A stretch of 64,000 bases of DNA. Origin: Opitutales bacterium (GTDB lineage Bacteria > Verrucomicrobiota > Verrucomicrobiia > Opitutales > PNEW01). Under the pieces are notes generated by a model. That model saw only the letters and a program-made list of their open reading frames with translations. It made no database searches and was not told the DNA's origin. The stretch's first letter is position 1; every line of letters begins with the position of its first letter. The translations under genes were made by a program, and so were the position numbers. Of this stretch, positions 1-64,000 are shown piece after piece. Location: NCBI GenBank assembly GCA_965197745.1, contig CBDANS010000006.1, positions 1,312,001 to 1,376,000 of the forward strand. The letters run 5' to 3'.

Positions 1-802
1 GACTCCAGCCAAGTATTTGCTTTATTTTGTGGCAACTCACGAGACCGGTACGGTCGGGGAGATCTCCTCGAATGTCTTTAATGTGAGAAAACCCTTTTTC
101 AATTAATTGACGTGTTGGGGTGGTAACACAGACGTCATCCGCGGCAATATTGAAAGTATTGAAACCTGATTCTTTCGAAGTCACCCAGGCAAGGCAGGCG
201 GTAGCGACATCGCGGGCATCGATATATGACCAGAGAGTGTTCTCTGCGGCTGCATCATTTTCGGTGTATCGGCGGAAACGCCATTCATAAGATTCTTCAT
301 AGACAATTCGCTGCGGTCGCAATGCGGCAATGGCGATACCATGCCAACGCGAATAATGACTGGCCAGGGTCTCAAGGTTTTGCTTCACCGCACCATAGAT
401 ACTGTATGGGTTGGCGGGTGTGTCCTCATCAATAGGCAGGTAGGGCACATCGTAAACGTCGCCGTAAATTTCCGGACTGCTGGCCAGTACCACTCTCGGG
501 ATTCCCAGGTTTGCTGCCGCTTGAAGAACGTGATAACCACCCAATGCGAGATTTCGATAGGCAGTTTCCCACGCGGTCAATGAATCCGAGGGATAACTGC
601 CAAAGTGGACGACCGCATCGGCTCCCGTGAAGACATCGTGGACAGCTGCTCCATCTTCCAAATTAACCTGCCGATAATCACTCTCCGCGAATTCACAGGG
701 TTTCAAATCTACACCGGTAACTTCATGTCCGGCTTCGCGAAAGACCTTTACTATCGAGGGTCCGGTACCTCCTTTTGCGCCGGTAATTATTACTTTTCCC
801 AT
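1..802 (-). CDS. NAD-dependent epimerase/dehydratase family protein (runs off the left window edge)
   Basis: Not in the ORF track. Manual translation from ATG at 802 gives MGKVIITGAKGGTGPSIVKVFREAGHEVTGVD (Rossmann motif); the same frame reads ...KIKQILGWS at the edge, a typical C-terminus. Confidence 0.8.
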   Translation of the reverse strand, partial: MGKVIITGAKGGTGPSIVKVFREAGHEVTGVDLKPCEFAESDYRQVNLEDGAAVHDVFTGADAVVHFGSYPSDSLTAWETAYRNLALGGYHVLQAAANLGIPRVVLASSPEIYGDVYDVPYLPIDEDTPANPYSIYGAVKQNLETLASHYSRWHGIAIAALRPQRIVYEESYEWRFRRYTENDAAAENTLWSYIDARDVATACLAWVTSKESGFNTFNIAADDVCVTTPTRQLIEKGFSHIKDIRGDLPDRTGLVSCHKIKQILGWS

Positions 803-839
803 TTCCTCTTCCCTGGTTTAGAACTGACTTATATATAAA

Positions 840-2009
840 TTATAAAAGAGGGGTTGAACCGTCGGACTGGACGTATCGCAGTTCCTTAATCGGCTCATGG
901 GGGCGTGAACGCACTTGTTCCATATCGAGTTCCACTCCGAGTCCGGGGCGTTCTTGCAGGTCGTTTATATCAATGTGGCCGTCGGTCACGGGCACATTCT
1001 GTATTTGAATTCGGTCAAACCAGGGTTGAAGCGGACAATGTTCAAGGATCAGAAAATTCTGTATAGCCGCAGCCACGTGAGCGCAAGCGGCCAGGGCGAC
1101 AGGACCGTAGGGATTGTGCGGGGCTATCTCGATACCATATACTTCGGCATAGTGGGCAATCTTAACGAGTTCACTGATTCCACCGATGTGACAGGGATCA
1201 GCCTGACAAACATCAATTGCCTGTTGCTCAAACCATGGACGGAAATCCCAACGCGTTATTTGTCGTTCACCCAGAGCGATCTTCATATCTGGAAATTCTT
1301 TTTTCAGAAGAAGGGTCGGCTCAATATTATCTTGATTCGTTGGCTCCTCAACAAAAAGCATGTTCAGAGGACGAAGTCCGCGCATTAAATAGTCAGCAGC
1401 CTGTAAATCAAATTGACCGGCGGCATCTATCATCAGGGCTACATCAGGACCGAATAACTGGCGTAGCAGGGTATGTTCCTCAATCGCATTTGTCGCTTGC
1501 TCTCGCATGTCGTAGGGGTCTGTTCTTGTGCCCCAACCATGCTTGAATGCGTTGAAGCCCATCTTCATTGATGCCTGGGCCGCCTCTTCGAGGGTGGAAC
1601 CATAAAATTCGGGACCGTAGCGTATGTAGCAGCGAATTTTTTCTCTCACTTTACCGCCAAGGAGTTTGAATACGGGCAGTCCGGCCTTTTTCCCGGCGAT
1701 ATCCCACAATGCCTGATCGATTCCACTCATCGCGCTGGTGTGAACAACCCCCCGGCGCCACCAGAAATCGCGATAACCTAATTGCCAGATGCGTTCGATA
1801 TCAGTTGGATCCATACCGAGTAATCGCGGTTTCAGCTCCGATTCAATTTGCGCTTTAACCGCCATTTCGTGGTATTCAGTTGTTGCTTCACCGATGCCGG
1901 TGATTCCTTCGTCTGTCTCTATCTCCACGAATATCCAATTGCGGCAAACGCCGGGACCATCGGGTCGCGGCACACTCATCACATGACAGCGGATATCGTT
2001 TATCTTCAT
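840..2009 (-). CDS. Mandelate racemase/muconate lactonizing family enzyme, galactonate dehydratase-like
   Basis: Motifs VEIETDEGITGIGEA, SGIDQALWDIAGK, FVEEP, ALGER, APHNPYGP. Confidence 0.85.
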   Translation of the reverse strand: MKINDIRCHVMSVPRPDGPGVCRNWIFVEIETDEGITGIGEATTEYHEMAVKAQIESELKPRLLGMDPTDIERIWQLGYRDFWWRRGVVHTSAMSGIDQALWDIAGKKAGLPVFKLLGGKVREKIRCYIRYGPEFYGSTLEEAAQASMKMGFNAFKHGWGTRTDPYDMREQATNAIEEHTLLRQLFGPDVALMIDAAGQFDLQAADYLMRGLRPLNMLFVEEPTNQDNIEPTLLLKKEFPDMKIALGERQITRWDFRPWFEQQAIDVCQADPCHIGGISELVKIAHYAEVYGIEIAPHNPYGPVALAACAHVAAAIQNFLILEHCPLQPWFDRIQIQNVPVTDGHIDINDLQERPGLGVELDMEQVRSRPHEPIKELRYVQSDGSTPLL

Positions 2010-2220
2010 GGGGCTACTCGTAGTGGTTGACTCTCTCTAATCGAAAAAGTTTGTCAAACACAGCTAATCATTCACCCCTATTGCGGTGGTTTTCTGTTTA
2101 AGAAATAGTATTGTCTAACTGAATGTTGCGGCGGGACCGGCCCCTTTGTCGTGATGATGAAAATAAGGGGTTATTCCGACTGACGCTGGTCGAAGAGTCA
2201 CTCGAAATAAATTTCATATC

Positions 2221-2892
2221 CTAATTCTTATGGGCTTCAATTCGCTCGCGGTCCTGCGCGGTGAGATGGGGCTGAACTTTCTCCGCGAATTCACTTACGG
2301 AATCCTCAATCGATGCCTTACTGGTATCGAGTTTTACGGTAGGACCTAATGTGGATCTCGCCACCCCTTCTTCAAATAACTTAAGGACTTCATCAATATC
2401 CTTTTCCTGCATCACCGCGTTCTCGCGATTGTTTTCCTTCATCCGCTGCCTGAGCACATCCGATTCTGCGATCAAATGAACAATGATAACCGGGTCAGAT
2501 GTAACTTCCTTAATTAATTCTTCGATATGATCAAAAAAGAATTCCCTTCTATTAAAAAATTCATCTGGGAGTCCAAATCCGAAGTAAAGCGGGGCGTAGA
2601 CGGCGTCTTCGATGTGCAAGCCGATGTCCAGATTATCTACCGCACGGTAATGCTGGACATGATAGTGGAGACTGTAGCGCGAGTACATCTCTTTTAGTTT
2701 AGGCGTCATAGCAAGGACCATCTTCTGCTCTTCAGGTGTCGTATCGTCAGGGTGACCCGAGACACGGGGGATCTTAAAATGATCGTGAATATGCGTGAAG
2801 CCGCATCCCATTTCATTTTCTTTCCATTTATGGAAGGCGTTGGCCAAAGTAGTGGTCCCAGTAAACTCGGCACCGACGATAAGCAGTTTCAT
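2221..2892 (-). CDS. Nucleoside monophosphate kinase-like P-loop protein with atypical Walker A
   Basis: N-terminal LLIVGAEFTGTTTLA; NMP-kinase-like lid (VLRQRMKE) and C-terminal LDTS. Confidence 0.6.
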   Translation of the reverse strand: MKLLIVGAEFTGTTTLANAFHKWKENEMGCGFTHIHDHFKIPRVSGHPDDTTPEEQKMVLAMTPKLKEMYSRYSLHYHVQHYRAVDNLDIGLHIEDAVYAPLYFGFGLPDEFFNRREFFFDHIEELIKEVTSDPVIIVHLIAESDVLRQRMKENNRENAVMQEKDIDEVLKLFEEGVARSTLGPTVKLDTSKASIEDSVSEFAEKVQPHLTAQDRERIEAHKN

Positions 2893-2931
2893 GATAGGCT
2901 CTCTCTTTGAGGATTATAGAATTAAAAACGA

Positions 2932-3990
2932 TCAGTTACTTTCAGCAATTTTAGTTGCGAGCGCACATATTGAAGTGGCGGCCGAATCTATGTCCGCTTC
3001 GGAAATTCCCAGATAGGGAATGGCGCGAATGATAGTCCGTTCCGGACTACTGACCCGAACCCCATGTTCATCGAGGAGACGATCAGCGAACGCTCTCGAT
3101 GATAGTCCGGTTCCCTTCACATCGAACCTGCACATATTAGTTTCCACCGCTTCGGGATCTATGGCAATACCCGGCGCATGACAAATTAGTTCGGCTAATT
3201 TTTTTGCATTGCGGTGGTCATCGGCCAGTCGTTCGACATTATGCTCAAGAGCGTAAATTCCAGCCGCGGCGATGATGCCCGATTGACGCATGGCTCCACC
3301 GATTCGCTGTTTCCACTGCCAGGCTTCATGGATAAATGCCTTGGATCCCGCTAAGGCTCCTCCTACCGGTGCGCCTAATCCTTTACTGAAGTCGATCCAG
3401 GCCGAATCAAAAGGGGCCGCGTATTCAGCTGCCGATATGCCTGTGGCCACCGTAGCATTCAGAAGCCGCGCGCCATCCATATGACAGTAAGCGTCGTGTT
3501 CACGTACTTTAGCGCAAACTGATTTCATCTGTTCTAAAGGCCAAATACGCCCTCCCGGTCGGTTTGTTGTCTGTTCAATTGATACGACCTGGACGGGAGA
3601 CTGGTATCGACTTGTGGGAGCGATTGCCTCGTCAACCTGTTCGGCGGTGAACTGGCCATTCTTTCCGTCAATGGGGTAGAGTACCGCGCCTGCGAGGACC
3701 GCAGAACCTCCCGCTTCAGAGATGAGGGGATGCGCTGACCTGTCCAGTATAATAAAGTTGCCCGGCCGACAATGGACCGCTAGCGCAATTTGATTACACA
3801 TCGTTCCGGAGGGAAGAAATAAAGCCGCTTCTTTGCCCAGCAATTCGGCGACCATCTCCTGCAATTTATTAACTGTTGGATCCTCGCCTCTCTGCTCATC
3901 GCCAACTTCAGCGGCGCACATGAATTCCCGCATCCCCTTTGTCGGTTTTGTCGCTGTATCACTGTAAAGATCTATGCGCACTGACGCCAT
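2932..3990 (-). CDS. ltaE: Low-specificity L-threonine aldolase (PLP)
   Basis: Motifs DLYSDTATKPT, GEDPTVNKL, PSGTMCNQ, HMDGARL, DFSKGLGAPVG, GGAMRQSG. Confidence 0.85.
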   Translation of the reverse strand: MASVRIDLYSDTATKPTKGMREFMCAAEVGDEQRGEDPTVNKLQEMVAELLGKEAALFLPSGTMCNQIALAVHCRPGNFIILDRSAHPLISEAGGSAVLAGAVLYPIDGKNGQFTAEQVDEAIAPTSRYQSPVQVVSIEQTTNRPGGRIWPLEQMKSVCAKVREHDAYCHMDGARLLNATVATGISAAEYAAPFDSAWIDFSKGLGAPVGGALAGSKAFIHEAWQWKQRIGGAMRQSGIIAAAGIYALEHNVERLADDHRNAKKLAELICHAPGIAIDPEAVETNMCRFDVKGTGLSSRAFADRLLDEHGVRVSSPERTIIRAIPYLGISEADIDSAATSICALATKIAESN

Positions 3991-4133
3991 GTATAGGTTT
4001 CTCCCGTGGTTCTTTTCATTATCGATTTTAAAGTAAAAATATTACGAGGCTATTGTTTTATTGATAGGTCTACTCGCAACCAGCGTTTTATCTGATGCTG
4101 TAATCCATTCATGCGGTGTGGGAATGGAACAGT

Positions 4134-5081
4134 TTATCCAATAGGCGTAACCACAGGTTCAACTTTTTTCGCTGCGAAATCGAAAAAACCTATCTCGGTC
4201 AGATCTTTTTCGAGTTTACTATACTGCTCTGCGGTTATGGGTTGAGAAGGGGGACGTGCCGGTCCACAGTTTACACCCAGCATTTTCATTACGGCTTTCA
4301 TCGTCGTTTGCCCGGATGAACTAGAGCGCCACATAGTCTGATACATCTTCATCGCGTCGAGTTGTTTTTCGCGAGCAACATCCAGATCACCTCGATTAAA
4401 ACTGTCGATGATCTCATTGTACAAAGGGCCGGCAAAATTATAGGAGCCGCCTATTGATCCCTTGCCGCCTAATACTAAACTGCATAATAAAAACGAATCA
4501 ATACCAAAGAGGACGCCATACTGTCCGCCATCAAATTGCCGGCAAAGTTGATATTCCATCATATTAGAAGAAGTGAATTTGAGACCGCAAAAATTGGGTA
4601 TCTTTCCGCGAGCGGCTTCCAGGAAATCGATCATATTAATAGAGACTCCGGTCATGCCGGGAATATAGTAGTAATAGAAGGGAAGCTCAGGCGCGGATGC
4701 CGCAATTTGGGCACAATAGTCAACGAGCGCATCCGCGTTGTTGGGTTTAAAGAAAGTAGAGCTATGAGCGCCAATTCCCCAGGCCCCAGCTTTCTGGGCA
4801 TGCGCGGCGAGCGCTTTTGCGGCGACGATACTATTGTGTCCGACATGTACGAGTACCGTAAAGTCTTCCGGCGCGACTTCAACCCAACGGCTGGTGATCG
4901 CCATGCGTTCCTCTGTGGTTAAGGATAAGCTTTCTCCCGATGTTCCACACAGAAATGCGCCATTTATCCCGTTGTCATTGAAAAACGTGGCCAGGGTTTC
5001 AATCCTGTCGAGATTGACGCTATAGTCAGCATTAAAGGGCGTTACAGAGGGGACAATGAGTCCATTTAGTTGAGTTTTCAT
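4134..5081 (-). CDS. Dihydrodipicolinate synthase family aldolase, N-acetylneuraminate lyase-like
   Basis: Motifs FLCGTSGES, PFYYYYIP, Schiff-base lysine in GLKFTS, GSIGGSYNF. Confidence 0.8.
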   Translation of the reverse strand: MKTQLNGLIVPSVTPFNADYSVNLDRIETLATFFNDNGINGAFLCGTSGESLSLTTEERMAITSRWVEVAPEDFTVLVHVGHNSIVAAKALAAHAQKAGAWGIGAHSSTFFKPNNADALVDYCAQIAASAPELPFYYYYIPGMTGVSINMIDFLEAARGKIPNFCGLKFTSSNMMEYQLCRQFDGGQYGVLFGIDSFLLCSLVLGGKGSIGGSYNFAGPLYNEIIDSFNRGDLDVAREKQLDAMKMYQTMWRSSSSGQTTMKAVMKMLGVNCGPARPPSQPITAEQYSKLEKDLTEIGFFDFAAKKVEPVVTPIG

Positions 5082-5150
5082 TGTTTTAAATATTACAACC
5101 GACAGTTTGTATTGGGGTGAGAAATGATGATTTTAAATAAGAATTATTCA

Positions 5151-6014
5151 TTAGTGCCTACGGTCCCAGCGACTGGGGTTGATTCCCGGCGCGTCGTGAG
5201 CCATGTGGTCCGGTTTATTCGGATTATCATGCATCCAGATGCGGGTATTAGGATCACCCAGGATGGCCTGGATCTCAGGGGATAGCCTGGCCACCTTGGC
5301 GGCGTCTCTTGTCTCAATCTCACCAGCGGGTCCGGCCCATGAGGGACGGTAAGCAATAGCGAGCATTTCACGGGGTCGATCTCCTATATTCGGAAAGTTA
5401 CCGTGGAAAACATTCTGATTAATAAAGACGGCCGATCCTGCCTTGCATGTAACCATTAACTGTTCGGGGTGCTCTTCATAGCGCAGGTAGGGATTGCCTT
5501 CATTATGAAAGCTGAGATGTGACCTGGGGAGAACACGAAAAGGAGAGACCTTCGGGGTTAAGTCATCCAGATAGTAGAGGACCCGGATTAATCGGGGACA
5601 GCTGAACCGATAGCCGAATATTTTTGAACTCCACGGCTGCCCATCTGAGTGCAGACTGATGCCGGGGTGACCCGGTTCAGATCGCGCGTAACTATAACTC
5701 ATCAATATAACCTCGTCCCCAAACATCACTTTGAGGAAGTCAATGGTTGGCGGATGAGCGATCAGCTTGGAAATTTCACCCCCGAGGAACATGACTTCTT
5801 CTTCAGCGACCTGTTGTTTCTCGCTGTAATCAACCCTGCAGGTGTTTATTGCTTTCGTTTCCGCTTTAAGGTTTTTGATAAGTTCCGGGCTGAGCAGATC
5901 AGGTATCACCAGGTAGCCTTCCACTTCGATATGCCTGATACGTTCACCCAGGGTCAAAGGGCCCCAGTCAGTATCTGCCATGCGAGCTTCCATTTGAGTT
6001 TTTGTCATAATCAC
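5151..6014 (-). CDS. Phytanoyl-CoA dioxygenase (PhyH) family Fe(II)/2-oxoglutarate enzyme
   Basis: EGYLVIPDLL, HxD motif (LHSDG), RVLPRSH, distal His (VFHGN), Arg (RPREM). Confidence 0.8.
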   Translation of the reverse strand: MIMTKTQMEARMADTDWGPLTLGERIRHIEVEGYLVIPDLLSPELIKNLKAETKAINTCRVDYSEKQQVAEEEVMFLGGEISKLIAHPPTIDFLKVMFGDEVILMSYSYARSEPGHPGISLHSDGQPWSSKIFGYRFSCPRLIRVLYYLDDLTPKVSPFRVLPRSHLSFHNEGNPYLRYEEHPEQLMVTCKAGSAVFINQNVFHGNFPNIGDRPREMLAIAYRPSWAGPAGEIETRDAAKVARLSPEIQAILGDPNTRIWMHDNPNKPDHMAHDAPGINPSRWDRRH

Positions 6015-6156
6015 CCTATGAATTGATATTTATCATTGGATTGTAGATTTATTACCTTAAATTCTGAAATTACTTTCGGGTGTGTAGAGCGCAAGAACTT
6101 CTTCTAATATTTATGAGATATGTCCTACCGATCAATGCGCTCACCTCGCTTATAGT

Positions 6157-7806
6157 ATGAAGCAGCTATCATTGAATGGGCTTAAAACGGTTTTATGGCC
6201 GGTATCGGTCTTTATCCTCTCCGGATTTTTAAATCTCGCTTCATTCCCGCCGTGGAATATTGCTGAAGCGGCTTATCTGTTTGTTATCCCTTTTTTGATC
6301 TGGATTCATTTCAAGCCTGGGTTCAAGCCCTATGCAGTCACGGCGCTGCTTACCCAGATAGTCGTCTGGCTCATATTGATCTACTGGTTGCGACATGTAA
6401 CCTACTCGGGGACATTCCTTCTTGCTATTTATCTTGGAATATTTCCGGCCGTGTGGCTCATTACCGCATGGTGGGTTCTCCCCCGGATATTTGATCGACC
6501 GTTTTGGCTGCGCTTGACAGGAATTGCCGGGCTCTCCGCGTTTTGGGTATTACTGGAGTTCTCGCGTGTTTTTCTCTTCTCAGGGTTTCCCTGGTTACCC
6601 CTCGCCGCGAGTCAGTGGAACCGTCCGGCCATCCTGCAGATCATTGCATATACCGGTTTCTATGGACTCTCTTTCCTCCTTATTTTTTTGAATCAAGGGA
6701 TTGCTTTTTATTTACGCCATCTTCTTTTAAAAAGCCAGCGCAGCCGAACCTGGTATGAGCGCCTCTGTCCGGAGTTCTATCTCTCCCTGGCTCTGCTCTT
6801 TGCCGCTGTCAGTGGAATTATATGGGCGGGAACATTTACCCAGGAGCAAAAAAATATATTCCGCGCCGCGGTGGTACAACCTTATATTGAACCGTCGGTA
6901 AAATGGAACAGTGATCAAGCGCACGCCATTCTCGATCTCTTAGAAAAGCAGACACTATTTCTTAAGCCTCTGGATGCGGATATTATTTTATGGCCTGAAT
7001 CGGTCACTCCCTGGCCGGTCATCGGAGATAATAACATGCGTCTCTGGATCCAAGACAGAGTGAGAGAGTCCGGTATTCCATTACTCATGGGCAATATGGC
7101 GCGCGATGATAATTTGAACTGGTATAATACCGTGAATGCCGTTGATCCCCGGGCTGGCCTGGTCTTTCCTTATTATGCAAAACGTAAACTCGTCCCGTTC
7201 GGGGAATATGTGCCCTTCGAACATATACTTCCCTTCGTCGATAAAGTGATCCCGCTCGATGGTGACTTTATCCCGGGGAACAGACAACAATTAATTCCTG
7301 TCACTGTTGCTGAGAAGAGCTACCGGGTGGGACCACTCGTATGTTATGAGGATATTTTTCCAGAACTTGCGCGCGAATTGACACTTCATGGAGCTGATTT
7401 TCTATACGTCGCTACTAACAATGCCTGGTATGGAGAGGAGAGTGGGGCTTATCAGCATGCCGCGCATTCCGTATTGCGCGCGGTGGAAACACGCCGACCT
7501 GTGCTTCGATGCGGCAATGCCGGCTGGAGCGGATGGATCGATGAATATGGAAATGTGCGTCACGTTCTAAACGATCGTAAGGGAAGTATATATTTTCGAG
7601 GCGGGACCGTTATGGATGTGAGCCGTGATCGACAGTGGATACAACGGCATAGCGTTTACGTTCAATATGGTGATTGGTTTGTCGGACTCTCACTTATCTT
7701 ATGTATCTGGGGTTTCATTGCGATTCGTTATCTCGATATCCCATTGCTTCCCATCACCCAGGCGAGTGATTTTCGTAGTCGGCGAGATCGTATATTTGGG
7801 CGATAA
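6157..7806 (+). CDS. lnt: Apolipoprotein N-acyltransferase
   Basis: Multi-TM N-terminus; motifs GFPW, WPES, KRKLVPFGEYVP, VCYED, RAVETRRP. Confidence 0.93.
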   Translation: MKQLSLNGLKTVLWPVSVFILSGFLNLASFPPWNIAEAAYLFVIPFLIWIHFKPGFKPYAVTALLTQIVVWLILIYWLRHVTYSGTFLLAIYLGIFPAVWLITAWWVLPRIFDRPFWLRLTGIAGLSAFWVLLEFSRVFLFSGFPWLPLAASQWNRPAILQIIAYTGFYGLSFLLIFLNQGIAFYLRHLLLKSQRSRTWYERLCPEFYLSLALLFAAVSGIIWAGTFTQEQKNIFRAAVVQPYIEPSVKWNSDQAHAILDLLEKQTLFLKPLDADIILWPESVTPWPVIGDNNMRLWIQDRVRESGIPLLMGNMARDDNLNWYNTVNAVDPRAGLVFPYYAKRKLVPFGEYVPFEHILPFVDKVIPLDGDFIPGNRQQLIPVTVAEKSYRVGPLVCYEDIFPELARELTLHGADFLYVATNNAWYGEESGAYQHAAHSVLRAVETRRPVLRCGNAGWSGWIDEYGNVRHVLNDRKGSIYFRGGTVMDVSRDRQWIQRHSVYVQYGDWFVGLSLILCIWGFIAIRYLDIPLLPITQASDFRSRRDRIFGR

Positions 7807-7975
7807 AATAGAGTTGTGGTGGAGTGCTCCCCTCTTTCGCCGTAGGAGTCGGGTAGCCAGCTCTACTTTTCGGCTTTTTTACTTAACGATTTGTGATTGC
7901 GAGATCGATGAAGAACGGTGTTGCCGAAATTATACTCAGAGTTTAGTCCTTATCCTCATAACCGCTACTAGAATT

Positions 7976-8950
7976 ATGAATGAGGAAAATATTACTACTG
8001 CCGATCGCCTGCGCGGAATGATCTGGGGTCAATTCGTCGGTGACGCCGCTGCGCTGGGGAGTCATTGGATTTACAATTTGAGTGAATTAGAATCAATTTA
8101 CCCCGATGGTGTTCATGGTTTTGAAGTCCCGAAGGCGGGGCATTATCACGAAGGGAAAACAGCCGGGGACTTTACCCATTACGGTGATGCCGCTTTGCTC
8201 CTTTTGCAGTCCGTTGCGGCATGCGGCAACTTTGACGTAGTCCATTTTGGGCATCGATTTATGGAAATCATGGCACCCGGTGTATACAAAGGGTACATCG
8301 ATCACGCCACGCGTGGGACGATAGAAAATAAACAGAATTTTGAAAGCACGAACCCGGGGAAAGGTTTTGATTATCAACAGGGGGCTGATGATGATCAACT
8401 GGCAACCGCCTCATCTCTCGCACCCGTCATTGCTGCTCATTTTCGTGATGAAGCCCTTATGGTTATCGTTGACAAGGCAACGCGAGTGCGCCAGAATAAC
8501 AATCGGGCCGTTGCCTACATGCAAATGCACGCGCGTATTCTGCTCGAACTAATTGAGGGGCGTGATGTCCACAGTGCGCTTCATCGTGTTGAGGAACACG
8601 CCGCTAAAAACACTGAATTCGGTGTCGAGTTAAAGAGAAAATTACTGAGCGCTTTCAACGCTTTGTCAAAAAGTGTTCAAGACGCTACTTTGGAACTCGG
8701 CCAATCCTGTCCCCTCATCAGCAGTTTCCCCTCCGCCTTACACAGTCTTCTTAAAGAGTCGGAATCATTTAAGGAGAGTATCCTCGCAATTTTGCGTGCC
8801 GGCGGGGACAACGCGGGCCGTGCCGCTATGGCCGGGGCCTGGCTGGGAGCGCACCTCGGGGTTAAGGCAATCCCTGAAAACTGGTGCAGGCAGCTCAAGT
8901 ATTATGATCCTATTCATGAGTATGTAGAAAAAATTATAGCAGCCGCTTAG
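7976..8950 (+). CDS. ADP-ribosylglycohydrolase family protein
   Basis: RLRGMIWGQFVGDAAALG and AGGDNAGRAAMAGAWLGA; start moved to ATG 7976 because the track ORF overlaps lnt. Confidence 0.85.
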   Translation: MNEENITTADRLRGMIWGQFVGDAAALGSHWIYNLSELESIYPDGVHGFEVPKAGHYHEGKTAGDFTHYGDAALLLLQSVAACGNFDVVHFGHRFMEIMAPGVYKGYIDHATRGTIENKQNFESTNPGKGFDYQQGADDDQLATASSLAPVIAAHFRDEALMVIVDKATRVRQNNNRAVAYMQMHARILLELIEGRDVHSALHRVEEHAAKNTEFGVELKRKLLSAFNALSKSVQDATLELGQSCPLISSFPSALHSLLKESESFKESILAILRAGGDNAGRAAMAGAWLGAHLGVKAIPENWCRQLKYYDPIHEYVEKIIAAA

Positions 8951-9261
8951 TTTTTTACCCGCTCACGGGTGCTTTAGACTGCGTTCGTCTTACCTCCAGT
9001 CACCTCTCCGGAAATCATTTCGGATTATTTTTTAAAGTATTTTCATCCCAAGCTGGACAAGCTCAATCACGTAACACAATGTTGCTCATTGACCCCTTCC
9101 TGGAATGATTAATTGCCGATTATTTATTTTATCTCCCTTCTCAATCGGTGTCACTTTTTCATCCCCCTGCGAATCAAAGATGCGGGGCTTCATCTTGACA
9201 TTATTGATAGATTTTGAATGATTTCTTTCATATTCATCCGCATATTTGGTAATATAATAAC

Positions 9262-9942
9262 ATGACGACGCAAATTAAGGCGGACACACCCCGTTCTGCG
9301 GTAGAGCACATCGTTCGAGAGAGTGTATATCGTCATTTGGGGCTGGAAATTCCCCATGCGGGACAGGCCCCTAACCCCCTGGTCGTAAATGTCAGTGCGC
9401 GGCACTGTCACTTGACACCGGAAGCAGTGGAAGCCCTGTTTGGCACGGGGCATGAATTGACACCGATGAAGTGGTTGTATCAGGACGGTTACTATGCGGC
9501 AGAGGAGACCGTCACCCTAGTTGGGCCGCGCAGCCGGGTAATTTCAAACTTACGCATTCTCGGCCCCTGCCGACCGATAAACCAGGTCGAGCTGGCGTAT
9601 ACCGACGCCATTGCCCTGGGCTTCGAGATTCCGGTGCGTCTATCCGGAAATATTGAAGGAACACCCGGTTGCATGCTGATGGGCCCGAACGGTTTTTTTG
9701 AGATGGCAGAGGGGGTGATACGCGCGGCACCCCATGTGCACATGGGGCCAATCGATACTGATTATTACGGGGTGCAAGATGGTGATGTGATGAAGCTCCG
9801 AGTAGGTGGACCCGTAGGTATAATATTTGATAGAATTGTCGTCCGAGCGTCACCGGACGTAAAACTGGAAGTACATATTGACACTGATGAAGGCAATGCT
9901 TGCAGTTTGAAACCAGAAACTCCCTGTGAGTTGATGAAGTAA
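9262..9942 (+). CDS. pduL: Phosphate propanoyltransferase PduL with N-terminal encapsulation peptide
   Basis: Motifs VSARHCHL, LRILGPCR, PVRLSGNIEGTPG, HVHM, EVHIDTDEGNA. Confidence 0.92.
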   Translation: MTTQIKADTPRSAVEHIVRESVYRHLGLEIPHAGQAPNPLVVNVSARHCHLTPEAVEALFGTGHELTPMKWLYQDGYYAAEETVTLVGPRSRVISNLRILGPCRPINQVELAYTDAIALGFEIPVRLSGNIEGTPGCMLMGPNGFFEMAEGVIRAAPHVHMGPIDTDYYGVQDGDVMKLRVGGPVGIIFDRIVVRASPDVKLEVHIDTDEGNACSLKPETPCELMK

Positions 9943-10000
9943 AATTTTGGAAAATGTTCAAAGAACTCAATTATATAGCAAAACGAAAGAAAGAAAAATC

Positions 10001-10270
10001 ATGAGCGATTCGTTAGGTATGGTAGAGACCAATGGTTATGTTGGCAGTGTAGAAGCCAGTGATGCCATGGTCAAAGCGGCGAGTGTCAATCTCGTCAAGC
10101 AAGTGCAAATCGGTGGAGGATTTGTTACGGTGTTCGTCAAGGGTGATGTGGGAAGTGTGAAAGCCGCAGTAGAAGCGGGGTCCGAAGCTGCTGATAAAGT
10201 GGGTGAGCTGTTGTGCTCGCACGTTGTCCCCAGACCGCATCAGGATTTAATGAAGCAGTTTGATATTTAA
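10001..10270 (+). CDS. BMC-H shell hexamer protein
   Basis: LGMVETNG..ASDAMVKAASV..KGDVGSVKAAV..HVVPRPH; start at ATG 10001. Confidence 0.93.
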   Translation: MSDSLGMVETNGYVGSVEASDAMVKAASVNLVKQVQIGGGFVTVFVKGDVGSVKAAVEAGSEAADKVGELLCSHVVPRPHQDLMKQFDI

Positions 10271-10300
10271 ATAAGGAAAATAAAATAAACGGATAATAAA

Positions 10301-10576
10301 ATGGCACAAGAAGCGATAGGCATGATTGAAACAAAGGGGCTGTGCGCCCTGATTGAGGCGAGTGATGCAGCGCTCAAATCTGCGGATGTATCAATGTCAG
10401 GGTGGGAGAAAGTCGGTAGCGGCTTAGTCACCATCTTTTTCAAAGGAGACGTCGCCGCGGTGAAAGCGGCAACCGATGCGGGCGCGGAAGCCGCGGCACA
10501 TATCGGTGAAGTAATCGGGGTACATGTTATCCCTCGTCCACACGAAGAATTATCACAGCTCGGCAAATGGGTCTAG
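10301..10576 (+). CDS. BMC-H shell hexamer protein
   Basis: [36 protein letters not shown]. Confidence 0.93.
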
Positions 10577-10602
10577 CGCTGTTGCGATAAGCGTCTGCGT
10601 TA

Positions 10603-11781
10603 GTGAAAATTCTCGTCGCCAACCTGGGTTCTACCTCTCTCAAATACCGTCTTTTTTCGATGGAGGACGGGAGCGAAACGCTATTAGCAAAAGGAGGTTT
10701 TGAACGCGTAACCGATCACGGTGCCGCTATCGATAAATGCTTGGAAAATTTAAAGGAGGAGGGCCATCTTGTTTCCGGAGATGATCTCGATGCGGTAGGT
10801 TTTAAAACGATCCTGGGTAAAAATCTTACCGGTTGTGTCCCGGCGGATGATCAAACTCTTGAAGCCCTGGAAGCGTTTAATGATATCGCGCCTTCTCACA
10901 ACCCTGCCTACGCAAACGGGATACGCCAGTTTCGTGCAAAGCTCAATAAAGTGAAACTCGTGGCTCTTTTTGAAACCGCATTCTACCAATGGGTTCCCGC
11001 GGCGGCAACGCGCTACGCCGTGCCTGAGGCCTGGCATGAGGCGGGGGTAAGACGTAATGGTTTTCATGGGGCCAGTCATAAGTTCATTGCCGAGCGCTCT
11101 GCAGAACTGCTTTCACGTGACGATATAGCCGAGCGCTGCCGCAATCTTTATCTTCATGGACCGACGCCTTTCGAGGGACAACCCTTGAGGGTAATATCTT
11201 GCCATCTCGGAGGAAGCAGCTCCATTGCCGGTTGTCGCAACGGGGTAGCGGTCGACGGCAGTTTTGGCATGAGTCCGCAAAGCGGGCTCCCGCACAACAA
11301 TCGGGTTGGTGATCTCGATGCTTCGGCTACTCCTTTCATCATGAAAGCGCTCAATCTTTCCATAGACGAAGTCCAAGAGCAATTGGTACGGGAAAGCGGT
11401 CTCCTCGGCCTGTCCGGGGTAAGTAATGATTTGCGCGACATTCGCGAAAAAGCGGCTGCAGGCAATACCCAGGCCCAACTGGCAATTGATGTTTTAATTC
11501 ATTGTATCCGTCACTGGATAGGCGCTTTTTTTGTGCAGCTTAATGGCTGCGACGCCCTCGTATTTACGGGGGGGATAGGTGAAAACAATCCTTTTATCCG
11601 AGAGGCGGTGTGCGCCAACCTCGACAATCTCGGAATTGAGATTAATCCCGATTTAAATAACGCGACACTGGCTGAAGAAAATTTAATCAGCTCGGAGCAA
11701 TCCAGGGTAAAAGTATTCGTGATCCCCGCTAACGAAGAGCTAGTGGTCGCCCGTGAAACGTGTCGTTTAATCGCTTCTTAA
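10603..11781 (+). CDS. ackA: Acetate/propionate kinase
   Basis: Motifs ILVANLGSTSLKY, RRNGFHGASH, CHLGGSSS, FTGGIGEN, IPANEELVVA. Confidence 0.9.
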   Translation: MKILVANLGSTSLKYRLFSMEDGSETLLAKGGFERVTDHGAAIDKCLENLKEEGHLVSGDDLDAVGFKTILGKNLTGCVPADDQTLEALEAFNDIAPSHNPAYANGIRQFRAKLNKVKLVALFETAFYQWVPAAATRYAVPEAWHEAGVRRNGFHGASHKFIAERSAELLSRDDIAERCRNLYLHGPTPFEGQPLRVISCHLGGSSSIAGCRNGVAVDGSFGMSPQSGLPHNNRVGDLDASATPFIMKALNLSIDEVQEQLVRESGLLGLSGVSNDLRDIREKAAAGNTQAQLAIDVLIHCIRHWIGAFFVQLNGCDALVFTGGIGENNPFIREAVCANLDNLGIEINPDLNNATLAEENLISSEQSRVKVFVIPANEELVVARETCRLIAS

Positions 11782-11817
11782 GTATATTTAACCTGAAAAT
11801 CTAACTCCAAATAAAAA

Positions 11818-12114
11818 ATGTCACAAAAAGCAATAGGTCTCCTCGAAACCCGCGGTCTTATCGGTCTGGTGCAAGGCACCGACGCGATGTTGAAAGCCGC
11901 TAATGTCCAACTGGTCGGTCCCATGAAGCAGGTTGGCAGCGCCCTTTGCAGCGCTGTCGTTACTGGTGATGTGGCCGCGGTGAAAGCCGCGACTGAAGCG
12001 GGAGCAAAAGCTGCCGAAGAAGTCGGGGAAGTCGTCAGCGTGCAGGTGATTCCTCGCCCGCATGAAGATATCAATTCCGTAATGCCAAAATCTAATTCAG
12101 GTAAAGGCTCGTAG
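11818..12114 (+). CDS. BMC-H shell hexamer protein
   Basis: [34 protein letters not shown]. Confidence 0.92.
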   Translation: MSQKAIGLLETRGLIGLVQGTDAMLKAANVQLVGPMKQVGSALCSAVVTGDVAAVKAATEAGAKAAEEVGEVVSVQVIPRPHEDINSVMPKSNSGKGS

Positions 12115-12132
12115 TAATACGGGAGTTCAAGC

Positions 12133-12444
12133 ATGTTTCTGGCAAAGGTAATCGGGGCGGTTGTCGCCACAAAAAAAGAAGACACAATGAAGGGCAGGAA
12201 ACTGCTTCTTCTGTGCCCTATGCTGGTGGATGAAGCCAACCCGAAACGGTTACGTCCCGGAGTGAATACCATTGTTGCCGTCGATAATCTAGGTGCGGGT
12301 GAAGGTGAAATGGTTCTCTTTTGCCAGGGGAGTTCCGCCCGCCTGGGCACCGGTTTGAAATCGCTGCCTATCGATGCCGCGGTTGTCGGGATAGTCGACA
12401 CTGTCGACGTGCAGGGAAATAAAATCTACACCGCCAGCGACTGA
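12133..12444 (+). CDS. BMC-P (EutN/CcmL) vertex protein
   Basis: MFLAKVIGAVVATKK..AVDNLGAGEGE..GSSAR..IDAAVVGIVD. Confidence 0.92.
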   Translation: MFLAKVIGAVVATKKEDTMKGRKLLLLCPMLVDEANPKRLRPGVNTIVAVDNLGAGEGEMVLFCQGSSARLGTGLKSLPIDAAVVGIVDTVDVQGNKIYTASD

Positions 12445-12496
12445 TTTTACTCAATTAAATAGTGGAATAAAAGGTCAATGACCAAGGGGATGAAAA

Positions 12497-13984
12497 ATGA
12501 GTACGCAAATTGATATTGATGACGGTACCGTTCGGCATGTTGTCGAAGAAGTGTTGAAACGGCTTGGTCAAACGCCGGAATCCACGACATTTTCCGGGGT
12601 TGAAACTGCTTCGGGTTCCAAATGGACAGCGCCGCACCGCCGTTCTACAAAACGCAGGCATGGGGTATTTGAGGATGCCGATGAAGCCTGTGAAGCAGCA
12701 CAGGATGCATTTCTTCAGCTTCGGGATCAGGGGCTCGCGGCTCGGATGAAGGTGGTCGAAATCGTCAAAAGCCTGTGTGATAAAAATGCCAATTCGTGGG
12801 GAAAACTGGAAATGGATGAGACGCGAATTGGCAGACTCGACCACAAGATTGAGAAGCTCCAGATTGTGAAATTAACGCCGGGCGTAGAGTGGTTGCATCC
12901 CGATGCGATGAGTGGAGACCACGGGATCATGTTGGAGGAACATACCCCCTTTGGCGTTATCGGTGGCGTGACGCCGGTCACTCATTCCGTGCCAACTTTA
13001 AGCAGTAATGTTGTCAGCATCGTCTCCGCAGGTAATGCCGTGGTCTTTAATCCTCATCCCGGTGGAGCGCGTTGCGCGGCAACGGCGGTACGCGCTTTTA
13101 ATGAAGCTATTAACCGGGAAATAGGGATAGATAATCTAATATGCGCGGTGGAACATCCGACACTGGAATCATTTGATGCGATCAGTAAAAATGATCTCGT
13201 GCGACTTCTGGTTGTGACCGGAGGACCGGGGGTAGTGAACGCCGCGATGAAAAGCGGGAAACGCTCAGTCTGTGCCGGCCCGGGCAACCCTCCTGTCCTC
13301 GTCGATGAGACCGCCGGTTTGGATAAAGCGGCGCGCGATATAATATACGGTGCTGCCTACGATAACAACTTGCTTTGCATTGGCGAGAAGGAAGTCTTTG
13401 TCGTCGACGCCGTATATCGTCAGTTCATTCAGGCATTTGAAAATGCCGGTGCGTATAAGCTGACGCAGGGTCAATTGGACCGGCTCGAAAAGGAAGTTTT
13501 TACTTATGAGGATGATGGGGGTGGTTGTTCCCATCCGGTATTAAATCGGGAAATGGTGGGAAAAGACGCTACGACATTGGCAGAGATTGCGGGGACAAGA
13601 GCTCCACGTGGGACAGAAATGATTTTTGCCGAGACCGATGCGGAGCACGCTTTTGTCGTTGAAGAACAGATGACCTCGATGATACCGGTGGTTAGGGTGC
13701 GTGATGTCGAAGAAGGTATTGCCTGCGCGGTTAACGCGGAACATGGATACAAGCATTCTTCGATCATTCACTCACGCCATGTTGATAATATGACCACCAT
13801 GGCGCGAGCACTGGATAGCACCCTCTTTGTTAAAAATGGCCCTTCGACTTCAGGCCTTGGTCTAGGCGGCGAAGGCTATCTTACTTACTCCATCGCAACC
13901 ACGACAGGCGAGGGCATCACGACGCCGGAGACTTTTACGCGCAAACGGCGCTGCGTAATGGTCGATAATCTAAGAATATATTAA
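12497..13984 (+). CDS. CoA-acylating aldehyde dehydrogenase (PduP/EutE-like) with N-terminal encapsulation peptide
   Basis: Motifs PFGVIGGVTPVTH, VTGGPGVV, AGPGNPPVLVDETA, DNNLLCIGEKE, TTTGEGIT. Confidence 0.92.
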   Translation: MSTQIDIDDGTVRHVVEEVLKRLGQTPESTTFSGVETASGSKWTAPHRRSTKRRHGVFEDADEACEAAQDAFLQLRDQGLAARMKVVEIVKSLCDKNANSWGKLEMDETRIGRLDHKIEKLQIVKLTPGVEWLHPDAMSGDHGIMLEEHTPFGVIGGVTPVTHSVPTLSSNVVSIVSAGNAVVFNPHPGGARCAATAVRAFNEAINREIGIDNLICAVEHPTLESFDAISKNDLVRLLVVTGGPGVVNAAMKSGKRSVCAGPGNPPVLVDETAGLDKAARDIIYGAAYDNNLLCIGEKEVFVVDAVYRQFIQAFENAGAYKLTQGQLDRLEKEVFTYEDDGGGCSHPVLNREMVGKDATTLAEIAGTRAPRGTEMIFAETDAEHAFVVEEQMTSMIPVVRVRDVEEGIACAVNAEHGYKHSSIIHSRHVDNMTTMARALDSTLFVKNGPSTSGLGLGGEGYLTYSIATTTGEGITTPETFTRKRRCVMVDNLRIY

Positions 13985-13986
13985 TT

Positions 13987-14259
13987 ATGGTTTTAGCACG
14001 TGTTGATGGTCGCGTTGTTTCGACTATTTGCCACCCAAGCATGAAGGGTTGGCGGGTCCTTATTTGTCAACCGCTCAATGAATCGGGTGAAGAGACAGAG
14101 GGTCCTATTCTGGCGATCGATCCTTATGGGGCCGATAAACACCAAAAAGTCATATTAGCGAGTGATGGATTTGCCACCCGGCAACGTGTCGAGGATGAAA
14201 AATCACCCTTGAGGTATATGGTAATTGGCGTGGTGGACGAGGCATCCAAAAAAGGGTGA
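13987..14259 (+). CDS. BMC-P (EutN/CcmL) vertex protein
   Basis: MVLARVDGRVVSTICH..AIDPYGA..MVIGVVD. Confidence 0.88.
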   Translation: MVLARVDGRVVSTICHPSMKGWRVLICQPLNESGEETEGPILAIDPYGADKHQKVILASDGFATRQRVEDEKSPLRYMVIGVVDEASKKG

Positions 14260-14285
14260 TTGATATTTTATATGCGAAAAATGAA

Positions 14286-14582
14286 ATGAAACTGGGACAG
14301 GTTATTGGCAGATTAACATTGAGTGATCAGGAATCGTCGTACATAAGTGGACGTTTCCTCTTGGTCTTGCCCTTGTCGCGCGAGCAGATTGGAGGAGCGC
14401 CCCTGAAACCACTGCCAAAAGGCAATAGCATAGTCGTCTACGACAACCTGGGCGCGGGTGTAGAGGATATCGTCGCCTATGTAGAAGGGAGAGAAGCGAG
14501 CGTAACTTTTTCTGAACCGACACCGGTCGATGCCTTTAACTGTGCGATAATCGAAACTATGGATTATCACCCGCCCCAATAG
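14286..14582 (+). CDS. BMC-P (EutN/CcmL) vertex protein
   Basis: MKLGQVIGRLTLS..VYDNLGAG..EGREA..PVDAFNCAIIE; start at ATG 14286. Confidence 0.88.
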   Translation: MKLGQVIGRLTLSDQESSYISGRFLLVLPLSREQIGGAPLKPLPKGNSIVVYDNLGAGVEDIVAYVEGREASVTFSEPTPVDAFNCAIIETMDYHPPQ

Positions 14583-14594
14583 AAGATTTTGGGA

Positions 14595-15674
14595 ATGAAA
14601 AAAGTAATCAGTGCCAAAGAGATTGAAAGAATACTGAAAGAAGGGGGAGATCCGAGCTCCTTGCCTGCTAATAGTATTCTCACACCATCTGCGCTTGATG
14701 TCATAAACAATTTTCAGCGGTCGGACAAAGACAGGAGTCAGACAGATTACCGTGAACCTTCTGTCCCCGACAATGAATTTAAATGGAGCCCCGAAAGCGA
14801 CCCGCAAACACCCGTTGCTATTCAGACATTTTTTAATTCTCCCGAGATCAATTTATTGAAAGAGAGAATATGCGAGATTGGCAGACGATTGAACCAGAAA
14901 GGTTTCGTCGATGGAAACGGCGGAAACATTACGGTCAGGGTGGGTGACAACCTCGTTTTATCTACGCCAACCCTTATAGCGAAAGGGTACATGAAACCCG
15001 CGGATATGTGCCTTGTTGATTTAAAGGGCAATCAAATTGCGGGAGAGCGGAAGCGTACGAGTGAAGTCACAACGCATATTGGAATAATGAAACATCAGCC
15101 GAAAGCAAAAGCTTGTGTCCATGCGCATCCACCCTATGCCACCGCCTTTGCCGTCGCCTCAGTTGAACCTCCGACTTGTATCATCCCCGAAGCGGAGATT
15201 TTTCTTGGTAAGATCGGGCTGGCTAATTATGAGACACCGGGAACTCCGGAAAATGCTGAAGTTATCGGACAGATGGCTGTCGATCATCAATCCATTATAA
15301 TGGGAAATCACGGCGTTATCACCTGGGGAACAGATGTCGAGGATGCTCATTGGAAAATGGAAAATACAGACATGTATTGTAAAACAATCTGGATTGCTTC
15401 CAGTTTAGGAAAGGAACTGAGTAATATAGGAGGGGCCAAACTGAAAGAACTCTTGGCTATCCGCAGTGACCTGGGTATGGATGATGCGCGCATCGGACTT
15501 CGCGAATGCGAGCTCTGCGATAACGATGAATTCCGTCCGGGGGTAATCTGTCGATCGTCTGAGAGTATTAAGAGCTGGGATAACAAAAGGTATTCTTCAC
15601 CTGAAGAAAACCCTCAGGTTGAAGCCCTTATTAAAAAGATTACAGACTTGATTCTCGAGAAGTTGAATAATTGA
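14595..15674 (+). CDS. Class II aldolase (fuculose/rhamnulose-1-phosphate aldolase-like) with C-terminal encapsulation peptide
   Basis: GNGGNITVR, RTSE, zinc-binding VHAHPP, MGNHG; C-terminal VEALIKKITDLILEKL. Confidence 0.9.
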   Translation: MKKVISAKEIERILKEGGDPSSLPANSILTPSALDVINNFQRSDKDRSQTDYREPSVPDNEFKWSPESDPQTPVAIQTFFNSPEINLLKERICEIGRRLNQKGFVDGNGGNITVRVGDNLVLSTPTLIAKGYMKPADMCLVDLKGNQIAGERKRTSEVTTHIGIMKHQPKAKACVHAHPPYATAFAVASVEPPTCIIPEAEIFLGKIGLANYETPGTPENAEVIGQMAVDHQSIIMGNHGVITWGTDVEDAHWKMENTDMYCKTIWIASSLGKELSNIGGAKLKELLAIRSDLGMDDARIGLRECELCDNDEFRPGVICRSSESIKSWDNKRYSSPEENPQVEALIKKITDLILEKLNN

Positions 15675-15699
15675 ACCCAATAAAAAAGAAACACCTTTT

Positions 15700-16626
15700 A
15701 TGAAAGTTACGATAATTGGAGGCGGGGGGAGAGTGGGATCCAATGCCGCGTTTGCCCTGCAGTGCGCCGGCATAGTCTCGGATATTCAGATCCTTGACGC
15801 CAATAATGAACTGGCCGAGGGCGAAGCGCTTGATCTTCTTCATGGGACTTCCGCTATTGCCGATCAACATGTCTATGCCGGTGATTATGAGCGTGCGCGT
15901 GACAGTGATATTTATATTATCACTGCCGGACTGCGACGAAAACCGGATGAATCACGACTCGATCTCATCAGCCGTAATGTATCACTTTTTTCCCAGATAC
16001 TCGCCAGCCTGAAGCAGACTGGACACAAGGAAGATGCCATAGTCTTTGTTGTCTCTAATCCTGTTGATATCTTAACGCACCTTGCCACGACTTACCTCGG
16101 TCTTCCCTGGCAGCGTGTAATCGGGTTAGGGACTATGCTTGATACCGCGCGATTTCGATCTTTGATTGCCGAGGAGTTGCACCTTGCCCCCACGCAGGTG
16201 AAAGCGCTTATTCTTGGAGAACATGGTGATTCAATGGTCCCCATCTGGTCATCGGCTACCGTAAATGGGTTGCCCATGGCCGGGATAAAAGGGTTCAGTG
16301 CCACCTTTCAAAGAAAAATATTTGAGAGAACCCAGGGCAGCGGAGCTGAAGTTATACGCCGCAAAGGAGGAGCCGGTTGGGCCGTTGGGCTGACCATTGC
16401 GGAAGTAGTTCACGCCATTGCCTTGGACCGCAGGCAACTATTGCCGGTTTCATCCATGCAGCAGGGTATTTATGGATTGCGGCAGGTATGTCTCAGTGTT
16501 CCTACTATCGTGGGGAGTGCCGGTGTAATCGAGCAGGTGGAACTCGATCTATGGCCAAAAGAAAAACAGGGACTGCAATCTTCCTCCCGCGCCCTTAAAG
16601 AGACACTGGCTAAGGTCGCGGGGTAG
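15700..16626 (+). CDS. L-lactate/malate dehydrogenase family protein
   Basis: Motifs IIGGGGRVG, ITAGLRRKPDESRLDL, VSNPVD, GTMLDTARF, LGEHGDS. Confidence 0.9.
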   Translation: MKVTIIGGGGRVGSNAAFALQCAGIVSDIQILDANNELAEGEALDLLHGTSAIADQHVYAGDYERARDSDIYIITAGLRRKPDESRLDLISRNVSLFSQILASLKQTGHKEDAIVFVVSNPVDILTHLATTYLGLPWQRVIGLGTMLDTARFRSLIAEELHLAPTQVKALILGEHGDSMVPIWSSATVNGLPMAGIKGFSATFQRKIFERTQGSGAEVIRRKGGAGWAVGLTIAEVVHAIALDRRQLLPVSSMQQGIYGLRQVCLSVPTIVGSAGVIEQVELDLWPKEKQGLQSSSRALKETLAKVAG

Positions 16627-16654
16627 TACGTTTCTCGATCTTAAGATGTATCAG

Positions 16655-17036
16655 GTGGAACGTGCTGACCCCAGCGCGTTTTGATTTGAAATAAGACTGG
16701 AGGGACGCACTCCGTAGCGTCCGTAGCTATCTAATTCAATTTATATCAATTTTAACGGCCACGACAACGCATGGCCCTCCAGGAAATATGGGGTATGCGT
16801 TAAGGTGAAAATGCGTAAAAGCGTGTAGGCGAGAATGCGGGGAAGACATAACAGGGTGGGATGTGTGTTTGTTTGTCGGTCATTGCCCAAAGAGCGAATA
16901 CTGAACGCGTCCCACCAATATTTTTACCCAAAAATTAGATATTTTACCTTATAACCATGATTAAGGTAGCCGGAGGGACACGCGTCGTCGTGGCCGTAAC
17001 GAAATAATTAGAGCGAAGACTGAGCCCGTCCCACCA
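16655..17036. repeat. Cluster of REP-like palindromic units (GGAGGG(A/C)CRC..GTCGTGGCCG family)
   Basis: Inverted pair 16699-16724 / 16755-16780, a further copy at 16972-16997 and ...GTCCCACC variants. Confidence 0.65.
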
Positions 17037-17066
17037 GATGAGTTGCAGATTACCTTGAACCGCCCA

Positions 17067-19076
17067 TTATCCAATCTCGCGGGCGGCTTTGAGAATACTG
17101 GAGGGTAAAATTCCCAGCTCCTTCATCACTTCTTCACCCGGCGCGCTGAGGCCAAACCGATCGATGCCGACGATTTTACCCTCAAGGCCGACATAGCGAT
17201 ACCACAACCCCGAAATTCCCGCTTCAATCGCGATTCGTTTGCGGCAACGGGAGGGCAGAACCTCCTCACGATAGGCTGCCGATTGGCGATCAAAGCGTTC
17301 GAAACAGGGCATAGAGACTACTCGCGTTCCCTTGCCGAGTTCATTTGCTGCCGCTATAGCATGTTGTAATTCACTCCCGGTAGCGAGGATGATTAATTCA
17401 AGATCACCGGTTTCTCTCCTCGCGATGTAGCCACCAGAGAGCACACCCTTTCGCCTCTCGTCTATAGGTATCTCATTTAAGTTCGGAACATTTTGCCTGG
17501 TCAAGATAAGCGCCGTTGGCCCATCTGATCGTTCTAAAGCGGCTATATAGGCACCCGCAGTTTCTTCAGGGTCGGCAGGTCGGATAACATCGAGATTGGG
17601 AATGCAGCGAAGGGCGCTTACGGTTTCCACCGGTTGATGGGTCGGACCATCTTCACCTACACCTACGGAGTCATGAGTCCAAATATAGAATACCGGTAGT
17701 TTGGCCAATGCGGCAAGACGCACGGAGGGGCGCATATAATCAGAAAAAACGGCAAAGGTGGCACACGATGCACGGAAGAGACCATCGTATCCGAAGCCGT
17801 TTACGATTGCTCCCATAGCGTGTTCGCGAATCCCGAATCGGATATTGCGCCCGACAGGGTTATCGCGGGTGAAATCGTCAGCATCTTTGATATAGTTATT
17901 CGTTGACCCGTGCAAGTCAGCGCTGCCGCTGATGAGCATAGGGAGTTCCTCGGCCAGCTGCTGCAGAATGTCACGTCCTGCCACGCGAGTTGCCAAATTG
18001 GCATCGGGTGGGAAGTGGGGGATAGAGTTAATAAAATCTCTCGGCCCATCGCTGCGTAGTGCGCTATCCAGAAGTGCATGCTTATCCGGATTCGCATTTT
18101 TCCATTGATCAAACGTTTCTTCCCAGATCGAATGGGCTTTTAGCAAGTCGTGTTTGTGCGCTGAAAAATACTCCTTTACAGAATCGGAAACAAAATAGAG
18201 TTCATCCGGTAAACCAATATTTTTTCGCGCTTCATCTACAAAATCTTTACCGTCTGCGCCATGGGCTTTTGCAGTACCTGCTACCTCGGGAATGCCCTTT
18301 CCGATTAGAGTTTTTGCAATTATTAATTTCGGTTTCCCGTTATAGTCGGCTTTCGCCATTTTAAAAGCTTCTAAGAAGCTCGTCATCTCGTGACCATCTA
18401 TCGTCACGACATCGAAACCATACGCTTCATAGCGTTTTGCTGTATCCTCACTCTGGGTTTCATCGGCCATGGCGTCGAGAGTGACATCGTTGGAATCGTA
18501 AATGACGATCAGGTTATCGAGACCGAAATGACCGGCAAACGAGCACGCTTCCGCCGCAATCCCTTCCTGAAGGCAGCCATCACCGGCGAGGCAGATTATA
18601 TGGTGGTCGAAAATAGTAGCGTTATCCGTATTGAAACGCCCCGCAGCCATTTTTCCCGATATGGCCATACCGACGGCATTGCCAACACCTTGACCGAGAG
18701 GCCCGGTGGTGCACTCGACCCCCGGGGTGTCGCCAAACTCGGGGTGACCTGGTGTCTTACTGTGAAGTTGTCGAAAGTTTCGAATTTCATCGATGCTGAG
18801 CGCGTACCCGCTTAAATGCAGCCAGGTATAGAGGAACATGCTTCCGTGCCCGGCGGAGAGGATGAATCGGTCACGATTAATCCATCGATCATTGTCGGGG
18901 TTGATCTTTAATGCGTGACCAAAAAGGACTGCTCCTAATTCTGCCGCCCCCAATGGAAGACCGAGGTGTCCAATACCTGCCGCCTTGACTGCATCCATAG
19001 CCAGACCGCGCGCTTGGGTTGCCGCCTCACTAAGGATCTCAAAATTAATTGTCTTAGATTTAACTTTTGTCTCCAT
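17067..19076 (-). CDS. tkt: Transketolase
   Basis: Motifs [43 protein letters not shown]. Confidence 0.96.
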
Positions 19077-19220
19077 ACTAGGTATTTTTTAAAATAAATT
19101 TTAACAATGACGAGCATAACTTATGCGCCATGGAATTATTTATAGGGCATCCCTTTAAACCTTGCCTCAGCTCAATCAATATCAGACGGGCGGGCAATTG
19201 ATCCCAGCGTGGAACGGACT

Positions 19221-19907
19221 TCAATTTAACGACAGGTCCTCGTTGCTGAGATTACCTAAACTATTATGGAGTTTAAGTTCTTTAATCTCCGACTCCAACT
19301 GTTTATTGTAGATCTCAAATCGTTTTATCACCTCGAGGGTGGATAATATTTTTTGTTTTATGAGGGGGTTGGCACAGAGAGAGTAAGCGGCAAGGTCAAC
19401 AAACAAGGCTGGTTCTTTTACTTTAAGTAACTGTTTCATTACCTCCTTTGGGATTTCTCCTCCCGCTGCTTCTTTTATTTTGAGCAGTCTGTTAAGATCT
19501 TCCATAGCTTGACGCAATATGTCCTCCTCCGCGCCTGGCGTAGAATGCAGACGATCGATGTCAATCAAACGATAGGGTTCTTCCTGGATGATGCGATTAA
19601 CCTGTATCCGGCACAGTCCCTGCAAAACGAGATTAGATGTGCCGTCATCGTTTTTATGACTGGCCCTGACTATGCCTACCGTGCCCGTGTCATAGGGCGG
19701 CTCAAACTGCCCCGTGCTTTCAGCCCGGGCGAGATCAAGACCAACCACCGCGAAGAGACGATGATTCGTTAAGACATCGTTGAGCATCTGACGGTAGCGA
19801 GGCTCGAAAATGAAGAGCGGCATAATCGCTTGAGGAAAAAGCACCGCTTCCGGGAGGGTCATTACCGGCATTTCTTTCGGAAACTGAATAGGAGTATCGG
19901 CCATCAA
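19221..19907 (-). CDS. Lon protease substrate-binding (N-terminal) domain protein
   Basis: PVMTLPEAVLFP..PLFIFEPRYRQM; no AAA or protease domain. Confidence 0.85.
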   Translation of the reverse strand: MMADTPIQFPKEMPVMTLPEAVLFPQAIMPLFIFEPRYRQMLNDVLTNHRLFAVVGLDLARAESTGQFEPPYDTGTVGIVRASHKNDDGTSNLVLQGLCRIQVNRIIQEEPYRLIDIDRLHSTPGAEEDILRQAMEDLNRLLKIKEAAGGEIPKEVMKQLLKVKEPALFVDLAAYSLCANPLIKQKILSTLEVIKRFEIYNKQLESEIKELKLHNSLGNLSNEDLSLN

Positions 19908-20040
19908 TGGAGTTTTTTATTTTTGATGAGAATTACAAACGAAATAATAAAAGTATCTATCTCAAAGTCTGTCTCTTCTTCTTTGTAACCACTTTTTATA
20001 TAAACAAATGATTCGTCCTGTTTGTTAATTTTTAATGCAA

Positions 20041-20109
20041 ACGGCCACGACGGAGCGTGGCCCTCCATTTATGGTTTATTTCTGGAGGGCCACGCTCCGT
20101 CGTGGCCGC
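20041..20109. repeat. Inverted pair of REP-like units
   Basis: CGGCCACGACGGAGCGTGGCCCTCCA, short AT spacer, then its exact reverse complement TGGAGGGCCACGCTCCGTCGTGGCCG. Confidence 0.85.
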
Positions 20110-20172
20110 TGAGAAGGACGAGTTATACTTTATTTTATTAAAAGACGAAATAGCAGCCGAAGCGTATATTTT

Positions 20173-20466
20173 TCAATCCTTCCAGGCGTGAGGGGAAAGC
20201 TTTGCGGGGTCGGGGTCGTTAGTCTCTGCATAATAGATAGCCATGCGGATATAAGATAAACGATCCTTCGCGATTCTTGTTTTTTTCTTTTTCAATTCTT
20301 CAAAGAGAACTTCTGGTGAACGCCCTGACAGTTCATATATTTCCTTAAACCCAAGATTGAGTAGATCCCTCGCCGTCTCAATATTAATATGGGGAATATG
20401 CATGAAGGAAGAATTCAAAGCCTCGTAATCGGTCTTTTTTTTCTTCTTTTTATTTACTTTTTCCAT
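20173..20466 (-). CDS. Helix-hairpin-helix (Cdd1/pathogenicity-locus-like) protein
   Basis: IPHINIETARDLLNLG..LSGRSPEVLF..RMAIYYAE..W; start at ATG 20466. Confidence 0.7.
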   Translation of the reverse strand: MEKVNKKKKKKTDYEALNSSFMHIPHINIETARDLLNLGFKEIYELSGRSPEVLFEELKKKKTRIAKDRLSYIRMAIYYAETNDPDPAKLSPHAWKD

Positions 20467-20634
20467 CTTAAGATCCTCTTGGTCACGGGTTTCAGTTAAA
20501 GTGTGCGAGGACGCCCACTGGGACACAAACTGTGACAAGCTGTCATCGATTAAGTAATAATGAGAACGGGTGAAGGGGCGATCTTTTATTATAACTTATT
20601 AATAATAAAAAGGTTAAGATAATATTAAAGAGTC

Positions 20635-20650
20635 TGGCACAAGCATTGCT
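20635..20650 (+). promoter_or_regulatory. Sigma54 (-24/-12) promoter candidate upstream of dnaK
   Basis: TGGCAC-AAGCA-TTGCT matches TGGCAC-N5-TTGCW with exact GG-N10-GC spacing. Confidence 0.7.
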
Positions 20651-20661
20651 TAAAAGCGGGT

Positions 20662-22626
20662 GTGAGTAATGTTATTGGCATAGATTTAGGAACCACAAAT
20701 TCATGTGTGGCTGTAATGGAGGGTGGCGAACCTGTTGTCATTCCCAATTCGGAGGGTGCGCGGACTACCCCCTCGGTAGTCGCATTCTCTAAGAAAGGTG
20801 AGAGACTGGTAGGACAGGCGGCGAAACGGCAGGCTGTTACCAATCCACAGAACACGATTTTCTCCTCCAAGAGGCTGATTGGACGCAAGTTCGATGAAGT
20901 GAGTGAAGAGGCGAAACATTTCCCCTTCAATATTATAAAAGGAAAAAATGACGATGCCTGGATTGAATGTGATGTCGGCGGAAAAACGGAAAAATTCTCT
21001 CCCGCTCAATTATCCTCCATGGTACTGGCAAAATTAAAAGCGGATGCCGAGGCTTATTTGGGGTCAAAAGTTACGGAGGCAGTCATTACTGTTCCGGCTT
21101 ACTTCAATGATTCTCAACGTCAGGCCACTAAAGATGCAGGGACGATAGCGGGATTAGATGTATTGCGCATTATCAACGAACCTACGGCAGCATCTCTCGC
21201 CTACGGTCTTGATAAGAAAAATGAGGAGACAATTGCCGTATTCGACCTTGGTGGAGGGACCTATGACATATCGATTCTGGATATCGGGGATGGTGTCTTT
21301 GAAGTAAAAGCCACCAATGGAGATACGCACCTGGGCGGTGATAATTGGGATGCTGTGATTATTGACTGGCTGGCCGATGCATTTAAACAGGAAAATGGCA
21401 TCGATCTGAAAAGTGATCCCATGGCTTTGCAGCGTCTTAAAGAAGAAGCGGAAAAAGCGAAAATTGCCCTCTCTTCAGCTCAAATTACAGATATTAATTT
21501 ACCCTTTATTACCGCCGATGCGACCGGCCCCAAGCATTTGAATGTAACCTTGGAGCGCTCTAAATTTGAACAACTATGCGACTCCCATAACCAGCGGACA
21601 ATCGCGCCTTTTGAAGCCTGTTTAAAAGATGCCGGTTATACCGCCGGCAATATCGGTAATCTCGTTCTTGTTGGCGGTATGACGCGTTTACCTAAAATAA
21701 TGGATATTGCGCACGAGCTCGCAGGTAAAGAACCGCATAAAGGTGTTAATCCGGACGAGGTGGTAGCTGTTGGAGCGGCAATTCAGGGTGCGGTGTTATC
21801 GGGCGATGCGCGCGATGTTCTCCTCCTCGACGTCACTCCCCTGACGCTCAGTATCGAGACTGCTGGCGGGATTGCAACGGCGATGATCGAACGCAATACC
21901 ACCATTCCCACAAAAAAATCACAGGTCTTTTCCACCTATGGCGATAATCAACCCAGTGTAGATATTCGTGTCCTCCAGGGGGAGCGCTCTAAAGCAGAGG
22001 ATAATAAACAATTGGGAAATTTCCGTTTAGATGGAATTCCTCCCGCCCCTCGCGGAGTTCCTCAAATTGAAGTAACCTTCGATATCGATGCAAATGGAAT
22101 TCTCCATGTTACGGCAAAAGATCTGGGTACGGGACGCGATCAGAAAATTTCGATCACCGGTTCGTCCGGTCTCGACAAGGACGAGATCGAAAAAATGCGT
22201 AGAGACGCCGAATCTCATGCCGAGGAAGATAGCAAATTTAAAGAGGCGGCCGAAATACGCAACCAGTTGGATTCATTGATATATCAGAATGAAAAACTGA
22301 TCAATGAACATGGTGATAAGATTCCCGAGGATAAAAAGGGAGTAGTTGATGGTTTGATTGCCGATGCTAAGAAGGAACTTGAGTCCAATGATGTCGACAG
22401 GATGAAAGCGGCTATGGAAAAGCTGACCAGCGACCCCACGATCCAGGAAGTCGTTTCAGCGATGTATGCTCAACAGCAAGAGGCGGGAGCGACAGCTGAT
22501 GGGGCTCAGGAGGAAGCGGCCCATTCTGCCGGTGAGGGAGAATCTTCCGCGTCCGATAAAAAAGATGATGATGATTCCGTAGTCGATGCCGACTTTGAAG
22601 TCGTCGATGATGAAAAGGGAAAATAA
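20662..22626 (+). CDS. dnaK: Chaperone DnaK (Hsp70)
   Basis: Motifs [41 protein letters not shown]. Confidence 0.98.
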
Positions 22627-22724
22627 ATTTTTTAGATAATAGATAAAACCCTGAACGTGAAATTTATTATCTAACGAAGTGTAAAAACAAGAATTAATCT
22701 ATAACCAAAAAATAACATTAATCT

Positions 22725-23018
22725 ATGAAAACAAAAATAAAACCTCTAGGAGATCGCGTCTTAGTACAGGCGGTCGAAGAGTCAGAACAAGTAAAAGGCG
22801 GTATCATCATACCCGATACGGCTAAGGAAAAGCCCCAAGAAGCAAAAATTGTTGCCCTTGGCACGGGTAAGACTGATGACTCCGGAAAAAAAATTAAATT
22901 CGAAGTCAAGGTTGGGGACATGGTTATTGTCAGCAAATACGGCGGCACTGAAGTAAAACTCAATGGAGATACTTACTCCTTGCTGCGTGAAGACGATATC
23001 CTGGGGATTGTCGGTTAA
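22725..23018 (+). CDS. groES: Co-chaperonin GroES
   Basis: [23 protein letters not shown]. Confidence 0.97.
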
Positions 23019-23042
23019 CACAAAATATAAATATTTATTTAA

Positions 23043-24701
<1,659 letters not shown>

Positions 24702-24740
24702 TGGCCCCGTCCTTCCTTTAAAATATTAAACTTCATTAAC

Positions 24741-24774
24741 AAAAAAGGCGCCCTCAATTCGGGGGCGCCTTTTT
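24741..24774. terminator. Bidirectional rho-independent terminator between groEL and metF
   Basis: AAAAAAGGCGCCCTC-AATTC-GGGGGCGCCTTTTT. Confidence 0.85.
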
Positions 24775-24885
24775 ATTTGGCGATTTCAGATGGATGAAAA
24801 AGGGAATGTGTTGTCTCTGCCCATGATTAATAATTGCGTGCTGGGACAGCCCGCTCTTCCTTCACTTATACCCGTTTAATTACAA

Positions 24886-25803
24886 TTATGTATTTTCGCT
24901 CACCCCTCTCAAAACTACGCTCTCTGCGCTAAACCTTTGAATAATTTCCAAGGCCCCACGGGGACGATTTAAACAGTAAAGGTGAAATCCTGGAGCACCT
25001 CTTTCAAGCAATTCGCGGATCTGCTGATAGGCCCATTCAATGCCCGTGGATTCTGCAGCTTCCCCTTCTCCTCCCGCAGCTATTAATTTTTTTTCAAGTT
25101 GGGGGTCAAGGCTGGTTCCACACATTTTACAAAAGAAGAGAATTTTCGATAGGGAATGGACGGGGAGTATACCCGGCATAATCGGTACCGTAATCCCTGC
25201 CGCGCGACAGCGCTCTACAAATAAAAAATAATCAGCATTGTTGAAAAATAACTGGGTAGTGATGAAGGAAGCTCCCTGTTCGACCTTATGCTTCAAATTA
25301 TTTATGTCCGCATCCAGTGATTGAGCACCGCTGTGGGTCTCCGGATATCCCGCGACTCCAAGACAAAAATGAGGAAAGTGCTCGTGAATATAGGCGACAA
25401 GATCAGAAGCGTAGCGCAACCCGTCGGGGTGTGGTTTAAAGTTTACCTCTCCACGCGGCGGGTCACCACGTAAGGTCATGATATTGTTAATTCGTGCCTG
25501 GGTAAAATTACTGAGTATTTCATGAATCTCTTTCCTCGACTGTCCCACACAGGTCAGGTGGGGCATCACCTCAAAGCCTATCGCGTCTTTTAATAAATAG
25601 GCGTATTTAATAGTGCGCTCCCGGGTGCTGCCTCCTGCGCCGTATGTGATGGTGACAAAATCGGGTCGATAAATGGAGTGAAGTTCTCGCGCGTTTTTTA
25701 AAAATCGGATGCCTGATTTTTCCGTCTTGGGAGGGAAAAATTCGATCGACAGGACCTGCTCCTTATGAGCTAAGGCCTCCGCGTAATACCGGTACCTATT
25801 CAT
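24886..25803 (-). CDS. metF: Methylenetetrahydrofolate reductase
   Basis: Motifs SIEFFPPKT, VTITYGAGGSTR, PHLTCV, LRGDPP, AGYPETH, ITTQLFF. Confidence 0.93.
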   Translation of the reverse strand: MNRYRYYAEALAHKEQVLSIEFFPPKTEKSGIRFLKNARELHSIYRPDFVTITYGAGGSTRERTIKYAYLLKDAIGFEVMPHLTCVGQSRKEIHEILSNFTQARINNIMTLRGDPPRGEVNFKPHPDGLRYASDLVAYIHEHFPHFCLGVAGYPETHSGAQSLDADINNLKHKVEQGASFITTQLFFNNADYFLFVERCRAAGITVPIMPGILPVHSLSKILFFCKMCGTSLDPQLEKKLIAAGGEGEAAESTGIEWAYQQIRELLERGAPGFHLYCLNRPRGALEIIQRFSAESVVLRGVSENT

Positions 25804-26036
25804 AACGTATCATAATATAGGGATATAATGATATGTAAAGTGTCGAATTCCTGTCTCCATAAGAAGGGCGAGACGATGGTAAAAGCAGATACAGCCGGGG
25901 CGTGAAATCTATATAGCGAGGAAGAAATTGTCTTTGACCCTGCGGGAAGGCAGTCGTATTGAAACCCGTATAAGAATCAATGGGGCAACTAAGATGCATC
26001 ATAGGTATCTTAAGAGAACAGGGAGAATTTTAATAG

Positions 26037-27497
26037 ATGGAACGCAAACATACCATACTAATAGTCGATGACGATGAAGGAACGCGTAATCAATTAAAGT
26101 TACTCTTTGAAGATGAGGACTATGAGATTCTCTATGCTAAAGATGGCCATAATGGCTTAGTAATCGCGGAAACAGCGGCCCTTGATCTGATATTATTAGA
26201 TATCGTGTTACCGGGCTTTGACGGGTATGAGGTCTGCCGGCGGATACGCGCTAACCCTCGATTATCACAGATTCCCGTTTTAATGATGACAGGATATGAC
26301 CTGGAGACCTCTGCGGTTAAAGGGTTGGAAGTGGGGGCTGATGACGTCATCACTAAGCCCTTTAAAGTGATGGAGGTAAAGTTGAGAGTGCGGACCATTT
26401 TGCGACTCAACCGTTTCCGAACCTTACAAAGCGAACGCTCTAGATTTACCTGGATTGTAGAGCACTCAAGCGATGGTTATGTCGCCCTGAATTCTCAAGG
26501 AATCATTACTTATCTTAATCCTGTGGCCAGCCAGTTACTCGATATAGAGTTAGTTGAGAATGAAGAAGATAAAATCCCTTTCCTGCAGCGCGTGCAAAAA
26601 AATTACCAATTGGTCACGCCTCAAATATGGGATAAATGGCCCGAATTAAATGAAAAGGCATTCCTCGTCCGGCCCGAATCTGAGCAGGTTTCCGCCCACT
26701 GGTTGAGAGTCGACAAATTTGACATGGAGTCATCTGATCCGGGTAGCTGTGTGCTTCGATTACAGGATGAATCGAATAAAATGAGAATGCAGCAAAACAT
26801 GTGGACCTTTGAAAACCTGGTGGCATACAAGCTTCAAACCCCTTTGAACGGTATCCTCTCAAAAATAGAAAAGCTGTGTAAGCGTGTGGACAAAGGTGCT
26901 TCAAAGGAGGAGAGAGAACTATGAAATGAGGCATTGGAATCAGCCGCGCATTTGTCCGACACAATTGGTGGAATGCTCAGTTATTTGCAACCGTCTAAGC
27001 AAAACAGAACCCCGCTCTTAAAGGCGGGAAAAATGATTACTCATATTGCCGCACTCATCGAGGATGAACTGCAACTCAGTCCCATAGAGATCGAGATTGA
27101 TAAAAAAACAAAAGATTTATCGCTCACCATATCTATCGAACATCTTTTCATGGTATTACTTGAAATCTGTTATAATAGCGTCAAATTCCACCCGACTGCA
27201 AAACCGCAATTGATTATTAAACTGAGCGCAGATACTAATAATCAACTGAGACTGTCTATCCTCGACCATGGGAGGCATGTAGCAGATGAGGCGCTTAAAA
27301 TGCTCATCAGCCCCTATTATCAGGATGAGCGAGACGTCTCCGGAGATATCCCCGGCATGGAACTGGGGCTTTCACGTGTCGTTTCTTTGATATCCACTTA
27401 TGGAGGCAGCTGCGAAGTGCAAAACCGTGAAGATCAAACCGGCCTGTGCGTTCGTCTCGACTTGCCTGCTTTAATAAAAAATGATCGTGGAAATTAA
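26037..27497 (+). pseudogene. Hybrid response regulator-PAS-histidine kinase interrupted by one in-frame TGA (26922-26924)
   Basis: REC (ILIVDDD..LLDIVLP..TKP), PAS, then H-box-like AYKLQTPLNGI; the HATPase ORF at 26934-27497 continues in the same frame after TGA AAT GAG GCA. Confidence 0.75.
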
Positions 27498-27560
27498 AAA
27501 CAGGTATTGCCGTGAGTAGCAGCATTACCATTAAAATTTTAAAATATTTTTCACTCATTT

Positions 27561-28664
27561 ATGGTCACCGCTTCAATCATTATTCCCTGCTATAACGAAG
27601 GAAGTACCCTGAGTGCTTGTGTTGAGCGTGTTATGGCTATTGCCGATGAGAATTTGGGTTTGGAAATTATTATTGTCGACGATGGGTCAGATGACGGGAG
27701 TCGATCGATAGCCGAGTCGTTAAGCCAGGCGCATAAAAATATAACCACGCTGGTCCATGAAAAAAATCGGGGCAAAGGGGCTGCTCTGCGGACAGGAATT
27801 CAAAAGGCAACGGAGGATATCGTGGCCGTGCAGGATGCCGACTTGGAATACAATCCACAGGACTTGAAAAAAATGATAAGCCTGATAGGAAGCGATAAAG
27901 CGGATGTTGTTATTGGGTCCCGTTTCCTCACCGGCGGCGAGCACCGCGTGCTCTACTTCTGGCATTCGCTAGGCAACAGGGTTCTTACTTTTTTAAGTAA
28001 TATGCTGACCGACATGAATCTTACAGATATGGAAAGTTGCTACAAAGTATTTAAAAGGGATATTATTAAGGATATCGAAATTCGTGAAAATCGTTTCGGT
28101 TTCGAACCGGAAATTATTGCCAAGATAGCAGAGAAACGGCCGCGTATTTACGAAATCGGGATTTCCTATTACGGCCGCACTTATGAAGAAGGGAAAAAAA
28201 TCAACGCCAAAGACGGGATACGGGCCTTGTATTGTATCATCAGATACAATGCCTGTAGCGCGCCGATTCCCTTACAGTTTTTATGCTATATTCCTCTTGT
28301 TCTCGCTGCCTCTCTTGTCGGCCTAGCGGTGTTTTCAATTAGTGCTCATTTGACGAACGGTTTCTATGCAACGACTGCCCCCGCGTTTATCGTCTTTGTC
28401 CTGCTTCAGACCTTTGGCGCCATGCTATTGATTTTTAATGGTCGTGAAAATTGGTCACGCCTTCTGAAAATGGTCACACACACCGTTAATAGTGTAATTA
28501 CTCTGGTCCTGGGATTGACCTTAACCGCGACCTTGAACGGGGGGTTACCTTCCGATCTCAAAACACTGATGGCGGGATTCTTTTTGTCCGCGCTTTGGTA
28601 CTATGTGAGTAATCGCTTTATTATTAGTCCCCGCAGCCCACTTAGCCCCGAACATGTCGATTAA
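27561..28664 (+). CDS. GT2 glycosyltransferase (polyprenol-phosphate type) with C-terminal GtrA-like membrane domain
   Basis: Motifs IIPCYNE, VDDGSDDG, NRGKGAA, QDADLEY, GSRF, RFGFEPE; hydrophobic tail. Confidence 0.85.
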   Translation: MVTASIIIPCYNEGSTLSACVERVMAIADENLGLEIIIVDDGSDDGSRSIAESLSQAHKNITTLVHEKNRGKGAALRTGIQKATEDIVAVQDADLEYNPQDLKKMISLIGSDKADVVIGSRFLTGGEHRVLYFWHSLGNRVLTFLSNMLTDMNLTDMESCYKVFKRDIIKDIEIRENRFGFEPEIIAKIAEKRPRIYEIGISYYGRTYEEGKKINAKDGIRALYCIIRYNACSAPIPLQFLCYIPLVLAASLVGLAVFSISAHLTNGFYATTAPAFIVFVLLQTFGAMLLIFNGRENWSRLLKMVTHTVNSVITLVLGLTLTATLNGGLPSDLKTLMAGFFLSALWYYVSNRFIISPRSPLSPEHVD

Positions 28665-30261
28665 TTTCCGGAAAATTCTGGTCGCGTTGCTTTGGGGTTC
28701 GGCCTTTATATGGGCACTCAGTGAGAATCAGGTGCGGGCCCTGTGGCCAAGTGTCGTTGCCCTGGGGACAGCGCTCCTGTTGCGACGGGTCTTGCTGGGT
28801 CTTTTTGCAGGGGGTTTGGTCGGTGCTATTATCCTGGCCCACGGAAATCCCCTCGAAGCGTTTGTCGCATTTTTCAGAGATCACCTCATTCCCCTGGGGC
28901 AGAGCTCCTGGAAGATCGGAGCTGTTCTCTTTACTTTTATGCTCGGCGGCTTTGCGGCTATCATAGAGAAAAGCGGGGGTCTGCAAAGCCTCGTAAACAA
29001 GTTCCTTTTAAAAGGAGGAGATCCCTCCAAACACGTTATGTGGAGTGGGTTTGGACTGGGGATCATTTGTTTTTTCGACGGTCTGGCTAATAGCATGCTC
29101 GTGGGACGCATGTTGCGTTCACTCGCGGATCGTTGTGGGGTCTCACGCGTCAAGCTGGCTTATCTCGTTGATTCTACCAGTTCGGCCGTCACTTGCCTCG
29201 CCTTCGTCTCTACATGGATCGCTTATCAGCTCGGCATGATTCGCGAAGGCTACGCTCAAATCGGTCTCGAGGAAGAAGCTCAGCCCTATGCGCTTTTTTT
29301 CCGGTCCATTCCCTATAATTTTTATTGCTGGTTCACGATTATCCTCCTCCCCATTGTCATCCATAAAAACTTCAATCCGGGACCTATGAATGAATTCGAG
29401 ATCAAGGCGCGTTCCCGTGCCTTGATCTCACAAGGAGAATTCCAGGATAATGAAACCCACTGGCTGGTCGCGCTGGTACCCGTCGCAGTACTGATAGGCG
29501 GTATTCTCTTTGGGTTCTATTATAGTGGAGCAATAAGTCTCTGGCCGGTGACATTTAGGGGGGTTGCGGACGCCTTTGGAAATGCAGATTACGCTCTGGT
29601 CCTTGTATGCGCCAGTGCCTTTGCCTGTGCTGTTGCCTTTCTCATTTATCCGCGGAGGCCTGATCGCGAGCCACCGTCAAAGGTCTATCTAGCCGGTATG
29701 CAATCGCTCTTTTTTCCCGTGTTGATCCTATTAGGCGCCTGGGTTCTAGGGAGCACCCTTGAAGAGTTGAAGGCTGCTGAGGTGCTTTCATTGCTGCTTT
29801 CCGGGAGGTTACCGCTATTTCTACTCCCCACCGCCGTATTTCTGACCGGGGCCGTGATATCGTTTTCCACAGGGAGTTCGTGGGGGACAATGGGGATTCT
29901 GATGCCGCTTTCTATTCCCGTGACTCTGGCTCTTGCCGACCCGGCAGCCCCGGAATATCAGGCCACGCTTTTAGCGGCCGTTGTCGCTGCCGTTTTCAGC
30001 GGGGCGGTTTTCGGGGACCATTGTTCACCAATTAGTGACACAACAATTGTTGCCTCAATCTCCTGCGAAGTAGAACCGCACGACCATGTCCGCACGCAGA
30101 TGCCCTACGCATTGATATCGGCAGCCTTAGCCGTTGTCATTGGGTTCATTCCCGTTGGATTAGGGATGCCGGTCTGGGTATTATTAATTATTGGGATTTT
30201 GATGCTCTGGGTTCTTCCTGAAGTGTTGATACGCATAAAAACGGCTAAAAGCACCAATTAA
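28654..30261 (+). CDS. Na+/H+ antiporter NhaC family membrane protein
   Basis: Motifs SRVKLAYLVDSTS, FSTGSSWGTMGI, GAVFGDHCSPISDTT, HVRTQMPYA. Confidence 0.85.
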   Translation: MSINFRKILVALLWGSAFIWALSENQVRALWPSVVALGTALLLRRVLLGLFAGGLVGAIILAHGNPLEAFVAFFRDHLIPLGQSSWKIGAVLFTFMLGGFAAIIEKSGGLQSLVNKFLLKGGDPSKHVMWSGFGLGIICFFDGLANSMLVGRMLRSLADRCGVSRVKLAYLVDSTSSAVTCLAFVSTWIAYQLGMIREGYAQIGLEEEAQPYALFFRSIPYNFYCWFTIILLPIVIHKNFNPGPMNEFEIKARSRALISQGEFQDNETHWLVALVPVAVLIGGILFGFYYSGAISLWPVTFRGVADAFGNADYALVLVCASAFACAVAFLIYPRRPDREPPSKVYLAGMQSLFFPVLILLGAWVLGSTLEELKAAEVLSLLLSGRLPLFLLPTAVFLTGAVISFSTGSSWGTMGILMPLSIPVTLALADPAAPEYQATLLAAVVAAVFSGAVFGDHCSPISDTTIVASISCEVEPHDHVRTQMPYALISAALAVVIGFIPVGLGMPVWVLLIIGILMLWVLPEVLIRIKTAKSTN

Positions 30262-30507
30262 TGGGTATTAATATGGGAAAGAGTGGATTTCAAGGGAGTG
30301 GGAATGATTAAAATGATAATTATCTTGATAAATCCAATGAGCATTGCTGCACTGTTGACCCGCAAATTAAATGGAATGCAAGTGATTATCTATACCTGAT
30401 ATGCGTCATCCTGATCCATTCACGCCCAGACGACAATTAAGGGTGTGAGCAGGTGACGTTCTATAGCTGGATGATAATCAATATTTATATATATTAACAA
30501 ATTCACT

Positions 30508-30912
30508 ATGAGCAGGCATCGCCAACTGGCAACTGAAGATGATTCGATTAAAATGAACATCTCCCCATTGATCGATATGGTATTTATCCTATTGATTTTC
30601 TTTATTGTGACGACGGTATTTGTCGAAGAGGAGGGATTGGATGTGAATAAACCGGAACCCTCGGCGGAGGCCACCACCCTGGAAAGTAATACCATCATTT
30701 TCAAGATAATGAACAGTGGACAGATTTATTATAGTGGAATTGAAATTGGCATTAATGCCGTTCGTGCTAAAGTTCGCGAACTGAGTCGTCAGGAAGTTTT
30801 GCCGGTTATTATTGAAGTAGAGAACAGTGCTCCTTCCGCAATCATGGTTCGTGTTATGGACGAATCGAAGCTGGCGGGAGCTGAAGCCATCAGTATAAAA
30901 GCTAGCGAATAG
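30508..30912 (+). CDS. exbD: Biopolymer transport protein ExbD/TolR
   Basis: NISPLIDMVFILLIFFIVTT. Confidence 0.85.
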   Translation: MSRHRQLATEDDSIKMNISPLIDMVFILLIFFIVTTVFVEEEGLDVNKPEPSAEATTLESNTIIFKIMNSGQIYYSGIEIGINAVRAKVRELSRQEVLPVIIEVENSAPSAIMVRVMDESKLAGAEAISIKASE

Positions 30913-31156
30913 CAAACGTTAGCAAAGCTGGCTGGTTCGAGTTAGCCTTTCATAACAGCGTCAAGAAAAATGACGCGTGGCTTCACAAAGTAACTATCCT
31001 TTTCTCTGCGTAGAAATCCGAGATCATAACAGACACTACATTCTTTAAATATTATACATTCCCCAAAACCGGGATACGCTTTAATACCCGGTATGAATCT
31101 TCTGGAATTCACAATTGAAATTAGTATAAGCTCATACTTTTCTCTCTATCAAAACG

Positions 31157-32305
31157 ATGACTGACACGCAGACAGTATCTGCTCCGGATAATCCACCAGA
31201 GGACATTGGTCTGGTGAATTACGAGGATTTTATAAGTAGCGAGCTGTTCACTTTTGAAAACGGTGGATCTATTCCGCAATTAACCCTGCGTTATGAAACA
31301 TACGGAAACCTTAATGATGAGAAAAATAATGCTGTTCTCATTTGTCACCCTATAAGTGGCGACCATCATTGCGCGGGGTTTCACTCGGCCGTCGATCGTA
31401 AAACGGGGTGGTGGAACAATATGATCGGTCCGGGCAAAGCAATAGACACCAATCATTTCTTTGTTATATGCAGTAACTGTCTGGGCGGCTGCCAGGGATC
31501 AACCGGCCCAAGCTCTACCAATCCGGAAACAGGAAAACCCTACGGATTAGGATTTCCATCATTGACCATACGCGATATGGTGCGCGCGCAAAAACTCCTT
31601 ATTGATTATCTCGAGGTGAATGAACTCTATTGTGTTGTTGGGGGTTCCATGGGGGGTATGCAGGTAATGCAGTGGGCTATCGAATTTCCAGAGATGGTGA
31701 ACCGTATCCTCTCCCTTGCTTCTGCCGCGCGTCAAAGCGCTCAGGCTATAGCATTCAACGAAGTAGGCCGTTGCGCTATTGTCCAGGACCCGGGTTGGAA
31801 TGAGGGCAACTATGCACCCGGTCAAGGCCCCAATGTCGGGCTTTCTGTTGCCCGGATGATGGCGCACATTACCTATCTTTCAGATAAAGGGATGGAATTA
31901 AAATTCGGGCGGAGCCGGCGTAGCGATTCCGAGGGACATCACCTCACTAAAGTAGAGTTTGAAGTCGAGAGTTATCTGCGCCATCAAGGTCAATCCTTCA
32001 TCAACCGTTTTGATGCCAATACCTACCTCTATTTCAGCAAAGCGGTCGATCGCTTTGACTTGCACGGTGAAACCGGAAATCTTGAAGATGTATTATCTTC
32101 TGTACAGGCGCGTGCCCTGATCATTGGTTTTACCAGCGACTGGCTTTATACCCCTCAACAGAATCAGGAAATTGTCATCGCTCTCCTTCGCAGCGGTAAG
32201 AATGCCAGCTATGCGGAAGTAAGTATGGACCTAGGTCATGATTCATTTCTCATTGATGCCCCGGAACTCTATGACTTAGTTCGCGCTTATCTTAATAACA
32301 GATAA
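31157..32305 (+). CDS. metX: Homoserine O-acetyltransferase
   Basis: Motifs LRYETYG, GWWNNMIGPGKAIDT, GGSMGGMQ, FDANTY, GHDSFL. Confidence 0.93.
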   Translation: MTDTQTVSAPDNPPEDIGLVNYEDFISSELFTFENGGSIPQLTLRYETYGNLNDEKNNAVLICHPISGDHHCAGFHSAVDRKTGWWNNMIGPGKAIDTNHFFVICSNCLGGCQGSTGPSSTNPETGKPYGLGFPSLTIRDMVRAQKLLIDYLEVNELYCVVGGSMGGMQVMQWAIEFPEMVNRILSLASAARQSAQAIAFNEVGRCAIVQDPGWNEGNYAPGQGPNVGLSVARMMAHITYLSDKGMELKFGRSRRSDSEGHHLTKVEFEVESYLRHQGQSFINRFDANTYLYFSKAVDRFDLHGETGNLEDVLSSVQARALIIGFTSDWLYTPQQNQEIVIALLRSGKNASYAEVSMDLGHDSFLIDAPELYDLVRAYLNNR

Positions 32306-32913
32306 TGGTCACAAGAAACTTAACCCGACGCCAGGTTGACCTGGAAATAATTGCCGAGTGGGTCGCGCCGAAAAGCCGCGTCCTCGATCTCGGTTGCGGC
32401 CGCGGGGTGCTTTTAAAAAATCTTAGTGACGAAAAGTCGATATATGGGGTAGGAGTGGATACTGATTCGAAAAAGATTACCGGCTGCATTAAACGCGGGG
32501 TTAACGCCTACCAGGGTAATATTGAAAGTATCCTGGACGAATTTCCCGATAACAATTTCGACATGGTAATCTGTTCCCGCACCGTGCAGGAACTGACACA
32601 ACCTGCGAATATTATTTTTGAAGCCTTACGCGTGGGCCGTGTATTAGCGGTTGGATTTGTAAATTATGGGTACTGGATCAACCGCTTAAGCCTTATTTTA
32701 AGAGGTAATCGTATCGTCAATGAAGTTTACCCTGAGCGCTGGTTCGAAAGTAGTCCTGAAAATCCAGTAACTGTAAAGGAATTTGAATATTTTTGTAAGC
32801 AACACCAGATAGCGATCAAACGGCGTGTCTACCTCGCGGGCAACTGGAATAAACAGATCTCTATTGCCCCCAATCTATTCGCCGGGTACGCGCTATATGA
32901 AATTGCGCGGTAA
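32305..32913 (+). CDS. metW: Methionine biosynthesis protein MetW (SAM-binding fold)
   Basis: SRVLDLGCGRG; start overlaps the metX stop. Confidence 0.85.
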   Translation: MVTRNLTRRQVDLEIIAEWVAPKSRVLDLGCGRGVLLKNLSDEKSIYGVGVDTDSKKITGCIKRGVNAYQGNIESILDEFPDNNFDMVICSRTVQELTQPANIIFEALRVGRVLAVGFVNYGYWINRLSLILRGNRIVNEVYPERWFESSPENPVTVKEFEYFCKQHQIAIKRRVYLAGNWNKQISIAPNLFAGYALYEIAR

Positions 32914-32985
32914 ACCGGAACCTGACTGTTGATCCGCCGTCGCAGGACTATGGGGAGTTTTATTGCTGAATGTATTTAGTAATTT

Positions 32986-33075
32986 CACCGCTGAGGCGCA
33001 GAGTATTAAGTTTTAAAATCAAGAATAAGAAACCTTAAATTAAATTCTCAGCGGCCTCTGCTTCTCTGCGTTGAA
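32986..33075. repeat. ACCGCWGAG-family palindromic intergenic element
   Basis: CACCGCTGAGGCGCAGAG..AAACCTTAAATTAAA..CTCAGCGGCCTCTGC; homologs near 43871, 49891, 53920, 54023, 54565, 54735 and 60389. Confidence 0.75.
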
Positions 33076-33173
33076 TCGCTTCAATCCACAATCGTCCGGG
33101 GGACGAAGTCCGACATCTTCCAAATTCCATTTCCCATATACGCATCTCCGCATTCGCGCATATACATATTCCT

Positions 33174-33812
33174 CTACCCGACTAAAAGTAGCATTAAAGA
33201 ATAAAAGATATTGGCGGCAGTGTAGATAGCTGCACCGAAAACCTGGCGAAAAGCGGGAATATTGATAAGAACTATAAGGATAAGAAATCCCCAGCGCGCA
33301 TAATTGAGATAGGTTTCATCACGCATTTTTACAGCGTGTTTCAATAGATGCGATCCATCGAGGGGAGGAATGGGAATCATATTAAAAATAATAAGGACGC
33401 AATTAAGCAGAATGACCTGGCCTAACAGACTGGCGATCGCGGGCATAAAATTTAACACTACACCGCCGATAAAAACCATGAGCAGGCAGATAACCACATT
33501 GGAAGCTGGGCCGGCCATGCTCACGAGAATATCATCACGCACGCGATGGCGAAAATTGAGAGGATTAACCATCACCGGTTTCCCCCATCCTATTATAGCA
33601 AAACCGGGTGAAAATAATATCATGAACAGGGGAATAAGAACCGTGCCGACTGGGTCGATGTGAGCAACGGGATTAAAAGTCACGCGTCCCTGCGACCGCG
33701 GGGTGTTATCGCCCAACTTATCGGCGACAATAGCATGTGCCCATTCATGCACGCTAAGGCTTGCTAATAAGATTAAATAAAGGACGAGGCCCTGTTGGTA
33801 ATCAATATCCAT
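33174..33812 (-). CDS. Site-2 protease (M50) family
   Basis: Motifs HEWAH, AGPASN, FNMIPIPPLDG. Confidence 0.92.
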   Translation of the reverse strand: MDIDYQQGLVLYLILLASLSVHEWAHAIVADKLGDNTPRSQGRVTFNPVAHIDPVGTVLIPLFMILFSPGFAIIGWGKPVMVNPLNFRHRVRDDILVSMAGPASNVVICLLMVFIGGVVLNFMPAIASLLGQVILLNCVLIIFNMIPIPPLDGSHLLKHAVKMRDETYLNYARWGFLILIVLINIPAFRQVFGAAIYTAANIFYSLMLLLVG

Positions 33813-34088
33813 TATCCTGATATCTGATCCTTAAATTGACCTGCATCTTTAACCGGCACAAGATAATTGCATATATTATAGCTTCGTCTCTACGGGAAAA
33901 ATATTAACCACTGAGACACAGTGGACGATAAGATTTTTTAAAAATCACTGCCGAGCGCAGCGAGATCTTCTAAAGCTACAAATAAAACATAGATAGGGAA
34001 CCCTGTATCGACCTTTTGAAAAACTTATCCGTGTAATCCGCGGTATTATTTAACTTTGCGGTCTCCGCGTCTCGGCGGTTATTTTCAT

Positions 34089-34946
34089 TTATTGTAATTG
34101 CTTCAACAATTGTTCTTTTGTTGCGACAAGTTCGGGTGACTTGACGCGATCAATGTTCTCGCGGGCTTTTTCCGGTTCTCCTAATTTAATATAGATATTC
34201 GCTATGTGCAAATGGACGGCGGCGACCTCGATTTCGGAGTTTACGCTTTTGCTGACGTTATTCCAGGCCTTAAGGGCTGCGGTCCAATCGGGATTCTTTA
34301 AATCATAAAAACATTCGGCATATCGAAATTGAAAATCGATATTTTCAGGGTCGAGGCGAGCTGATTCCGAGAACGCTTTACACATTTGCTGATCAAGGGT
34401 TTCACCATCAAACATTCCGCTCGTTAGAAATCTGTCACGGAAATGGTGTAGCAGCTCACCCAGTTGGTAAACATAGAGTCCCGTCTCAGGGCTCAGGTCG
34501 ATGGCCATAAGGATGTAGCCTAAGGCTTCTTCGTAATTCCCGACTTCCGCGTGGTAGTTTCCCAGCTGTTGTTTTATTACCGCGATATTGGGATCGAGAT
34601 TGTTAGCTTTAAGATAAAGGAGTTGCGCGTCTTCAGGTCGGTCTATTTTTCTTAAAAGTTTGCCGTAAAGAATAAGACAATAAACATCGTTGGGGTTTTC
34701 GGCGAGGAACGATTCGTAGTCTGTTATCAGGTTCCTGATATTGAGCTCCAATTCATTTTCAATATAATCTCCATTATTATCTTCAATACGCTGAAAAATT
34801 TTACTCTGATCAGAATGTATTTTAATGAGTTTGCGTTCGGCCAGCGTCATGTTCCCCGTGAGAGGGGATGATTTGTTCTGGATTTTGTTTTTCGTGGCAC
34901 AGCTGAAATTCGATAATACCAGGATAATAAAAAACAGGCATTGCAT
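34089..34946 (-). CDS. Tetratricopeptide repeat lipoprotein
   Basis: Likely start MQCLFFIILVLSNFSC (lipobox-like) followed by TPR-like helices; the track's longer N-terminus is translated heptamer repeat. Confidence 0.7.
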   Translation of the reverse strand: MQCLFFIILVLSNFSCATKNKIQNKSSPLTGNMTLAERKLIKIHSDQSKIFQRIEDNNGDYIENELELNIRNLITDYESFLAENPNDVYCLILYGKLLRKIDRPEDAQLLYLKANNLDPNIAVIKQQLGNYHAEVGNYEEALGYILMAIDLSPETGLYVYQLGELLHHFRDRFLTSGMFDGETLDQQMCKAFSESARLDPENIDFQFRYAECFYDLKNPDWTAALKAWNNVSKSVNSEIEVAAVHLHIANIYIKLGEPEKARENIDRVKSPELVATKEQLLKQLQ

Positions 34947-35043
34947 GAAGCGACCAAGGTGATGTCGGGCTTCACCCACGGGTGGATTTGGCGAAGGGGC
35001 TCCCCGCCATGATGATCCTGAATCACTCTCTTTATCCTCTACC

Positions 35044-35106
35044 ATGCATCCTGTATCTTGCATCCTGCATCCTGCATCCTGAATCCTGTCTCCTGCATCC
35101 CGCATC
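35044..35106. repeat. Heptamer tandem repeat (GCATCCT)n, degenerate
   Basis: atgcatcctgtatcttgcatcctgcatcctgcatcctgaatcctgtctcctgcatcccgcatc. Confidence 0.85.
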
Positions 35107-35109
35107 AGA

Positions 35110-36447
35110 TCAGTGTTTCAACACACATTTTTCATAAAGATTGTGAAATACATCGGAGGGGTCGTACTTTGATTTGAGGCAATTATAAGCATTTTTATTG
35201 TGCAATTCCCAAAATTCATCTTCAGAATAAAAGGAGGAAGAATATAATGATTTCTTACCATTTAATTGCTTAACCATTTCCTCAACTTTTCGATTATGGT
35301 ATCCTTCATGCCGGGTCTTTATCACATCCCAAAACCCAAAGTTGACGTACAATTTATCCGGATCCATTTTATATAATTCAAAGACAGTATCCCGGTCTTG
35401 GGCATGGGTCGGGCATATCCAGATCGGGCTGATCCCAATTTCTTTTTGAAAGAAATCGGTAAATGCTTCACAATTATCAATCGGGATCTGCACATCCTGA
35501 ATTACTGACTCACGTTTACCGAATATCCCGGACAGGAAATTGAAAATGGGATATTGATGGTTCAACTTCATAAGTTTGGTGTAGGTCATGGATCTAAGTC
35601 GTTTTTTGCCCCAAAAAAAACGGACCACCGGGTTTTGAACGAAAAAGAATTTAGAACACCAGAACCAATCTGTATCCCAACGCCAAATATAATCATATGT
35701 TGTCAAATAATCAATTTTCTTATCTCTGATCGATTTATAATAAATATTCATGTAAGTGTAGTCGCTCAGCTCCGGGGCTTGTTCAACAAATTCCCCCAGG
35801 GTTAGGTAAAACTCATTTTCGCTGAATAAGGTACCGTCAATAAAGTCTGCCCTTCGATGGACACAGTGTTTTTTTAAGGTATGAAAAAAATCTTTCGCAT
35901 TATCATACCGATGATGGGTAATTTTGACATATTTCTTCACCGGGTTAAGCTTAACTTTTAGTTTCAGAGCGTATCCTAAAGTTCCATATGAATTGGGGAA
36001 ACCCAGGAATAAATCCCTGTATTCATTCTCTTTGGTGCAAACTACCGTTTTCCCGTCACTGAGGAGAATTTCCATCTCCGTGATCGTCTCATGGACCAGG
36101 CCTTCTTTAAAAGAAGATGATTCGATGCCTCCACCGGTAACCGCACCGCCAATAGTAATCGATTTTAATTGCGGGACTACCGCTGGCATCAGTCCATGGG
36201 CCAGGGTTTCGTCGAAGAGTTTTTCATAGCTTGTCATACCTTCGACTTCCGCGAGGGCTTTCGATTTATCGATGGAGATAATATCATTAAATTGTTCTCC
36301 ACGGATCCTCGTGACTCCCTGCTGTTTGCGGTGCCGGAACAGATTGGACGTAGATTTTTCCAGAGCAACCGAGTCCACACTGCGCAGCGACAATAACTGA
36401 TCGCTCAGGGCACGCTTTTTATTTTCATATTGCGATCTCGAGATCAT
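35110..36447 (-). CDS. FAD-binding oxidoreductase (VAO/PCMH fold; DHCR24/BfaA-like)
   Basis: SNLFRHR, PAVVPQLKSITIGGAVTGGGIESSSF, PNSYGTLGY, YIWRWDTDWFWCS, LYEKCV. Confidence 0.85.
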   Translation of the reverse strand: MISRSQYENKKRALSDQLLSLRSVDSVALEKSTSNLFRHRKQQGVTRIRGEQFNDIISIDKSKALAEVEGMTSYEKLFDETLAHGLMPAVVPQLKSITIGGAVTGGGIESSSFKEGLVHETITEMEILLSDGKTVVCTKENEYRDLFLGFPNSYGTLGYALKLKVKLNPVKKYVKITHHRYDNAKDFFHTLKKHCVHRRADFIDGTLFSENEFYLTLGEFVEQAPELSDYTYMNIYYKSIRDKKIDYLTTYDYIWRWDTDWFWCSKFFFVQNPVVRFFWGKKRLRSMTYTKLMKLNHQYPIFNFLSGIFGKRESVIQDVQIPIDNCEAFTDFFQKEIGISPIWICPTHAQDRDTVFELYKMDPDKLYVNFGFWDVIKTRHEGYHNRKVEEMVKQLNGKKSLYSSSFYSEDEFWELHNKNAYNCLKSKYDPSDVFHNLYEKCVLKH

Positions 36448-37550
36448 CTAATGGACTCATAACCGCCTCGAATACCACCTTTAGAGAATACCACTTGCCA
36501 TAGATTAATATCGCGTGCTCTGAATGAGCCCGCGCAACTCATCAGATAGAAATTCCACATGCGATGGAAACGTTCATCATAACGGGCATTTAATTTATGC
36601 CAGTTCCTGTTAAAATTTTCATGCCACGCCATGAGGGTTTTGTCGTAATGCGGACCGAAATTATGCCAGTCTTCCATCACGAATAAACCTTCTGCGGCTT
36701 GGGATAATTGCTGGATTGAAGGAAGATGCCCTTGGGGAAAAACATACTTTTGGATCCAGGGATCAAACGGTCTCCTGAGCGAAGTATTTCTTCCAATCGT
36801 ATGCAGAAGGAAGATTCCCTCATCATTAAGACTACGATGAACGAGTTCCATCAGGTTTCTATAGTTTTTATATCCGACATGTTCACACAACCCAATCGCT
36901 ATGACGCGGTCATATACCCCGGTGGCCTCGCGATAATCGGCATTGACGATCGTTACGGGAAATCCTTCACAAGCTTTTCTGGCGTATTTTACCTGCTCAT
37001 TGGATATGTTATAACTTACGACCTTGCATTTATATTCTTTAGCGATAAATCGTGCCAACGTTCCATAGCCTCCCCCTAACTCGAGGATTTCCATCCCCGG
37101 GGTAAGCTGGATTTTTTTACAGATCAGATGGGCTTTATTGATCTGTGCCTGATCAAGATTATCTGTGTCTTTCCAATAGGCGCAGGTATATTGCATGTTT
37201 TTATCGAGCATCAATTCGAAAAGATCATTACCCAAATCGTAGTGCGTTTTCACTACCTCGGTCGACCGCTTTACTGACTGCATGTTTGCCAATTTATACC
37301 TTAAAACCTTGAGAAACTGTATGTATGAACTGAATTTAAAGTTTAATTCAGATATTTTAATTTTATAAATTAACTGGTCTAAAGCTTCACAATTCCACCA
37401 ACCATCCATGTAGGATTCACCAAAAGCAAGGGATCCTCTTTTCAGGACTATATCATAGAGCCTCGGATCGTACACCTGAATATCCCACGGCCGATCTCCG
37501 TTGATTTTTATGTCAGCGAGCTTAAGGAAATCTTGAAATACCTGTTTCAT
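36444..37550 (-). CDS. cfa: Cyclopropane-fatty-acyl-phospholipid synthase family methyltransferase
   Basis: Motifs GESYMDGWW, HYDLGNDLF, MQYTCAYW, EHVGYKNY, EDWHNFGPHYDKTL. Confidence 0.88.
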   Translation of the reverse strand: MKQVFQDFLKLADIKINGDRPWDIQVYDPRLYDIVLKRGSLAFGESYMDGWWNCEALDQLIYKIKISELNFKFSSYIQFLKVLRYKLANMQSVKRSTEVVKTHYDLGNDLFELMLDKNMQYTCAYWKDTDNLDQAQINKAHLICKKIQLTPGMEILELGGGYGTLARFIAKEYKCKVVSYNISNEQVKYARKACEGFPVTIVNADYREATGVYDRVIAIGLCEHVGYKNYRNLMELVHRSLNDEGIFLLHTIGRNTSLRRPFDPWIQKYVFPQGHLPSIQQLSQAAEGLFVMEDWHNFGPHYDKTLMAWHENFNRNWHKLNARYDERFHRMWNFYLMSCAGSFRARDINLWQVVFSKGGIRGGYESIR

Positions 37551-37716
37551 CTAAAGTAATGAGTAATGATAGCGACAAGCGGCACAAGAAAAAGAAAATT
37601 TTTACCTTAATACAATTGGCAAATTCCCCGAGGTTGAAGCCCGTCATCCTGCCGTCCATAGCTCTCCCCCTACTACGGAACGACAGATGGACATACCCCC
37701 GAATTAGCGAAAAAAA

Positions 37717-39156
37717 TTAGATCCCCGCTTTAGCTTCCTGAATGCGTGCGGCTTCTTCTGCAGGAGGGGGATTAAATTCTTCAATCACGCGCATTTTTTT
37801 CCATTTACCGTTCTGAAACCGCAAAAATAGGATAATACTTATTACGATAATATAAGCGCAGACAAAACTCCAGAGAATGTAGATAGTGGTATCGAAATAG
37901 GTGAGGGCGATGTAGGAGGGTATGACTAAAATTGACCATCCCATGGATATATTCACGAACATGATGAAACGGGTGTCACCTGCGCCCTTAAGCGCTGCGG
38001 TAAAGCCCATGTAAACAGCGTCGAACAGGGTGTAGATGGCAACAATGCGCAACAATTTAATAGCAATAGCGCGCGCATCAGTAAAATATAAGCCATCCAC
38101 ACGGGCCCCATAAGGCATGAGAAATAATTCCGGTATGATCAAATAAGCGAGCGCCATGACGCCCATATAAATCAACGTTATGTGGAAACCGGACCAGGTG
38201 CAATATTCTGCTTCTTCCGGTTTGTTTCTCCCGAGCCGCTGCCCAACAAGGGTGGTCATCGCTATGCCGGCACCGATTAAAGGCATGAAAGCCAGGCTGT
38301 TGATGTTAAAAGCAAGATTGGTAGCCGCTAATTCAATTATCCCGAGACGCCCGACGATAAGAACAAAAAAAGAGAAGGAGAGTATATCGAGCATGAAGTT
38401 CACACCGTTTGGACCCCCAAAACGAAGAAGACGAAGGAACAATTTAATATCCAGTTTCCAACCGCTCAAAGTGGCAAATTGCTCCCGGTATTGAGGTTGA
38501 AGGATGAGAATTAAATACATAAGAGCGGAGGAGAGGGTTCCAATAATGGTGGCCAATGCAGCGCCTCGAATTCCCCAAGCGGGCAACCCCCAATGGCCAA
38601 AAATAAGGCCGTAGTCGAGGATAAAATTAATGCTTGTGGCAATGAGATTTACGCAGAGTATGGTCCAGGTTTTTCCGCGCCCGCTATAGAAACAGGACAT
38701 TGAAGCAGAAAGGATTAATGGACCTATTCCATAACAGAGAATGCGAAAGTAGGTAGCCTCATTATTGCGTATCACCTCTTCGTGTCCAATCCAGTCAAAA
38801 AGAGGGGTAGCGATGAAGGACAAACCAAGGCCGAATATTACACTGATGACAGCTAAGTATACTCCCTGCCAGACAGCGGGACCAACACGCTCAGAGCGTC
38901 CGGAGCCGATATATTGAGCGATAAAGGTGTTGATATAAGTGGCAGTTCCCAGGAATAGACTGACAAAGATAAAATTAGTCATCCCCGCTGGCAGAGCTGC
39001 AGCCAAAGCTTCAGTGGAGTACCAGGTGAGAAAAACCCGGTCAATAAAATGCTGAATGCTCCAGGTTGCCGTGCTGAGGATCAGGGGAAAAGCAATGACT
39101 AAAAATTCACGGTATCCACCGGATGCTGACCAACGGTGTCTGATGTATGTAATCAC
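37717..39156 (-). CDS. MATE family efflux transporter
   Basis: Multi-TM; LIFGHWGLPAWGIRGAALAT, LVGQRLG, LKGAGDT. Confidence 0.9.
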   Translation of the reverse strand: MITYIRHRWSASGGYREFLVIAFPLILSTATWSIQHFIDRVFLTWYSTEALAAALPAGMTNFIFVSLFLGTATYINTFIAQYIGSGRSERVGPAVWQGVYLAVISVIFGLGLSFIATPLFDWIGHEEVIRNNEATYFRILCYGIGPLILSASMSCFYSGRGKTWTILCVNLIATSINFILDYGLIFGHWGLPAWGIRGAALATIIGTLSSALMYLILILQPQYREQFATLSGWKLDIKLFLRLLRFGGPNGVNFMLDILSFSFFVLIVGRLGIIELAATNLAFNINSLAFMPLIGAGIAMTTLVGQRLGRNKPEEAEYCTWSGFHITLIYMGVMALAYLIIPELFLMPYGARVDGLYFTDARAIAIKLLRIVAIYTLFDAVYMGFTAALKGAGDTRFIMFVNISMGWSILVIPSYIALTYFDTTIYILWSFVCAYIIVISIILFLRFQNGKWKKMRVIEEFNPPPAEEAARIQEAKAGI

Positions 39157-39201
39157 TCTACAAATAAGATAGCCATGCTTAGTCGGTCATCGAAATCCAT
39201 A

Positions 39202-39834
39202 TTAATTATTGTTACTCAGACGAATTTTCTTCGCGTATTCTTCGAATTCGACCGCCTCTTGGGATTTGCCTATCTTTTTATATATTTTGGCCAAAGTTTC
39301 ATAGATGATAGCGGAACTGGGATGATCCTTTCCCAGAGCTTTTTCTCTAATCGTTAACGCTCTTTTGAGAAGACTTGTTGCTTCAGCGTATCTGCCTTTT
39401 GCCCTGTAAACATTCGCGAGATTGTAAAGCGATTGTTCTAAATCGGGAAAGTATATGCCCAGGACATCTTCTCGAATAATAAGAGCCCGTTGGTGAATAG
39501 GTTCGGCCTCGTCGTACTTACCTTTTAGAACATATTGTTCTGCCAGGTTATTTAGAATCGCCGCTAAATTTTTTAATGAGAGCTCCACCTCCGGGTGATT
39601 AGGGCCATATATTTCTGTGCCTATCTTTACCGACTGATCGGCTGCTTTTAAGGCCTCGGTATATTGTTGTTTCTGATCCAGTTCCAGGACTTGAGATTTT
39701 AATTGATCAAACAACGTCAATTTATCCCACAATGCGTCTTGGGCAGAGATGGGCGCGGCGTGTAAATGGATCAACATGATCATCATCATGCTCTTCAAAA
39801 AAATTGAATTTATATTTACGGCTATGGCCCTCAT
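39202..39834 (-). CDS. Tetratricopeptide repeat protein (kinesin light chain-type TPR)
   Basis: LNNLAEQY..GKYDEAEP..RALIIRE..LG; GRYAEA..KRALTIREKALGKDHP. Confidence 0.85.
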   Translation of the reverse strand: MRAIAVNINSIFLKSMMMIMLIHLHAAPISAQDALWDKLTLFDQLKSQVLELDQKQQYTEALKAADQSVKIGTEIYGPNHPEVELSLKNLAAILNNLAEQYVLKGKYDEAEPIHQRALIIREDVLGIYFPDLEQSLYNLANVYRAKGRYAEATSLLKRALTIREKALGKDHPSSAIIYETLAKIYKKIGKSQEAVEFEEYAKKIRLSNNN

Positions 39835-40071
39835 GGATTGCGCCTTTTTCGAAAAAATTTTCTATTAATTTCTTAAAACGTCTCAGTATATAACTTAAGC
39901 GGTCTTGCAAGCGTTTTTATTAGGCATCATTCCTTGCCGGGTCGATTAGATTAATTACGGATTGCGGGGTTAAATGGATGACCGGTATAATCGTTGTGTC
40001 CTTGCCCCTCCCACTTATATTTATCGTAATGGTCCTGTATATGAGCCAATAAGTATCAAACGAGCATCATA

Positions 40072-40995
40072 CTATCCATTGACTTGTGCAGAAACAACAA
40101 TGTTTAAAGTCACTAAATCGGCAATCAGGTGCATGCCCAGATTTTCATAAAATTTACCGGAACCATAAAGTACATTCCACTGTGTTCTATCAAAATCAAA
40201 ATGTGCCTGGGCTACCCACTCATTGTCGTCTACCCATCCTCCAGTCGCCAGAAATTCTATTTCACGGGTTACATTTTTCAAAGTAAGATTGCCAATAATC
40301 CTATAGTTAGGTGAACCTGGTGAAGCGTTTTTTAAAAACGTAACCTGACTGAAAACTAATTTTACCGATTGATATTTTTCTATATCGAAAAAATCATCGC
40401 TTAAGAGGTGTTCTATTAGATATTTTCGTATTTCATCCTCGGGCAGGTCGTTATTTTTAATAGAGGATATGTCTATGCTCATCGAACCTTCTGCCATAAT
40501 ACCTTTATTAAACTCCAGAATCCCCTCGGCGATAGCGATTGTTCCGTCGCGCTGACTGGCAAGGCCTCTTCCTATCCAATTAATAATGCTTTCTTCAGGA
40601 TTGATTTTCAAAGTATGGGGATAGATGACTGGTGTCGCCGAGACTTCATCGCTGTTTTCAGAAATACAGGAGAGATCATTTTTTTTCCATTCATTGATGC
40701 CGCCTCGGTAATCGTAGATTTTGGAATAACCATTTCTAATCAGTTTTTCTGCAGCCGTTGTGGAGGCGAGAGAGTTAATGCTCGAACCATAGACGACAAT
40801 TGGTTTCGATTTTTCCTCTACCAGCTCCTCAATATCTTCGATAAAATCCATTTTATATACACAGGCGTTCAAGGCGCCAGGCAGATGGTCAGTTTTGTAA
40901 TATTCCTCCGGAAGCACGTCGAGAAGCGTGAAGGGGGATTTATTTTCTATCCAGGAATTTAAGGTTTCGGTAGTTATTTCTTCTATCTTACCCAT
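40072..40995 (-). CDS. Rhodanese-YceI fusion protein
   Basis: Rhodanese (LLDV..HLPGALN..YRGGINEW) followed by YceI (HLLSDDFFD, GNLTLKNVT, FDRTQW). Confidence 0.82.
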   Translation of the reverse strand: MGKIEEITTETLNSWIENKSPFTLLDVLPEEYYKTDHLPGALNACVYKMDFIEDIEELVEEKSKPIVVYGSSINSLASTTAAEKLIRNGYSKIYDYRGGINEWKKNDLSCISENSDEVSATPVIYPHTLKINPEESIINWIGRGLASQRDGTIAIAEGILEFNKGIMAEGSMSIDISSIKNNDLPEDEIRKYLIEHLLSDDFFDIEKYQSVKLVFSQVTFLKNASPGSPNYRIIGNLTLKNVTREIEFLATGGWVDDNEWVAQAHFDFDRTQWNVLYGSGKFYENLGMHLIADLVTLNIVVSAQVNG

Positions 40996-41069
40996 GGCTT
41001 AAATAGTATTGGGTCGCCCCATGGCTTCAAGTGCTATATTGGGACTAATTTACCTGTATCCCCCAGCCA

Positions 41070-41849
41070 TCAATCTTGAATAGCGCTGAGTTCATCCTCG
41101 GATATTTTGTGAACGCTCTTGGGATTAAATGTCTGTTGTGTTCCCACCCTTAAAGCTACTTCGATTCTGCCACCGGTTAAAACAAAGAACTGGAGAAGAA
41201 ATCCACCCCCTTCCATTGCCTCCACCTGGTAATGGTTCTCATTTAACTCCCCGACCCAGTGAGCAAGTCGAGCGTCAAAGGATGAATGGTCCATCACCGC
41301 TTCCGGTAGAGCGATGATCAGTGTTCCGGGTTCGTCCCCAATGACTTCGCCGATACGTTTCCGCATTTCAACCATATGAGAAATGACTTTTCCGGCATAT
41401 TCGAATTCGTCGTCGCCACTCTTATCGGGGGGGACAATGCCCCAGGTAATGTGGTGAATGAAAGGGTTTCCATAACCCTGGCTCAACATGTGTTGGCGTG
41501 CCTCTTCATCAACGGGGTGAACTACCGCGACATAATTGAACCAACCTTTTTCCCGTGACGTGCTATCTGGTGGCAAACCGGAGGGAACATTAATATAGTC
41601 GTGTTCGTCGACGGGTGAGGGATAACAACGGTTATCCCAGCCGGCTATGTAGCCCAGTTTTTTCAGTGGTCCTGCCACAAGGTGGGATGGATCGGTAAAA
41701 ATAGCGGCATGATCCGGGTTCCGTAACAGGGGCACTCCAGCTCTTGAAATTTTCTCCGCTATTTCAAGCGCTTCCTCTAGTCGTTCTACCGCATTCTGGA
41801 TCTCAAGATGGGCGCTGAAATCCGCGGGTAATTTAAAGCTGTCTCCCAT
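41070..41849 (-). CDS. Hypothetical protein, possible VOC/HPPD-like metalloenzyme
   Basis: PDHAAI, FIHHITW, FLLQFF, RIEVALR resemble a His-His-Glu VOC pattern. Confidence 0.55.
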   Translation of the reverse strand: MGDSFKLPADFSAHLEIQNAVERLEEALEIAEKISRAGVPLLRNPDHAAIFTDPSHLVAGPLKKLGYIAGWDNRCYPSPVDEHDYINVPSGLPPDSTSREKGWFNYVAVVHPVDEEARQHMLSQGYGNPFIHHITWGIVPPDKSGDDEFEYAGKVISHMVEMRKRIGEVIGDEPGTLIIALPEAVMDHSSFDARLAHWVGELNENHYQVEAMEGGGFLLQFFVLTGGRIEVALRVGTQQTFNPKSVHKISEDELSAIQD

Positions 41850-42191
41850 GGCCTCTCAATTTTCGAATTTCGAGTTTCGATTGTCGATTGAAAATTGCTG
41901 ATTGTCGAATGAAGAATAGCCACTACCGAGCCCCGTTGCTGCGGGGCGACATCTTCCAAAGGCACAAAAAAAAGAGCGATTATTAAAAGTAAGATTCACG
42001 AATTGAAGCGAAGGCGAAGCCCGCCTGTCGACCAAAACCTAGTGTGATGGATTAACATTCTCCATTTAGACCATTAGAAACTTATCCGCGGTATCCATGT
42101 AATCTGCGGTATCCGTGTAATCCGCGGTATTCTTATTATTTTACTCTTGTGCCTTTTGTGCCTTTTGTGGCCAACTCTCAGCAATTACCGT

Positions 42192-43814
42192 ATGAAAATT
42201 TCCGGCCACATCATTGACATACCGAATCGAAAGATCACTTCCGGTGTTGTTCATATTCATGAAAATCGGATTGAAAAAAAAGAGGTATCGGAAAACGTGG
42301 AAGATCAGTATATCCTACCGGGATTCATTGACGCGCATGTTCATATCGAAAGCTCGATGCTGGTGCCCTCTGAATTCGCGCGACTGGCCGTCCCTCATGG
42401 AACCGTAGCCACGATCTCCGACCCCCATGAGATCGGTAATGTGATGGGAGTGGAAGGGGTCAAATACATGATCGAAAGCGGCGAGAAGGTTAATTTCAAA
42501 TTTTTCTTCGGCGCGCCCTCCTGTGTCCCCGCGACAACCTTTGAAACTGCCGGGGCGACAATAAAGGTTCAGGAAATTGAAGACCTTTTTAAATGTCACG
42601 GCGTAAAATACCTGGCCGAAATGATGAATTGGCCGGGTGTTCTCAATAAGGATGCAGAAGTATTTGCTAAACTCGCACTGGCAAAAAAGTATAAACTGAA
42701 TATCGATGGTCACGCCCCGGGGCTTAAAGGGGATGATGCGAAAAAATATATCGAGGCAGGAATAAGCACCGATCATGAATGTTATTCCAAAGAAGAAGCT
42801 CTCGATAAGTTGAAATGGGGAATGAAAGTTATCATCCGCGAAGGCAGCGCCGCTAAAAATTTTGATGAGCTGATTGATCTCATGAACATCTATCCTGAAG
42901 ACATGATGCTCTGCTCCGATGACAAGCATCCTGATAATCTAGTCGATGGGCACATTAACGTCCTCGTAAGAAGAGCCGTTGCCAGGGGAATCGATCTTTT
43001 CAAAGTCTTGGGGGCTGCATGCATCAATCCTGTTGAGCATTACGGGTTAGAGGTCGGTCTCTTGCGAGAGGGTAACTTCGCGGATTTTATAGTCGTTAAC
43101 AACCTGAAAGATTTTCAAGTAATCAAGACATATATCAACGGCAAATGTGTAGCGGAGGAAGGGAAATCGAAAATCGAATCCGTAAAAAATGAAATTATTA
43201 ATAACTTCAACGTAGGCTGCAAAAGTGTTCATGACTTTCAGATTCCCGCGGCTGGAAACCACGCCCATGTCATCGAGGCGCTCAATGGGCAAATTATTAC
43301 AAAGAGCCAGGTGCTCGCGTTTAAGAATCAATCCGGATACGCGACGGCTGATAGTGAAAATGATTTGCTTAAAATTACGGTTGTTAACCGCTACGAAGAT
43401 CACGAACCATCAATAGCGTTCATTAAAAATTTTGGATTAAAAGAGGGCGCAATCGCTTCTTCGGTTGCTCACGACTCTCACAACATCATCGCTGTCGGGG
43501 TTGAAGATGATTCACTCTGTAAAGCGGTAAATATGCTCATTGAAGCCAAAGGGGGAGTCTGCGCGGTAAAACAGGATAAAGAAAAATTATTAGCCCTGCC
43601 GGTGGGCGGAATCATGACAACGAAAGACGGGTATGAAGTTGCAAAAAACTACACAGAAATTGATAAACTGGCCAAAGAAATGGGAAGCAAACTCGACTCA
43701 CCATTTATGACCCTATCCTTTATGGCCCTCCTCGTTATTCCCTCACTCAAACTCAGTGACCTCGGCCTCTTCGACGGCGAAGAGTTCGCCTTCACCGACC
43801 TGTTCGTTAAATAG
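42192..43814 (+). CDS. ade: Adenine deaminase
   Basis: Motifs PGFIDAHVHIESS, DPHEIGNV, DGHAPG, TDHEC, REGSAAKN, SVAHDSHN; start at ATG 42192. Confidence 0.93.
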   Translation: MKISGHIIDIPNRKITSGVVHIHENRIEKKEVSENVEDQYILPGFIDAHVHIESSMLVPSEFARLAVPHGTVATISDPHEIGNVMGVEGVKYMIESGEKVNFKFFFGAPSCVPATTFETAGATIKVQEIEDLFKCHGVKYLAEMMNWPGVLNKDAEVFAKLALAKKYKLNIDGHAPGLKGDDAKKYIEAGISTDHECYSKEEALDKLKWGMKVIIREGSAAKNFDELIDLMNIYPEDMMLCSDDKHPDNLVDGHINVLVRRAVARGIDLFKVLGAACINPVEHYGLEVGLLREGNFADFIVVNNLKDFQVIKTYINGKCVAEEGKSKIESVKNEIINNFNVGCKSVHDFQIPAAGNHAHVIEALNGQIITKSQVLAFKNQSGYATADSENDLLKITVVNRYEDHEPSIAFIKNFGLKEGAIASSVAHDSHNIIAVGVEDDSLCKAVNMLIEAKGGVCAVKQDKEKLLALPVGGIMTTKDGYEVAKNYTEIDKLAKEMGSKLDSPFMTLSFMALLVIPSLKLSDLGLFDGEEFAFTDLFVK

Positions 43815-44097
43815 TAATATTTTATAAATAAAGAATAGCCACAGAAAGCACAAAAGGCACAAAAAAACTAACCGCTGAGGCGCAGAGGACGCGGAGATTT
43901 TAATTTAAAGTTTTATTTTCTCGATTTTATAACATTTCTCGGCGCTATTCGCGTCTCAGGTGATTCAAAGAATACTGACTGCGGATAACGCGGATAACAC
44001 GGATGTTGAGATATGGAGTGTAAGAGTCACGAATATTACCGAGGGCGAAGGCTGACATCCTCCAATTCGATATCAAAGAGAACATGGACATAAAATA

Positions 44098-44252
44098 TTT
44101 CGTCGTGTCGAGAGTCGCCTACGCTTCACTCGCGTTTGCGAGGACAAGAACGTACCACTCACGAATATACACAACTAATTGCGTATATTCGTGAGAGGTA
44201 GTTCAAAACGCGCTTTTAGCGCTAAGCGTAGGCGACTCTCGACACGACGGAA
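44098..44252. mobile_element. ~155-bp palindromic MITE-like element, copy 1
   Basis: 28-bp terminal inverted repeats (1 mismatch) enclosing three hairpins; homolog at 51678-51831. Confidence 0.7.
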
Positions 44253-44409
44253 CCTTTATCGCCCTATTAGAAACTAATCCGTGTAATCCGCGGTATTATT
44301 AAACTTTTTGCTTTCTCTCTCTCTCTTGTGCCTTTTGTGGCCAACTCTTTCTTTTGGCTATTCACCAATCAGCAATTGATATTAAATCTATTCTCTAACT
44401 ACAATTAAA

Positions 44410-45291
44410 TCACTTAATTTCAAATAGAGACCTCTGTTCATTTGAAATTATCAAACTGTTATCGTAAAAGCAGATACCTTCACAGGTTTTTCCGTTATTA
44501 AAAGGAAGCCATGATATTTTACCTTTAAAATAATCATCGGATCCATTCATGGTCTCAAACAGCCATACCGCACGATAAGTCAGAACGGTTAATTTACTGC
44601 CGTCGGAATTAGCATCCGCCGCGGTTACCTGGCTTCGTGTCTTAAATGAAGAGAGTAATTGAAGGACATTGACGGAGTCGGTATTTAAAGTATCGAATCG
44701 GTACAGCTTGGTGTTGTCATCTGCTCTATGTTTACTGAGTATATAAAGCTTATTCTTTGCATGGAATAATGCTTCAGCGTCAAAATTAAGTTTCTTTGCT
44801 GGATACTCTTTTTGGTCCGGATAGACAAAAGGTATCTTGAAAAGAATTCTCGTATTGTACCTTTCGTAAGGATTGGGTTCAGTGAGGATATAGATCGCTA
44901 AATCGCGTCTCGCATTGGCATTGTTTCCAAAGGCTCCGATGATAAGATTTTTGTTGTCATCCATGGTGATATCTTCCCAGTCGACATTGACCGCATCGAG
45001 TATGATAACGCCCTCGTAAGGTTTATCACTCCATGAAGGAGCTATAATACTCCTGTCTTTTTTCACCGGAAATATACGCGCCATATCTCCGGAATCATTG
45101 TGAGTCCATATCACTTCTGGCCAGAGTCTGCTTCTCACGATCCCCGACGACTCTTTTATCGGTTCAAAATTCAAGTTACCAGTGGCCTTTAATTCTACTG
45201 GTTCTACATCGGGTAAAGATAACGAATCATTTGCCTCCCCCCATGATATTAGAATAAAGGAGAGGACTAATAAAAATAGAGATTTATTCAT
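44410..45291 (-). CDS. Secreted hypothetical protein, probable beta-propeller
   Basis: Signal peptide; ESSGI, WTHNDSG, NVDWEDI, FDAEA, VTAAD, CEGIC. Confidence 0.7.
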   Translation of the reverse strand: MNKSLFLLVLSFILISWGEANDSLSLPDVEPVELKATGNLNFEPIKESSGIVRSRLWPEVIWTHNDSGDMARIFPVKKDRSIIAPSWSDKPYEGVIILDAVNVDWEDITMDDNKNLIIGAFGNNANARRDLAIYILTEPNPYERYNTRILFKIPFVYPDQKEYPAKKLNFDAEALFHAKNKLYILSKHRADDNTKLYRFDTLNTDSVNVLQLLSSFKTRSQVTAADANSDGSKLTVLTYRAVWLFETMNGSDDYFKGKISWLPFNNGKTCEGICFYDNSLIISNEQRSLFEIK

Positions 45292-45304
45292 TTGAGATAC
45301 TTAT

Positions 45305-46481
45305 TATTGCCGGTTTTTAACCACGAATGAACACGAATAGGAATTTAAAGGTAAAGAGATAGGCACGAGGGCGATTAAAATAGAATGGAGAGCCACGCGT
45401 TAACTGTCGGCCATAGCCCACCGGGCGACGGATGATCATGGCCGTTATTATGCATTGTCATTGCGAGGATCCCGTATCTGCGGGGACGAAGCAATCCAGA
45501 AATTATGACTCAATATATATGTTGTGATTACCACTGTGAATATCTTTTATTTTGAATCATGGATCTTTCATCCCAAATTCGAATAATTATCATACCTAGG
45601 TGAATAGGAAAACAATGAGATATAAACTCCTCTGCGTATTCTTCTTATTTATCTCGGGTTGTTACACTGTACCTGAGACGGGCCGTAGCGCACTTAGCTT
45701 TATTCCCGATGCAGAATTAAAAGCGTTGTCTCTCCAGGAGTTCTCACGGTTAAAAATGACAGAAAGGATTTCCAGAAATTATGAAATGAACAATCGGGTA
45801 GAACGCATTGGGCATAATATCGCCCGGGTAGTGGGCAAGGATATCCCCGGTGCGGAATGGGAATTTGTCGTATTTGAGAACGACAATTTGATTAATGCTT
45901 TTGCCTTAGCGGGAGGTAAAGTGGGTGTCTATACCGGAATGCTTAAGATCGCGACTACTGACGATCTGCTAGCTACGGTCATTGGACATGAAATTGCGCA
46001 CGTTTCCGCTAAGCATGGCAATGAACGCCTTTCTCAGGGATTGTTAGTTGAGTTGGTTGGTAGTGGTTTAGAATCTGCGTTGGAAGATGACGACAGTGAT
46101 GAAAATAAGGAAAAAACCCGCCAGGCGATACTAAATGCCTATGGGTTGGGATCAATGGTAGGATACCTCCTACCATTCAGCCGACTTCAGGAAAATGAAG
46201 CCGATCATATAGGAGTACTCTACGCCGCTCGTGCCGGCTACGATCCTAGGGCTGCAATTGAATTGTGGCAAATGATGTCCAATAAGAAAAATTATTCTCC
46301 TCCTGCTTTTCTTACCTCACACCCGGCAGATCAGACCCGTATCAACAGGTTAAAAGAAAACCTGCCATTTGCCATGCGTGAATACGAAGCTGCGCGGGCA
46401 AGAGAATAATGGGCGAGAATATTGCCGATTTTTAATCACGAATGAACACGAATAGGAATTTAAAGGTAAAGAGACAGGCAC
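45305..46481 (+). repeat. 62-bp direct repeats (45305-45366, 46420-46481) flanking the M48 gene
   Basis: TATTGCCG(G/A)TTTTTAA(C/T)CACGAATGAACACGAATAGGAATTTAAAGGTAAAGAGA(T/C)AGGCAC, 3 mismatches. Confidence 0.9.
45615..46409 (+). CDS. M48 family metallopeptidase lipoprotein
   Basis: Lipobox ISGC; NAFALAGG, HEIAH, SRLQENEAD, AGYDP, LTSHP. Confidence 0.9.
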   Translation: MRYKLLCVFFLFISGCYTVPETGRSALSFIPDAELKALSLQEFSRLKMTERISRNYEMNNRVERIGHNIARVVGKDIPGAEWEFVVFENDNLINAFALAGGKVGVYTGMLKIATTDDLLATVIGHEIAHVSAKHGNERLSQGLLVELVGSGLESALEDDDSDENKEKTRQAILNAYGLGSMVGYLLPFSRLQENEADHIGVLYAARAGYDPRAAIELWQMMSNKKNYSPPAFLTSHPADQTRINRLKENLPFAMREYEAARARE

Positions 46482-46544
46482 CGCGCGTCCCTCCATTCTC
46501 CTAATCTTTCATTTATTTTTTTCCTCTTGGGGCTATTAAGAATC

Positions 46545-47567
46545 TTACTCTTCGATCTTATCTATCATACTGTTGAAGGTCTCATCATCAAGCTTACGAT
46601 GGTGAAACCAGTTTTGCGAATTCCCGAGTATGTCATTCAGCTCATTGATGCGGTTAAGCACCTCTCTTACCTCGACGCGCGTGGTGCCGATATCTTTTGG
46701 ACGATAGCGCACGTGACAGGTATCGAGCAAAGCCTTCGTCTCGTCAAAACGCCAATCGCAGAGGTAATTGTTGATCAAGGTCCCCAGTGCTACGCTCTCA
46801 GCGTGCAAGAGTTCGCGTCTAAGGACCCACTCGAAGGCAATGGTGAAGACGTGATCAAGACTGTGCGCGATTTTCGGATTCCAGGTCGGCAGGTCGTAGC
46901 GTTCGCGATTGATCTCTGCGGCGACTCGAATGCCCGTCTCGTGGGGTTGTCCGTTTGCGTCCATGTCATTACTGAACTGACCTGCCCGCTCTTTTACCCA
47001 ATGGATGGTGGTTTCAGCCATGGCTTCGTCCCAGGGATGCCCTTCAAGTCCCTGATCGGTCCACCAACGCCAGGCGCCGACAATTGCCATATGGCAGATG
47101 CACTCGCCCATCCCCGCGCAGTTGAGCCGGGGCGGCGCCGAGCGGATGACCCCCGTGTCAAAAAGGAGGTACTCGGGGGATATCGCCTGTTTATGAAAAT
47201 CCCAGGTGTCCGGGTGACGCACTGCGAACAAGCCCTGGAATACTGAACCTGTCGAAACGATAGTGGGTATCATGATCAGCGGTTTGTCCAGTTTCCAGGC
47301 GACATATTTACCCACGTCCAGAGCGTTGCCGCCACCGATCGCTACCACCTGTTCGGCATCCGGCAGAGGCGGAACCAAATCGTCAAGATAAGCCGCACGC
47401 ATCCCCTGCTGGAATTCCAGGTGCCGGGGTGTGTGAGGGAAGAAATGTTCAACGTGAGACCACGCGCTGGGCGAGGTGATCGCAAGGTAAGATTCGTACT
47501 GGGGACCATGCTCTTTAAGCAGATCCGACCCGTAACGTGCATCCCAATCTGCTGATTTTCGATTCAT
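46545..47567 (-). CDS. Glycerol-1-phosphate dehydrogenase / dehydroquinate synthase-like oxidoreductase
   Basis: AIGGGNALDVGKY, IPTIVS, HSLDH, LLHAESVALG. Confidence 0.7.
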   Translation of the reverse strand: MNRKSADWDARYGSDLLKEHGPQYESYLAITSPSAWSHVEHFFPHTPRHLEFQQGMRAAYLDDLVPPLPDAEQVVAIGGGNALDVGKYVAWKLDKPLIMIPTIVSTGSVFQGLFAVRHPDTWDFHKQAISPEYLLFDTGVIRSAPPRLNCAGMGECICHMAIVGAWRWWTDQGLEGHPWDEAMAETTIHWVKERAGQFSNDMDANGQPHETGIRVAAEINRERYDLPTWNPKIAHSLDHVFTIAFEWVLRRELLHAESVALGTLINNYLCDWRFDETKALLDTCHVRYRPKDIGTTRVEVREVLNRINELNDILGNSQNWFHHRKLDDETFNSMIDKIEE

Positions 47568-47650
47568 GTGATTATCGATTGGTTCTAGAGAATGTTTTTT
47601 GGCTAATTAGGCTTATTGAAAATAGTAATATGACCGATTTCTATATCTAT

Positions 47651-48014
47651 ATGAACCCTGATGTGATGAAGAAACGGACAAAAGCTTTTGCTATGCGGAT
47701 ACTATGGACAGTGGAACATTTACCTAAGGCTACAACAGCAGGAATTATAGGCAATCAAATCCTCCGAAGCGGAACCTCTGTGGCTGCGAATTACAGGTCA
47801 GCGTGCCGGGCAAGAAGTAAAGTAGAGTTTATTGCAAAATTTTGGAATTGCTGAAGAAGAATCCGATGAAACACTATTTTGGCTGGAACTTATTGAAGAG
47901 TCGAAAATGATTCCCTCTAAGCAGCTAAAAGATATCAAACAAGAGGCTACCGAAATTACTGCAATGATTGTTTCTTCACGTAAATCGGCCAGAGCAAGTG
48001 TTAATCATAAATGA
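47651..48014 (+). pseudogene. Four-helix-bundle (23S rRNA intervening-sequence-like) protein, frameshifted
   Basis: RTKAFA..NQILRSGTSVAANYRSACRARSKVEFIAK continues as GIAEEESDETLFWLEL in another frame at AAAATTTTGG (~47836-47845). Confidence 0.8.
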
Positions 48015-48062
48015 TTCCTCAATTGCTTTATTTATTCTTCTCAATCGAAAATCGGCAATTGA

Positions 48063-49853
48063 TTACTGAGCTATGCTCAGTGAGGCCATGAAGCGGGCGG
48101 TAATCCAGAGGCTGAAAATAAGGAAAATACAGCAAGCGGTTAGCCAAAGCGCTCCGCGGTAATACCAACCGAGGCCGGGTTCCACGAGCGTTTCGATGGA
48201 ACTCCCGGGCCCGCAAAGTTTGTAAGCGCGATATGAATTATATAAATCTTCCAATCCGGCGGCGTCGATTTTTTCGTCAAAATCCAATTCCTTGGTATCG
48301 CCGTGTTTTTCCATCATTGGCAATCGGATTCCTACCTCTTTCAATCGGTTATCTTCTCCCAGGGGTGTGTTGAGTATGCAGTAAAAACGGTGAAGCAACA
48401 CATCCGGTTCCGGACGCGTCAGGATACTTACAATAGTGATCGCAGTAACGGAAACGATAGCCGGAGCGAAGACCGTAATGACAAAAGTATTTTCTTTCCA
48501 GAATGACATCCAGGTGGACAAATTAATGTCCGTATTGGGTGAGTAGTGGGCATTTGTATATTGGGTTATGAGCTGGCAAATAAAATAAGTGATCAGGCTT
48601 AATCCGAAACTGGCCCAGGTGCCTTGGCGGTTGGTGCGATTCCAGACAATGCCGAAAAAGAGAGGAATAGCTATAATGAGCCCAAAGGGGGTGAAGAACT
48701 TTATAAACACCTGGAGATTATCGAACTGCAATGCCATCCAACAGGAGAGAATGACAACAATAACACTCAATATACGGGCAGCGAGCAGATAAAAGTCGGA
48801 ACTGCGGTGGGGTAACAAACGTTTTCTGAAAAGATAGTCGACAATGATAGCGGCATTAGATGCGGATATAGTATCCATTGATGACATCAATGCCGCAAAG
48901 AAGCTGGCGATAAGAAGGCCGAGCAATCCCGTTGGCAGCAAGTCTTTCATGACAATTCCCCATGCCTGTTCGGGGTCGGCGAGATGAGGATTGTAGAGAA
49001 AAAATAAAAGACCATAGACGGCAAAGAGAATGGTGATCGTTCGTTTCCAGAGGTGTCCCCAACCGCATTGTGTCGCCGCACGCTCATTTTTACCAACGAC
49101 GATTAAGCTGAAAAGAATGGGTGTGGCCACGGCGCCGAAAGTACTGGCAAAAATAAGAGCAAAAATGTCTCGCGCCGGCAATTGTTTCGAATCCAGCGAC
49201 CAGTACTCTGGCGGTAATTGGCGAAGACCTTCAAAACCGTCAGCGGCTTGCCATAAAAAAGGCAGGAGAAGAAAACAGAATGCGGTCAAGGTCATGATTC
49301 CCTGAAACATATCGGTAAAGAGGGATGCCATCATACCCCCTGAACCTATGTACGCCGCCACCACCAAACCCGAGATGATTACCGTGTGCTCAACCGAAAG
49401 ACCGGTCAGTCCGGCTATGACCTTGCCACCCGCTAGAGCGAATAAACCGACATTGGCCAGAACAATGACAATGACCAGAAGCGCATAGACAGTGGCCACG
49501 TTCGGACCGTATCGCATTTCAAAAAATTCAGCAGGATTCAGCACGCGTGAGCGCTTATAAATAGGGGCGAAGAGATAATAGACGATGATACCAAAAAGAC
49601 CTGCCCACCAGTACCAGATACCGGAAAGACCGCTTTCATAGGATGCTCCAGCAACGACCACCGCTTCGGCACCGCCGACCACGGATGCGAAGACAAAAAT
49701 GAACGCAACCACTGGACCCCATTTACCCCCTGCGATGAAGAAATCACTAAGGGTTTTTGTCTTCTTCTTCCCCACCACCACACCAAGGAATGTTACAATG
49801 AGAAAATATGCTGCCAGGACTGCGAGATCGAGAGGGTGAAGATCAATATCCAC
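48063..49853 (-). CDS. Sodium:solute symporter family protein
   Basis: LSDFFIAG, EFFEMRYG, GGMMASLFTDMFQG, GLLIASFFAALMSSMD. Confidence 0.88.
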   Translation of the reverse strand: MDIDLHPLDLAVLAAYFLIVTFLGVVVGKKKTKTLSDFFIAGGKWGPVVAFIFVFASVVGGAEAVVVAGASYESGLSGIWYWWAGLFGIIVYYLFAPIYKRSRVLNPAEFFEMRYGPNVATVYALLVIVIVLANVGLFALAGGKVIAGLTGLSVEHTVIISGLVVAAYIGSGGMMASLFTDMFQGIMTLTAFCFLLLPFLWQAADGFEGLRQLPPEYWSLDSKQLPARDIFALIFASTFGAVATPILFSLIVVGKNERAATQCGWGHLWKRTITILFAVYGLLFFLYNPHLADPEQAWGIVMKDLLPTGLLGLLIASFFAALMSSMDTISASNAAIIVDYLFRKRLLPHRSSDFYLLAARILSVIVVILSCWMALQFDNLQVFIKFFTPFGLIIAIPLFFGIVWNRTNRQGTWASFGLSLITYFICQLITQYTNAHYSPNTDINLSTWMSFWKENTFVITVFAPAIVSVTAITIVSILTRPEPDVLLHRFYCILNTPLGEDNRLKEVGIRLPMMEKHGDTKELDFDEKIDAAGLEDLYNSYRAYKLCGPGSSIETLVEPGLGWYYRGALWLTACCIFLIFSLWITARFMASLSIAQ

Positions 49854-50025
49854 TTTTCAATTGTCGATTGCCGATTGATTAATTATACTAACCGCTGAGT
49901 CGCAGGGTTCGCCGAGATTTTTTAATTTGGGATTTCTTTTTCTTGGGTTTAAAGCTTTTTACTCTGCGTTCTCCGTGTCTCTGCGGTATATTTCTTCAAT
50001 CAATAATAGGCAATGGTATGTGAAA

Positions 50026-51282
50026 TCAGAAATTAAGCAGGCGAATACTCAGGTAACTGAGTAAGCCGACCGAACACGCGGCCACTAATCCTACTAGAAG
50101 GGGTTTCAGACCAAGGGTTTTTATTTTAGAAAAACTTGTACTCAGCCCAAGCGAAGCCATAGCGAGCGTTAAACACCAGGTCACCACGGAGTGAGCTCCC
50201 ATTAAAAAATTATCCCAGGATTCCTGAGTGAAAACGGCAAAAGGTTTATCGCCGATATCGCCAAGAGAACGTATTATAGCCATGCATACAAAGACCACTA
50301 CGAATAGAGGGACCATTTGATGCCAGCGCGGGGGCTTCGTTTCAGAGGATTGTTCGCTGTCTTGCGCGCGCTGATAAAGCAGGGCCATAGTAGGTATCAC
50401 TACAATCATAAACAGGTTGCGAATTAATTTTGTGACCGTTGCCTCATCGAGAACCTGTGGCTCGAGATAGTGTTGCGCGTAAATTAATCCGGCTCCCGTG
50501 ACCTGTGAGGTATCGTGGATAGCGGTGCCCAGGAAGACACCGGCTTGATGAGCGTTTCCATCAAAAATCCAATGGGCGAAGTAGGGATAGAGAACGAGAC
50601 CGCACAATCCGTATAAGGTTACACAAGCAACGGCATAACTGACTTCATCTTCTTTTGCTTTAATCCCCACGGAAGCGGCAACTACCGCGCTTACTCCGCA
50701 TATGCTGGTCCCGACGGCTATCAGGGTCCCCAGGCGTGGCGGTAAATGTAATAGTCGTGTGAGCCCTGATACAATGAGTAGTGCGCCAATGATGCTAATA
50801 ACCACCACGGGCAGGCTATTTATTCCAATTTGCCCGATTGCAGCCATACTCAACCGCAATCCCAGCAGAGCAATACCAATTCTGAGGAGTCGCCTTACAC
50901 AAAAAACTAACCCGGGGACGTATTCGTCGGGAACCCCGATAATATTCCTGAAAGCAATACCGAAAATAATTATGAGCACGATCGGGCTTAAAGGGCTTTT
51001 TTCAAATCCCATAATCGTAATCCCCAACCAACTTGATATAATTCTGGCGAAGCTAGCCAGAACCAGAGCTAAAATGATTCCCGGAATAAGACCTGATAGA
51101 TCTGATAAAAATTTAAATAGTGCCGTGTCCGCTTTTTGCTCTTCAGGTATTGTCGTATCAATTCCGGCAAAATTGTCCCAATCCAAATCGCCCTCCATAC
51201 TTGCGAGAGAATTAGCCTGCTCGAGACTGAGATCAGCAAACCTTCTCTTCTGTCTGCTTAGGTTGCTGAGCTTACTATTCAT
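50026..51282 (-). CDS. YeiH/putative sulfate exporter family membrane protein
   Basis: LLRIGIALLG, GTSICGVSAV, GTAIHDTSQV, TKLIRN; start moved to ATG 51282 so as not to overlap the tRNA. Confidence 0.85.
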   Translation of the reverse strand: MNSKLSNLSRQKRRFADLSLEQANSLASMEGDLDWDNFAGIDTTIPEEQKADTALFKFLSDLSGLIPGIILALVLASFARIISSWLGITIMGFEKSPLSPIVLIIIFGIAFRNIIGVPDEYVPGLVFCVRRLLRIGIALLGLRLSMAAIGQIGINSLPVVVISIIGALLIVSGLTRLLHLPPRLGTLIAVGTSICGVSAVVAASVGIKAKEDEVSYAVACVTLYGLCGLVLYPYFAHWIFDGNAHQAGVFLGTAIHDTSQVTGAGLIYAQHYLEPQVLDEATVTKLIRNLFMIVVIPTMALLYQRAQDSEQSSETKPPRWHQMVPLFVVVFVCMAIIRSLGDIGDKPFAVFTQESWDNFLMGAHSVVTWCLTLAMASLGLSTSFSKIKTLGLKPLLVGLVAACSVGLLSYLSIRLLNF

Positions 51283-51312
51283 GGGTGCGAGTAGGTCTAT
51301 AAAGCGAAAAGG

Positions 51313-51388
<76 letters not shown>

Positions 51389-51677
51389 ATGTTCTCCGCT
51401 TGGAAATTTGTGGATATAGACAAAATCTCCTTATTCCGTCAATTATCGATTATCGAATGTTTTCTGAAGATTTACCGCTGAGACGCAAAGGGCGCTGAGA
51501 AATTAGTTTAGAATTTACTAAAGCTGATTTTCAAACCTTTAACTTTACGTGCTCCAATGCTTTGCGGTGATTCAAAGCATCCTAACCGCGAATAACACGG
51601 ATTGATACGGATGGAGAGGTATAGAGTGTAAAATTCACGAATATAAAATAGCTAAAAAAACATAGACAAAGAGGGGT

Positions 51678-51831
51678 TTTCGTCGGGCAGAGAATCACCT
51701 GTGCTATGCGCAAAAGCGCATTTTGAACTGGCTACTTACGAATATACACAACGAGTTGCGTATATTCGTAAGTAGTCGTTTTTGTACTCGCAAACGCGAG
51801 TGAAGCACAGGTGATTCTCTGCCCGACGAAA
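51678..51831. mobile_element. ~154-bp palindromic MITE-like element, copy 2
   Basis: Perfect 28-bp terminal inverted repeat TTTCGTCGGGCAGAGAATCACCTGTGCT plus three internal hairpins. Confidence 0.7.
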
Positions 51832-51928
51832 CCCTTAATCTACTTATCCGCATAATTCGTTTAATCTGCGGTATTAAACTCTGCGTCCTCCGCGTCTCTG
51901 CGGTAAATCTCTTTAATTCGCAATCGGC

Positions 51929-52915
51929 TCACTTTTTTCCTCGAAAGAGGATTTTACCGAAGCGAGGTTGAATGGCATGGTCAAGAGCCTTTTTGAAATC
52001 GGATAAATTATACCATTCCTCTACTTTGGTGGAGAGGGTTCCCTCCTTAATGAGTTCATAAATATTCATGAACATGGAATCTATTTCCTCTTTAGAATGG
52101 GTGTGCATCCAGTGGTCCAACCAAAAACCAACCAGTTTCATCTTGTTGAATATCAAATAACGAGTGGGGTACCGCACGGGTTCAAAACTCATGGCGCCGA
52201 AAGTAACATGTGTCCCCCCGAAAGAGAGGGCTTTAACAAGATTAGTCGCGCTGTTCCCCCCGACGGAATTTAAGGCGAGCCGAATGACCTTATCCCCGGT
52301 AATTTCATTTATCGATTTCCAGTATTCATCCGTTTCGGATTTTACAACATGCGCCCCCATCTCAATGAGCCTATCAGCCAGCTCTATACGACGTACGATG
52401 TTAAAAGTCTTGAAGCCTAACTTTTTCGCGAGTTGAATAACAAACATACCTACAGCCGAATTTGCAGCGTTTTGAATGATCCAATCACCCGGATTCAGAT
52501 CGACAAAGTCATGAAGCAACCGCCACGCCGTCGTTGGATTAATAAAAATGGTCGCTGCCATTTCGAGAGGTAGCCCCTCGGGTAAAGCGGTTAATGCTTT
52601 TGCCTCTGCGACACAGGATTCCTGCCAGGTGCCGAGTAATTCCGGAAATTGCACCCATTGGCCAGCTGTCAGATGTTTCACGTTCTGGCCCACCTCGACG
52701 ATTTCTCCCACTCCTTCACGACCGGCTACCGCGGGAAGTTCTTTATTTCGACCGTAGCTTCCCATTATCATGCCGAAATCCGACGGGTTAATAGGCGAGG
52801 CCAACATCTGAATGTGTACCTGGTCTGGTCCGACTTCAGGTAAGGATACTTCCTCTGCAGTAAGACACTCAGCGGGATTACCGCACTGATAGTATCGGAT
52901 AGCTAGGGCAGACAT
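51929..52915 (-). CDS. 2-enoyl thioester reductase-like (MDR family) oxidoreductase
   Basis: LASPINPSD, GREGVG, INPTTAW, IQNAANSAVG, LALNSVGG. Confidence 0.85.
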   Translation of the reverse strand: MSALAIRYYQCGNPAECLTAEEVSLPEVGPDQVHIQMLASPINPSDFGMIMGSYGRNKELPAVAGREGVGEIVEVGQNVKHLTAGQWVQFPELLGTWQESCVAEAKALTALPEGLPLEMAATIFINPTTAWRLLHDFVDLNPGDWIIQNAANSAVGMFVIQLAKKLGFKTFNIVRRIELADRLIEMGAHVVKSETDEYWKSINEITGDKVIRLALNSVGGNSATNLVKALSFGGTHVTFGAMSFEPVRYPTRYLIFNKMKLVGFWLDHWMHTHSKEEIDSMFMNIYELIKEGTLSTKVEEWYNLSDFKKALDHAIQPRFGKILFRGKK

Positions 52916-53019
52916 TTCAATTTTCGATTTGCGATTGGCGATTGAACCTGGCTGTTATTAAAACTGATACTTGTATCATACCTCGTGGATCCTGAATCGT
53001 GCATCCTGCATCTTGTTAT

Positions 53020-53811
53020 TCAAATCGTCATCGAAGAAAACCCACCGTCTACGACAAATTCGCTGCCGGTGATGAAGGACCCTGCCTGATCACTGGCCAT
53101 AAGTATTGTCGCACCAATAAGTTCACTGGCTTCGCCAAACCGACTCATGGGCGTGTGGCGCATTATATTTTCGAGCCTTTCGCCCACCAGATATTTACGA
53201 TTCAAGTCGGTGGGAAAGAAACCGGGGACAAGCGTATTCACGCGGATATTATGGGGGGCCCATTCGCGAGCGAGATTTTTGGAAATATTGTGAACAGCTG
53301 CCTTTGTAGCGGAGTAGGTAAAAACGCGAGAAAGCGGGATGAGCCCCGACATCGAGCCGATATTAATCATGCTGCCCGTAATTTTATTTTCTATCATGTA
53401 ACTACCGAATATCTGGCTCGTGAAAATAATCGATTTCAAGTTGATGTTGAGAATATTTTCAAGTTCATCTTCTTGAATATCGACAAAAGGTGTGGGAGCG
53501 GTAGTACCCGCACCATTTACAAGGATGTCCACTTTTCCTGATTTTTTTATCACCCGCGTGAGCAATTCTTTGACTTCTTCTTTTTGGGTAACGTCAGCGC
53601 GTTCAAAGTAGGCTTTATCCTGGAATTGATGAATATTTTTAAGACGCGCTACAGCTTTCTCTTCGTCGCGTCCAACAAGCACTACTTCAGCGCCAGCGCC
53701 GGCCAATCCTTCAGCCATCGCCCCGCAGAGCACCCCCGTGCCCCCGATAATAACCGCCGTTTTTCCCTCGAGTCCGAAAAGTTTGTTTAAATATTCCAGG
53801 TTATTATTCAC
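53020..53811 (-). CDS. SDR oxidoreductase (gluconate 5-dehydrogenase/KduD-like)
   Basis: [39 protein letters not shown]. Confidence 0.85.
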
Positions 53812-54022
53812 CGCAGAGGCGCAAAGAGCGCAGAGTTAATTTTTTAGATTTTTGTTTTAGTAATATTCGAAATTTAATTATCAACGAGCTCAGCAAATTG
53901 GCAATTAATACTTATTTCTCACCGCTGAGTTCGAACAACAAAAAGAAAAGCCATATTATCAAGAAAAGAAAACCCTAAATTAAAAGTCTCAGCACCTCAG
54001 CTGTTAACGACTAATATTCATC

Positions 54023-54685
54023 GCAGAGACACTTAATAAATTAAGGTTATAATAACCACTGTTTCGCGGAGAGCGCCTGAAAAGCTATAAGATCAATAAA
54101 TTAAAACCCTAAATTAAAAAACTCAGCGCCCTCAGCGGTGAACGACTACTATTCAGGAAGTTGATTCACTATACGTTTTATACCGCATTTTAATAAATGA
54201 GTGTTAAAGTTTATAATTAGACCGATATTAAAATTGGTTAATTTTAAATAAGTCAAAAGTTGGGCTTCGTGGATGGGTTGATTATATTCTACAGCTTTTA
54301 ATTCAAGTATTAACCTATCTTCTACAAGAATATCTATGCGATATCCTGCTTTTAACTTTAGCCCCTTATAATTGATGGGCAATTCTAACTGACGCTTAAA
54401 TGATATCTTTCTATTTTCTAATTCGTAAGCAAGGCACGTTTCATAAGCGGATTCTAATAAACCTGGTCCGAGCTGCTTATGAACATCAATAGAAGCACCA
54501 ATTACCGTTTCCGTTAACCCATCATCTTTATCAGTCATCTCCACATCCCCCATTCCTAATTACGGCAGAGACACTTAATAAATTAAGGTTATAATTACCA
54601 CTGTGTCGCGGAGAGCGCCTGAAAAGCTATAAAATCAATAAATTAAAACCCTAAATTAAAAAACTCAGCGACCTCAGCGGTGAAC
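54023..54685 (+). repeat. 121-bp direct repeats (54023-54143, 54565-54685) flanking the GxxExxY gene
   Basis: Manual alignment shows 4 mismatches in 121 bp. Confidence 0.93.
54149..54553 (-). CDS. GxxExxY protein (PD-(D/E)XK nuclease fold)
   Basis: VHKQLGPGLLESAYE, YRIDILVEDRLILELKAV, HEAQLLTYLK, GLIINF. Confidence 0.93.
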   Translation of the reverse strand: MGDVEMTDKDDGLTETVIGASIDVHKQLGPGLLESAYETCLAYELENRKISFKRQLELPINYKGLKLKAGYRIDILVEDRLILELKAVEYNQPIHEAQLLTYLKLTNFNIGLIINFNTHLLKCGIKRIVNQLPE

Positions 54686-54801
54686 ATAAATATTTACTTC
54701 CAAACCGTTGGTAACCCAGAGGAAAAGTAAATGAATCAAGAAAACCCACCCTAAATTAAAATCTCGGCGACCTCTGCGCCTCCGCGGTGAATCTTAAAAA
54801 T

Positions 54802-55887
54802 TCAACGTTTAATTCGGGCGCTGCCGCCTTTAGCGACGTGTTCTACTTCTTCCAGGGTTATTTGTGAAGTGTCTCCACCGGTGGATTGCAGAAGGGCACC
54901 GTGCGCTGCACTGAAATCCGCGATTTCCTGCGGCTCCATAGCGTTGAGAAAGCCGTAAGCGACACCGCTGGAGAATCCGTCACCGCCACCAACGCGATCT
55001 TCAATTTCAAGATCCTCAAATCGGGTCGATTCATAAAAACGGTCATCGTGCCAAAGAATTCCGCTCCAATTATTGATCAGTCCGCTTTTAACTTCGCGCA
55101 GAGTAGTACAGACGACTTTGACATTGGGGTAGGTGTCGACAACACGTTCAACCATCTTTTTAAAACCTTCAATGGGGAGTTCCTTTAAATTTTCATCCAC
55201 ACCTTCGACTTCAAATCCCAGTGCTTTTTGAAAATCTTCCTCATTGCCGATGAGCACATCCACATGGGGAGCGATACTGGTATTAGCGGCAATAGCTTCC
55301 TCTGAGCTCCACAACTTGGAGCGGAAATTGAGATCGTAGCTGACAACGGTACCGTTCTCGTGCGCCGCCGTCGCTGCTTCATTGACTATTTTTGCGCAGT
55401 GAGGACTGAGCGCGCTCATGATTCCACCCGTATGTAACCATCGGGTCTTCTGTTTTTCAAAAATATCCTTGTAATCAAAATCAGATGGATCCGCCAGGGA
55501 TATCGCGCTTTGGCCGCGATCATACATCGTCACTGAAGCGCGCACCCCGGTGCCCACTTCGGTAAAGTTGAGACCGACGCGGCCCGCGCGCCCGATACCG
55601 TCGTATTCTTCCATTATGACATTGGAGGTATCCATGCCAACGGCGCGGGCGTGGTTAATTAAGATTTTGCCTACAGGATTGTCGGGCAGTTTACTGACAA
55701 AACCCCCACGCAGTCCCAATCGTGATATGGCGTAGGCCACATTGTACTCACCGCCACCTGCCCAAACTTCCAGGGTTTGAGCATACTCCAGTCGACCGTG
55801 ACCACCGGGTGAAAGGCGAATCATGCATTCGCCGAGGGAGAGTAGATCGAACTTCGTTTCTGAGGAATCAAGCGTTTGAATGCTCAT
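54802..55887 (-). CDS. kdgK: PfkB family sugar kinase, 2-dehydro-3-deoxygluconokinase-like
   Basis: LGECMIRL, GGGEYNVA, SYDLNFRSKLW, DRVGGGDGF. Confidence 0.8.
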   Translation of the reverse strand: MSIQTLDSSETKFDLLSLGECMIRLSPGGHGRLEYAQTLEVWAGGGEYNVAYAISRLGLRGGFVSKLPDNPVGKILINHARAVGMDTSNVIMEEYDGIGRAGRVGLNFTEVGTGVRASVTMYDRGQSAISLADPSDFDYKDIFEKQKTRWLHTGGIMSALSPHCAKIVNEAATAAHENGTVVSYDLNFRSKLWSSEEAIAANTSIAPHVDVLIGNEEDFQKALGFEVEGVDENLKELPIEGFKKMVERVVDTYPNVKVVCTTLREVKSGLINNWSGILWHDDRFYESTRFEDLEIEDRVGGGDGFSSGVAYGFLNAMEPQEIADFSAAHGALLQSTGGDTSQITLEEVEHVAKGGSARIKR

Positions 55888-55914
55888 ATTTATTATATAT
55901 GTATAAAGTTTGAT

Positions 55915-57006
55915 TTATTCAGCCACTTTAAAATCATTTATCTTCCAGATGGGCAGGCTGCATTCCACAGCAACTTCATTAAAAGCTTCGATTTCATTTT
56001 CACTAAAGAGGAGGCCCCCGTTTTTCTCAGATCTTTCAGCCGCTTCGGCCTCAAGCTGTCCTGGGAACAGACAATGCTCATTTCCGTGGCCGAAGATGTC
56101 TTCAATCACCGCCTTAACATTTTCTCTTTGCGTGCGACCTTGTGCAAAAGCACCCGCGCTGAGCGCTTCGGGATGCATGACTTGAAAGAAAAAACAGGGG
56201 GTGTGTTTTTCTTCATCTTTGGCCCAGCGACTGCGCACCGTAGGGAGGCTCCCTCCAATTAAAGCAGCGATGAGCTCATCCATAAGGCATAGTCCGTAAC
56301 CCTTATGGTCCCCAAATGGGAGCATGGCTACTACTTTGGAAGGATCTGTAGTAACATTACCCTCACGATCAACGGCGGCGTTGGGTGGTAGAGGTTGACC
56401 TTCACGGTCGAGTTGTTGCATGCGACCGGTAGATATGACCGAAGTTGCCCAATCAATGACAATCGGAAAACCAATCACTTCGGTAGTGGGAAATCCCCAA
56501 CTATGTGGATTCGTTCCAAGCGTAGCCGCTTTACCCTTGAAGGGCACCACCTCAGCCAGTGCTGCGGTGCAATTAGTGTAAGCAATATAGCCCTTTTTCG
56601 CGACCTCCATGACATAACCGCCGCCCCATAAATAATGAAAAGCGTTATCAACGCTGACCATCCCGACGCCATACTTATCTGCCAGTTCAATACAGGTTTC
56701 CATCGCTTCGGAAGCGACGGCTTGCCCCAGTTTTTGATTGCAGTTCCATATTTCAGCAGCCGCAAAGCGTGAGGGCTTTTTTTCAATAACCGCTCCTGGT
56801 TTGCACCCATCAGACCCGCTTCCGTAATGGCGATCGAGATGTAAACCCTTAATCGCATCATGGGTGCGGATTCCATGGCGCGAAGCATTGGCGGCTACAC
56901 GGACGGCATGCTTAACTTCATCATCGGTATAACCACGTTTGAGATACGCGGCCTCAACTAACGCGTTATGGGTGCTTTCCGGAACGGCATAAAACTTTTC
57001 AAGCAT
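55915..57006 (-). CDS. Ldh_2 family (type 2 malate/L-lactate/sulfolactate dehydrogenase) oxidoreductase
   Basis: HGIRTH, NAFHY, LGTNPH, IDWATS, PFGDHKGYGL, FPGQLE; start at ATG 57006. Confidence 0.85.
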   Translation of the reverse strand: MLEKFYAVPESTHNALVEAAYLKRGYTDDEVKHAVRVAANASRHGIRTHDAIKGLHLDRHYGSGSDGCKPGAVIEKKPSRFAAAEIWNCNQKLGQAVASEAMETCIELADKYGVGMVSVDNAFHYLWGGGYVMEVAKKGYIAYTNCTAALAEVVPFKGKAATLGTNPHSWGFPTTEVIGFPIVIDWATSVISTGRMQQLDREGQPLPPNAAVDREGNVTTDPSKVVAMLPFGDHKGYGLCLMDELIAALIGGSLPTVRSRWAKDEEKHTPCFFFQVMHPEALSAGAFAQGRTQRENVKAVIEDIFGHGNEHCLFPGQLEAEAAERSEKNGGLLFSENEIEAFNEVAVECSLPIWKINDFKVAE

Positions 57007-57225
57007 ACTCAATTGCGGATTTTCGATTGCCAATTGTCGATTTAAATAGCCACAAAAAGCACAAAAAACACAAGATGAAATTAAGAACGAAGATATTTTT
57101 ACAGGGAGAGCGGGGAGGTCATAGAGAAATAATTCTGGAGGGACGGAGGATGGTCGGCCATAGCTCCGCATCTGCAAGAGCGACGGCTGATCGCGTCCGT
57201 GATGAAGTATTAATTGTCATTGCGA

Positions 57226-57480
57226 ATTGCGATTGAAGAGATTAACCGCAGAGACGCGAAGAACGCAGAGTTTAATACCGCAGATTAAACGAATTAAGCG
57301 GATAAGTAGATTAGAGGTAGATAAAGGGTTTCTCCTCTTTTTCTATGTTTTTTTAGCTATTTTATATTCGTGAATTTTATACTCTATACCTCTCCATCCG
57401 TATCAATCCGTGTAATTCGCGGTTAGAATGCTTTGAATCACCGCAGAGCATTGGAGCACGTAAAGTTAAAGGTATGAAAA
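57226..57480 (-). repeat. Inverted copy of the 51530-51925 composite spacer lacking the palindromic insert
   Basis: Reverse complement matches ~51530-51674 and ~51828-51925 with few substitutions. Confidence 0.88.
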
Positions 57481-58440
57481 TTATACATCATTAGCTTGGG
57501 CGAGAGGGGGTCTGCCTTCAAAGAAATTGATGAGATTTCTCGTAGCCATACCGGCCTGTCGCTGCACGCTCTGGAAGGTCCGCGATCCGATATGCGGAGT
57601 GATAATACAGTTTTTTGCTTTTAAAAGGGGGTGATCAGCTGGAGGTGGTTCACGATCGAGAACATCGGCGCCATAACCACCCACTTGATCATTGTCTAAG
57701 GCGCGGACCAGTGCGGCAGTGTCGATAAGTTCCCCTCGCGCGGTGTTAAGAATAATCACTCCCGGTTTCATTAAACCGATTTGCTCCGCATCGATCATGT
57801 GACGCGTGTGATCATTAAGTTTAGTATGAAGGCTGATAATATCCGCATTCGCAAAAAGCGCGTTTAAGGAATGACAACGTTCTATCGAGTGCTCTTTGCC
57901 AAAATCGTCATCCCAGTAATTACCATAAGCCATGACTTTCAGCCCAAATGCTTTTGCCCGTATCGCCACTTCCTTTCCGATCCTGCCGAGACCGACAATT
58001 CCCATCGTCTTCCCCATAATTTCGTTACCGGTGAGCCGTTTCCAGTCTCCCTCTCGGGTATAATTAGCTTCGGTCACAATTTTACGCTCCAGTCCCAAAA
58101 GGAGACCGAATGTATGTTCCGCCACGGTTGTGTGGTTAACGCCGGGAGTGAAGAGCACGGGTATCTTTTTCTCCGTGGCGTAAACGACATCAATCTTATC
58201 GAGACCAATACCGTATTTACTGATGACTTTAAGTTGAGGAAGAGATTTATCAATTACGGCACTTGTAATGGCATCATCGCCGCAGAGAAATCCATCAATG
58301 GTCCCGACACAATCCAGCATTTGTTTTTCAGTAAGCGGCCCGCGTTCGCGAACGATTTCAAAATTAGCATCTTCCAGCAATTGGTGATGTTCACCCGGAT
58401 TATCCTGGTAGGATGTTGTTGTGAGTAAGATACGTGGCAT
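57481..58440 (-). CDS. D-isomer-specific 2-hydroxyacid dehydrogenase (phosphoglycerate dehydrogenase-like)
   Basis: KYGIGLDKID, VAEH, GIVGLGRIG, NTARG, ITPHIGS; start at ATG 58440; no ACT domain. Confidence 0.88.
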   Translation of the reverse strand: MPRILLTTTSYQDNPGEHHQLLEDANFEIVRERGPLTEKQMLDCVGTIDGFLCGDDAITSAVIDKSLPQLKVISKYGIGLDKIDVVYATEKKIPVLFTPGVNHTTVAEHTFGLLLGLERKIVTEANYTREGDWKRLTGNEIMGKTMGIVGLGRIGKEVAIRAKAFGLKVMAYGNYWDDDFGKEHSIERCHSLNALFANADIISLHTKLNDHTRHMIDAEQIGLMKPGVIILNTARGELIDTAALVRALDNDQVGGYGADVLDREPPPADHPLLKAKNCIITPHIGSRTFQSVQRQAGMATRNLINFFEGRPPLAQANDV

Positions 58441-58444
58441 ATTT

Positions 58445-58503
58445 CGATTGTCGATCGATTGTCGATTGTCGATTGTCGATTGTCGATTGTCGATTGTCGA
58501 TTG
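58445..58503. repeat. Heptamer tandem repeat (CGATTGT)n
   Basis: Six perfect units at 58456-58497 plus flanking units. Confidence 0.92.
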
Positions 58504-58667
58504 AAGAATAGCTACAAAAAGCACAAAAGACACAAGAGAATTAAGGAAATGAATAGCTACCACCGGGTCCTGCAGCTGCGGTATGGGTTGCAGAATACAG
58601 GTCGAATCTAACGGATACGTTATGGTATATCAACCTCTGAACCCTGAACCCCGAACCCTATGATTTC

Positions 58668-60247
58668 TCACGACCGGGACAGTTGGCGGGGCAGTGAAAT
58701 GTCGGTCTGCATAATTTTATCTAATAGTTGAATGCGCAAATCATCACGTAAATTTTTATTTTTGGAGGTGTCCCAAAGATTGAAATATTCATCGGGATCT
58801 TCATGGAGATCAAATAGTTCACCGTATTCCTGCCCTGAATAGCAGGTCAAACGGTAGCGTTCGGTTACGAGGGTGCGCATTTTAAATCCCAGGTAATCTT
58901 CATCCATTTCTACCAGTGCGGTAGAGTCTGTCGATTTATCTGTTCCCGTAATTACCTGGACCAGGCTACGACCGGGCCAGGGCGATGGCGCATCTGGGGC
59001 TTCAGGAGATCGGGGTATATCACCCGCCGGAATAGGGACCCCCGCGATATCCAGTATGGTGGGAGCAAAATCGAGCAGACTGCAAACGCCATTGTGAACA
59101 GATCCCGCTTCGACTATACCGGGCCAGCATACAAGAAAAGGGACACGTATGACACCGTCGTAATGATAGGGTCCCTTGCCCCACATCCCGTGATCTCCAA
59201 GTGCTTCGCCATGATCGGCGAGAAAAATAACGACGGTATTATTCTCCAGTTTATTCGTCTTCAACGCATGCATGACGCGACCCACCTGATCATCCACGAG
59301 GTTGATAATGCCATAGTAATGTGTGCCGCGCATTCTGCGTAGTAAGGTGCCGTTGCGTTCATCGCCTGGGATTTGTTGCCGCTTGTCATAATGTCCTTTT
59401 CGGCCATGGCGCGAAAATGGGGAGGCAGATCATCTAATTCACCTTCTCTTGACAGAGGGGGTGGGACTTCCTCCGGGTCGTAGTTGTAGCAATAGGGAGC
59501 AGGTGGAGCAAAGGGGGAATGCGGGTCACCAAAACTGCACAGCGCACAGAAGGGTTGGGAATTATTTTTCTCTCCATAGTTGTTAAGGAAATCAATGGTG
59601 CGATCCGCGATATAAGTTGTGGGATGAAGTTCATGAGGCAGAGCCCATCTGTAAGATTGCCGGTTGAAAAGATCTTTGGCGGGGCTTGATTTTTCCAATT
59701 CCACGCGATCGTAAAACAGGTGCGCCTTGTCCGGATGCTCCGATTTAAGCCAGGCCTCATAGTGACCAACGGAACCGTGACCATGGCCGTTGCAAAGGTC
59801 TATATGCTGGAGGCCATAATAGGGGAGTGGGAGTTCTTTAATTATTCCCATGCGCCAAAGTTGTGAGCTCTCCGGATATTTTTTCGGATCTAATTTCTCT
59901 AAAGGAATGTCATTCGGAGTATTGCTGGAATTTAAATGTATTTTTCCCGAACAATAAGTCAGGTACCCATTTTGTCGCAGCGCTTCAGTAAAAGTGGGTA
60001 TGGATGGATTCAGGGGAATGCCGTTCATCCGTACCCCATGGCCGCGTGGAGTGAGCCCGGTAAAAAGAGAGGCGCGCGTTGGCATGCAAAGTGGTTGCGG
60101 GCTGTAAACGCGAGAGAAATTCATACCGCTTTTTGCCAGATTATCGATATGGGGCGTGCGAACGATTGGATGTCCCGCATAACCGAAGCAACGGGGATGC
60201 CATTGATCAGTGATGATGAACAGAAAATTCGGGCGTGCTTTTACCAT
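58668..60247 (-). pseudogene. Sulfatase (choline-sulfatase-like S1 family), frameshifted near 59325
   Basis: N-half: PNFLFIITDQ, LCMPTRASLFTG (CxPxR), GKIH, DPHSP; C-half: YYGII..DDQVG, ADHGE, ELFDL..DPDE. Confidence 0.85.
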
Positions 60248-60557
60248 TGTCGATTGCTAATTGAATAGATTTACCGCAGAGGCGCAGAGCACGCAAAGTT
60301 TATTTTAGAATTTTGGTATGGTACTTTTCATAATTAAATTTTCAGCACCGTCAGAACCTTATCGGTTTTCATTTGTTATTCGCCGTATAACCGCGGATAG
60401 CGCCGAGATAAAGTTGTGAAAAACAATAAAATAAAACCTTAAATTAAAATCTCAGCGCTCTCTGCGCCTCAGCGGTGAATTTTCTTAATACAATTGGCAA
60501 TCGAAAATCGTTTCAGGCTTTATATTGGATGATTAACAGGGTTTACTTAATAAGATT

Positions 60558-62873
60558 ATGATTAATTTTCATAAGTGGGTGTGTGTGCTTTTTTCCTGCG
60601 TGATCTTAATGATGGGCTGTGGGAAAAAAAATATCCCATCGCAAAGTGACATTGAGAGCACATTAGACATGGTTGAGCGCCTTGAGAAAATTGCCGAGCA
60701 CCCCGACAATAGGCTAAACGCTTATTATAATAATGTGAGGGTAGATTATCTCTTCCAGCTCCTAAAAGATGCGGAAGCGAAAGGAGATCCACCGCAAAGA
60801 TCCAAAGACTATGTAATTCTTAAATTTGAGTATGGCCGACAGTTGCTTCAGTCGGGTCATAGTGAAACAGCGATTAAGGTAATAGAAGAAGTACTGAATA
60901 CAATCGATGAGCATATAATCGTCCTTCAGGAATCGGAACTCAATGCCATACGTCTTACTCTCGCGGTGAGCTATATCCGGCTTGGTGAACAGGACAACTG
61001 TATTTCACTTCACAATCCGGACTCCTGTCTTTTCCCGATTACAAACGCGGGCGTCCACAAGCAGCAACGGGGTTCGCGGGGAGCCATTGAAATTTTAAAT
61101 GATTACCTGATGGTTAATCCCAAAGATTTGGAGGCCATCTGGCTGCTCAATCTCGCGTCCATGACGATAGGGGATTATCCGGACAAGCTTCCTTCGCTCT
61201 GGACCCTGCCACCCGAGTTGTTTGTCTCCGACTATGAAATGAAGCGGTTTTATGATAGGGCTCCTGATCTCGGTCTTGATGTCAATGCCCTGGCGGGTGG
61301 GAGTGTTCTTGAAGATTTCGATGGGGATAATCTGTTGGATGTTATGGTCTCATCGATGGGTGTTAAGGATCAGGTGAGATTGTTTAAAAATATCGGAGAT
61401 GGCACTTTTGATGAGAAAACAGAAGAAGCCGGTCTGATGGGACTGGTTGGCGGTTTAAATATGGTGCATGCCGATTATAATAACGATGGATTTACCGATG
61501 TTTTCATTTTACGTGGTGGGTGGTTCTCAGAATTTGGTGAACTGGGAAAAATCCCAAATTCGCTATTGCGCAACAATGGCAACGGCACTTTTTCAGATGT
61601 CACAGAGGCAGCGGGGATGCTGAGCTATTATCCAACACAGACAGCGGTTTGGTGGGATTATAATAATGACGGTTGGCTGGATCTTTTCATCGGTAACGAA
61701 ACCCTTAATGAGAACGAAGAAAACCCCTGTGAATTATACCGCAATAACCGCGATGGAACATTTACCGAATGCGCAAAAGATGTCGGAATAGCCGTTAGTA
61801 ATTTCGTGAAAGGCGCTGCGAGCGGGGATTATAACAATGACGGTCTCCCCGATCTTTTTTTATCTGTTTTTGGTGATGTGAACATCCTCTTCCGCAATGA
61901 TGGTCCTGATAAAGATTCAGCCCATGACCCCAACGCTTGGCAATTTACTCTACGCGGTAAAACTGCTGGCGTATCTGATCCGAAGTACAGTTTTCCTGCC
62001 TGGTTTTGGGACTATAATAATGACGGATGGGAAGATCTTTTTGTCTGTGGGTACCGGACTGATGGAGAGGGTTATCTGACTAATGGTGTGGGCGGTATTG
62101 TCGCCGATTATTTAAGTCAACCCCATAGCGCTGAAACAATGCGGCTCTATCGTAATAATGGCGATGGCACTTTTGATGACGTTTCAAAGTCAGTTAACCT
62201 GGATCATGTTGTCCTCGGAATGGGCTGTAATTACGGTGATATTGATAACGATGGATGGTTGGATTTTTATGTTGGAACGGGTAATCCTAGCTTTGGCATG
62301 CTTGTGCCCAACCGAATGTTCCGAAATGGGAATGGGATGATTTTTCAGGACGTCACTACATCAGGAGGGTTTGGGCATTTACAAAAAGGTCACGGTGTAT
62401 CGTTTGGCGATATAGACCATGATGGCGATCAGGATATATATGCTGTTATCGGGGGAGCTTTTACCGGAGATAATTATATGAATGTGCTATTTGAAAACCC
62501 CGGTAATGAAAACAGGTGGCTGAGTTTAAAACTCGTCGGTGCTTTCACCAACCGCGCAGCTTTGGGATCGCGAATTAAAATTCTGCTGACCACTGAAGAT
62601 GGCCGTAAACGGGAAATTCATCGCACCGTGAGTGCGGGTGGTAGTTTTGGCGCGTCACCCTTTCGGCAGGAGATCGGGTTGGGTAAGGCAAAATCAATTG
62701 ATGCCGTTGAAATTTTCTGGCCACACTCGGGGAAGTGGAAAGTCTATCGCGAGCTGGATATCAATACCAGTTACCAGATTGTTGAAAATAATAAGCGGCC
62801 TTTAAAACTGCCTCTAAATAAAATTACTTTTCAGAAAATTAATGATCGCCACCGGCATGCGGCGGATGGGTAA
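60558..62873 (+). CDS. CRTAC1-like FG-GAP/VCBS repeat lipoprotein with ASPIC/UnbV domain
   Basis: Lipobox MMGC; repeated DYNNDG..D motifs; C-terminal NRAALGSRI..GGSFG..EIGLG..VEIFWP. Confidence 0.88.
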   Translation: MINFHKWVCVLFSCVILMMGCGKKNIPSQSDIESTLDMVERLEKIAEHPDNRLNAYYNNVRVDYLFQLLKDAEAKGDPPQRSKDYVILKFEYGRQLLQSGHSETAIKVIEEVLNTIDEHIIVLQESELNAIRLTLAVSYIRLGEQDNCISLHNPDSCLFPITNAGVHKQQRGSRGAIEILNDYLMVNPKDLEAIWLLNLASMTIGDYPDKLPSLWTLPPELFVSDYEMKRFYDRAPDLGLDVNALAGGSVLEDFDGDNLLDVMVSSMGVKDQVRLFKNIGDGTFDEKTEEAGLMGLVGGLNMVHADYNNDGFTDVFILRGGWFSEFGELGKIPNSLLRNNGNGTFSDVTEAAGMLSYYPTQTAVWWDYNNDGWLDLFIGNETLNENEENPCELYRNNRDGTFTECAKDVGIAVSNFVKGAASGDYNNDGLPDLFLSVFGDVNILFRNDGPDKDSAHDPNAWQFTLRGKTAGVSDPKYSFPAWFWDYNNDGWEDLFVCGYRTDGEGYLTNGVGGIVADYLSQPHSAETMRLYRNNGDGTFDDVSKSVNLDHVVLGMGCNYGDIDNDGWLDFYVGTGNPSFGMLVPNRMFRNGNGMIFQDVTTSGGFGHLQKGHGVSFGDIDHDGDQDIYAVIGGAFTGDNYMNVLFENPGNENRWLSLKLVGAFTNRAALGSRIKILLTTEDGRKREIHRTVSAGGSFGASPFRQEIGLGKAKSIDAVEIFWPHSGKWKVYRELDINTSYQIVENNKRPLKLPLNKITFQKINDRHRHAADG

Positions 62874-62979
62874 CTGGATGACTCCCATTAGTAACCGGAA
62901 ACAATCCATCAACAGATAATTATAGTTAAGGCTATCGTTTGACAGGTATCTACGGCGCTATAATGTTTAGCCCTGATTT

Positions 62980-64000
62980 ATGATAATGATAAGAGCGCAA
63001 CATATTATTTGGCTGGTCATATTTTCCCTGTTCACCTCCCCGGTCCTCGTTGGGTCTGAGATGTCCGGTGTCGATAATACAGTCAGGGAACTTGAGAAGG
63101 AGCGCCAGCAATTAGATGAAACTATTTGGGCTAATGAAATATTGGCGCAGACTTATGAAAAATATTTCATCAGACTTTGGGATAAAATAAGGGTCAGCGA
63201 TGATAAACTTTCAGTCCTGGGTGAATTTAAATTCGGCAAGTTAAGCCTTGGGGAGAATTTTAATAAGAACGCATTGAAGTGGGGTATTTTGAGCTACCAA
63301 TTCAACGATAGGGGGAAAGTTTACAATCAGGAAGATTTGGCTTCGTGGTTGGAAGAGTTGAAGCTTCGCTATCGACTGATTCAGTCTGAATGGCACCATG
63401 CTAAATTTGAACCTTTTGATTCAAAAAAATATTCCGAGGTACAAGCAACCCTGCACGTAACTTCCCTCGATGATAAGGAGCGCTACATCCTGAAGGTCCT
63501 CTTAAAAGTGTCCTGGAGTGAAGATACGGACACACAAGGAAATTTTTATCCCCTGAAAATTGAAGCCACGGATTTAAATATCCTGCAGAGAAATGGGGAA
63601 CGGGTATTTTACGAGCGTCTCAGAGCGAAAAGCACGCTCGGGGACAATGCTTTTCGCAATGTTATCGTGTATGATTTAAATGGCGACGGCTTTTCTGAGA
63701 TTATTCTGCCCGAAGGAAATGTTGTCTACAGGAACAAGGGTAACTTTGAATTTGAAAGGGATTCTCTTTGTGAATATCCGACGAGGGGAATTGGCGTAAG
63801 CCTCATCGCAGACCTTACCGGTGACGGCCGACCGGATTTCCTCGCCATTGCCGAGGGGTTCCCGGTCCTCTATGAAATGGATGCGGAGGGAAGATATCGA
63901 TCAGTGGGGAACCCGATATTGGCAACCGTTGAGCCATTTAAAAATTCCTGGGCGATTGCCACTGGAGATATCAACCGTGATGGGTTGCTTGATCTTTGGA
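62980..64000 (+). CDS. Second FG-GAP/VCBS repeat secreted protein (runs off the right window edge)
   Basis: Manual translation: signal-like MIMIRAQHIIWLVIFSLF..; in-frame DLNGDGFSE, DLTGDGRPDF, GDINRDGLLDL. Confidence 0.8.
   Translation, partial: MIMIRAQHIIWLVIFSLFTSPVLVGSEMSGVDNTVRELEKERQQLDETIWANEILAQTYEKYFIRLWDKIRVSDDKLSVLGEFKFGKLSLGENFNKNALKWGILSYQFNDRGKVYNQEDLASWLEELKLRYRLIQSEWHHAKFEPFDSKKYSEVQATLHVTSLDDKERYILKVLLKVSWSEDTDTQGNFYPLKIEATDLNILQRNGERVFYERLRAKSTLGDNAFRNVIVYDLNGDGFSEIILPEGNVVYRNKGNFEFERDSLCEYPTRGIGVSLIADLTGDGRPDFLAIAEGFPVLYEMDAEGRYRSVGNPILATVEPFKNSWAIATGDINRDGLLDLW

Follow-up and report, generated by a model that had tools for sequence, protein, structure and literature searches.

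What moved when a small nuclease gene came to lie in the middle of an operon, and does the pair of near-identical direct repeats around it record its arrival? The question is posed by a 64,000-nucleotide window (the whole stretch of DNA that was analysed) from the genome of an Opitutales bacterium (4.45 Mb, 92% complete). An intact GxxExxY ORF of 134 amino acids (54149-54553) is located between a PfkB-family kinase gene (54802-55887), named kdgK here after the usage of the original prediction, and an SDR gene (53020-53811); all three are on the minus strand. The ORF is AT-rich (GC 0.34; GC3 0.28 compared with 0.44-0.51 in four neighbours). The low GC3 fits a foreign copy and gives no date. Judged from the spacing to a purine-rich stretch, the true start of the gene may be the second ATG at 54541. 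The ORF sits inside a pair of 121-bp direct repeats (54023-54143 and 54565-54685, 542 bp apart) which differ by 4 mismatches; 5 bp separate it from the repeat on the stop side and 11 bp on the start side. Operon position, composition, repeats and gaps are as the original prediction had described them. It had further read the repeat pair as the scar of integration or excision of a unit consisting of the gene and one repeat.

The kdgK-SDR gap measures 991 nt here compared with 32-218 nt at gene-less junctions without another ORF, and a comparison of the gaps delimits an insert of 987 bp (53806-54792). On the gene's strand the order is kdgK stop codon, outer left arm in module M4, module M3, gene, modules M2 and M1, module M0 with the outer right arm, and SDR. 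All these features are on the minus strand. In a module, an AT-rich core is framed by two inverted arms, both composed of phased 8-9-bp units, and each 121-bp repeat is one complete gene-less module. M3 (54565-54685), the upstream copy, consists of a two-unit left arm, an AT-rich core, a decayed right arm and a tail ending in a single right-arm unit; M2 (54023-54143) is the downstream copy. M1 (53915-54005) is an older, decayed module which aligns in the same orientation. It is closer to a module 600 kb away than to M2, and M1 and M0 together are similar to a composite at G000:C6:770182-770377.

Two features were absent from the original account. First, the insert is bounded by outer arms. The outer left arm (54763-54792; three phased 8-9-bp units, 21 of 23 consensus positions) starts about 10 bp past the kdgK stop codon and is the left end of the decayed module M4 (about 54695-54792). 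The outer right arm (53806-53835; three units, 22 of 23 positions) is the right end of M0 (about 53806-53900), and its tip overlaps the GTG (53809-53811) which opens the SDR frame. Second, a 15-nt stretch comprising the 3' end of the gene, its stop codon and the spacer (54141-54155) is repeated between M2 and M1 (54006-54020) with one mismatch (14/15). The outer arms are better preserved than the inner arms, and they pair with each other in the MFE and centroid folds of the whole insert. Decay has affected the inner arms; in folding, M2 and M3 do not surpass shuffled sequences (z -1.3), and an intact module elsewhere in the window (60375-60490) folds at z -3.5. The likelier mobile unit is the whole 987-bp insert, bounded by inverted three-unit arrays. 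As to the downstream neighbour, the SDR codon aligned with the ATG of the relatives G001 and G002 reads CTG, and the frame opens at the GTG in the outer right arm (53800-53811). Possibly the end of the repeat supplies the SDR start codon.

The six gene-less modules listed in the original prediction align with the repeat. In addition to those in the insert we located a module of the same family at 32983-33076, two in opposite orientation at 43861-43960 and 49880-50001, and the well-preserved module at 60375-60490, which forms the right part of a composite starting near 60269. The source genome contains 26 three-unit arms; a third copy of the 121-bp repeat at more than 85% identity was not found anywhere in it. 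Six of the seven pairs of repeat sites with at least 93% identity are no more than 13 kb apart and occur in both orientations, and three of these close pairs have no GxxExxY gene between them. Local copying of gene-less repeats is therefore common, and insertion of a gene is not needed to obtain near-identical pairs.

The protein matches PF13366 (E 1e-42, 145.5 bits, curated cut-off 22), its only Pfam match, and the GxxExxY model TIGR04256 (E 5e-45, 152.8 bits, cut-off 35). E34, D74 and K86 are kept in 173 of 173 homologous rows, E84 in 168 of 173, and the QxxxY motif is conserved. The structural neighbours of a model with pLDDT 92 are nearly all PD-(D/E)XK enzymes, which together with the active-site residues bears out the fold named in the original prediction. 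Cas4 proteins are the top Foldseek rows (E 0.003, TM 0.47-0.56), SwaI leads a wide search, and the catalytic domain of I-Bth0305I is a weak row; with no match at E ≤0.001 and no Z above 8.0 these matches are generic. TnsA was not among the structural rows displayed, which leaves room for a likeness to it. A Y1, DDE or Fe-S Cas4 identity was excluded on the grounds of the sole Pfam match, the PD-(D/E)XK fold and the lack of conserved cysteines. Close pairs of homologs have a dN of 0.01-0.16 and, in the 11 of 15 with computable dS, a dN/dS of 0.03-0.17; dS was saturated in the other 4. The protein thus keeps an intact active site under purifying selection and is most likely an active nuclease. 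GxxExxY genes occur in 149 of the 301 genomes of the order and in many phyla. According to the parts of a family survey available to us, the GxxExxY/PDDEXK_3 family has no assigned function and underwent multiple transfers (PMC3424549), and the literature and listings examined, in part as excerpts, link neither repeats nor mobility to it.

Next, the junction was compared in relatives. Among the 30 best SDR orthologues in the 301 genomes, 22 have kdgK upstream in the locus. A GxxExxY gene occupies the kdgK-SDR gap in 8 of these 22, the source genome included; all are co-oriented with the operon, and their arm sequences differ. In the remaining 14 the gap is short and plain (32-66 nt in three) or contains other repeat types, a remnant or another gene; GxxExxY is not a constant part of the locus, as the original prediction had anticipated. 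Three genomes of the same family have the junction without a GxxExxY gene and with other repeats instead; G004 carries the gene and G024 a deleted remnant. In one genus (g13) the SDRs are 90-94% identical and the junction nucleases only 53-61%. Monophyly of the three g13 junction nucleases was rejected (AU p 1e-5) and that of five junction genes of one family weakly so (p 0.03); the g13 and family groups were defined by junction and host genus at a stage when earlier trees were already known. A wider test, of one origin for seven junction genes from several families, did not reject it (p 0.28). A 114-row tree, its careful search cut short, had few columns. The identity contrast in g13 and the rejected monophyly indicate that the slot is re-used. 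Hence the kdgK-SDR slot is long used and re-occupied and not the site of a one-off recent insertion.

Other states of the slot were observed as well. In L171 (G164) four tandem left arms follow each other at 130-bp spacing (563-1010); the 130-bp unit consists of a kdgK-like 3' end, a left arm and the first bases of the nuclease gene, which is local amplification at a cassette end. Three genomes (G129, G161 and G176; loci L158, L160 and L162) have gene-less inverted arrays at the same junction, with short units of a different family. The slot thus attracts several repeat systems. At a different junction, which we take to be gatA-gatB-like, a GxxExxY cassette is present in three genera of family f34 (L124, L125, L129); the proteins are 92-97% identical and dS of the pairs is above 2 or saturated. 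Some cassettes have thus stayed in place for a long time.

Is the arrangement at the source locus typical? We used 156 distinct homologous loci whose flanks reach 300 bp or more in both directions, obtained from 173 located rows after repeated fetches and short flanks had been dropped. Inverted repeats flank 83 of the 156 loci and 0 of 112 control windows; the enrichment of flanking repeats which the original prediction proposed does exist, in inverted form. Direct repeats scoring at least 30 were detected at 18 of 156 loci compared with 1 of 112 controls, and direct repeats of at least 60 bp at 90% identity or more at 7, the source locus included. L227, from another protein clade, is an independent module-gene-module case (131 bp, 97%); others have modules arrayed in tandem on either side. 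Flanking by inverted arms is the usual state, and direct repeats arise repeatedly as a side product.

Arm type clusters on the protein tree, with 8 changes compared with 17.8 after shuffling (0 of 200 shuffles as low; 132 of 173 rows labelled); the test is weakened by few rows in the minor types, by motifs picked after the loci had been seen and by related rows. The three-unit arm pattern is present in 101 of 149 gene-positive and in 10 of 152 gene-negative genomes. Repeat presence thus follows gene presence, as had been surmised, and the table overstates the association by including related genomes and small genomes which lack both. Among gene-negative genomes of at least 2.5 Mb, in a list read by hand, 7 of 47 have arms. 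Five of the ten gene-negative, arm-bearing genomes were searched again with the family model, and no gene was found in them; one, 87% complete, has 36 arms. Conversely, 48 of 149 gene-positive genomes lack the three-unit pattern, the one arm type counted. A genome may have up to 177 arms.

The upstream neighbour is co-oriented with the nuclease gene at 92 of 108 callable loci (59 were uncallable). In one metagenome-assembled genome two loci, L046 and L048, have genes with 99.4% identity; the identity ends at the outer arm ends, and the flanks differ. As the genome is binned, the two could stem from two strains instead of being two copies. A second identical pair, L194 and L198, shares 69 and 125 bp beyond the gene, past the arms. 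L219 (G114:C3:1809520-1810622) has two near-identical GxxExxY genes 758 bp apart, with modules between and around them. The second family member of the source genome, L024 (G000:C6:924600-925010), is frameshifted, has its own arm type and is orthologous by position to copies in G001 and G002. In G024 there are at least seven gene fragments which retain only the 5' part (about the first 43 profile positions), possibly a family of truncated derivatives.

From comparison of sequences, then, one intergenic slot has seen gain, loss and replacement of the cassette, which usually follows a host gene of the same orientation; the outer arm tips can be the ends of a copy, and arm type follows the protein clade. 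The gene-plus-repeat cassette apparently is a small mobile DNA of an undescribed kind. With slightly more confidence than doubt we favour a widespread selfish or semi-domesticated system in which the nuclease would recognise the phased units and cut the arm tips, and host repair would copy the arm-bounded DNA. The nuclease would bind the phased units as double-stranded DNA. It would cut at or beside the arm tip, where both ends have a conserved TT immediately outside the first unit. Host recombinational repair would then copy the arm-bounded segment into the break; it is required since a hydrolytic nuclease alone cannot join DNA. Such steps would give rise to units that end at the arms, to arm-bearing slots that are re-occupied, to internal deletion down to gene-less modules, to local copying of modules and to the absence of a target duplication.

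The best-surviving rival, considerably less probable, is that the nuclease is domesticated or a passenger. The arms would then serve it as operator sites or transcript hairpins, retained because they act in regulation or in the processing of RNA; another enzyme or general recombination would have spread them, and replacement at the junction would be ordinary gene conversion. Strong purifying selection and the long residence at some junctions would fit this, as would co-orientation with the upstream gene and the arms that persist without a gene in some genomes. Moreover, the outer arms form one stem with the whole insert as its loop, and both imperfect positions of this stem read G.U on the mRNA strand. 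Yet over 104 of 167 loci arm pairing on the transcribed strand has no overall G.U bias (165 G.U versus 160 A.C); two subsets, split post hoc, run in opposite directions (103:62 and 62:98). The only Y1 transposase-family gene of the source genome is without arms in roughly 400 bp on each side. Up to 20 family matches in a genome, several of them broken, are unlike a housekeeping gene, and copies ending at arm tips and an arm type that follows the clade fit a dedicated enzyme better.

How the 121-bp pair came about is a separate issue. The copy of the gene's 3' end on the far side of M2 suggests that the gene was present before M2; this 15-nt repeat is one observation at one locus, and its ends overlap conserved arm-tip letters. 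Probably the gene and M1 were in place first and M2 is a later copy of M3, i.e. the newer of the pair. A complete copy of M3 might have been placed directly after the stop codon. Alternatively, the M3-plus-gene segment might have undergone duplication at the module tips, followed by loss of the second gene except for 9-15 nt of its end. Either way we infer that the 121-bp pair arose locally at a later time and does not record how the gene arrived.

The original interpretation, which we now regard as unlikely, was that the gene with one module integrated into a resident module by a single crossover, or was excised likewise, the 121-bp pair being the product. The gene indeed takes up the interval from one copy to the other, and gene plus module add up to the 542-bp spacing. 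The module-gene-module arrangement recurs (L227; L147; L060), there are layouts of left arm, gene and full module (L047, L053, L061, L117) and tandem genes split by modules (L219), and recombination between the two copies is physically possible. Nevertheless, this reading requires an incoming module with 97% identity to the resident one, and no other copy in the genome exceeds 85%. The copy of the gene's 3' end behind M2 stays unexplained. Long direct repeats of this kind, at 7 of 156 loci, contrast with inverted arms at 83, and near-identical repeats are copied locally in this genome without a gene. The single-module empty site expected from the original interpretation was not seen in G001-G003, which have other repeat types at the junction; belonging to another genus, they are a weak test.

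Could the insert instead be a transposon proper, moved by cut-and-paste or copy-and-paste, with a partner protein assisting the nuclease in trans? In Tn7 a PD-(D/E)XK protein, TnsA, works with TnsB, and the ends of Tn7 and Mu are multi-site and inverted. The multi-site inverted ends found here resemble those, and discrete copies have matching ends. We nonetheless consider such a transposon improbable. At 29 canonical cassettes a target-site duplication was not detected, the longest shared flank word being that of shuffled pairs, and 7 modules had no shared flank word above 5 nt, a test which cannot separate duplications of 2-4 bp from chance. The neighbours in the loci read are varied host genes.

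The 121-bp duplication itself is real. Contigs from 4 of 4 public runs (3 studies) break at the 121-bp repeat, as a true repeat demands. Both copy-specific versions are present across the runs, a 496-nt contig links the gene to both copies without a difference in 3 of the 4, and the depth of the gene contig is near that of its flanks. This evidence consists of contigs only, and one of the four runs may be the source sample. Run X6 has no cover over the gene, and X1 and X3 have none over kdgK; these gaps were not counted as evidence. The sole listed joint, from 52946 to 53966 (side 28 nt), probably derives from another repeat copy. An assembly artefact, which the original prediction had considered and for which it speaks that no single public contig spans the whole stretch, or a chance duplication unrelated to the gene is hardly credible in view of both repeat versions and the gene-bearing link in runs of three studies and of direct repeats at 18 of 156 homologous loci versus 1 of 112 controls.

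We also examined how arms are distributed along chromosomes. In the source genome 8 of 19 arms lie within 100 kb of the gene (p 8e-7). The region is enriched in two further arm types as well (3 of 18 and 4 of 16), and clustering near the gene held in one of three other genomes and not in the other two. Local spread of arms around the gene as a general feature was dropped on both counts. In G223 the lone arms change strand at mid-chromosome (3 plus and 20 minus versus 15 plus and 2 minus, p 2.5e-6). Strand polarity of lone arms is strong in G223, borderline in G014 and weak in G146; in the source genome it is not significant (27:18). Most of the 20 G223 arms inspected (L238-L257) are right arms standing alone shortly after a gene of the same orientation, and frequently they are strung together with right arms from other repeat types. 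Replication, transcription or mutation bias may be the cause of the strand switch.

The window contains further repeats. Two mosaics, 51527-51674 with 57334-57481 (96%) and 51831-51917 with 57232-57318 (92%), are in inverted orientation and enclose the whole ADH-SDR-GxxExxY-kdgK-Ldh2 block of 5.4-5.8 kb. The block could flip between them; in G001 and G002 an inversion was not observed, the gene order relative to the 2-hydroxyacid dehydrogenase-like gene being the same. A different hairpin element with 31-34-bp arms is located at 51675-51834 and 44093-44257. It interrupts the mosaic at 51.7 kb and is missing from the inverted twin at 57.3 kb, an occupied/empty pair of a second repeat family. 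REP-like GC-rich palindromes at 16699-16997 and 20042-20108 have a pattern which matches 76 sites in the genome; the examined flanks of its single Y1-family gene (PF01797) contain no REP-like palindromes. Two types of intergenic heptamer tandem arrays are at 58453-58514, 41854-41923 and 35026-35109.

How does this arrangement relate to known systems? With the PD-(D/E)XK family the protein shares the fold and intact acidic and lysine residues. Like Cas4/RecB-family nucleases it has a conserved QxxxY motif, and Cas4 leads the structural matches. In Cas4 four conserved cysteines bind an Fe-S cluster; the protein described here has two cysteines, none of them among the columns conserved at 85%. 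The re-use of one slot resembles homing by PD-(D/E)XK homing endonucleases such as I-Bth0305I, and replacement is compatible with it, cleavage being only predicted here. Unlike with homing endonucleases, introns or inteins were not noticed in the loci read.

The modules share with MITEs that they are gene-less intergenic elements with terminal inverted repeats, here of at least 10 bp, and a gene-carrying counterpart. Bacterial MITEs, as far as the consulted part of the source describes them, are gene-less elements of 50-250 bp with terminal inverted repeats and a target duplication of 2-10 bp (PMC11602168). Unlike MITEs and DDE insertion sequences, the elements examined here had no detectable 2-10-bp target duplication and lack a DDE transposase; further, their copies share the arms and diverge in the cores. 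Catalogues of MITEs, e.g. the supplements of PMC11602168, may contain these modules unnamed. In the open literature, supplements and subscription journals aside, we found no description of a system of GxxExxY genes plus arms. The source locus contributes a series of junctions in which replacement was tested, a measured frequency of direct repeats and evidence that the direct-repeat form is secondary.

GxxExxY genes thereby gain a candidate substrate, the cognate arms, and a testable role, and a possible origin of a large class of intergenic repeats is proposed. At the kdgK-SDR junction the empty, occupied, replaced and decayed states form a natural series on which the mechanism can be studied. 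Tentatively, and with more doubt than confidence, one may go further and regard GxxExxY proteins as motors of a distinct minimal class of mobile elements which operates without a DDE, HUH, serine or tyrosine enzyme and relies on a hydrolytic nuclease of 130 amino acids. The nuclease would read unit arrays and cut arm tips, and host repair would spread, replace and amplify arm-bounded DNA; old arms would serve as landing pads, and polarity as in G223 would possibly be set by replication or transcription. If true, each protein clade would have its own unit sequence, which would make the family a natural series of sequence-specific nucleases.

The closest parallel is with REP/RAYT, and here the analogy drawn by the original prediction holds for the organisation and fails for the type of enzyme and the structure of the repeat. 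In the REPtrons, i.e. REP/BIME/REPIN sequences with a RAYT (TnpA-REP) gene, the sources as far as consulted describe a gene flanked by inverted cognate repeats (PMC2817692, PMC3333891). Similarly, a small nuclease-type gene lies here between inverted cognate repeats, gene-less copies are dispersed in intergenic regions, and repeat type co-varies with enzyme lineage. The same partial sources report low copy number and long residence of REPtrons (PMC5581495) and near-identical tandem copies at one locus which are thought to be locally amplified (PMC3333891). The enzymes differ, a PD-(D/E)XK protein as opposed to an HUH/Y1 tyrosine transposase, the single PF01797 match of this genome being located elsewhere. 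The repeats differ as well: phased 8-9-bp units paired across a module replace a small hairpin with a GTAG-type head. Finally, the whole arm-gene-arm unit appears to be copied and swapped here, whereas REPtrons, in the part of the account consulted, are said not to move as a unit (PMC3333891). If the nuclease drives this movement, a route to DNA mobility which uses only a PD-(D/E)XK enzyme would exist beside REP/RAYT.
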